The notes under the pieces: model-generated
The model's database searches: none
What the model was told of the DNA's origin: nothing
Seen by the model: only the letters and a program-made list of their open reading frames with translations
NCBI RefSeq assembly: GCF_000010625.1
Contig: NC_010296.1
Span: 1,440,001 to 1,472,000 of the forward strand
DNA from: Microcystis aeruginosa NIES-843
Lineage (GTDB): Bacteria; Cyanobacteriota; Cyanobacteriia; Cyanobacteriales; Microcystaceae
Direction of reading: 5' to 3'
Length of the DNA: 32,000 bases
In this document: positions 1 through 32,000 of the stretch, in pieces
Numbering within the stretch: the stretch's first letter is position 1
Layout of the letters: every line of letters starts with the position of its first letter
Made by a program: the position numbers and the translations under genes

Positions 1-2
1 AA

Positions 3-825
3 CAAATCTATTTAGCCAAATGCACAGAACCTTTACCTATTCGATGGTCAAGAAAAATACCAGAAAGCTGTGAACCAAGCACAGTAACAGTCAGATTACA
101 TCCCTCAGGACGTTGGCATATTTCAATTAGATTTGATGACCCAACGATTAAGCCTTTACCAGTAACAGATAAAGCCATTGGAATTGACTTAGGAATTAGT
201 AGCCTCGTGATTACCAGCGATGGCGATAAAGTGTCTAATCCCAAGCATTTTAAAAAGCATTATCGGAGACTGCGAAAGGCCCAAAAAAGCCTTTCTAGAA
301 AACAGAAAGGGTCAAAAAATCGGGAAAAAGCAAGAATCAAAGTAGCCAAGATTCACGCTCAAATCACCGATAGCAGAAAAGACCATTTACATAAGCTAAC
401 CACTCAATTAGTTCGTGAAAACCAAACGGTTGTGGTTGAGAACTTAGCCGTCAAGAATATGGTCAAAAACCCGAAATTATCTCAGGCAATATCTGATGTA
501 AGCTGGGGAGAAATTACCCGACAATTAGCCTATAAATGCCGTTGGTATGGAAGAAATTACATCGAAATAGATAGATGGTTTCCTAGCTCTAAAAGGTGTA
601 GTAATTGCGGGTATATTGCCCTTGAAAATGCCGTTAAATGTTCGAGAATGGGACTGTCCAGACTGTGGAACACACCATGACCGAGATATTAACGCCAGTA
701 AAAATATTTTGGCCGCAGGGCTTGCGGTGTCAGTCCGGGTCGCGACCATAAGACCAGAACAGAGTAAATCTGTTAAGGCAGGTGCGAAAAATCCTTCGGG
801 AAAGAAGCAGAAACCTAAATCGTGA
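3..825 (+). pseudogene. tnpB: IS200/IS605-family TnpB (OrfB) RNA-guided nuclease; 5' end cut by window edge, reading frame broken near the zinc finger
   Basis: Frame 3 is open from base 3 (..KAIGIDLGISSLVITSDGDKV, RuvC-I Asp motif). It continues through ORF 207-680 (VVVENLAVKNM RuvC-II Glu motif; KRCSNCG). The second zinc-finger half and RuvC-III ([20 protein letters not shown]) lie in frame 1 (ORF 616-825). A 1-nt shift near 615-625 separates the two parts. Confidence 0.8.
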
Positions 826-870
826 GGTTTGGGAATCACCGTCCGTTCACGGCGGTGAGGATGTCAAGAC
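720..870 (+). ncRNA. Putative omega-RNA (reRNA) scaffold / IS right end overlapping the tnpB 3' end
   Basis: The terminal sequence GGAATCACCGTCCGTTCACGGCGGTGAGGATGTCAAGAC (834-870) has an imperfect hairpin (TCACCG..CGGCGGTGA). It ends exactly where an unrelated inverted-repeat element starts (871). Position and shape match the known IS605 right-end/omega-RNA architecture. The 5' limit is a guess. Confidence 0.35.
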
Positions 871-1012
871 TAAGTAGCTGGTTATAATTAAATTAAAAAT
901 CGATTTTAGGTTCGATCCCCCCTGCCCCCCTTGATAAGGGGGGTGCCGATAGGCGGGGGGATCCCCCTTGATAAGAGGGGCATCTGATAAGTTTTAACGC
1001 CTACTTACTTAA
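871..1012. repeat. Left arm of long inverted repeat flanking xisH-xisI (about 1.5 copies of the 37-bp G/C-run unit)
   Basis: TAAGTAGCTGGTTATAATTAAATTAAAAATCGATTTTAGGTTCGATCCCCCCTGCCCCCCTTGATAAGGGGGG.. is the reverse complement of 3520-3586 (1 mismatch seen by eye). The inner part CTGATAAGTTTTAACGCCTACTTACTT matches the reverse complement of 1831-1858. Confidence 0.85.
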
Positions 1013-1055
1013 ATGTTATAATTAATAATTATTATGCCTGCTAACCTCAAGATTC

Positions 1056-1472
1056 ATGTCTGCTAAAGATCGTTTTCATGGTGCAGTGAGAAAAGGATTA
1101 GAAAAAGAGGGTTGGATCATTACGGATGACCCTTTAAGGATTGAAGTGGGTGATGTAGAAATGTATGTCGATTTAGGAGCAGAGCAACTGATAGCCGCAG
1201 AAAAAGACAATGAAAAGATAGCCGTTGAAATTAAAAGTTTTATCGGTAAATCCAGCATTTCAGAATTTCATACTGCCATTGGACAATTCTTTAATTATCG
1301 TGTTGCTTTAGAAGAAAAAGAACCTAAAAGACAGTTATATTTAGCTGTTCCCTTAGATATTTATTATAGTTTTTTTGAATTGCGATTTATTCAAACTGTC
1401 GTTAAAAGATTTCAAATTTACCTGATTATTTATGATCCGATTGGGGAGGTAATTGTCGAATGGAAAAATTAG
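1056..1472 (+). CDS. xisH: XisH family protein (fdxN-element excision controlling factor-like)
   Basis: 138-aa ORF. MSAKDRFHGAVRKGLEKEGWIITDDPL..AAEK..IAVEIKSF matches my recollection of the XisH family N-terminus and its PD-(D/E)xK-like core. It overlaps the xisI start by 13 nt. Confidence 0.8.
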   Translation: MSAKDRFHGAVRKGLEKEGWIITDDPLRIEVGDVEMYVDLGAEQLIAAEKDNEKIAVEIKSFIGKSSISEFHTAIGQFFNYRVALEEKEPKRQLYLAVPLDIYYSFFELRFIQTVVKRFQIYLIIYDPIGEVIVEWKN

Positions 1473-1795
1473 AACAATATCGTCACTATGTCAAGCAAGT
1501 CATTACTGAATATTCTCAGATAGGTTCATCTAAAGATCCGATTGAACAACAATTGATTTTTGATACAGTTGGCGATCACTATCAATTGATGTATGTTGGC
1601 TGGAAAAATAGACGAAGATATCATGGTTGTGTTTTGCATCTCGATATTAAAAAGGGTAAAATCTGGATACAACATGATGGCACTGAGGTGGGAATTGCCA
1701 ATGAATTAGTTAATTTAGGTGTTCCTAAAGAGGATATTGTTTTAGCCTTTCATGAACCCCTAGTCAGAGAATATACAGGGTTTGCGGTGGGTTAA
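1460..1795 (+). CDS. xisI: XisI family protein
   Basis: 111-aa ORF. ..DTVGDHYQLMYVGWKNRRRYHGCVLHLDIKKGKIWIQHDGTEVGIANELVNLGVPKEDIVLAFH is typical of the XisI family. It is translationally coupled to xisH. Confidence 0.8.
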   Translation: MEKLEQYRHYVKQVITEYSQIGSSKDPIEQQLIFDTVGDHYQLMYVGWKNRRRYHGCVLHLDIKKGKIWIQHDGTEVGIANELVNLGVPKEDIVLAFHEPLVREYTGFAVG

Positions 1796-1827
1796 TCTTA
1801 ATCAGAGAAAGTTGACAACATTATTGT

Positions 1828-1873
1828 CATAAGTAGGTAGGCGTTAAAAATTATCAGACACCCCCCTTATCAA
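1828..1873. repeat. Inner part of the right inverted-repeat arm, separated from the rest of the arm by the ISAs1 insertion
   Basis: CATAAGTAGGTAGGCGTTAAAAATTATCAGACACCCCCCTTATCAA is the reverse complement of the left-arm inner end (about 965-1010) with a few mismatches. Confidence 0.8.
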
Positions 1874-3296
1874 GGTAGGGCTGTTTCATTCTCCCATCAG
1901 AATATCAAAAGTAAAAGCGATCACTGTCTTTGTAAAATGAGGAGTGACCGGCAACTTTTCAAATATATGTTGAGCTTAATAGAAAAACTGAAACAAGTCA
2001 AGGACTTTCGGAAAGATAAAGGAAAAAGACACCCTTTATGGATAGTATTAGTAGTAATAATACGGGGAACAATGCTAGGATACTCAGGTTATAGAGAGCT
2101 AGGAGAGTTTGCTAAAAATAATCGGCACAGGCTCAGTCAAGAATTTAACATAATTCCAGAAAGAGTCCCATCCTATTCAACAATTAGAAGGGTAATGATG
2201 GGAGTTGAATGGCAGATTTTGTTAAAAATGTTTAAGGAATGGGCATTACAAGAATATGGACAAAGAAGTGATATAAATTGGCTAGACATAGATGGAAAAA
2301 GTCTCAAAAACACTCTAAAGAATCCTAACAATGAACAAGAAAATTTTATTATGTTTGTCTCATTGTTTAGTCAAGAAAGTGGCTTGGTATTACACTTAAA
2401 AAGAATTGAAAACAAAAAAGGGTCTGAAATCGACGAAGGTCAAGCTATAATTGAGGATTGCACTCTTCAAAATAAAGTTTTTACTGGGGATGCTTTACAC
2501 TGTCAGAAAAAAACAATCAGCTTAATAGCCAAGAGTAAAAATGACTATGTTATCACCGTTAAAGGAAATCAGAAAAATCTTTATAAGCGAATACAAGACC
2601 TGAGTAATTCCTCAAAGCCAGAAAGTTGTTTTCTTGAACAAGACAATAGTCATGGACGAAAAATATCCAGAAAAATAGAAGTTTTTAAAGTGAGGAAAAA
2701 TGAAAGACAAGGGTTTGAAAATCTGCGCCGAATTATTAAAGTAGAAAGAAGGGGTAGTCGCGGGGATAAAACTTATGAAGAAACAGCTTACTATATCAGT
2801 AGCCTAACCGAATCCGCCCAAGTATTTGCTAAAATTATTCGAGGACATTGGAAAATAGAAAATCAGTTACATTGGGTAAAAGATGTAATTTTTGAGGAAG
2901 ATAAAAGCGAGATAAGTGATTTTCAAGCGGCCAGCAATTGGTCAATTCTCACAACTATAGGATTGAATCTTTTCAGAGGTTTGGGTTTTCTCTCAATAAC
3001 AGAGGGACAGAGGTGGTTAGCTGAACGTTGGGAAAAACTGATAGTTTTATCGACGTAAGAAGCAGAAAAATTAGCTAAATTAACAGGATGTACTCTCAGA
3101 AAATTTGAAGAGAGATAGGCTTTTAGTGGCTTGGAAACAAGCTTTATCAATTTATTCATAATCAATATTGGCAGAGGATTAAAGATTAGTTATTGTCACT
3201 AACTCTTTTGATTAGAAAAAGATAAACTTGAGAATTTTCATTCAAATTTATTGACTCAAAATCAGCTGTACTTAATTTAAATGAATCAACCCTACC
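1874..3296 (+). mobile_element. ISAs1-family insertion sequence (about 1.42 kb) with terminal IRs and 8-bp target duplication
   Basis: IRL GGTAGGGCTGTTTCATT (1874-1890) versus IRR reverse complement GGTAGGGTTGATTCATT (3280-3296). A direct repeat CTTATCAA sits on both flanks (1866-1873 and 3297-3304). A single transposase ORF lies inside. Confidence 0.8.
1937..3058 (+). CDS. ISAs1-family (H-repeat-associated type) DDE transposase
   Basis: 373-aa ORF. The N-terminus has VKDFRKDKGKRHPLWIVLVVIIRGTMLGYSGYRELGEFAKNN. The rest has IDGKSLKNT.., FTGDALHCQKKT, and a C-terminal RGHWKIENQLHWVKDVIFEEDKS motif typical of ISAs1/IS4-like transposases. Confidence 0.8.
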   Translation: MRSDRQLFKYMLSLIEKLKQVKDFRKDKGKRHPLWIVLVVIIRGTMLGYSGYRELGEFAKNNRHRLSQEFNIIPERVPSYSTIRRVMMGVEWQILLKMFKEWALQEYGQRSDINWLDIDGKSLKNTLKNPNNEQENFIMFVSLFSQESGLVLHLKRIENKKGSEIDEGQAIIEDCTLQNKVFTGDALHCQKKTISLIAKSKNDYVITVKGNQKNLYKRIQDLSNSSKPESCFLEQDNSHGRKISRKIEVFKVRKNERQGFENLRRIIKVERRGSRGDKTYEETAYYISSLTESAQVFAKIIRGHWKIENQLHWVKDVIFEEDKSEISDFQAASNWSILTTIGLNLFRGLGFLSITEGQRWLAERWEKLIVLST

Positions 3297-3586
3297 CTTA
3301 TCAAGGGGGATCCCCCCGCCTATCGGCACCCCCCTTATCAAGGGGGATCCCCCCGCCTATCGGCACCCCCCTTATCAAGGGGGATCCCCCCGCCTATCGG
3401 CACCCCCCTTATCAAGGGGGATCCCCCCGCCTATCGGCACCCCCCTTATCAAGGGGGATCCCCCCGCCTATCGGCACCCCCCTTATCAAGGGGGATCCCC
3501 CCGCCTATCGGCACCCCCCTTATCAAGGGGGGCAGGGGGGATCGAACCTAAAATCCATTTTTAATTTAATTATAACCAGCTACTTA
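3297..3586. repeat. Outer part of the right IR arm: 37-bp tandem satellite (about 6.7 units) plus terminal A/T-rich segment
   Basis: TTATCAAG recurs at 3298, 3335, 3372, 3409, 3446, 3483 and 3520, an exact 37-nt period. The unit is CCCCCCTTATCAAGGGGGATCCCCCCGCCTATCGGCA. The end 3533-3586 mirrors 871-925. Confidence 0.95.
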
Positions 3587-3881
3587 AAATAAGCTCAACA
3601 GGAGAAAAATTTAGAAAGATTATCGAAAACAATTGACAAAAATCTCAGCAATGTCTGTCCGACGGCAATTGTTGAAACCACGGAAGTTAGCACTAACAAT
3701 TAGTCAAAGCGCAAAATTCGCCTAACCTAATCATAGGTTAAGCGACAAACAAGATCAGCAAGAGATTTCGATTTTTTTACCTTTCTGTATTTCTTTGTTA
3801 ACAAAACTTAACAATTATCGGCAAAATTTCGCTTGCTTTTATCGGGAGATTTTGCGATAATATTTTTAAAGGATTTTATTC

Positions 3882-3930
3882 ATAATGGAAATCTTTGCGT
3901 CTAAAAAAAAATTGCACAGATTTCCATTAT
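3882..3930. promoter_or_regulatory. Perfect 13-bp inverted repeat upstream of the aldo/keto reductase gene (candidate operator or RNA hairpin)
   Basis: ATAATGGAAATCT (3882-3894) and AGATTTCCATTAT (3918-3930) are separated by 23 nt that contain an A9 run. Confidence 0.3.
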
Positions 3931-4091
3931 AAGAAAAGCATAGCGCAAGTCGCCGGCAAAGTCAAGTCCTTTCCCATTACTTATGGGTGCGAATTTCCCG
4001 GAATCAAAAAAGGGGGTTAGTGGTGAGTCAGACCAAATATAGGTTACACTTCATCTTTAAAAGGGAAACGCTGTCATTCTTTGTAGGGAAT

Positions 4092-5045
4092 ATGACTAGA
4101 CAAACCGCTAATCTCGGACAAACAGGAATTGCCGTCAGTGCTTTGGGAATCGGGACTTGGGCATGGGGAGATAAACTATTCTGGAACTATGGCAAGGAAT
4201 ACGGAGCTAGTCAGGTAGAGGAGGCCTTTAAAGCGGCAGTAGAGGCAGGAATCACCTTTTTTGACACTGCCGAAGTCTATGGACTGGGGGAATCGGAACG
4301 ACTCTTAGGAAAATTTACCCAACAGACCGATATTCCCATCGATATTGCCAGCAAATTTGCCCCCGTACCGTGGCGATTTGGGGCGAATGCGGTTCATAAT
4401 GCCATTACCGAGAGCTTAAACCGTCTACAAACCGATAAAATTGCCCTTTACCAAGTACATTGGCCCTTCACCTTCCTGATTAGCCAAGAAACCCTAATGA
4501 ATGCCCTAGCTGAAGAAGTAAAACGCGGCCGCATTGGTTCCGTGGGTGTAAGTAATTATTCCGCCGAGCAAATGCGTCAAGCAAGCCAGATTTTGGCGAA
4601 AAAAGAGGTTCCCTTAGCGGTCAATCAGGTGCAGTATTCGCTTTTGTATCGCAAAATAGAAACTAAGGGAATTTTAGCCACGGCCAAGGAATTAGGTGTC
4701 ACCATCCTCGCCTACAGCCCCCTCGCTCAAGGACTACTGACTGGTAAATATAGCCCAGAAAGCCAGAATTTGCCCGATGGAGCCAGAAAAGTTGACTCAC
4801 GGTTCAAAAAAGAAGGTTTGGAGAAAATAGCCCCAATTTTAAGGGTACTGCAAGAATTGGGCGCAAAATACCAAAAAACCCCCGCACAAGTCGCCCTCAA
4901 TTGGTTAATCGCCCAAGGGGATGTAATTCCCATCCCGGGGGCAAAAACTGCGGCCCAAGCGAGGGAAAATGCCGGGGCGTTAGGATGGAGTTTAGAAGCG
5001 CGAGAGGTGACGCAATTAGAACAGATGAGCCGGCCTTGGCTGTAA
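4092..5045 (+). CDS. Aldo/keto reductase family oxidoreductase
   Basis: The ORF is open from 3987, but the conserved AKR N-terminus (LGQTGIAVSALGIGTWAWG) follows the ATG at 4092. It also has ..FFDTAEVYG.. and ..LYQVHWP... Confidence 0.85.
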   Translation: MTRQTANLGQTGIAVSALGIGTWAWGDKLFWNYGKEYGASQVEEAFKAAVEAGITFFDTAEVYGLGESERLLGKFTQQTDIPIDIASKFAPVPWRFGANAVHNAITESLNRLQTDKIALYQVHWPFTFLISQETLMNALAEEVKRGRIGSVGVSNYSAEQMRQASQILAKKEVPLAVNQVQYSLLYRKIETKGILATAKELGVTILAYSPLAQGLLTGKYSPESQNLPDGARKVDSRFKKEGLEKIAPILRVLQELGAKYQKTPAQVALNWLIAQGDVIPIPGAKTAAQARENAGALGWSLEAREVTQLEQMSRPWL

Positions 5046-5172
5046 AAATCAAAACTTTTGATTTTTGATCACCATTCTGGAAAAAGTCTCTAACTTTTTG
5101 GTGATCAAGATTAAAACAGGCTACAATCTTTGCATACTGCTGTACTACTTAAGAAAACTGGGGAGAAAATTA

Positions 5173-6240
5173 ATGGCGACAATGACAAATAATTCCGATC
5201 GAGATAAAGCCTTAGGCCTAGTCTTAAATCAAATCGAGCGCAACTTTGGCAAAGGTTCGATCATGCGTTTGGGAGACGCCACCCGGATGCGGGTGGAAAC
5301 CGTGCCTAGTGGTGCTTTAACCCTAGATATGGCCTTGGGTGGCGGTTTACCGAAAGGCCGTATCGTCGAAATTTACGGGCCAGAAAGTTCTGGAAAAACC
5401 ACCTTAGCCCTCCATGCGATCGCAGAAGTGCAGAAAGCTGGGGGAGTGGCGGCCTTTGTCGATGCGGAACACGCTTTAGATCCCACCTATTCGGAAGATT
5501 TAGGGGTAGATATCAATAATTTACTGGTGGCACAACCGGATACGGGGGAGGCTGCCTTAGAAATAGTTGACCAGTTAGTGCGTTCTTCGGCCGTGGATAT
5601 CGTTGTCATCGACTCGGTGGCCGCTTTAGTGCCGCGGGCGGAAATTGAAGGGGAAATGGGGGATAATCAGGTGGGTTTGCAGGCCCGTTTGATGAGTAAA
5701 GCCCTGCGAAAAATTGCTGGTAATATTGGTAAATCCGGTTGTGTGGTGATTTTCCTCAACCAACTGCGGCAAAAAATCGGTGTCACCTACGGCAATCCTG
5801 AAGTGACCACCGGAGGAACGGCCTTAAAATTTTATGCCTCGGTGCGTTTAGATATCCGTCGCATTCAAACTTTGAAAAAAGGCACGGAAGGGGAATACGG
5901 AATTCGGGCTAAAGTTAAGGTGGCTAAAAATAAAGTTGCGCCTCCTTTCCGGATTGCTGAATTTGATATTATCTTCGGTAAAGGCATTTCCCAAGTGGGT
6001 TGTATGCTCGATATCGCCGAACAAACTAACGTGGTTACTCGTAAAGGGGCATGGTATAGCTATAATGGCGAAAATATTGCCCAGGGTCGCGATAATGCCG
6101 TTAAATATCTCGAAGAAAGGCCAGAAGTAGCGGCAGAAATTGAGAAGTTATTGCGGGATAAATTAGACATGGGTTCGGTTCCTTTCCCCACGGAACCTGC
6201 CGATGAGGACGAGGGGGACGATGAGGAACCAGAAATCTAA
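5173..6240 (+). CDS. recA: Recombinase RecA
   Basis: [23 protein letters not shown], Walker [13 protein letters not shown], and [10 protein letters not shown] are unmistakable RecA motifs. ATG 5173 is preceded by GGGAGA. The 5065 start would add a non-conserved extension. Confidence 0.95.
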
Positions 6241-6265
6241 AAGAAGAGGGTTTTAGGTCTTGGTT

Positions 6266-6291
6266 ATCCCCCTATTTTGGGGGATTTTTTT
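6266..6291 (+). terminator. Rho-independent terminator of recA
   Basis: ATCCCCC-TATTTT-GGGGGAT hairpin followed by T7. Confidence 0.8.
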
Positions 6292-6966
6292 GGACTAGAT
6301 CATGGCAATTCTATAGTGCTACTCCTTAGGTTTAGAATATTCCTAAACAAAATTAATTGCCTATTTCCTCCTACGGCTGGAATCGCTCTATTTCTTTTCT
6401 GTTGGCCGTTCCCTTGTGCATCTCAGGACTAAAAAACTTATTTTGTAAACCACTTATCTTAAAATTTGTCAATCAAAAAGAGGCTCTTCGTTACTTGGTA
6501 TGGTTCGATATGGGGGCATAAATCGACTAAATCCTTATCTGGCAAGAGATTTAATTGATTAGTTCGCTCTAGAGCGAAAACAATTGACAAAAATCACCAA
6601 ATGTCTTTCTCTATAAGGGTTTCATCTCTTATAATCCTGTCCGTTGCATAAGACAAACCGAAGAACCCAAAAAGATTAAAAAATATCAATCAGAGAAAAG
6701 TAATGTTAAAAAATAGCGATAATTCCGAGGAGATAATCAAGAATTCTTAAAAGATATAGTTGTTTTCAAAAGTCTTCTGGAATCATCTTTTATAATCTGG
6801 AGTAATTAGTCGGACATAAATAAACAACACTATGTTAAGAAATGTAAAATAGGCGGTTTTCGGTGCTGCATACAGCTTTCTACCCTATTTACAAAACTTT
6901 ATACAGCAGCGAAAACTTATGTCCGACTACTTATAAGCAACACAGAGGAAAGTCGAGGTAATCTCA

Positions 6967-8817
6967 ATGACTACAGCAGAAGACGTTTTGCAAGTTGCCC
7001 GCCGACAAATAGGTACAAAAGAAAGTCCTCCGGGTACGAATAGTAACAAATATGGCAAGTGGTACGGCATGGACCGCGCCCCTTGGTGTGCCATGTTTGT
7101 TTCCTACTGTTTTGATAATGCCGGTTTAACCTTCAAATTCCCAAAAGATTTAGGAACGAGCAAAGGATTTGCCTATTGTCCCTATGGGGTAAAGTGGTTT
7201 AAAGACCAAGGCCGATGGCACACGGAAAACCCCCGCCCCGGCGATGTCGTCTTCTATATGTTTAATAAAAGAGGAGGGGTATCTGACCATGTGGGTATTG
7301 TGGAGAAAGTGCTAGGAAATGGTCAAATTCAAGCTATTGAAGGCAATACCAGCACTTCCAGCAACGATAACGGCGGCACCGTCATGCGACGGACAAGAAC
7401 GAGAAATCAGATTCTCGGTTACGGACGACCAGATTATAATGGCACAGCGCACACTCAAGCGGGAGAAATTACCTCTTGGGATGGAGAATATATATTTCTG
7501 ACCAGTCCCCCGATGGAATCGGAAAGTATTCGTCTCTGGCAGAAGTGCATGAAAGAACGGGGCTATCCCATCGAAGTTGATGGCGAGTATGGACCGAATT
7601 CAGAGCGAATCTGCCGAGAATTCCAAGCAAAAATGAAATTAGAAGTGGATGGTGTTATCGGTCGAGACACTTGGAACGCCTCTTGGCGACAACCCAAGCA
7701 ATCTCAAGGCAATTTATCTGTTGACCAACCCGTTGATCGCGTTCGTTATCCCCTGCACCATCCCGTACAATTTAGTGGTAGTGCCAAAAATGGTGTAGTC
7801 AAAATTCAACTCTGCACCACTTGGGGTGGGGCAGAATTTCTCCTAGGCGGAAAAGTACCCGTTATTAATGGTCAATGGCGTTCCTCCTATCAATTTCAAA
7901 CGGGTGGTGATCGCAAAATTTTTATCGAGGGACTAGATAGCAACGATCAGGTTATTGACAGCACAGATGTGATCATTAATCTCGATCCCGATGGTAATAA
8001 CGATGTGGATACTGTCCGTATTACCAGTCCCAAAATTAATCAAGAATTAGATTTAGAATCGTCAGTCATATTTGAGGGGGTTGCCGAGGATCCTCTCATC
8101 CAGACGATTAAATTGAGAACTCCCTTTGCTAATAAAAATTTCTTTTTAGGAAAAGACATCCCCGTAGATAATGGGCGTTGGCAACACGAATTTAAATTCA
8201 GCACGGGAGGCACTCGCAAAATTGTTGCAGAAGGAATTGATGCCTCTGGTCGTCTAATCGATAGTGCCGCCATTGAAATTGTTCTCAAATCCAAAGAATC
8301 GGCATCTGTTGCTGGTGTAAGCGCTCCCAATTTGCGTCGGGTTGTTGGCATAGACAAAACCTCAATTTCCTTCCGCAATAAAGTTGTTGAAATTGCTAAA
8401 GAATTGGGAGTTGATCCTAATTACCTCATGGCCGCTATGAGTTTTGAAACTGGCGGTACTTTTAGCCCTGCTATCCGCAGTTTCTCCGGTAGTGGTGCCA
8501 CGGGATTAATTCAATTTATGAGACCCACAGCCCATTCTTTAGGAACAACTACCACTGCCTTAGCGAAAATGAGTCCAGAAGAACAACTCGATTATGTTAA
8601 AAAATACTTCTGGCCTTACAGAAATCGCCTTAAAACTTTAGAAGATGTCTATATGGCAATTCTCTATCCTGCCGCTATTGGCAAGGGGCCAAATCATGTG
8701 CTTTTCCGCCAAGGTACTATCAGTTATCAGCAAAATCGAGGGTTAGATGGTCCACCAGTAAAAGGATTTGTTACTGTGGGTGATGCCACCAAAAAAGTTA
8801 GTCAAAGATTTGTGTAA
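6967..8817 (+). CDS. Multidomain peptidoglycan hydrolase: CHAP, PG_binding_1, two beta-rich repeats, C-terminal SLT/lysozyme-like domain; no signal peptide
   Basis: CHAP: NKYGKWYG..APWCAMFVSY..DHVGIVEKV..IEGNT (aa 5-155). PG binding: IRLWQKCMKERGYPIEVDGEYGPNSERICREFQAKMKLEVDGVIGRDTW (aa 186-238). Internal repeats lie at aa 259-339 and 349-440. SLT-like: LMAAMSFETGGTF..GATGLIQFMRPTA (aa 468-585). The N-terminus MTTAEDVLQVARRQ is hydrophilic. Confidence 0.8.
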   Translation: MTTAEDVLQVARRQIGTKESPPGTNSNKYGKWYGMDRAPWCAMFVSYCFDNAGLTFKFPKDLGTSKGFAYCPYGVKWFKDQGRWHTENPRPGDVVFYMFNKRGGVSDHVGIVEKVLGNGQIQAIEGNTSTSSNDNGGTVMRRTRTRNQILGYGRPDYNGTAHTQAGEITSWDGEYIFLTSPPMESESIRLWQKCMKERGYPIEVDGEYGPNSERICREFQAKMKLEVDGVIGRDTWNASWRQPKQSQGNLSVDQPVDRVRYPLHHPVQFSGSAKNGVVKIQLCTTWGGAEFLLGGKVPVINGQWRSSYQFQTGGDRKIFIEGLDSNDQVIDSTDVIINLDPDGNNDVDTVRITSPKINQELDLESSVIFEGVAEDPLIQTIKLRTPFANKNFFLGKDIPVDNGRWQHEFKFSTGGTRKIVAEGIDASGRLIDSAAIEIVLKSKESASVAGVSAPNLRRVVGIDKTSISFRNKVVEIAKELGVDPNYLMAAMSFETGGTFSPAIRSFSGSGATGLIQFMRPTAHSLGTTTTALAKMSPEEQLDYVKKYFWPYRNRLKTLEDVYMAILYPAAIGKGPNHVLFRQGTISYQQNRGLDGPPVKGFVTVGDATKKVSQRFV

Positions 8818-8868
8818 GCAGTCTTAATTTCTATCCAACAAGAGAGATTTTCTCAGAAAATAGTAAAG

Positions 8869-8920
8869 GGTTAATCGAGATTTTCTATTGTCAACGGGCA
8901 GGTTTAAAGCTCGATTAACC
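8869..8920 (+). other. Perfect 11-bp stem hairpin between the hydrolase gene and the first small membrane-protein gene
   Basis: GGTTAATCGAG (8869-8879) / CTCGATTAACC (8910-8920) with a 30-nt loop. No T-run follows. The SD AGGAGG lies at 8931-8936. Confidence 0.4.
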
Positions 8921-8945
8921 GAGTCAATTCAGGAGGGTTTTACTC

Positions 8946-9611
8946 ATGAGCTATACGGGACAAATAACCTTAGAAAATTCCGATTTGCAGATTCCCTGTC
9001 TAAAAAATTTTCTAGATAAAATCGGAGATTTGATTAGTGGTCATCATCACAATAATGTCAACCTAAACCCAATAGAATCGGAGGTGATTACTGCCGATGA
9101 GGACGAAGAAGTTATGGAACCAGGTTGTGTAATTAACAATGATCATTCCGCTCAGGATTTATCTTTTTCTGGAGAGGAAGAATCTCAAGAAGAAGAATTG
9201 ATCGAATCGGGTGAGGATACTAAATTAGAAAACTCAGAGCCAGTTTCTGATTATGAAGAAGAGGAGGAAATCTGGGAACCAACCCCTGGTTCATCGGCAA
9301 AACTAATTACTACTCCTGTGGTAAACCCCGATGCAAAAATAGTGCAGTTACCACCGATAAATTCCTCAATTCCCCTTGATAATGAGGAAGATTTCTGGGA
9401 ACCAGCTGGTTTTTTTGAAGATGATCAACTTAATAATGCTCTCTCTCCCGTCAGATTAGGCAGTTTTACGGCACTCTTGGCAGCAATTATCTTGGGAGGA
9501 TTGACAGTTTTAGGTCATACTCAGGCAGCAGAAGCAGAGGCAACCTATGCTTTATTAGGGACGGCTTTTGGCTCCAAAATTGTTCAAAGAACCTCGAAAT
9601 CAGTCAACTAA
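8946..9611 (+). CDS. Hypothetical membrane protein, paralog 1 (acidic N-terminal region, one clear TM, C-terminal Gly-rich amphipathic segment)
   Basis: 221 aa with an AGGAGG SD. It has GFFEDDQLNNALSPVRLGSFTALLAAIILGGLTVLG and, near the C-terminus, ATYALLGTAFGSKIVQ. Both motifs are shared with the next ORF. Confidence 0.65.
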   Translation: MSYTGQITLENSDLQIPCLKNFLDKIGDLISGHHHNNVNLNPIESEVITADEDEEVMEPGCVINNDHSAQDLSFSGEEESQEEELIESGEDTKLENSEPVSDYEEEEEIWEPTPGSSAKLITTPVVNPDAKIVQLPPINSSIPLDNEEDFWEPAGFFEDDQLNNALSPVRLGSFTALLAAIILGGLTVLGHTQAAEAEATYALLGTAFGSKIVQRTSKSVN

Positions 9612-9661
9612 ATTCTTAGTTAATAATTCATCATTTTTACTCTAGACAGGAGAATTATATC

Positions 9662-10096
9662 ATGGTCGGTACGCCACAAGATACTAACATTGCAACAAAA
9701 CCGGTAGGATTTTTACAAGATGATCAGGGTAATAATTCATCTATGAGGTTGATGGCAATTATCTCTTTATGTTCAGCGATCGCCTTTAGCTGTGCAGTGT
9801 TTTGGCGCATCAATCAAAACTATACAGAAAAAGCCACAGAGCAAGGTAGATACCTTAAGTTAATCGAGCAAGAAGTCTCGAAAGACGCTCCTGATTTAGA
9901 GCGAATAATAAGCAGTGTGGAGCGACTTGACCAACTCAATCAAACAGAAAAAGGTGAAGAAGGAATGGCAATTATTTACGCTTTTCTGGGAGCAGCTTTT
10001 GGTGGGAAATTTGTTCAGAAATTTGCGGAAGCTACAGGGTCGCAATCTGCACCTACTAAACCTAAAACGATTGCTAATCCTGGCAGCAGTCCCTAA
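9662..10096 (+). CDS. Hypothetical membrane protein, paralog 2
   Basis: 144 aa with an AGGAG SD. It has VGFLQDDQGNNSSMRLMAIISLCSAIAFSCAVFW and AIIYAFLGAAFGGKFVQKF. Confidence 0.65.
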   Translation: MVGTPQDTNIATKPVGFLQDDQGNNSSMRLMAIISLCSAIAFSCAVFWRINQNYTEKATEQGRYLKLIEQEVSKDAPDLERIISSVERLDQLNQTEKGEEGMAIIYAFLGAAFGGKFVQKFAEATGSQSAPTKPKTIANPGSSP

Positions 10097-10159
10097 TTAG
10101 TTGGCTATAGACAGTAATTTTGATTTGATCTAGATTGATTGCTTTTGAGGTTTAGCATT

Positions 10160-10501
10160 ATGGGCAAATTTTACCCAGTGATGAATAGTATTTCCTTTCT
10201 GACAGCTATTATGTTTAGTCTTGTTTTAGTTGTGCAAATACCTCAAAAACGGGAAATGCAACAAGTCCAGCAGCAATCTTTCGAGAAATTACTGTCTCAA
10301 GTCAAAGAAAAGTATCCTGATCTGTCTGATTTATTGACAAAACTTCAACCCTATTCTACCCGTTTACCGGGCCCTTTTTCTCTGGATATTGTTTCTCCAG
10401 AGATTCAGATTATTGTGTCCTTTATCCTTGCTGGTTGTGGAGGTTATGGATTACAGTTTTTAGAGACAAAAATGATCTCAAAATCCACTACTATGGAATA
10501 A
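10160..10501 (+). CDS. Hypothetical membrane protein, paralog 3 (divergent)
   Basis: ATG 10160 is preceded by GAGG; the ORF track starts at TTG 10139. It has an N-terminal TM (ISFLTAIMFSLVLVV), a helical linker, and IIVSFILAGCGGYGLQFLE, which resembles the C-terminal motif of paralogs 1 and 2. Confidence 0.55.
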   Translation: MGKFYPVMNSISFLTAIMFSLVLVVQIPQKREMQQVQQQSFEKLLSQVKEKYPDLSDLLTKLQPYSTRLPGPFSLDIVSPEIQIIVSFILAGCGGYGLQFLETKMISKSTTME

Positions 10502-10675
10502 ATATTAAAAGCGATTGAGGCTAGTTATATCAGTTATCTAATAGTATAGTGAGGTAGGAAGTTTTTGTTTTGGGGGGCCAGTCGTCGATACCAAATTATA
10601 CTACGACATTTTAAAAGGGTTTTACCATTATTCAGCAAACCCTAATTAGGTAATACTTGGGGAAAAACCGAGATT

Positions 10676-11236
10676 TTACCCAGATTGAGCGGCTTCTAAC
10701 CATGATTGTAAACCTTTTTTAGTCGGTGTTCCTTTAGTGGTAAAAGTCCATAGATCTCGTTTATGTTGGGGTCCGTAGCTGATATGAATCGGGCGATTAA
10801 TTCCGTAAAAATAGAGAGAGTCAAAGGGTAATTTTTGGTTTAAAATCCAATCTATCAGGCGATCGCTAGTTAAATCGATAATCCGAAAATCACAGGCTGC
10901 CCCCAATCGCTGACAATAATATTGACCTTTTTGATTAATTTCGTGGGCGCAATGTTGATCACGACTGGGATCGATTCTACCGTTTTTTAAGCCAGTGATT
11001 GGGTCTTTTTTTTGGAGAAATTTTCTCAGATCATTGGAACAAAATCCATAGGTTAATTGAAATTTTTCTCGACCAAAATTATCAATAATTGGATCGATAA
11101 TAAAGTGAGCGAGATTTTGCCAAGCGGTTATCGTTGCGGGATTTTTTGGGTAGGGATCGATTTGTGCTGCGTACTTTTGATAGGTTTGGGAACAGGTAGA
11201 TAATTCTTCTAGGGTTAAATATTTACCAATTAACAT
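10676..11236 (-). CDS. Peptidase M15A/LAS-like (D-Ala-D-Ala carboxypeptidase-family fold) protein, divergent
   Basis: LTLEELSTCSQT..IDPYPKNP..NLAHFIIDPIIDNFG..QLTYGFCS..DQHC..GAACDF..IHISY follows the order of M15A motifs (FTLxEL, SGYR-like, SxH, GxAxD, final His) as I recall them. An extra insert is present. Confidence 0.5.
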   Translation of the reverse strand: MLIGKYLTLEELSTCSQTYQKYAAQIDPYPKNPATITAWQNLAHFIIDPIIDNFGREKFQLTYGFCSNDLRKFLQKKDPITGLKNGRIDPSRDQHCAHEINQKGQYYCQRLGAACDFRIIDLTSDRLIDWILNQKLPFDSLYFYGINRPIHISYGPQHKRDLWTFTTKGTPTKKGLQSWLEAAQSG

Positions 11237-11279
11237 AATCAGTTATCAGTTTTTAGCTAGATCCTATCACCCGATTTAG

Positions 11280-12242
11280 CTATTTTGCCAAAGCTGCTTT
11301 TTTGCGACCATAATAAACAGCGACAAAAGCGCTGACATACATCCATAAACTATAGACAATTGCGGGAATAGCCAGATCGGGATTCTTTAATAAACCGGCA
11401 GTGATGCCAATAGCTAAAGTGCCGCTTTGAATACCCACTTCAATCGCAATACAAATTCTTTGGGGAATAGTTAATTGAAATAAACGACCACTGAAAAAGC
11501 CAATTAGGGAAGCAATCGTGTTTAAAATAATCACTGCCAGGCCAGTTTGAGCGATAAATAAAGGTAAACGTTGCCATTCTCTCAGGATTAATAAGCAGAT
11601 AATAACTGCTAGAAAAATCACGGCTAAACGATTAGTTATCGGTTCGAGACTTGTCGCCAGTAAAGGGAAGTAATGGCGGATAGTCATACCCATAACCATG
11701 GGTAAAACTATAATCAAAAATATCTGCGCCATAGTGGAACCAATGGGTAGGGAGATGGCGGCACTTTCACCCATAAAATGCTGGAGAGTGAAACTAGCTA
11801 AAAAAGGTATTGTGAAAATGGTGATGATGCTGCTAAAAGCGGTTAAAGTAACAGAAAGAGCCACATCTCCCTTAGCTAAATATAGTCATTTCAGATAAGT
11901 CTGATACACTCTAGACCAGTTAAACCCTTATGAACTCTGGCATTGATATTCTCAATCTTAATTGAAATGACTATAGGTTAAAACATTGGAGGAAGGACCG
12001 CCGGGGCAAATGGCGACAATCATTAAACCGACGGCAATTTCTGGCCGGAGAGGCAAAAGAGAAGCAATAATAAAGCCGACGATCGGTAGAATAATAATTT
12101 GATTGACTAAACCGATCAGGACTGCTTTGGGATAACGGGTGATACGCTGAAAATCGGCGAGAATTAATCCCAATCCCATGCCTAACATTAAAACGCCTAG
12201 GCCAACGGGTAAGAGGATATTAGTAAAAAAGTCGGCTTGCAT
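11280..12242 (-). pseudogene. Bile acid:Na+ symporter (BASS/SBF) family transporter interrupted by a miniature insertion
   Basis: The N-terminal part (11958-12242) ends ..CPGGPSSNVLTY then SHFN-stop. The C-terminal part resumes LAKGDVALSVTLTAF.. (from about 11880), giving the canonical CPGG..SN..TYLAKGDVALSV junction once 11883-11975 is removed. Confidence 0.8.
11881..11975. mobile_element. MITE (about 93 bp) with 13-bp perfect terminal inverted repeats and TA target duplication
   Basis: TATAGTCATTTCA (11881-11893) and TGAAATGACTATA (11963-11975). Removing the element plus one TA restores ACC TAT TTA GCT (T-Y-L-A) in the host gene. Confidence 0.8.
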
Positions 12243-12305
12243 GGGATAAAAGCGGAGAAGATGAGCTTATTTTCCCATAAATTGACTGGTTTATTCGTGT
12301 CCCTA

Positions 12306-12412
12306 GTTACCGATTTTGCTGACTAAAAAACCCCCGGTGTGCAGGGGAGATTAAATTGTAGGAGAAATCCAAACCTTGGCGATTTTAGTCCAGTTTCCCT
12401 TCCCGCTCCGGG
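12306..12412. repeat. Dispersed repeat, copy 1 (uninterrupted)
   Basis: GTTACCGATTTTGCTGACTAAAAAACCCC..TTAAATTGTAGGAGAAATCCAA..ATTTTAGTCCAGTTTCCCTTCCCGCTCCGG. Its homolog is at 13456-13743. Confidence 0.75.
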
Positions 12413-12786
12413 ATGATATCCCCGTCCTACTTCAGTTGCTTGGTGGCAACCATGGGATCACAGCTAGGGAACTGCCGATGCGACTGCCACTTTCGACATC
12501 AGCAATGCCTAGGGAATGTTGCCGCAGGACTTCCATCAAAAATAACGAGGGCAAATTTTCCTTCTAAATCCCGCAGTCCTTGAATTCCTTTCTGTTGATA
12601 AATTGCTAGGGCGATCGAGGTGGTAGATTTTTGGTGAACGATAGGTGAGTTTTTGCGGTGCTTTCCCTTCTAGATCGAGGGACAGTTTTTTGTCATCTAA
12701 GTTGTGTGTAAACATAGCAACCCTCCAGATCTCTACAGTTCTATTGTACCTTTATCCCTGGTTCGAGTGCCGGGGACTGTAATAAT

Positions 12787-13056
12787 GTGTATTATTCGTC
12801 AGACAAGACTGAACCGTTGTTTGTTTTAAAGGTAGTCGCAAGTGTAAGCGGATTAATTTTCCTTAGCTTGTTGACCGATTCCCTCAGCACGATTACCGGT
12901 TTACTCTTTGCCTCTTTGTGCGATCAAGTTCGAGGATTTGTCTGGGGTAAAGTAATTGATAAAGTAGCTAATTTCCCCGATATCACTCTCTTTGATAATA
13001 CCGATGGATTGCCCTTAATTAAGTTAAGAGAAAAAGGGTTAAATTCTCTAGAATAA
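12787..13056 (+). CDS. Hypothetical protein (weakly supported, GTG start)
   Basis: 89-aa ORF with one hydrophobic stretch. I recognise no family and it sits in a repeat-rich intergenic zone. Confidence 0.2.
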   Translation: MYYSSDKTEPLFVLKVVASVSGLIFLSLLTDSLSTITGLLFASLCDQVRGFVWGKVIDKVANFPDITLFDNTDGLPLIKLREKGLNSLE

Positions 13057-13290
13057 TTATCCTGAGAATTGGTCATTTTTGAGGAACCGACAGCCTCCCC
13101 TGCTGCTAATGCAGAATAGGAAATCTATCAATAGTAATTAGGGTTTGCTGAATAAATCTAAAAACCTTGTTGGATAAGACTTTTGGACTTTTTTCCCCTC
13201 AAAAAGTGCCAGCCATTGCGGGGATCGGGGGAAAATTCAGGTACTTTTTCCCTGAAAATTAGGTAGTTGACCACCTGAAAATCGGTAAAA

Positions 13291-13360
13291 CCCCACACCC
13301 CACACCCCACACCCCACACCCTGCCCCTAGGAAAAGCTTTTTCAGCAAACCCTAATTAGT
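13291..13360. repeat. (CCCCACA)n heptamer tract plus a conserved ~40-bp flank; inverted partner at 15738-15812
   Basis: CCCCACA x4 then CCCTGCCCC (13291-13327), followed by TAGGAAAAGCTTTTTCAGCAAACCCTAATTAG. Confidence 0.9.
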
Positions 13361-13455
13361 CATCGATTAGCTCTTTGTCAAGGGGAACTGATGAGCAAAC
13401 GAGGACAATATCACCTTATGTTTACCCGTCAAGCTAATAGTTATCAATAACCTGA

Positions 13456-13743
13456 GTTCCCGATTTTGCCGAGTAAAAAACCCCAGTGTTCAACCGAGGT
13501 TAAATTGTAGGAGAAATCCAATCATGAGGATTAAACCTCTTGCATAATTAATTTTTGATGGTTCAAAAACGGCAAAAATAAGGATTAAATTGCATAAAAT
13601 TTGTAAATAGACCATTTAATTGATTATTATTCATTCTTAATTCTCCTGACTACTGACTACTGACTACTGACTCCTAACCCTAACAACAATTTTTGATTTT
13701 TACAAGAGGTCTATTTTAGTCCAGTTTCCCTCTCTCGCTCCGG
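13456..13743. repeat. Dispersed repeat, copy 2, split by a nested miniature element
   Basis: GTTCCCGATTTTGCCGAGTAAAAAACCCC..TTAAATTGTAGGAGAAATCCAA (13456-13521) and ATTTTAGTCCAGTTTCCCTCTCTCGCTCCGG (13713-13743) match copy 1. Confidence 0.75.
13535..13710. mobile_element. Candidate MITE (about 176 bp) nested in repeat copy 2
   Basis: Ends are ACCTCTTGCA (13535-13544) and TACAAGAGGT (13701-13710), 9/10 complementary. It is absent from copy 1 at the equivalent point. It contains (TGACTAC)x3 at 13647-13667. Confidence 0.55.
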
Positions 13744-13865
13744 AGTGAGAGAATAGTCATACTTAGTTTTTTTGTCCCGATCGAGAGTATTTTCTGAGAT
13801 AGATCATTGCCGATCTGGGGATAAAAAACCGTAATTTTGCCCGATATAACCTTTTATTTGCCCCT

Positions 13866-14339
13866 ATGACTGTCAAAATCGCTCTTAACCCCAATCAGAT
13901 TCAAAATCTGGATCTATCATCTTTAGAGACTATTATTCAAGATTATCGGTCCCGATCAGCGATCGCCGAACTGGAACAAGCTCTACAATTAGAGATAGAT
14001 TATCCTCGCGCGGAGGGTGATATGCGGGAATTATCGGAGATAGCGGAAGTTAGGCTGTGGTTTCTGCGTTTAGATGCGGTTTATCCCTGGCTAATTTTTA
14101 TTCTTGACCCAAAACAGGGAGAAATCGCCCGTTATGCTGCTATGTTGGTCCCCCATCAATTCCATCGCGGGGAAGGAATTCAATATAACCCCGAAGCTTT
14201 AGAGATTTTTGTGATGCAAAAACTCTTTATTTTGTCTGATTGGCTGAAAAGTCAGCAAATTCCTGCTTTATCTCGCTTAAAATTTTTCGCTCAACAGTTT
14301 GGTTACGATATCGACGAGGAATTTCTCTCTAGTCTCTAA
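13866..14339 (+). CDS. CRR6-family NdhI maturation factor-like protein (DUF1817)
   Basis: 157 aa. IQNLDLS.., DYPR..D.RELSEIAEVRLWFLRLDAVYPWL..LD.KQGEIARYAAMLVPHQF..GIQYNPEALEIF matches my recollection of cyanobacterial CRR6 homologs. Confidence 0.6.
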   Translation: MTVKIALNPNQIQNLDLSSLETIIQDYRSRSAIAELEQALQLEIDYPRAEGDMRELSEIAEVRLWFLRLDAVYPWLIFILDPKQGEIARYAAMLVPHQFHRGEGIQYNPEALEIFVMQKLFILSDWLKSQQIPALSRLKFFAQQFGYDIDEEFLSSL

Positions 14340-14433
14340 AAGCCTCCTGCGCTGACTAGATAAGGTATGTTTAATATATGACAAGCTACTGTCTCGCCCA
14401 ATTTAGCGCCACCAATACCCCTATCAGAGAATC

Positions 14434-15642
14434 ATGGATACAAAATCCTTTAAACGTACCCTACAGCAATCGGATAACTATAACCGCAAGGGATTCGGTC
14501 ATAAAGAGGAAGTAATGGATGCGATGACCAATGAGTATCAAAGCGACCTGATCCAAGAAATTCGTGAAAATAATTATCGTTTACAACGGGGGGACGTGAC
14601 GATCTATCTCGCTCAAGCTTTTGGTTTTTGTTGGGGGGTAGAACGCGCTGTCGCCATGGCCTACGAAACTCGTCAACATTTTCCCCAGGAACGTATCTGG
14701 ATTACTAACGAAATTATTCACAATCCCTCGGTTAATCAGCGTCTGCGCTCCATGGCCGTGGGTTTTATTCCGGTCGAAAATGGCCAAAAAGACTTTACTG
14801 TGGTGGAATCGGGGGATGTGGTGATTTTACCTGCTTTTGGGGCCAGTGTCTCGGAAATGCAAATACTTAACGATAAGGGTTGCATGATTGTGGACACCAC
14901 TTGTCCCTGGGTTTCTAAGGTGTGGAATTCCGTGGAAAAGCACAAAAAAAGCGACCACACTTCGATTATTCACGGCAAATATAATCACGAAGAAACGATC
15001 GCCACTAGCTCTTTTGCTGGCACTTATCTAATCGTTTTAAATTTGGATCAAGCTAATTATGTCGCTAATTATATTCTCCACGGTGGCGATAAAAATGAGT
15101 TCTTAGAGAAGTTTAAAAATGCCCATTCCCAGGGTTTCGATCCCGATCGCGATCTAGATTATATCGGTATTGCCAATCAAACCACGATGCTGAAAAGTGA
15201 AACGGAGGAAATTGGCAAACTCTTCGAGCATACTATGTTGAGAAAGTACGGACCGATCGATTTTAAAGATCATTTCATGAGTTTTAATACCATCTGTGAT
15301 GCCACTCAAGAGCGTCAAGATGCCATTTTTGAACTGGTGAAAGAACCGCTTTCTTTAATGGTGGTAATTGGCGGTTATAATTCCTCTAATACCACTCACC
15401 TACAGGAAATAGCGATCGAGCGTGCCATTCCCTCCTATCATATCGATAGTGCCGAGCGCATTCTCCCCGGTAATCGCATCGAACATAAACCTTTAGGGGA
15501 CGATTTAATTATCACTGATAACTGGTTAAATGAGGGAAAAATTGTCGTCGGAGTGACTTCTGGCGCTTCCACTCCTGATAAGGTGGTAGAAGAGGTAATC
15601 GAGAAAATTTTTGCGTTCAAATCTTCTTTAGTCCCCGGTTAA
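14434..15642 (+). CDS. ispH: 4-hydroxy-3-methylbut-2-enyl diphosphate reductase (IspH/LytB)
   Basis: 402 aa. It has the cyanobacterial N-terminal extension, then [35 protein letters not shown] and [11 protein letters not shown]. Confidence 0.93.
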
Positions 15643-15670
15643 GTAGCCTAGGTGTTAGCCTTTGGCAACG

Positions 15671-15716
15671 GCTGCATCTCATAGCAAAAATAGGAGATGC
15701 AGCTGATATTTTTCTC
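15671..15716 (+). terminator. Rho-independent terminator of ispH
   Basis: GCTGCATCTC (15671-15680) pairs with GAGATGCAGC (15694-15703), followed by TGATATTTTTCTC. Confidence 0.7.
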
Positions 15717-15737
15717 AGTGGGATTGCTCAGAAACTA

Positions 15738-15812
15738 ACTAGGGTCTGCTGAAAAAGTTTTTCATGGGGACAGGGTGTGGGGTGTGGGGTGTGGGGTGTG
15801 GGGTGTGGGGAG
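15738..15812. repeat. (GGGGTGT)n heptamer tract plus conserved flank; inverted partner of 13291-13360
   Basis: CTAGGGTCTGCTGAAAAAGTTTTTCATGGGGACA then GGGTGT(GGGGTGT)x4GGGG (15773-15810). Confidence 0.9.
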
Positions 15813-16044
15813 AAACAATTCATAACTTGAGAGTTAATCACACTATTAAAAAGGGATTTGGTATCAGATTTATTCAGCAAACCCTACAACCTTTCTCGTA
15901 AAGGTGAAGCATACAGTAATCCTTGCTAATCAAGTGTTTTAGACGCAAGAACGAACCTCATCTATCTGAGAAACGCTGTAACTACCGCAATCTTGACATT
16001 GACGTTAGAACCGTTCGGCTCTTCTCGTAAGAGCCAATATTTTC

Positions 16045-16224
16045 CTAAAAACGGCGGGTTTTATCGATTCCGTAGATAATTCCCGTCACCATGGAAGAGA
16101 GAATTAATAACAAAATTAATCCTCCGGGTAAAAAAGATAATATTCCCATGCCGCGCAATATATAAACTAACACGGTCACTAATAGGAAACCGAAAAAAAG
16201 AGACTTTAAATAACTAGAGCGCAT
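16045..16224 (-). CDS. Small two-TM membrane protein (59 aa, below the ORF-track cutoff)
   Basis: My translation is MRSSYLKSLFFGFLLVTVLVYILRGMGILSFLPGGLILLLILSSMVTGIIYGIDKTRRF-stop. The ATG lies 4 nt after the stop of the upstream 281-aa gene. Confidence 0.5.
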   Translation of the reverse strand: MRSSYLKSLFFGFLLVTVLVYILRGMGILSFLPGGLILLLILSSMVTGIIYGIDKTRRF

Positions 16225-16228
16225 TTAC

Positions 16229-17074
16229 TTAGATTAACAGTTCCTCTTGACTTAAGTTTAACTTTTCGACAATCATTGCTAGGATTTTTTCTTCCCTTTT
16301 TCCGTTACTGATAGATTCCAGTAACCGGCAATTGAGGATAATTTTTTCCCCGTTGGATAAGGTTAAAATAATCCGTCGGTAATTAGACCCCAAAAAGCCT
16401 TTGTACTCTTCTACTTTTGCCTCAACAATTCTCTCTAGAAGATAATCACTTTCACTTCTAAAAGTTAAATGTTGTCGCCTACGGGTTAGGGTAGCGGTAC
16501 CCTGATTAAAGACATAACTCTCCCAATAGCTGACATCATAAAGTAATAACAGACCTGACAATAAGCATAACATACCCCAGAGATAATAGGGATAATTATG
16601 GTGGTGTTCTAGCAGTGCTGACAAGGTATCTAGGGGACTTTTGGCAATAATTTCCTGAGCTTGATATCTATTCACAAAACTCTCAAATCGAGTTTTAAAA
16701 TCACTAGCTGACTGCACATCCCGAAAATTTTCGATGTAGAGATAGTTATTTCTCCCGACCAATAAAACCGTGTTATTAACAGTTTTTTTCTGCTCAACAC
16801 TGATAAAAACTTCTTGATAGACAGCCGTAGCTTTAATGTGAGTTAAAGAAAAATTTTCCCGACTAGAAACAGGAAAATTATACTCTTGGACATATTGACA
16901 ATCTATTCTTTTTGTGCCTAACCTCATGCAGTTGAGATAAGCGCGCTGGAAGGAAACCAAATATGCTAAAAACAGCAAGGGAAAACCAGCGAGAAAAAAC
17001 GCCAGAAAAGGACGATATTTAGGAGCCTTATTTTCTAATAAGAGTGTAGTCAGCGTTTTTTGCTTAACTCGCAT
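16229..17074 (-). CDS. Hypothetical membrane protein (two predicted TM segments)
   Basis: 281-aa ORF with hydrophobic stretches PFLAFFLAGFPLLFLAYLV and YLWGMLCLLSGLLLLY. I recognise no family. Confidence 0.6.
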   Translation of the reverse strand: MRVKQKTLTTLLLENKAPKYRPFLAFFLAGFPLLFLAYLVSFQRAYLNCMRLGTKRIDCQYVQEYNFPVSSRENFSLTHIKATAVYQEVFISVEQKKTVNNTVLLVGRNNYLYIENFRDVQSASDFKTRFESFVNRYQAQEIIAKSPLDTLSALLEHHHNYPYYLWGMLCLLSGLLLLYDVSYWESYVFNQGTATLTRRRQHLTFRSESDYLLERIVEAKVEEYKGFLGSNYRRIILTLSNGEKIILNCRLLESISNGKREEKILAMIVEKLNLSQEELLI

Positions 17075-17534
17075 AGGAAACCCTACAGGTACTTTGTTCT
17101 AATTGTACTACAGCTTTTTTCAGCATCCTTTTCAGGATCGATTTATTTAATCTGCTGACGGGGAAAATTGTAATGATTATTCACGAAAATCTGACATCAG
17201 TCTCTAGACTGCCTCTATCTTGACCTTTTTTGTCTGGGTTTGGCACGGTAAAACCCTGTTTATCGAGTTTTTGTAAAGCTTTGGCGATTTTTTGTTTATT
17301 GTTTGTATTTAAAGTAAATGTATAAACAAAGCTGTTTTTATAAGTTTTTATGACTTTAAAAAACTTTATAAGCTCTAAAAAATTATTTATATAATTTTTA
17401 AGCGTTTAATCTCACTCTAGCTATAGCAGATAAAAATTGAGCCTCTTTCCAAGGGGTGGGGAGATGGTCAATAATTGGGATCAAAGCACTGATAAACAAA
17501 CTCACCATTCAAGCGCACATTTAGGAGAACTTCC

Positions 17535-18404
17535 ATGCCTTTAACACTCGCAGTCTACGGAAAAGGTGGCATCGGTAAATCGACAACAAGCTGTAATATT
17601 TCGGCTGCTTTAGCCAAAAGAGGCAAAAAAGTCCTACAAATAGGCTGTGACCCCAAGCATGATAGCACCTTCACCCTGACAGGCTTTCTGATTCCCACAA
17701 TCATCGATACCCTGCAAGAAAAAGATTTTCACTACGAAGACATCTGGCCTGAAGACGTTATCTATGACGGTTACGGTGGTGTCAAATGCGTGGAAGCGGG
17801 GGGCCCTCCGGCCGGTGCCGGTTGTGGCGGTTACGTCGTCGGGGAAACGGTGAAATTATTAAAAGAATTGAACGCTTTTGATGAATTTGACGTGATTTTG
17901 TTCGATGTTTTGGGGGATGTGGTCTGTGGAGGATTTGCCGCACCCTTAAATTACGCCGATTACTGCATAATTGTCACAGATAACGGCTTTGACGCTCTTT
18001 TTGCCGCCAATCGCATCGCCGCTTCCGTCCGGGAAAAAGCGCGCACCCATCCCCTGCGACTAGCCGGATTAATTGGTAATCGCACCTCAAAACGGGATTT
18101 AATTAATAAATATGTAGATCATGTTCCCATGCCAGTGTTAGAAGTTTTACCCTTAATTGAAGATATTCGCGTCTCCAGAGTTAAAGGTCAAACTCTCTTT
18201 GAAATGGCCGACAAGGATCCGATGTTAAGTTATGTTTGTGACTATTATCTCAACATTGCCGATCAGATTTTAGCCAAACCAGAAGGAGTTATTCCCAAAG
18301 AATCTGCCGACCGGGAATTATTCACTTTATTATCGGATTTCTATCTTAATGCCGATAAACCCAAAGTTAACGCCGAGGAAGAATTAGACCTGATGATGGT
18401 TTAG
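17535..18404 (+). CDS. chlL: Light-independent protochlorophyllide reductase (DPOR) iron-sulfur ATP-binding subunit ChlL
   Basis: [41 protein letters not shown] and [16 protein letters not shown] are NifH-like ChlL signatures. The SD is AGGAG. Confidence 0.95.
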
Positions 18405-18412
18405 ATTATTTT

Positions 18413-18549
18413 GTAGGGTGGGTTAGGGACAGCGTAACCCACCAATAACCACCAATAATCACCAATAAACTCTTTTTCTGGGTGGGTTACGGCGAAGAAT
18501 TAACTTATTAGTTAATAGCCTAACTTATCGTCACCTAACCCACCCTACC
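18413..18549. repeat. Complex palindromic element between chlL and the next ORF
   Basis: Four GGTGGGTTA/TAACCCACC copies occur in alternating orientation. The outer 15-bp perfect IR is GTAGGGTGGGTTAGG (18413-18427) / CCTAACCCACCCTAC (18535-18549). The inner pair is at 18432-18443 / 18481-18493. A 10-bp x3 tandem ACCAATAA(C/T/A)C lies at about 18440-18470. Confidence 0.85.
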
Positions 18550-18642
18550 CACGAATTTTATCGAGGACTTGATAATGATCATTTTTTCCTCTCATTGGGA
18601 ATTCTAATAGGGAAAACATCATTATTTAGCCAAGGGGACAAA

Positions 18643-20824
<2,182 letters not shown>

Positions 20825-20851
20825 ATTTGTTGTCAAAAGTGTACAATTCTT

Positions 20852-20881
20852 AGGTAAGGAAAATCAATTCCTTACCTTTTT
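20852..20881 (+). terminator. Rho-independent terminator after chlN
   Basis: AGGTAAGGAA (20852-20861) - AATCAA - TTCCTTACCT (20868-20877) followed by TTTT. Confidence 0.7.
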
Positions 20882-20992
20882 CAGTGATTGTTTGCTGATT
20901 CTGAGGACAATTCTTGTTCAAATGCTCAACAAGTGCATAAAATAAAAGTATCGTCTCCTTTATTCTTTAGAGACTGTTAGGGTTAATATGCA

Positions 20993-22285
20993 ATGCTCAT
21001 CGGATTTAGTGTCGGCAATTATCGCTCTTTTAAAGATGTAGTCACTCTCAGCATGGTAGCTGCGGAGGATGCCTGTGGTAATGATGAGCTTGATAAAAAT
21101 AATGTTTTTAAGGTTAATCAACAATTTAGTTTACTGAAAAGTGCCGCTATTTATGGAGCAAATGCCAGTGGTAAGAGTAATTTAATTCTGGCATTCAATT
21201 TTATGCGACGGTTTGTCATGAATTCTGCAAAATTACAAATCACTGACAAAATAGATGTGGAAGACTTTAGATTAAGTACCGAAACTGTTGATAAATCATC
21301 CTTTTTTGAAATAGTTTTTCAGCTAAAAAACAAAACTTATAGATATGGATTTGAAGTAACTCAAAAGCGAGTAGTTTCCGAATGGTTATTTTGTACGCCC
21401 AGAAGTCGTGAAACTCAAATTTTTAATCGGCAAGGCGATAAAATAGAATATAGCAAAAATATTGAACAAGGTAATATACTAAGAGGATTGACAAAAAAAA
21501 ATACTCTGTTTTTATCACTAGCGGCTCAATTTAATAATTCTCTAGCGGTGGAAATTGTCTCTTGGTTTAGTCACTTAGGTGTTGTGTCTTTTTTAGATGT
21601 GGAATTATTAAAAGCGATTACGCTTGAGCATCTTTCTAATAGACAAGATTTGATTGATGATGTGACTAAGTTAATTAAAAAATTAGATTTAAGTATTGAC
21701 AATCTCAACCTAGAAACAGAAACCAGAAAAATTTCCTTAGACAGTCTCCCGCAAGATCTACCGGATGTTGTCAGAAATATCATCAGTCACTCTAGCGGTG
21801 AAATAAAGTCCGCTACCATAAAAACCTATCATCCAAAGTATGACTCAACAGGTAAAATGATTGAGTTAGAAATTTTTGATATGGACAAACATGAATCTGA
21901 TGGAACTAAAAAGATTTTGGCTCTGTCAGCACCGATTTTAGACACTTTGCAAAGAGGGGAAGTTTTAGTAATTGATGAATTGGATGCCAGACTTCATCCT
22001 TTAATGACTAGAAATATAATCGAATTATTTAATTCTCAGAAAACTAATCCCAAAAATGCTCAACTTATTTTTACTACTCACGATATTAATTTACTTAGTC
22101 ATAAATTTTTAAGGAGGGATCAAATTTGGTTTACCGAAAAAAATCATCAAGGAGCAACAGATTTATATTCTTTGGTGGAATTTGCTGATATTAATAATAA
22201 TAATACCTTTGAAAAAGATTATATTCAAGGTCGTTATGGAGCAATACCTTTTATTGGTGATTTAAGTACAATTATTGGTAATTAG
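20993..22285 (+). CDS. AAA/ABC-type ATPase (AAA_15/AAA_21-like), AbiLi-like
   Basis: 430 aa. FSVGNYRSFKD.., Walker A GANASGKSN, Walker B VLVIDELDARLHP, H-loop-like IFTTHD, and a C-terminal YIQGRYGAIPF. This architecture is typical of the ATPase partner of RloB proteins. Confidence 0.8.
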   Translation: MLIGFSVGNYRSFKDVVTLSMVAAEDACGNDELDKNNVFKVNQQFSLLKSAAIYGANASGKSNLILAFNFMRRFVMNSAKLQITDKIDVEDFRLSTETVDKSSFFEIVFQLKNKTYRYGFEVTQKRVVSEWLFCTPRSRETQIFNRQGDKIEYSKNIEQGNILRGLTKKNTLFLSLAAQFNNSLAVEIVSWFSHLGVVSFLDVELLKAITLEHLSNRQDLIDDVTKLIKKLDLSIDNLNLETETRKISLDSLPQDLPDVVRNIISHSSGEIKSATIKTYHPKYDSTGKMIELEIFDMDKHESDGTKKILALSAPILDTLQRGEVLVIDELDARLHPLMTRNIIELFNSQKTNPKNAQLIFTTHDINLLSHKFLRRDQIWFTEKNHQGATDLYSLVEFADINNNNTFEKDYIQGRYGAIPFIGDLSTIIGN

Positions 22286-22286
22286 T

Positions 22287-22931
22287 ATGAGTAACAACAG
22301 GAATACTTCCGATTATTTGCGTCGCCAAACTAAGACTAGAGAAACAAGAAAAAGATTTTTAATTGTTTGCGAGGGAGAAAAAACTGAAGTTAACTATTTT
22401 AAGGCTTTTACTGTTCCTAAGAAAATTGCAGTTACGGTGAAAGGTGAAGGTAAAAATAGCTTGAGTTTAGTCAACAAAGCTATTCAGATTATAGATAATC
22501 TAAAACAAGATGACTCATTCGATCAAATCTGGTGTGTTTTTGATAAAGATAACTGTTCTAAAGAGCAATTTAATCAAGCAGAAGGACTGGCTAAAGAACA
22601 AAATATCAAGATTGCCTATTCTAATGAAGCTTTTGAAATTTGGTTTATTTTACACTTTCAATATCTGGATATTGCCACATCCCGAAGTGAATACCCAAAA
22701 ATTTTAAATACTCAGATGAAAAAGTGTAAATTATTAAACGAAAAAGAACAATATGCAAAAAATCGAGAGGATATGTACGAAAAATTAAAGCCATACCAGA
22801 CAACAGCAATCACTAATGCAGCAAAACTTATTCAAGATAGAGATGAAGCCAAAAAACATCCTTTTGATGCCAATCCCTCAACCACAGTACAGGAATTAGT
22901 GCAAGAACTTAACATCAATAGTCGTCCTTAA
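22287..22931 (+). CDS. RloB-like (Toprim-related) protein, AbiLii-like
   Basis: RFLIVCEGEKTEVNYFK, IWCVFDKD and AYSNEAFEIWFILHF are RloB family motifs as I recall them. The ATG is 1 nt after the ATPase stop; the track starts at an upstream TTG (22275). Confidence 0.8.
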   Translation: MSNNRNTSDYLRRQTKTRETRKRFLIVCEGEKTEVNYFKAFTVPKKIAVTVKGEGKNSLSLVNKAIQIIDNLKQDDSFDQIWCVFDKDNCSKEQFNQAEGLAKEQNIKIAYSNEAFEIWFILHFQYLDIATSRSEYPKILNTQMKKCKLLNEKEQYAKNREDMYEKLKPYQTTAITNAAKLIQDRDEAKKHPFDANPSTTVQELVQELNINSRP

Positions 22932-23042
22932 GCTTGATTCTCTTTTGTCAATAATTAAATATTTAATTTTAATTAAAACCTAAAGTTGTTATAATAACTA
23001 AAAGCCTATTTAACCAAAGTAACTGCTCTTAATTTGATTTAA

Positions 23043-23846
23043 ATGTCCAATAACTTATCCCACCAAAAACCCTATCATCTCAACTTTAGCAGTGAGGATT
23101 TAGGCACGGCAAAACCGACTATCACCCTATTATCGGGGGAACCAGAACGCTCGCGCTATATTGCTGAAACTTATTTACAAAATGCACGTTTACTATCGGA
23201 TTATCGCGGATTAAATAGTTATCTTGGCTATCTAGATAATTCTACCCCAATTCTTCTGGCTACCAGTGGCATGGGTGCGCCATCTTTGAGTATTGTGGTT
23301 AATGAATTAATACAGGTGGGAATTAAAACTATTATTCGTATTGGTACTTGTGGCGCAATTCAAAATAGAATAAAAATTGGTGATATTATTATCTCGCAAG
23401 CAGCTTTATGTAGGCAAGGTGCAGCTAATGATATTGCTCCTCCGGAATATCCAGCAGTGGCGGATCCTTTTTTAACAGTTGCTCTAGTCAAATCGGCTCA
23501 ATTTTTGGGAGTAAATTATCATGTAGGTATTACCGCTTCTGTGGATAGTTTTTATGAAGGACAAGAAAGAATCCTGTCTTCTGCTAACCCTTATCTTCAG
23601 CGTCACTTAGAGGGAATTACGGAAGAATATCGACGTTTAAATATTCTCAATTATGAAATGGAAGCGGGAACTTTATTTAAAATGGCGGGGGTTTATGGAT
23701 TTACTGCCGCTTGTATTTGTGCTGTGATTGCCCAAAGAAACAAAGAGGAAGGGATTAGTTTAGAAAGCAAACAACAGGCCATTGAAAAAGCGATTCAGGT
23801 GGCAATATTGACCGTTAGCAACCTCTCCCTATCCTCAATTGATTAA
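23043..23846 (+). CDS. Nucleoside phosphorylase, PNP_UDP_1 family (uridine/purine nucleoside phosphorylase-like)
   Basis: LLSGEPERSRYIAE, ATSGMGAPSLSIVVNELI..G.KTIIRIGTCGA and NYEMEAGTLF. Confidence 0.8.
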   Translation: MSNNLSHQKPYHLNFSSEDLGTAKPTITLLSGEPERSRYIAETYLQNARLLSDYRGLNSYLGYLDNSTPILLATSGMGAPSLSIVVNELIQVGIKTIIRIGTCGAIQNRIKIGDIIISQAALCRQGAANDIAPPEYPAVADPFLTVALVKSAQFLGVNYHVGITASVDSFYEGQERILSSANPYLQRHLEGITEEYRRLNILNYEMEAGTLFKMAGVYGFTAACICAVIAQRNKEEGISLESKQQAIEKAIQVAILTVSNLSLSSID

Positions 23847-24179
23847 TGTTCAGAAATCATCTTCATTAAGACTTCCTCTTTTTCCTGACTTTCGGGATAA
23901 CAGGAGATAAGTTTAGCGCGTAATTCTTGGGACAAAATAATCGATCGCCTTGTCTAAGTAGGGTATATTAGTTTGACCAAAAAAGTTTATTTTGTTGCGA
24001 ATATGTAATGATTTTTGACAAAAGTAAATTCTCACCCCAAAAAATTAGCTTATTCTTAGTCTTCTAAGCTAATCTTGACTGGATTAACTTGCCATCGGTA
24101 AAGTCAAAACCTTTAGCGACGAGACGATTATAAGGTGAGATAATGGGAAAAAATTGGTTTTAGCTTTAAGGATGGTATT

Positions 24180-24590
24180 ATGTCAGACGCAACGCAGTTA
24201 ACACCGGAAAAAATTGCTCAGTACCGTATTGAATTTGCGGACAATGAGAACGCTTTAATTGCACTTGATGTTATTGAGGAATGGGAGGGAGATTTAGCAG
24301 ATGCTGCTGAGTCTATTGCCACTCGTAACGGGATTGAAGGGGTAGAAGATAATGCTAATTTTCGTTGGTTTGTTATTATTCTTAATAAATGTCGTGATTC
24401 TATTTGTCAACCGAAGTATGAAACTTTGCGAGAAACATATTTACCTGCACTTATTCCCCCTTTAACAGATATTATCGCAGGATGTTTTATGTGTCCGCCT
24501 GGAGTAGCAGGACTTTTATCAACTCCAGTTGCTATTTATATTCAAGAGGAAGGAATGGATAAATTTTGTCAAACTTCTTCCGATTCTTAA
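24180..24590 (+). CDS. Hypothetical protein
   Basis: 136-aa ORF preceded by AAGGATGG. I recognise no family. It is convergent with the CHAT gene. Confidence 0.45.
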   Translation: MSDATQLTPEKIAQYRIEFADNENALIALDVIEEWEGDLADAAESIATRNGIEGVEDNANFRWFVIILNKCRDSICQPKYETLRETYLPALIPPLTDIIAGCFMCPPGVAGLLSTPVAIYIQEEGMDKFCQTSSDS

Positions 24591-24669
24591 ATCAAAGTGA
24601 TCCCCCCCCACCCACCTTAAAAAGGGGGGAGAATACCTCAACTTAATTGTATTCTCAAGGAACAATAGA

Positions 24670-27600
24670 TTAAACCCCTGTTGCGATAAATGCCGTCCAA
24701 TAATAGGGATTGGCAAAGGGATAGGGTTCACGTTTAACCGCAGCTTCTAATAAGTCTTGGAATTTTCTTCTATCCCGTTTACTTTCAAAGACTCGATCGA
24801 GTAATTGTTGGAATTTTTGACTATTTTTAATTCTGGCTAATTTTTTACTGTTCAATGTTCTTAACCATGTTTGTGTATTATTTAAAACAATGGCAATACT
24901 TCCTTGATCTTGGATAGAAATCCGTTTAAGATCGTGATAAAATTTAGTCATAAATAACGTAGTTGCTAGGGGATCTACTGTCCAAAGGGTGCTAACAACA
25001 CTAGAACTACCTGCAAATAGAAAACCACTAGGTAAACCCACATATTCATCACTAATACTATCAGCTTTACTTTCAATTATACCACTTTCACAAGCAGAAA
25101 AAGTAACTAAGCGGCATTCTCTTAAGTCAAATTTTTCAAATACTTCTGCTAGGGTTAGGTTAGCTGATTTTCCTAAATTACCTTCTGGATCTGCTAAGAA
25201 TAAAGCAGAGTCTCTAGGGGAGTCATCATCAAATTTACCATGACAGGAAAAGTGAAGACAATGGGATGCTTGTAATTCTTGACGACGGTTTTCTAGGGTT
25301 TGTTCTGATGCTTCTAATTCCCCAATAATAATGGTTTTTTCAGTGGCAAATCCTTGACTAATTCTCTCGATTTCTAGATTTGCACCTAAGAGAGGTTTTA
25401 GGTCTTTTCTGGTGGGGTTTTTAATGGCAAAAAGACGAGTAAAGTTTTCTCGCTGTGATAATTTTACCAGTTTTAAAAGTTGGCAACTGGGAACATATCC
25501 TACCCCTTTAGAAAAGCATTGATAGAGAAATTGTCCGTTTTCGATTGGTAAACAATGAAGGGGAATAATATGTAAAAACCAATGGGGAATTAGGATGAGA
25601 CGAGAGCAAGATTGAGGAATCAGTTCTAACAGTTCATCAATGTGGAGAATTTCTGAGAGTTGATTTAAACAATCATTAAGATTATTAATCCACTCGGTTT
25701 TATTATTTTCATAAGCATCACGATAATTTTTAATAAAATTAATCAATTTTTCTCGATCTTCTGCTGAAGATTGCCAAACTTTAACCCCTTTCACCTCACT
25801 ATTCCCCCCTTTTGAAGGGGGGTTAGGGGGGATCAAACCTTTTGAAGGGGGGTTAGGGGGGATCAAACCTTTTGAAGGGGGGTTAGGGGGGATCAAACCC
25901 TCATTAGTAACAATAAACGCCATAATACTATCCCCTGCAATATACCATTCTAAGATGGCAGTATCTTGATCAATTAAGGATTGAATCTCACTTAAGGGAA
26001 TGGTTTGAACTTTTTGAGTTAAGCTAAAAGTGGGATCTATGGGGGTTATTTCACGATCAATGAATTGATTTAATTCTTGTTTTAAATGATTAAGGTGAGT
26101 ATAGTCATTTAAGATGGGTTGTTTTTGTTCATCTAGGGTTAAAGTTACTCCCCGATTGCGGGTTTGTTCTTGGATCGCTAACTGTTGTTCTTCCCCAATA
26201 ATGGCACGACGGAGGCGATCTAATTCGGTAATAATAGTTGGGGGGATATTACCTTTAGGATAGATATCTCGGTCAGTAAGCAATTGGACTAGATAGCGGG
26301 TTTTGCTGCGTTCAACGTATTCTAAGGCGCGATCTGGTTGATTGAGGTTGAGATAGGATTGAACGATGCCATGATAAACATCCATTGCATCGGAGAGGAT
26401 TTCTTGTTGTCGTTGGGGGTTTAAGGCTTGGAGTCGGGTATTTTCTACTGCTTCGATGGCTAAGTTGTAGCCTTTGATGGCGGTTTCCCAGTCTTCGATC
26501 AGGTTAGCAGTAATTCCTAAGTTACGTCCTGTTCGTAAACAGTCTATGGGAAAAGCAGTCGGGGTAAATACTTCTAAAGACAGGTTATAAGCTGCAATAG
26601 CTAACTCTAGATTATCTACCCTTTCCCCAAGAATGCGATATAGATAAGCAGTCCCTAGATTATTTTGTGACTTTGCCCATTGTTCAGGAAAGCTATCACG
26701 GGTATATACTTCTAAAGACAGTTTAAAAGCTGCAATAGCTAACTCTAGATTATCTGCCTCTTCCCCAAGAATGCGATATAGATAAGCACCCCCCAGATTA
26801 TTTTGTGACCTTGCCCAATCTTCAGGAAAGGCTTCACGGGTATCTACTTCTAATGACAGATTATAAACTGAGATCGCCTTCTCTAGATTTTCAGCCTTTT
26901 CCCCTCTGATGCGATATAGATAAGCATTCCCCAGATTATTTTGTGACCTTGCCCAATTTTCAGGAAAGGCTTCACGGGTACAGACTTCTAAAGACAGGTT
27001 ATAAGCTTTAATCGCTAACTCTAGATTATCTGCCCTTTCCCCTCTGATGCGATCTGTATAAGCTAACCCCAGATTATTTTGTGTCGTTGCCCAATATTCG
27101 GGAAAAGCTTCACGGGTTCTTACTTTTAAAGACAGGTTATAAGCTGCGATGGCTAACTCTAGATTATCTGCCCTTTCCCCTCTGATGCGATTTCTATAAG
27201 CATTACCCAGATTATCTTGTGTACCTGCCCAATCTTCAGGAAAAGCTTCACGAGTGTATACTTCTAAAGACAGGTTATAAGCTTTAATCGCTAACTCTAG
27301 ATTATCTGCCCTTTCCCCTCTGATGCGATTTCTATAAGCATTACCCAGATTATTTTGTGACCTTGCCCATTCATCAGGAAAAGCTTCATGGGTATATACT
27401 TCTAATGACAGGTTATAAACTGCGATCGCTTTCTCTAGATTATCTGCCTTTTCACCTCTAATGCGAGTTCCATAAGCAGACCCCAGATTATTTTGTATCC
27501 TTGCCCAATCTTCAGGAAAAGCTTCACGGGTATATATTTCTAATGACTGGTTATAAGCTGCGATGGCTAACTCTAGATTATCTGCCCTTTCCCCTCTGAT

Positions 27601-28488
27601 GCGATATAGATAAGCATTCCCCAGATTATTTTGTGTGTTTGCCCATTCATAAGGAAAGCCATCACGGGTATATACTTCTAATGACTGGTTACAAGCTGCG
27701 ATCGCTAACTCTAGATTATCTGCCCTTTCCCCTCTAATGCGATTTCCGTAAGCAAACCCCAGATTATTTTGTATCTTTGCCCATTCATAAGGAAAGGCTT
27801 CACGGGTATAGACTTCTAAAGATAGGTTATAAGCTGCGATCGCTAACTCTAGATTATCTGCCCTTTCCCCTCTGATGCGATAATTATAAGCAGTCCCCAG
27901 ATTATTTTGTGTCATTGCCCATTGTTTAGGAAAGGCTTCACGGGTATAAACTTCTAACAGGGTGTGATAACCTGTAATAGCAATTTCCAGATTATTAGCC
28001 CGACTTCCCAAGGGAAACTGTTTAATCTTATTACATAAATTTTGAATCACCCTAGCAATAACTGCCACATCTTCTGCCTTCCTTTGAGAAAACACATTTC
28101 TAGCGTATTGTTGCAACACTTGGGCAAAAGTATCATCTAACAGATGTTGACAGCGTTGTAGGATAGGATAAACCACCGCAGGAGCAGGATCATTACTCTC
28201 ATGTTCTGCTTGTAATAATTCTAATAAAAACTCCTGATATTCCTCTATACTTCCCGCTTGAGGGTTGAGATATTGCCCCAACTGTTGCGCCATATTCCGT
28301 AACCAAGCAACAGGATTATGATTTCCTTGTTGTTCTAACCAAGTTGCATAGTCTTCCATCACCTGCAAAAATTGGGGATCAATTAATTCCTGATTTGCTT
28401 GTAGAATATTATTGAGTTCCTCATCATCAGTACAAGCGAGCAACTTTTCTATTAAATTAACATAAGCTTGGGCGCGTTGTTCATTCAT
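24670..28488 (-). CDS. Large TPR-like repeat / CHAT-domain (caspase-like protease fold) protein with a conserved N-terminal ~95-aa helical module
   Basis: 1272 aa. The N-module is MNEQRAQAYVNLIEKLL..LQAE. About ten 46-aa repeats follow (W..QNNLG.AY..RIRGERADNLELAIAAYN.SLEVYTREAFP). The C-terminal CHAT domain has a His (LHFSCHGKF) and Cys (VTFSACESG) dyad. Confidence 0.9.
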   Translation of the reverse strand: MNEQRAQAYVNLIEKLLACTDDEELNNILQANQELIDPQFLQVMEDYATWLEQQGNHNPVAWLRNMAQQLGQYLNPQAGSIEEYQEFLLELLQAEHESNDPAPAVVYPILQRCQHLLDDTFAQVLQQYARNVFSQRKAEDVAVIARVIQNLCNKIKQFPLGSRANNLEIAITGYHTLLEVYTREAFPKQWAMTQNNLGTAYNYRIRGERADNLELAIAAYNLSLEVYTREAFPYEWAKIQNNLGFAYGNRIRGERADNLELAIAACNQSLEVYTRDGFPYEWANTQNNLGNAYLYRIRGERADNLELAIAAYNQSLEIYTREAFPEDWARIQNNLGSAYGTRIRGEKADNLEKAIAVYNLSLEVYTHEAFPDEWARSQNNLGNAYRNRIRGERADNLELAIKAYNLSLEVYTREAFPEDWAGTQDNLGNAYRNRIRGERADNLELAIAAYNLSLKVRTREAFPEYWATTQNNLGLAYTDRIRGERADNLELAIKAYNLSLEVCTREAFPENWARSQNNLGNAYLYRIRGEKAENLEKAISVYNLSLEVDTREAFPEDWARSQNNLGGAYLYRILGEEADNLELAIAAFKLSLEVYTRDSFPEQWAKSQNNLGTAYLYRILGERVDNLELAIAAYNLSLEVFTPTAFPIDCLRTGRNLGITANLIEDWETAIKGYNLAIEAVENTRLQALNPQRQQEILSDAMDVYHGIVQSYLNLNQPDRALEYVERSKTRYLVQLLTDRDIYPKGNIPPTIITELDRLRRAIIGEEQQLAIQEQTRNRGVTLTLDEQKQPILNDYTHLNHLKQELNQFIDREITPIDPTFSLTQKVQTIPLSEIQSLIDQDTAILEWYIAGDSIMAFIVTNEGLIPPNPPSKGLIPPNPPSKGLIPPNPPSKGGNSEVKGVKVWQSSAEDREKLINFIKNYRDAYENNKTEWINNLNDCLNQLSEILHIDELLELIPQSCSRLILIPHWFLHIIPLHCLPIENGQFLYQCFSKGVGYVPSCQLLKLVKLSQRENFTRLFAIKNPTRKDLKPLLGANLEIERISQGFATEKTIIIGELEASEQTLENRRQELQASHCLHFSCHGKFDDDSPRDSALFLADPEGNLGKSANLTLAEVFEKFDLRECRLVTFSACESGIIESKADSISDEYVGLPSGFLFAGSSSVVSTLWTVDPLATTLFMTKFYHDLKRISIQDQGSIAIVLNNTQTWLRTLNSKKLARIKNSQKFQQLLDRVFESKRDRRKFQDLLEAAVKREPYPFANPYYWTAFIATGV
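25808..25897. repeat. 30-bp x3 perfect tandem repeat inside the CHAT gene (encodes GLIPPNPPSK x3)
   Basis: CCTTTTGAAGGGGGGTTAGGGGGGATCAAA is repeated three times head to tail, in frame. Confidence 0.95.
26570..27960. repeat. About ten near-identical 138-bp tandem units (coding for the 46-aa TPR-like repeats)
   Basis: The marker CTAACTCTAG recurs at 26601 and 26739, with CCTTCTCTAG at 26877 (138-nt spacing). Long identical stretches occur between units. Confidence 0.9.
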
Positions 28489-28550
28489 TGTCTGTACTGT
28501 GATTAGAATGATTGAATGAGGGACTATGATGTTTTTTGGCGGATGACTCT

Positions 28551-28556
28551 ATTATA
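28551..28556 (-). promoter_or_regulatory. Candidate -10 box (TATAAT on the minus strand) for the CHAT gene
   Basis: ATTATA on the plus strand lies 63 nt upstream of the ATG. I saw no good -35. Confidence 0.25.
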
Positions 28557-28613
28557 GGATGAGTCCCCTTGATATAGGGCGATTATGACACAGAATGCTA
28601 TAGAGGATATTAA

Positions 28614-28835
28614 CTATAAACGCTCAAACTCATCAACCCTTAATCCCGCTTGCCTTAAAATACTGCTAATTGTACCGATTGTTACCTCCTTATAACAGGG
28701 AACAATCGTTGTCATTTTTCCTTCGGGAGTATCCTTGGCAAACTTAACATGACTCCCCTTTTGACTAATAACTTCAAACCCTGCCGCTTCCAACTTGCGT
28801 TTAATCTCACGATAAGATAAAGGCTTAAGCGGCAT
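28614..28835 (-). CDS. hicA: HicA-family toxin (mRNA interferase)
   Basis: 73 aa. SYREIKRKLEAAGFEVISQKGSHVKF is a typical HicA/YcfA motif. It overlaps the upstream hicB. Confidence 0.85.
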   Translation of the reverse strand: MPLKPLSYREIKRKLEAAGFEVISQKGSHVKFAKDTPEGKMTTIVPCYKEVTIGTISSILRQAGLRVDEFERL

Positions 28836-29031
28836 TGATTTCTACCTCTATCTTCTGTAATTGGGGAATAACTGTCGCACAAGGCGGTTCAAAATGTAAT
28901 TCTAAAGCCTCTTGCAGATTGTTTAACGCCTCGGTTTCTGTTTCCCCTTGACTAGCAACATCAACCTCTAAACATTGGGCAACAAACCAATTATCTTCTT
29001 GAAAAATTCTCGCTGTAAGTACCTGTCTCAT
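28825..29031 (-). CDS. hicB: HicB-family antitoxin (UPF0150-like)
   Basis: MRQVLTARIFQEDNWFVAQCLEVDVASQGETETEALNNLQEALELHFE. An alternative upstream ATG is at 29058 (ORF-track start). Confidence 0.75.
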   Translation of the reverse strand: MRQVLTARIFQEDNWFVAQCLEVDVASQGETETEALNNLQEALELHFEPPCATVIPQLQKIEVEINAA

Positions 29032-29143
29032 TTTCACTTTCCTGATTGAGCTTTCCATGATTATAGGTCAGGCTAGAATGACAGTCAATTAAATAATCAT
29101 ATAGATCATGCTTTAGACTTCTACATAACAAGATTCTATACTT

Positions 29144-29215
29144 TATATCCCGTAACCAAGCAACAGGAGTATTATTTCTTTGTTCTTCTAACCCTGTTGC
29201 ATAGTCTTCCATCAT
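29144..29215 (-). pseudogene. Remnant of the CHAT-type N-terminal module (codons ~45-66) with its leader
   Basis: M-MEDYATGLEEQRNNTPVAWLR aligns to VMEDYATWLEQQGNHNPVAWLR of the CHAT protein. The first ~43 codons are deleted. After WLR the frame runs into unrelated sequence. Confidence 0.75.
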
Positions 29216-29290
29216 TGTCTGTACTGTGATTGATGTGATTATGTGATGAACTGTGATTTTTTTTGAGAGAGACCAACCTTATGATTTAAC

Positions 29291-29319
29291 GTGATACAAT
29301 AAATATTCGTGATTGTCAA
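29291..29319 (-). promoter_or_regulatory. Candidate sigma70-type promoter (TTGACA-17 nt-TATCAC) of the module leader, copy 2
   Basis: The minus strand reads TTGACAATCACGAATATTTATTGTATCAC. An identical block occurs at 31395-31423. Confidence 0.4.
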
Positions 29320-29383
29320 GGGGGGTCGCTGCCAAATTTGTTTGATATATTCCAAGTTTCTGCCTTAGAACATATCAAACAAA

Positions 29384-29698
29384 TTACTTTTCTGCACAAA
29401 TAACTGTCATTACAGCAACTTCTTTGTCCAATTGATCTCCTATTTCATCTTCAACAACGTCCAGATCGTAATCCATTTGTAATCCCAGCCAAAATCGCGG
29501 TGACATATCAAAATAACGAGCTAACCGAAGAGCTATATCCGCCGTGATACACCGCTTTCCGTGAACGATTTCGTTAATACATTGTTCAGGAACTCCAAGA
29601 GCCAGAGCTATTTGATTCTGACTAAGGTTCATTGGCTTGATAAATTCCTCTAAAAGAACCTCACCGGGATGAATTGGCATTAGTTTATCTTCATTCAT
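29384..29698 (-). CDS. higA: HigA-family antitoxin (XRE-type HTH)
   Basis: IHPGEVLLEEFIKPMNLSQNQIALALGVPEQCINEIVHGKRCITADIALRLARYF is the HigA signature. Confidence 0.88.
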   Translation of the reverse strand: MNEDKLMPIHPGEVLLEEFIKPMNLSQNQIALALGVPEQCINEIVHGKRCITADIALRLARYFDMSPRFWLGLQMDYDLDVVEDEIGDQLDKEVAVMTVICAEK

Positions 29699-29707
29699 TA
29701 TTTTACC

Positions 29708-29989
29708 TCAATGATAATCAACGATTTCTACGTCTAGAGCATCACCGTTTTGCCAGACAAAGCAAATTTGCCATTGATCGTTAACCCGAATGCTATATTG
29801 ACCTTCCCTGTCACCAACCAGACGTTCCAATCGATTTGCTGGTGGGACACGAAGATCTTGCAGGGTTTCCGCACGATTAAGCATCCGCAATTTTCGCAAT
29901 GCCACTTGTTGGATATCTAATGGCAATTTACGCGAATGTTTACGTTCAAAAACTTTTTGAGCTTCTTTATCTTTAAAGTTTTGGATCAC
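29708..29989 (-). CDS. higB: HigB-family toxin (RelE/ParE superfamily, killer protein)
   Basis: IQNFKDKEAQKVFE...LRKLRMLNRAETLQDLRVPPANRLERL.GDREGQYSIRVNDQWQICFVW. The toxin-first order is typical of higBA. Confidence 0.88.
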   Translation of the reverse strand: MIQNFKDKEAQKVFERKHSRKLPLDIQQVALRKLRMLNRAETLQDLRVPPANRLERLVGDREGQYSIRVNDQWQICFVWQNGDALDVEIVDYH

Positions 29990-30196
29990 TCTCTAAACAA
30001 TTTCTTATCCTACTTTTAAGTATATGACGTAAGGATGCTCCAATGGCAGAACTGGTTGGGGAACAGGCCAGACAGGGACTTCTGCGAATGCGTCTGGGGC
30101 CAAGATGACGCGACGACAAATGATCGCGGTAGCCTTCATGTTGGACATACTAACAACACCTTAGCCTATTGTCAATGTCCCCAACAGTTAAAAACG

Positions 30197-30447
30197 CCTC
30201 ATATTCTTCTATATTTCTCGCTTGAGGGTTGAGATATTGCCCAAAGTTTTGTGTTAAATCAATCTGTATGGTTATTATTGTATCCTTATTATTTTAACCC
30301 CGTTGCATAGTTTTCCATCACCTGCAAAAATTGAGGGTAAATTAATTCCATATTAGCTTGCAGAATATTAGTTCGTTCCTCATCATCAGCAGAAGTGAGC
30401 AACTGTTCAATTAAATTAACATAAGCTTGGGCGTGTTGTTCATTCAT
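30197..30447 (-). pseudogene. Decayed copy of the N-terminal module (frameshifts/stops) with intact start and leader
   Basis: 30300-30447 aligns to 31170-31319 by eye (…CATAGTTTTCCATCACCTGCAAAAATT…GAGCAACTGTTCAATTAAATTAACATAAGCTTGGGCG). 30197-30240 matches the module codons ~75-90. The middle part is scrambled. Confidence 0.7.
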
Positions 30448-30565
30448 TGTCTGTACTGTGATTGATCTGATTATGTGATGGATTGTGATTTTTTCGAGAG
30501 AACGACTCGATGATATTTAGATAAGCTTGGGTGCGTTTTTCGTCCATAACCTTAATCCGATGCTT

Positions 30566-30778
30566 TCACAAAAGTTTTTTAAATTCTTCAATAGACATTC
30601 CGGCACCTTTAATAATTGTTCCCATTGTATAAGCATTAATTGGATTAGCTCTGGGAATTGTTAAGATATGCTCTCCATCAGTCATTGTAATATGTTTACC
30701 CTGTCGAACAATCCTAAATCCTGCTTTTTCAAAGGCTTTAATGGCTCGTTGATGATTAATTCCGGGAAGACTAGGCAT
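30566..30778 (-). CDS. hicA: HicA-family toxin
   Basis: 70 aa. HQRAIKAFEKAGFRIVRQGKHITM..ILTIPRANPINAYTMGTIIKGAGMSIEEF. It overlaps the upstream hicB-containing ORF by 8 nt. Confidence 0.75.
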   Translation of the reverse strand: MPSLPGINHQRAIKAFEKAGFRIVRQGKHITMTDGEHILTIPRANPINAYTMGTIIKGAGMSIEEFKKLL

Positions 30779-31319
30779 GATTTAATTCAACTTCCACATA
30801 ACAAGATTCTACACCTTGATTCAATTCCTCGGCAACTTCTAAATAAGACACAATAGCATCTTGAATATTATTGAGAGCTTCTTCTTTTGTTGTACCTTGA
30901 GAAGCACAGCCGGGTAAACCGGGACACCAAACAGCATATCCTTCTTCTGTTTGCTTAAGACTGACTTTATACTGCATATTTTTATAATAATAATCGTTGT
31001 CAGTTATTATAGCACGGCCATCATTAATCTCTGCTTCTGCTTGTAATACTTCTAATAAAAACCCCTGATATTCCTCTATACTTCTCGCTTGAGGGTTGAG
31101 AAACTGCCCCAACTGTTGCGCTATGTTCCGTAACCAAGCCGCAGGATTATTATGTCCTTGTTGTTCTAACCCTGTTGCATAGTTTTCCATCACCTGCAAA
31201 AATTCGGGATCAATCAATTCCTGATTAGCTTGCAGAATCTTATTGAGTTCCTCACCATCAGCAGAAGTGAGCAACTGTTCAATTAAATTAACATAAGCTT
31301 GGGCGCGTTGTTCATTCAT
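30771..31319 (-). CDS. Fusion ORF: CHAT-type N-terminal module (aa 1-96) joined in frame to a HicB antitoxin core (aa 115-182)
   Basis: The N-terminal 95 aa differ at 17 positions (my count) from the CHAT protein N-terminus. The C-terminal MQYKVSLKQTEEGYAVWCPGLPGCASQGTTKEEALNNIQDAI is the HicB/UPF0150 signature. An internal ATG at 30977 could give a stand-alone HicB. Confidence 0.8.
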   Translation of the reverse strand: MNEQRAQAYVNLIEQLLTSADGEELNKILQANQELIDPEFLQVMENYATGLEQQGHNNPAAWLRNIAQQLGQFLNPQARSIEEYQGFLLEVLQAEAEINDGRAIITDNDYYYKNMQYKVSLKQTEEGYAVWCPGLPGCASQGTTKEEALNNIQDAIVSYLEVAEELNQGVESCYVEVELNHA

Positions 31320-31394
31320 TGTCTGTACTGTGATTGATGTGATTATGTGATGGACTGTGATTTTTTTTGAGAGAGAGCGACCTTATGATATAGT

Positions 31395-31423
31395 GTGATA
31401 CAATAAATATTCGTGATTGTCAA
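31395..31423 (-). promoter_or_regulatory. Candidate sigma70-type promoter (TTGACA-17 nt-TATCAC) of the module leader, copy 4
   Basis: The minus strand reads TTGACAATCACGAATATTTATTGTATCAC, about 75-100 nt upstream of ATG 31319. Confidence 0.4.
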
Positions 31424-31500
31424 GGACAAAGGATAACCTAATCATAGTCGATCATTCAATCATTCTAATCATAGTTTAGACATTATTAAGGAGAAGGACT

Positions 31501-31761
31501 ATGGACATCACCATTCATCTTAGCCAAGAACAAAGGGAAAAACTCGCCTACATCCAACAACATAGCGATCAGGATATCACTACCCTGCTCAATCAAGTTA
31601 TTGAGCAACAATATACCAAACTACACCCGCGTAACTCAGAGCCTCTTAAAGTGCTGAAAGAAAGCGGTTTTATTGGGTGTGGACAAGGTTCGCCCGATCT
31701 TTCTACTAACTATAAAACCATCCTCAAGGAAGAATGGTCAGCCAAACATGATTATAGTTGA
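31501..31761 (+). CDS. VapB-like antitoxin (RHH-like N-terminus)
   Basis: 86 aa with an AAGGAGAAGG SD. ITIHLSQEQREKLAYIQQH..LLNQVIEQQY, then GFIGCGQGSPDLSTNYKTIL, which is typical of cyanobacterial PIN-partner antitoxins. It overlaps the PIN gene by 14 nt. Confidence 0.65.
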   Translation: MDITIHLSQEQREKLAYIQQHSDQDITTLLNQVIEQQYTKLHPRNSEPLKVLKESGFIGCGQGSPDLSTNYKTILKEEWSAKHDYS

Positions 31762-32000
31762 TACAGGCTTCTGGTTGGCCCTCGCCAATGAGCAAGATAA
31801 TCATCATCAACAAGCACAGCTTGTAATTCAAAGATTGCGAGAACCCCTAATAACAACCTGGTGTGTTGTCACCGAAACTTGTTACCTTTTGCTAACTCGT
31901 ATCGGTAATCATGCTCAACTGCTATTTATCCAAAATTTCTTAGCAGGTGGTTTTGAAGTATTTGAATTACAATCAAATCATGTTAGACGAATGCAACAAC
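31748..32000 (+). CDS. vapC: PIN-domain toxin (VapC-like), 3' end cut by window edge
   Basis: MIIVDTGFWLALANEQDNHHQQA..ITTWCVVTETCYLL has the PIN acidic residues in their expected context. The frame is open to the window end. Confidence 0.75.
   Translation, partial: MIIVDTGFWLALANEQDNHHQQAQLVIQRLREPLITTWCVVTETCYLLLTRIGNHAQLLFIQNFLAGGFEVFELQSNHVRRMQQ

Follow-up and report, generated by a model that had tools for sequence, protein, structure and literature searches.

In the Rhs/CDI orphan arrays, exemplified by the Salmonella rhs main/orphan locus (PMC3967940), small tandem toxin/antidote cassettes each carry a piece of the region that is conserved in a large neighbour gene, and homologous recombination between these pieces deletes, duplicates and swaps cassettes, giving rise to strain differences. 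In Microcystis itself, a type II toxin-antitoxin (TA) module adjoins the caspase-superfamily protease MaOC1, is bracketed by direct repeats and varies in presence between strains; the MaOC1 orthocaspase cleaves the antitoxin of this module (Klemencic et al. 2021, PMC7935541). Small TA operons of one orientation also pile up at hypervariable sites in chromosomal TA islands and integron cassette arrays. Effector-associated domains are small all-helical N-terminal domains on caspase-like effectors that recur on a second, nearby-encoded protein (Kaur, Iyer, Burroughs, Aravind; PMC7159879, PMC8195603). Here we describe a locus of Microcystis aeruginosa NIES-843 that shares these features, the second protein being HicB. 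The original prediction that no described analogue exists was too strong, as the Rhs/CDI orphan arrays and the repeat-fenced TA module by MaOC1 are close in logic.

The locus also departs from each of these systems. It is the mirror image of Rhs/CDI: what recurs is the large gene's 5' end together with its promoter and leader, and the cassettes are arrayed upstream. Its cargo consists of autonomous type II TA operons with their own predicted promoters rather than in-frame toxin tips, and recombination leaves the active domain of the large protein unchanged. MaOC1 has a single ParDE-like module downstream of a C14 orthocaspase, whereas here three cassettes lie upstream of a CHAT protease. The MaOC1 border repeats span 152 bp and contain a REP-like palindrome, GGGCGAAGCATTCGGA, found among the present loci only in L023, while the repeats here are gene 5' fragments; antitoxin cleavage is shown for MaOC1 and hypothetical for the CHAT protease. 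Unlike integron arrays, it has no integrase, attC or attI, and its homology comes from duplicated target gene sequence. The N-domain matches described effector-associated or Death-like domains in neither sequence nor fold, and its second occurrence is a truncated, often inactivated fusion.

We analysed a 32,000-nucleotide stretch (the window), in which three TA cassettes precede the gene of a caspase-like TPR-CHAT protease, with copies of the gene start between them (Table 1). With P, L and N for promoter, leader and N-domain codons, the order is vapBC; P-L-N(1-105)::hicB-hicA (unit F); c(14 codons)-L-N(1-88, decayed)-higBA (unit G); P-L-N(44-66)-hicB-hicA (unit H); L-N-TPR-CHAT. Each cassette is flanked by direct repeats of the CHAT-gene 5' end, in which 14-105 initial codons follow promoter, leader or both. 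We read the locus, with a probability of roughly two in three, as a strain-variable tandem array of type II TA cassettes, two HicBA and one HigBA, that separates the TPR-CHAT body from its native promoter and is shuffled by homologous recombination. The arrangement is not an assembly artefact: a metagenome contig of independent origin (L001) matches it over 5.5 kb at 99.98% identity, and the order of array units is the same in L025 and L028. The chromosomal site is fixed in Microcystis (glgP - vapBC, array, TPR-CHAT - PNP): vapBC borders the array in L003, L013, L016, L018, L025 and L032, and is annotated with the PIN domain PF01850 in L002, L025 and L032. In L029 the vapB-proximal spacer unit has grown into a tandem array (66 nt x 7.3), and several copies of it map in L030.

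Table 1. Features of the array and its borders, in window coordinates.
Feature	Position	Strand	Details
TPR-CHAT protease gene	24670-28488	-	1272 aa; array anchor; PF12770 (E 1.8e-42), TPR_12/TPR_10
TPR array	26562-27957	-	138-nt x 10 tandem repeats
LEAD_T	28489-28613	-	125-nt right flank of unit H; only last ~45 nt resemble native leader
Unit H cargo	28614-29144	-	hicB(F) 3' remnant, promoter-like region, hicB, hicA; repeat family D8, alignment A6
hicA, unit H	28614-28835	-	PF07927 (E 6.7e-17)
hicB, unit H	28825-29058	-	DUF7387; PF24113 (E 5.7e-10)
Copy a	29145-29321	-	promoter block 29291-29319, leader, ATG 29215, codons 2-43 deleted, homology to codon ~66
Post-higA spacer	29322-29385	-	22-nt-arm hairpin 29335-29385; inverted repeat I2; moves with unit G
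Unit G cargo	29384-30197	-	GC-rich 5' flank with promoter-like site 30147-30175, then higB, higA
higA	29384-29698	-	TIGR02607 (E 1.3e-31)
higB	29708-29989	-	PF05015 (E 1.2e-22)
Leader b and decayed copy b	30189-30505	-	leader 30448-30505; N codons 1-88, stops and frameshifts; unit G left repeat
hicBA right flank with copy c	30506-30565	-	18-nt spacer and 14 codons, MDEKRTQAYLNIIE
hicA, unit F	30566-30778	-	70 aa; 8-nt overlap with hicB; PF07927 (E 6e-8)
Unit F fusion ORF	30771-31319	-	182 aa; N codons 1-105 (31005-31319), 9-codon hicB 5' stretch, HicB; PF15919 (E 1.3e-8)
hicB own start	ATG 30975-30977	-	within unit F ORF; TGnTATAAT at 31006-31011
Promoter-like block and leader, copy d	31320-31425	-	TTGACA 31418-31423, N17, TATCAC 31395-31400; native
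vapB-proximal spacer	31426-31500	.	inverted copy (31441-31482) of pre-CHAT leader; inverted repeat I1, 42 nt, 88%
vapB and start of PIN-domain vapC	31501-32000	+	divergent transcription; conserved left border of array; ORFs
vapB	31501-31761	+	86 aa

Self-repeat search and alignment confirmed five occurrences, within 28189-31425, of promoter/leader plus the opening 14-105 codons of the TPR-CHAT gene, all on one strand as predicted, namely the minus strand. A 300-nt repeat at 28189-28488 returns at 31020-31319 (90%) and, without gaps, at 30148-30447 (60%). Four copies each were found of a 70-nt piece (one at 29145-29214, 90%), the 56-nt leader (77-95%) and a 41-nt gene start (one at 30507-30547, 78%), and a 115-nt promoter-plus-leader block is common to 29207-29321 and 31311-31425 (93%). 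There are exactly four occurrences of the 19-mer AATCACAGTACAGACAATG, where chance predicts 0.00. The TTGACA-N17-TATCAC block reported for copies a and d is present at 29291-29319 and 31395-31423, and copy d is, as claimed, intact and fused in frame to HicB. In the cassette-free locus L018, a copy-d-type promoter block lies directly upstream of the N-domain gene adjoining vapB.

Other details of the original prediction required amendment. Copy b is decayed, with intact versions of 99/100 aa in L002, L003, L006 and L011, but its cargo is higBA (PF05015/TIGR02607) rather than hicBA. Copy a lacks codons 2-43, an in-frame gap of 126 nt; the proposed microhomology shrinks to a perfect TCA (3 nt). 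Alleles without this gap, of 116 aa, occur in L002, L003, L005 and L013, and those of L003, L005 and L013 identify it as a true deletion. The patch matching the other hicBA locus exists, but spans 28 nt with 25/28 matches (29117-29144 versus 30790-30817) instead of ~35 identical nucleotides, and is a remnant of the hicB(F) 3' end. The TTGACT-17-TATAAT region at 29060-29088 shares homology with the sequence that flanks hicBA(F)-type cassettes on the right. After hicA-like genes, ~17 nt and an ATG N-start follow in L003, L005, L015, L007, L023 and Rippkaea L034, with ACG at the ATG position in L024. LEAD_T moves with hicBA(H): it is missing in L003, L013 and L032, and in L011 precedes the fusion gene, not the CHAT gene. 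The hairpin spacer stands after higA and before PROM(26-66) and leader in all strains.

Comparison across loci, the check that the original prediction had called for, bore out the hotspot, with the number, order and kind of cargo behind the module differing between strains. Among ~26 related Microcystis loci, at least 14 architectures occupy the one chromosomal site, with 0 to 4 cassettes per strain in the orders F-G-H, H-F-G, G-H or H only. They include F-c-G-H (window, L025), H-F-c-X-G (L011), H-F-c-X next to vapBC (L013/L003), G-H (L029/L030/L033), H only (L016), G only (L006) and a cassette-free state (L018). Each unit has one fixed internal junction (F, N105>hicB; G, N88>GC-rich-higBA; H, N66>patch-hicBA), and cargo identity between strains is 98-100% (hicBA(H) 0.985, higBA 0.990, unit F hicA 100%). 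Decay is evident in copies a, b and c, as would suit a single old tandem duplication that simply degenerates in a fixed arrangement; the 14 or more architectures at one site, with cyclically permuted orders and a cassette-free state among them, refute that explanation.

Judging from their sequences, neighbouring module copies have recombined. The copies are mosaics that form no clusters by unit class (identity 0.920 within and 0.912 between classes), their nearest neighbours often belong to another class, and the four-gamete test fails for 49% of informative site pairs. Chimeric c/b modules occur in L015 and L005 (chimeric start MDEKRPQAYVNLIE), and neighbouring modules form a stepwise deletion series, from c14-L-N28-X-N88 in L003 to c14-L-N88 in the window. 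Such mosaicism, together with a module that varies more than its cargo and a high dN/dS in the expressed copy (~0.67), could also point to a conversion reservoir for the TPR-CHAT N-terminus, comparable to pilS/pilE, in which TA cassettes merely stabilise the array. We consider this quite unlikely. The reservoir copies are disrupted by stops and frameshifts and freely deleted, some strains have zero or one upstream copy (L018, L006), the many N-domain paralogs elsewhere in the genome could give the same variation, and no initiating element was found. Module dN/dS (0.5-0.9) is alike in functional and remnant classes and therefore does not discriminate between them. The module copies are better read as a duplicated target, both substrate and by-product of homologous recombination.

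Neither the proposed promoter capture nor one shared module for expression was supported. The promoter block is limited to two of five copies, and each cargo has its own promoter-like site: TTGACT-17-TATAAT for hicB(DUF7387) and TTGACA-17-TAGTAT for higBA in a promoter scan, and, read from the sequence, TGnTATAAT 28 nt upstream of the unit F hicB ATG. The N::HicB fusion is lost in 4/10 distinct alleles, all of which keep HicB. The junctions (codons 14, 28, 51, 66, 74, 88 and 105) are marked by neither a recombinase nor a conserved recombination site, and the copies do not look purpose-built for expression. Cassette-sized cargo (0.5-0.9 kb), all facing one way downstream of a module that carries a promoter, does recall a dedicated integron- or shufflon-like system inserting cargo behind a shared promoter. 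We hold this to be very improbable: the ORF lists of the 32-kb window contain no integrase-like or recombinase ORF, the differing junction codons share no motif or attC-like inverted repeat, the cargo brings its own promoter-like sites, and the repeats are 200-400-nt gene fragments rather than short sites. The locus is a genuine hotspot of recombination rather than a novel shared-expression system.

Structure models divide the TPR-CHAT protein into an N-domain four-helix bundle (codons 1-74), a TPR array and a C-terminal CHAT domain, and the N core is confidently predicted as an independent bundle (pLDDT 92). This raises the possibility that the N-domain is a homotypic adaptor through which N::HicB and N-only stubs dock onto the protease, following effector-associated-domain logic (PMC8195603). 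The protease would then control the TA systems, for example by cleaving HicB to free HicA, with cassettes as CHAT effector arms; MaOC1 provides a precedent (PMC7935541). The fusion ORF is full-length in 6/10 distinct alleles, and alleles P0001-P0003 are abundant in metagenomes (33, 89 and 60 member sequences), a frequency and abundance that might exceed what pure neglect predicts; gene conversion from intact copies could keep the ORF full-length. The hicBA(F) family recurs beside N-domain/TPR-CHAT paralogs in four or five contexts (L022, L023, L024, L007, Rippkaea), a recurrence that may stem from a functional link and not from co-mobility.

Several observations nevertheless render such coupling unlikely. 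The four broken alleles lost the N part through a stop at codon 7 (L013) or 68 (L026/L027) or replacement of the 5' part (L015 and L007), and each retains HicB with its own ATG; L023, L024 and L034 encode an unfused 68-aa HicB from the same Met. The fusion point at codon 105, past helix 81-97 and ahead of the conserved VVYPILQ motif, cuts the second conserved block of the N-terminal region, and the stubs decay, ending at many codons (14-148). Foldseek against the PDB returned no Death-like or other significant match to the N-domain, no Pfam effector-associated-domain family matched even at E<=1, and 80 long homologues pair the N-domain with TPR and CHAT domains only.

For the recombining array, we infer that each unit was founded by copying in a cassette that had lain immediately upstream of a different N-domain paralog. 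Of the two joins, one would have been illegitimate, inside N, and the other homologous, in the N start or leader, through template switching or Campbell-type integration, either of which duplicates the target. A donor-type layout (hicBA, ~17 nt, N-start) is found beside other N-domain paralogs in L023, L024 and L007, and in Rippkaea orientalis a donor-type hicBA cassette is additionally fenced by a 123-nt direct repeat; a search for the exact N105>hicB junction found no donor. Among the 0.2-0.4-kb repeats, gene conversion and unequal crossing-over of the RecA type would later delete, duplicate and permute units, leaving copies a, b and c as decaying by-products and N::HicB as an accidental read-through, with HicB made from its own promoter and ATG. 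On this reading, a gene with many paralogs would have gathered cassettes at its 5' end. There is an AbiL system 2 kb past the CHAT gene, and the cassettes may be ordinary self-stabilising or defence TA modules inside a defence island.

Repeat finding, alignment and exact-word counting confirmed that the 5′ end of the TPR-CHAT gene recurs in the window as partial copies (module copies a to d), as the original prediction had claimed. A 300-nt repeat relates the CHAT gene to copy d at 90% identity and, without gaps, to copy b at 60%; a 115-nt promoter and leader repeat is 93% identical between copies a and d; a 41-nt gene start is present four times; and an exact 19-mer across the leader/ATG boundary is found four times, with 0.00 occurrences expected by chance. 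Several details were revised. The promoter block is found in copies a and d only. Copy a lacks codons 2–43 and ends near codon 66, and the microhomology proposed for this deletion shrinks to a perfect stretch of just 3 nt. The patch attributed to the other hicBA locus is indeed homologous to it, but is 28 nt long and matches at 25 of 28 positions, and the cargo behind copy b is higBA rather than hicBA. The array, the module copies and the TPR-CHAT gene all lie on the minus strand, and an independent assembly (L001) reproduces the arrangement at 99.98% identity.

Features of the array in the window, listed 5′ to 3′ on the minus strand
Feature	Position	Strand	Context
vapB/vapC	from 31501	+	divergent from the array
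promoter-like block TTGACA-N17-TATCAC, then leader	31395–31423	-	upstream of the 182-aa ORF
182-aa ORF, N::HicB	30771–31319	-	codons 1–105 copy the TPR-CHAT gene start; last 68 residues are HicB (PF15919)
TGnTATAAT	31006–31011		between N and HicB
hicA, 70 aa	30566–30778	-	unit F
copy c, 14 codons of a divergent gene start, after an 18-nt spacer	30506–30547	-	downstream of hicA
copy b, decayed codons 1–88, after leader	30189–30447	-	upstream of a GC-rich piece
promoter-like site TTGACA-17-TAGTAT	30147–30175		ahead of higBA
higB/higA	29384–29989	-	after the GC-rich piece; a hairpin spacer follows
second promoter block and leader	29216–29321	-	precede copy a
28-nt remnant of hicB 3′ end	29117–29144	-	after copy a
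promoter-like site TTGACT-17-TATAAT	29060–29088		ahead of hicB(DUF7387)
hicB(DUF7387)/hicA pair	28614–29058	-	unit H
TPR-CHAT gene, intact, 1272 aa	24670–28488	-	preceded by a 125-nt leader

By domain content, the three cassettes are predicted type II toxin-antitoxin systems. Unit F, a module copy joined to hicBA, has a type II HicAB composition at 30566–30977, with PF07927 (E 6e-8), PF15919 (E 1.3e-8) and an 8-nt gene overlap. The same composition is seen in unit H, joined to a second hicBA, where PF07927 (E 6.7e-17) has an upstream partner matching PF24113 (DUF7387; E 5.7e-10) and hicB and hicA overlap by 11 nt. Unit G, joined to higBA, is of type II HigBA composition: a RelE-like HigB (PF05015, E 1.2e-22), then an HTH HigA (TIGR02607, 108 bits against a cutoff of 47.7). 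In the TPR-CHAT protein, the CHAT domain (PF12770, E 1.8e-42, residues 940–1271) is C-terminal, after the TPR repeats (TPR_12, E 3e-25). The protein does not qualify as the type III-E CRISPR protein Csx29, the Craspase protease (NF041237, 70.7 bits against a cutoff of 300), and no cas genes of a gRAMP/Cas7-11 context are present among the window ORFs. In Pfam, NCBIfam and PADLOC scans, no defence-system model matched the CHAT gene or the toxin-antitoxin genes; the sole identification nearby was a two-gene AbiL abortive-infection system (20993–22931, plus strand; AbiLi E 2.6e-104, AbiLii E 6e-30 by PADLOC). The AbiL genes lie ~2 kb beyond the CHAT gene on its 3′ side, which places the array within a defence island. 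An Rfam scan of 28000–32000 assigned the leader to no known RNA family; its sole hit, below threshold, was a mir-190 artefact at the hairpin distal to higA.

Other repeats and mobile-element-like genes were also observed. The TPR-CHAT gene carries, at 25808–25899, a perfect 30-nt × 3.1 tandem repeat (CCTTTTGAAGGGGGGTTAGGGGGGATCAAA), an in-frame insert encoding GLIPPNPPSK three times; the related locus L016 has two copies, and a window ORF at 3281–3592 is built of similar G-rich repeat units. Judged by their translations, ORFs at 207–680 and 1937–3058 (plus strand) resemble a TnpB/IS605-type fragment and an IS4-like transposase gene; these putative genes are ~25 kb from the array and give no sign of a role in it.

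We drew related loci from contigs encoding the fusion protein, from a GTDB genome scan with the N-domain (the N-terminal region of the TPR-CHAT protein) and from contigs encoding an identical HigB. Architectures were scored by mapping window segments onto ~26 related loci, with units defined through their internal junctions. The chromosomal site is fixed: vapBC borders the array on one side, followed outwards by glgP, and the TPR-CHAT gene borders it on the other, followed by a 136-aa gene and a PNP gene. Its content varies, with at least 14 architectures in the ~26 loci; the unit order of the window is also seen in L025 and L028. A fixed, invariant arrangement, named in the original prediction as the sign of plain decay, was thus not what cross-genome comparison returned.

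Units of the array and the orders in which they occur (c, module copy c; N(1–88) and the like, codons of the N-domain)
Unit or order	Composition or loci
F	N(1–105)::hicB-hicA70
G	N(1–88)-GC-rich-higBA
H	N(1–66)-patch-hicB(DUF7387)-hicA73
X	N(1–28) and a small ORF
T	N-TPR-CHAT
A	N(1–74) stub, then 449-aa KAP/STAND-like ATPase, then TPR-CHAT with a different N-terminus
F-c-G-H-T	window, L015, L028
F-c-G-H-A	L025
F-G-H-T′	L005
H-F-c-X-G-T	L011
vapBC, then H-F-c-X-A	L013
vapBC, then H-F-c-X-G	L003; L002 likewise, except hicA70 replaced after the fusion gene
G-H-T	L029, L030, L033
vapBC, then G-H-A	L032
vapBC, then H-A	L016
G-H-A	L017
G-T	L006
F-T	L007
vapBC, then A (cassette-free)	L018
longer arrays with an extra TumE-type toxin-antitoxin module	L026–L028

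Variation extends to the spacers, the cassettes and the anchor gene. The window has one unit of the vapB-proximal spacer (31426–31500), in which a copy of the CHAT leader lies inverted; L005, L017 and L018 have two or three copies of this unit and L030 several mapped copies, and at L029:232–713 it has grown to a 66-nt × 7.3 tandem array. In several strains another segment takes the place of the 5′ third of higB: a ~590-nt insert between the GC-rich flank and higB codon 55 in L005, L006, L011 and L017, and L026:3607–4231. In L026–L028 this segment encodes a TumE/HVO_A0114-type pair, so that one toxin-antitoxin cassette is nested in, or has displaced, another. The terminal CHAT gene at L026:7503–12137 (1,544 aa) has a DUF3110 match and a second partial N-domain copy inside the ORF, making the anchor gene itself a mosaic, and the terminal CHAT domains of L005 and L011 are only 45–49% identical to the window's. 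An alternative body, comprising an N stub, a 440–449-aa KAP/STAND-like P-loop ATPase and a TPR-CHAT gene with an unrelated N-terminus, occupies L016:6453–11487, recurs in L013, L017, L018, L025, L027 and L032, and is found in Woronichinia at L037:5001–10462. We rejected it as a genuine three-gene system because the end of the stub differs, lying at codon 74 in Microcystis and at ~148 in Woronichinia.

The junctions within each unit are identical in every strain compared, so each unit had a single origin and has been moved as one piece ever since. Loci carrying hicA70 form a deletion series: hicA70-c14-leader-N(1–28)-X-N(1–88) in L003, L011 and L013; hicA70-c14-leader-N(1–88) in the window; and, in L015 and L005, hicA70 followed directly by a chimeric module with a copy c-like start (MDEKR) and a copy b-like continuation. 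Such a series would be expected of crossing-over between adjacent direct repeats. Likewise, F-G-H and H-F-G are cyclic permutations, as would be expected of unequal exchange or of excision and reintegration via the repeats. An integron-like cassette system was rejected: neither the ORFs of the 32-kb window nor the genes called in the related loci include a tyrosine-recombinase integrase, and the cassette ends have no conserved attC-like inverted-repeat site. The junctions share no motif, and the one hairpin found is downstream of higA.

The module copies are themselves mosaic. Over codons 1–66, the four-gamete test fails for 49% of informative site pairs; a module copy often has its nearest neighbour in another unit class, and mean module identity is equal within classes (0.920) and between them (0.912). 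Among strains, the cargo is 0.985–0.99 identical for hicBA(H) and higBA; in loci of the array, hicB(F) is 99–100% and hicA70 100% identical to the window's, except in L007 (94–95%). Gene conversion among module copies, probably also with other paralogs, is the simplest explanation. A PHI-type recombination test fell short of significance (p = 0.31), since incompatibility has already reached saturation between neighbouring sites (0.48 versus 0.49); we report the four-gamete fraction instead. Nor does dN/dS separate functional from remnant copies: all module classes fall at 0.5–0.9, and gene conversion probably confounds the comparison. For silent-cassette conversion of the pilS/pilE type, in which promoterless partial copies donate sequence to one expressed gene, the picture is mixed: mosaicism is present, but the copies here are 5′ ends, some with a promoter block, and they are decaying and dispensable.

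The flanks of the cassettes bear on how the units formed. The right flank of hicBA(F) is constant, ~17–18 nt and then an N-domain start codon with a few further codons of N, and is the same at the array and beside other N-domain paralogs. L023 has, ahead of hicBA, an N′ fragment that stops near codon 50; behind hicA lie 17 nt, then an ATG N-start, then a TTGACT region, and 1.6 kb downstream there is a full N′-TPR-CHAT gene (1,123 aa). L024 has the order N′(1–51)-DUF433-hicBA, and L007 also carries the hicBA(F)-type right flank. In Rippkaea orientalis PCC 8801, whose HicB and HicA are 81% and 91% identical to the window's, the hicBA cassette (L034:3860–4553) lies between a 123-nt direct repeat (89%) carrying a promoter-like TTGACA region, 600 nt upstream of a split N-domain/TPR gene that adjoins a KAP NTPase. 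In unit H, the region upstream of hicB(DUF7387) aligns as homologous to the hicBA(F) right flank and is preceded by the 28-nt hicB(F) remnant, which argues that unit H is an F-H junction with most of F deleted. Of the two junctions of each unit, one is illegitimate and falls inside N, and the other, in the N start or leader, is homologous. We infer that units arose by copying of a cassette upstream of another N-domain paralog. The route may have been template switching while DNA was replicated or repaired, or a circle may have integrated in the Campbell manner; either would duplicate the target. The exact donor was not found among the loci examined.

At L023:4500–5990, REP-like palindromes with GGGCGAAGCATTCGGA lie between the hicBA cassette and the N′-TPR-CHAT paralog, and a neighbouring ORF, read without a domain search, is a putative REP-associated tyrosine transposase (RAYT). 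The same 16-mer has been reported in the 152-bp border repeats of the toxin-antitoxin module adjacent to the orthocaspase MaOC1 (PMC7935541).

A single expression module shared by the different cargoes, as originally proposed, is poorly supported, each cargo having its own promoter-like site in the sequence. A promoter scan placed strong cassette-internal sites ahead of hicB(DUF7387) and of higBA, and the TGnTATAAT element in the N::HicB gene lies 28 nt upstream of the HicB ATG. This internal ATG is the start of the free-standing 68-aa HicB in L023, L024, L026 and L034. HicB is intact in all 10 distinct F alleles surveyed. The long N::HicB ORF is intact in six (window, L002/L003/L004, L005, L011, L025 and L028) and interrupted or 5′-replaced in four (L013, stop at codon 7; L026/L027, stop at codon 68; L015; L007). 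The fusion point, codon 105, follows helix 81–97, precedes a conserved VVYPILQ motif and falls inside the second conserved block. The fusion therefore looks accidental. It puts the N-domain on a second protein, but 4 of the 10 alleles have lost this N part.

A large cyanobacterial family, with 599 cluster representatives at E ≤ 1e-3, has the N-domain as its standard N-terminus. Among 80 long members, TPR is found in 50 and CHAT in 23, with no other partner domains; a second profile search for homologues returned mostly short stubs and added little on partners. No Pfam, NCBIfam or PADLOC model covers the domain, a Pfam scan at E ≤ 1 giving only sub-threshold unrelated matches. Structures were predicted with AlphaFold for residues 1–200 and 1–78. 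Residues 1–74 form a confident predicted four-helix bundle (pLDDT 92), and a short lower-confidence linker (residues 71–80, mean pLDDT 67) leads into more helical repeats. Foldseek against the PDB gave nothing significant (best E 1.2), only generic TPR or helical matches. A Death-like or effector-associated adaptor domain is unsupported, with no effector-associated Pfam family matched at E ≤ 1 and no Death-fold among the PDB matches. Across the pangenome and Woronichinia, stubs end at codons 14, 28, 51, 66, 74, 88, 97, 105 and ~148, and so many different ends mark them as remnants rather than designed small proteins.

Our literature search found no prior description of such an array, whether under Microcystis CHAT genes with toxin-antitoxin modules or under HicB with direct repeats. 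The closest logic is that of Rhs/CDI orphan arrays, in which conserved-gene fragments flank toxin/immunity cassettes and mediate exchange (PMC3967940). Here too, each cassette is preceded by a fragment of the main gene's conserved region. Unlike in Rhs/CDI, the fragments come from the 5′ end, in mirror image, and instead of an in-frame toxin tip with an immunity gene the cargo consists of autonomous toxin-antitoxin operons with promoter-like sites of their own.

A functional link between CHAT protein and antitoxin is a minority hypothesis. The Microcystis orthocaspase MaOC1 adjoins a ParDE-like toxin-antitoxin module fenced by 152-bp direct repeats, whose antitoxin the protease cleaves (PMC7935541); this precedent, together with the recurrence of hicBA(F)-type cassettes beside N-domain paralogs, keeps the link alive. 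In one version, which we consider a long shot, the four-helix N-domain would be a homotypic docking module: N::HicB and the widespread N-only stubs (90, 99/100 and 116 aa) would bind TPR-CHAT, whose activation would destroy or sequester HicB and free HicA. The array would then hold swappable toxin-antitoxin effector arms of a caspase-like sensor, and module recombination would exchange arms between strains.

Taken together, we rate the locus as a homology-scaffolded toxin-antitoxin array. What stands of the original hotspot interpretation is a recombination hotspot with strain-variable cargo; a shared promoter or a cassette-exchange machine does not. On this reading, no mobile-element machinery is needed to assemble and rearrange toxin-antitoxin and defence islands: members of a multi-copy gene family share a conserved 5′ end that serves as portable homology, by which neighbouring cassettes can be copied from one paralogous locus to another and afterwards reordered by ordinary recombination. 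The 90–182-aa 'hypothetical' N-domain ORFs annotated in Microcystis are mostly gene stubs. The locus is among the most variable small loci in Microcystis and could be used as a strain marker and as a natural setting in which to measure recombination and gene conversion. It is moderately relevant to genome plasticity and to the question of caspase-like proteases and toxin-antitoxin systems. It joins MaOC1 as the second example of a caspase-superfamily protease with repeat-fenced toxin-antitoxin modules next to its gene, and it keeps the protease-antitoxin link testable.

Follow-up and report, generated by a model that had tools for sequence, protein, structure and literature searches.

A HicB antitoxin in frame with the start of a TPR-CHAT gene as a probable junction product of a toxin-antitoxin cassette array in Microcystis

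Analysis of a 32,000-nt stretch of the Microcystis aeruginosa NIES-843 chromosome (the window) revealed a 182-aa open reading frame (ORF) in which a copy of the start of a TPR-CHAT protease gene (the N-module) runs in frame into a HicB antitoxin. This ORF is most probably an accidental junction that formed, within an array of toxin-antitoxin (TA) cassettes, when a mobile hicBA cassette was captured downstream of a duplicate of the neighboring TPR-CHAT gene's 5' end. The fusion protein itself would then be of little importance, and the locus behind it would be more useful. The multi-copy TPR-CHAT gene start would act as a portable homology handle, without a visible integrase, which gathers, duplicates and reshuffles TA cassettes between Microcystis strains. 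Such a handle would help explain the abundance and variable placement of TA genes in Microcystis genomes, the short "hypothetical" N-module proteins and the chimeras (N-module::HicB, N-module::DUF3110) found in annotations, and the disagreement of gene callers at the D locus. A search of the literature retrieved no description of such an array or of an N-module::HicB protein. The positions of all features are given in Table 1, where H denotes a copy of the TPR-CHAT gene start and the letters B, C and D denote the cassettes.

Table 1. Positions of the chimeric ORF, H copies, TA cassettes and related sites (window coordinates unless another locus is named)
Feature	Position	Strand	Remarks
Chimeric ORF: N-module stub, linker and HicB	30771-31319	-	182 codons, 182 aa
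H copy D, duplicate of the first ~100 TPR-CHAT codons	31020-31319	-	78/95 aa and 260/288 nt identical to the TPR-CHAT protein and gene
Duplicated leader/upstream region of copy D	31320-31425	-	93% identical to copy B leader
Non-CHAT part of the linker (GRAIITDNDYYYKN)	30978-31019	-	AT-rich, former upstream DNA of the cargo
hicB core, 68 aa from Met115	30771-30977	-	Ancestral start of free-standing homologues
hicA toxin gene, 70 aa	30566-30778	-	PF07927, E=6e-8; GKH motif retained
13-codon N-module start remnant (MDEKRTQAYLNII)	30507-30547	-	19 nt after hicA stop
Leader and decayed H copy C	30189-30506	-	aa 1-58, then aa 53-88 in other frame; stub ORF 30289-30447
Cassette C, higB (29708-29989) and higA (29384-29698)	29384-29989	-	
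Leader and 5'-deleted H copy B	29117-29321	-	Stub ORF 28991-29215
Cassette B, hicB (DUF7387 type, 28825-29058) and hicA (28614-28835)	28614-29058	-	
TPR-CHAT gene (24670-28488) and leader (28489-28613)	24670-28613	-	1272 aa, intact
Cargo region behind N-module stub, L162	L162 1220-1928		
D junction allele sites	31020-31034; L165 7290-7345; L006 5940-5960		
Codon-7 stop sites	L002 5371; L082 42; L083 416; L086 5302; others		

Composition of the chimeric ORF

Examination of the minus strand confirmed both the ORF described in the initial annotation and the identity of its residues 1 to 95 to the start of the TPR-CHAT protein (82%). Instead of ending right at LQAE, as had been thought, the similarity extends as far as about codon 100, where AEINDG faces HESNDP and the DNA GAGAnTAATGAT is present in both genes. 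The linker between the N-module and HicB (AEINDGRAIITDNDYYYKN) comprises 19 aa, one more than first counted. Its non-CHAT codons (GGC CGT GCT ATA ATA ACT GAC AAC GAT TAT TAT TAT AAA AAT) are invariant among the aligned D cassettes (pi = 0), and only one of the three reading frames of the linker is open. In the leader of copy D, the last ~55 nt are common to the TPR-CHAT gene's own leader. A search of the leaders against Rfam gave nothing above threshold and one sub-threshold hairpin match.

A candidate extended -10 box (TGCTATAAT, 31014-31006) lies inside the linker and ends 29 nt before the internal ATG. This TGnTATAAT element may represent the cargo's own promoter, a candidate that is absent from the list of a two-box scan: the sigma-70 two-box scan upstream of Met115 returned no promoter, and the candidate internal -10 has no -35 box of the sigma-70 type with it. 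As the fusion ORF comes first in the window's array, after the conserved flank and the leader, it is probably transcribed and translated.

Residues 115 to 182 constitute HicB. They begin at the internal ATG that had been noted before (30975-30977, Met115), at which the M-x-Y-x-V motif is found; the longest ORF starts 114 codons upstream, while short-form HicB proteins have about 60 to 75 aa. The 68-aa core was described as complete, and the searches agree: Pfam HicB_lk_antitox (PF15919) matched aa 122 to 172 (E=1.3e-8, 35.4 bits versus a cutoff of 27), and the solved HicB structures 6g1c and 6g1n aligned with aa 124 to 174 (E=1e-4). The window hicB and hicA genes are both full length and co-oriented, with the previously reported overlap of 8 nt (ATGCCTAG, 30771-30778). 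In its C-terminal 68 aa and the overlapping hicA, the locus resembles pairs of short free-standing HicB (PF15919/UPF0150) and HicA (PF07927), and like other 68-aa members the window HicB has no C-terminal DNA-binding domain. It differs from the free-standing form in the 114-codon in-frame upstream extension, which comes from another gene.

The identical 182-aa protein is present on the JGI contig Ga0183339_1001379, and homologues in the databases bear the name Microcystis aeruginosa. Gene callers treat related D loci differently, with 182 aa called by JGI and 68 aa by NCBI. An NCBI-annotated HicB of a related cassette (P0252) is 99% identical and was called as 68 aa.

Ancestry, distribution and integrity of the fusion

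In an ancestry search, the 68-aa HicB core was compared with one genome per species, and the upstream DNA was read at each match. All close HicB homologues outside the D cassette (82 to 91% identical) were free-standing 68-aa ORFs beginning at the same Met, with an in-frame stop 1 to 10 codons upstream of it. They originated from Microcystis, Crocosphaera, Snowella, Gomphosphaeria, Prochloron and others. A protein search with HicB yielded 84 homologues, nearly all of 55 to 95 aa. Since the close homologues are free-standing 68-aa proteins starting from the same Met, this comparison indicates that the fusion is derived and that Met115 is the ancestral start.

A database survey for N-module::HicB proteins recovered the same fusion in Microcystis strains, and among the matches of word-index searching of ~5.8 billion proteins there was no independent fusion of this kind. 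The fusion with this junction was found only in Microcystis and, as one 5'-truncated copy, in Crocosphaera sp. XPORK-15E. According to the initial annotation, its absence from every other genome would have been one of the findings to refute the proposal; many Microcystis strains carry it, all with the same cassette. These results indicate that all fusions represent one junction of one origin and that the carriers share a cassette and are not independent inventions.

The three clusters of 182-aa proteins (P0001 to P0003) are identical from about residue 80 on, with the differences confined to the N-module. Among 16 cassettes alignable over the full N-module, the N-module part was mosaic, with a nucleotide diversity (pi) of 0.04 to 0.12 versus 0 to 0.02 from codon ~81 through hicB. 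Such a pattern would be expected of a cargo that spread recently while its homology arm upstream goes on recombining with resident copies. With a cargo diversity of at most 2%, there has been too little time for an open frame to signal selection.

Comparison of the D junctions revealed three alleles: the in-frame allele of the window, a +2-nt allele (frameshift) and a -6-nt allele in Crocosphaera XPORK-15E. The in-frame allele is the commonest in the databases, with 182 member sequences in P0001 to P0003 versus a handful for the frameshifted allele. The +2-nt allele occurs in the complete genome CP191409.1, and its cluster (P0037) also includes M. aeruginosa KW. Its stub ends with ...AEDERLMMAVL and a stop inside TATAAT, and the annotation has two separate genes, for HicB (68 aa) and for HicA. 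The native CHAT sequence (GATGAGAG) is most closely matched by the +2-nt allele, so that a 2-nt deletion may have produced the in-frame state.

The reading frame was followed through 21 cassettes that have this junction and enough upstream sequence. The N-module frame was full in 12 of them, stopped at codon 7 in four, and truncated or interrupted in five. HicB was intact in all 21 cassettes, including the nine with a broken N-module frame. An intact hicA was present in 13 cassettes, six of which have no intact fusion; in five of these six, HicA is identical to that of the window, and in the sixth (Crocosphaera, L006) it differs at three residues. As an intact toxin needs its antitoxin, HicB would have to come from the internal start in those six cassettes. 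These comparisons indicate that the N-module extension is dispensable; the antitoxin belongs with the ordinary short HicB proteins, and its extension appears to be incidental. Preferential preservation of the D stub left no clear sign in the counts: 12 of 21 D stubs versus 10 of 32 non-fused B and C stubs were intact (Fisher p=0.09, the samples not being independent).

The dN/dS ratio between H copies (7 synonymous and 18 nonsynonymous codon differences) was rejected as a test of selection, given that functional paralogues and H copies trade sequence with each other. A CAA-to-TAA stop at codon 7 was seen in H copies of the B, C or D cassette, depending on the strain, and appears to move between the copies by gene conversion.

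The D cassette as a whole might be a decaying relic, in which neither the fusion nor the 68-aa HicB matters. This reading is highly improbable. Truncation of hicA after codon 9 in 8 of the 21 cassettes, an insertion sequence (IS) that interrupts hicB at its start in another strain, and the clear degradation of stubs B and C would all be expected from decay, but the HicB core is intact in 21 of 21 cassettes, the cargo is nearly invariant, and in the window the two genes are full length, with the GKH motif in HicA and the 8-nt coupling overlap in place. In the eight cassettes concerned (L083, L084, L086, L087, L088, L091, L096 and L099), hicA is cut about 30 nt in, by replacement or deletion, which leaves an orphan intact hicB.

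The N-module and a possible link to the protease

The deduced TPR-CHAT protein has a CHAT domain at aa 940 to 1271 (PF12770, E=1.8e-42) with the HFSCHG and SACESG motifs (His/Cys dyad). The CHAT domain is preceded by a TPR array (TPR_12/TPR_10 matches), and ten tandem 138-nt (46-aa) TPR units, 65 to 85% identical at the DNA level, were delimited at window positions 26509 to 28090. These units offer scope for variation in repeat number, and the register is shifted in alignments of related strains. The segment that joins the TPR array to the CHAT domain contains three perfect tandem repeats of 30 nt (25808-25899), which encode GLIPPNPPSK three times.

For a survey of the N-module, aa 1 to 160 of the CHAT protein were compared with 1.84 billion representative proteins in a full scan. 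This revealed 707 clusters, mostly aligned over the whole of residues 1 to 160 and at the extreme N terminus. The conserved N-terminal region comprises at least 160 aa, and the fusion stub holds about 100 of them. Among 50 long N-module proteins, TPR_12 was detected in 44 and CHAT in 35, and no other effector class recurred. Pfam and NCBIfam contain no family for the N-module, the best match (DUF6884) being below cutoff. An AlphaFold2 model of CHAT aa 1 to 200 (mean pLDDT, 93.8) predicted eight helices running into the TPR array; in the fusion, the CHAT-derived part breaks off where helix 5 ends. A Foldseek search with the model of the CHAT N terminus against the PDB gave only weak generic TPR/KLC-like matches (E>0.01) and no Death-like fold. 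Because the N-module is near-exclusive to TPR-CHAT proteins, lacks a Pfam or NCBIfam match and has only weak Foldseek matches, we conclude that it caps the N terminus of a single protein family, is cut short in the fusion and is no promiscuous adaptor.

The initial annotation had proposed that the shared N-domain could tether or co-regulate the two proteins, in analogy to the adaptor domains of bacterial conflict systems. The 182-aa protein would then be the real antitoxin, and its N-module would pair homotypically with the TPR-CHAT N terminus; activation of the protease would destroy HicB and free the HicA RNase, as a suicide relay from caspase-like protease to TA module. We consider such a tether unlikely. 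An open frame in 12 of 21 cassettes would be in keeping with it, yet the nine other cassettes and the +2-nt allele lack the fusion and have kept HicB, with an intact HicA in six of the nine. The predominance of the in-frame allele can likewise be read as selection, but the low diversity of the cargo makes the open frame too recent to carry that meaning, and all in-frame copies trace to one junction with no independent N-module::HicB among the matches. Although the N-module copy and the N-module of the adjacent protease share 82% identity, the copy is a fragment of a region that is essentially confined to TPR-CHAT proteins. The proposal thus found no support: the junction is single and recent, it is broken in ~40% of the cassettes, and HicB is intact in all of them. 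In a more specific form, the 182-aa protein is made, its N-module fragment docks on the N-terminal helices of the TPR-CHAT protein or of its many paralogues, and the protease, once activated, cleaves the antitoxin, unleashing HicA. This form is still harder to credit. If true, it would constitute a hard-wired protease-to-TA death relay derived from exon-shuffling-like recombination, and the in-frame predominance would reflect selection.

The analogy with effector-associated or Death-like adaptors (Kaur, Aravind et al., eLife 2020; PMC8195603) is limited to the idea of a small helical N-terminal module shared by neighbors and linking them. Such adaptors involve the same complete domain on both partners, whereas the stub has ~100 of at least 160 residues. 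Furthermore, and in contrast to these adaptors (PMC8195603), the N-module has no such Pfam match, is not promiscuous and gave no match to a Death-like fold.

A link between protease and TA module is in itself not far-fetched, since the orthocaspase MaOC1 of M. aeruginosa cleaves the antitoxin of its neighboring, repeat-flanked TA module (Klemencic et al. 2021, PMC7935541); this is the precedent for a tether. At the MaOC1 locus of M. aeruginosa PCC 7806, a ParE/ParD module is flanked by 152-bp direct repeats (PMC7935541). Both loci combine a gene of a caspase-superfamily protease with TA genes bracketed by direct repeats, in the same genus (PMC7935541). They differ in the protease (C14 orthocaspase versus TPR-CHAT), in the position of the TA genes (downstream of the MaOC1 gene versus three cassettes upstream here) and in the repeats, which are noncoding and MITE-like in the MaOC1 locus and are copies of the protease gene's own start in the present one (PMC7935541). 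Cleavage of the antitoxin was demonstrated for MaOC1 (PMC7935541), whereas for the present locus it is hypothetical. TA modules beside a caspase-like protease thereby occur for a second time in Microcystis, and a protease-antitoxin link would be cheap to test.

Organization and assembly of the cassette array

The alternative suggestion, simple insertion of hicBA into a truncated paralogue with translation from the internal ATG, appears essentially right but incomplete: the supposed paralogue belongs to a set of five copies of the CHAT gene start that frame three TA cassettes. Four H copies consist of leader and 5' coding sequence, and one is a 13-codon remnant; an H unit comprises a leader of ~55 to 110 nt and up to ~100 codons. 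The H copies interleave with the cassettes (hicBA, higBA and hicBA), all in the same orientation, and the gene order is cassette D (leader-H(1-100)-hicB-hicA), cassette C (13-codon H remnant, leader, decayed H and higB-higA), cassette B (leader, 5'-deleted H, hicB and hicA), and the leader with the intact H-TPR-CHAT gene. The cassette B hicBA has its own promoter-like site (TTGACT-17-TATAAT, 29088-29060). Between stub B and the second hicB, 28 nt survive from the 3' end of a D-type hicB (29117-29144; 89% identical to 30790-30817), which implies that the slot of cassette B formerly held a D-type unit. In L090 and L095, a hairpin just downstream of higA (29335-29385 in the window; perfect 14-nt arms AATTTGTTTGATAT and ATATCAAACAAATT, 23-nt loop) has an inverted loop and a changed left arm, which looks like a small inversion polymorphism.

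Cassette order varies between strains. The order D-C-B-CHAT was found in the window, L003, L005 and L098, and the order B-D-(C)-CHAT in L002, L004 and L083 to L099; L002 has the left flank of the window. The position of the junction between H and cargo is specific to the cassette type (aa 70, 88 or ~100). In L162, the same H and ~30 nt precede a different cargo, a gene that has its own Shine-Dalgarno sequence and encodes an XhlA-like membrane protein of 93 aa. In L012 and L017, a paralogous hicBA lies out of frame behind a divergent N-module stub, upstream of another TPR-CHAT gene. Further cargos behind N-module stubs are relB-parE and a DUF3110 gene fused in frame at about aa 75 (P0077, P0091). 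As stub-cargo junctions were found both in frame and out of frame, this collection indicates that in-frame chimeras arise repeatedly, at about chance frequency.

At its 3' edge, cassette D is followed in all strains by an N-module ATG 19 to 22 nt beyond hicA. This constant edge, the single orientation of all cassettes and the recurrence of the same H and 30-nt junction ahead of two unrelated cargos (hicBA and the XhlA-like gene) could be produced by a site-specific, integron-like system in which the ~30-nt GGCCGTGCTATAATAACTGACAACGAT or the start of H is the recombinase site. Such a system is improbable here: the junction position in H varies with the cassette type, the mosaic H copies and the wandering codon-7 stop are as expected of homologous exchange or gene conversion, and no integrase or recombinase gene was found near the array, nor any integrase in the 32-kb window. 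An IS transposase gene and xisH/xisI, located more than 20 kb from the array, are the sole mobility genes. Assignment as an integron cassette array was rejected, since there is no intI integrase, the cassettes are not bounded by attC, and their bounds are copies of a gene start.

Under the favored explanation, an accidental junction, the array would have been built and reshuffled by homologous recombination between H copies. Possible routes include Campbell-type insertion and excision of circles of H plus cargo, unequal crossing-over and gene conversion. The N-module ATG always 19 to 22 nt after hicA is exactly what Campbell-type insertion of such a circle would leave, and the wandering codon-7 stop points to gene conversion among H copies. 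Addictive TA cargo would survive deletion by H-H loop-out and would for that reason predominate. In cassette D, the frame of H would merely happen to continue, stop-free and in phase, into hicB across 14 codons that were once DNA upstream of the cargo. The functional antitoxin would be the canonical 68-aa HicB from the ancestral ATG at 30977, with hicB translationally coupled to hicA through the 8-nt overlap and perhaps transcribed both from the duplicated CHAT leader and from the candidate extended -10 box in the linker. Ribosomes initiating at the N-module ATG on leader-derived transcripts would also yield the 182-aa fusion, a product that would be tolerated but not required.

Arrays of orphan toxin and immunity genes are known from Rhs, CDI and MafB loci, where the homology handle is a conserved segment within the coding sequence of the main gene. 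The present locus is similar in that displaced partial gene copies with cargo pairs pile up beside the main gene and vary by strain. In the Rhs, CDI and MafB loci, however, the handle precedes a variable C-terminal toxin and the orphans lie downstream, whereas the present array uses the 5' end of the gene as its handle, has its stubs upstream and carries unrelated TA modules that do not become part of the main protein. Chromosomal (super)integrons also carry TA cassettes, and genomic islands accrete in tandem at tRNA genes. With these the array shares its co-oriented, TA-rich composition, in which TA genes stabilize against deletion, and the flanking of every inserted unit by duplicates of the target. 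It differs from them in the lack of an integrase and of attC or att sites; the duplicated target here is ~400 nt of the start of a protein-coding gene.

The genomic context is ordinary chromosome, with recA, chlL, chlN, lytB, an AAA_21/RloB pair, an IS and xisH/xisI. The xisH/xisI pair is followed by an IS4-type DDE transposase gene (1056-3058, plus strand). The AAA_21 (AbiEii/OLD-like ATPase) and RloB genes (20993-22931, plus strand) are flanked by chlN and a PNP_UDP phosphorylase gene and represent a candidate defense module. The border of the array is formed by a divergent vapBC-like pair (31501-32000, plus strand), in which a gene for an 86-aa protein without a family match overlaps a VapC-like gene (PIN domain, E=9e-6) that continues beyond the window; the same flank borders the array in L002, L084 to L086 and L100. 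L012 carries, just upstream of a TPR-CHAT paralogue, a MITE-like element (7900-8000) whose inverted repeat GGGCGAAGCATTCGGA is the same 16-mer as in the border repeats of the MaOC1-TA locus (PMC7935541).
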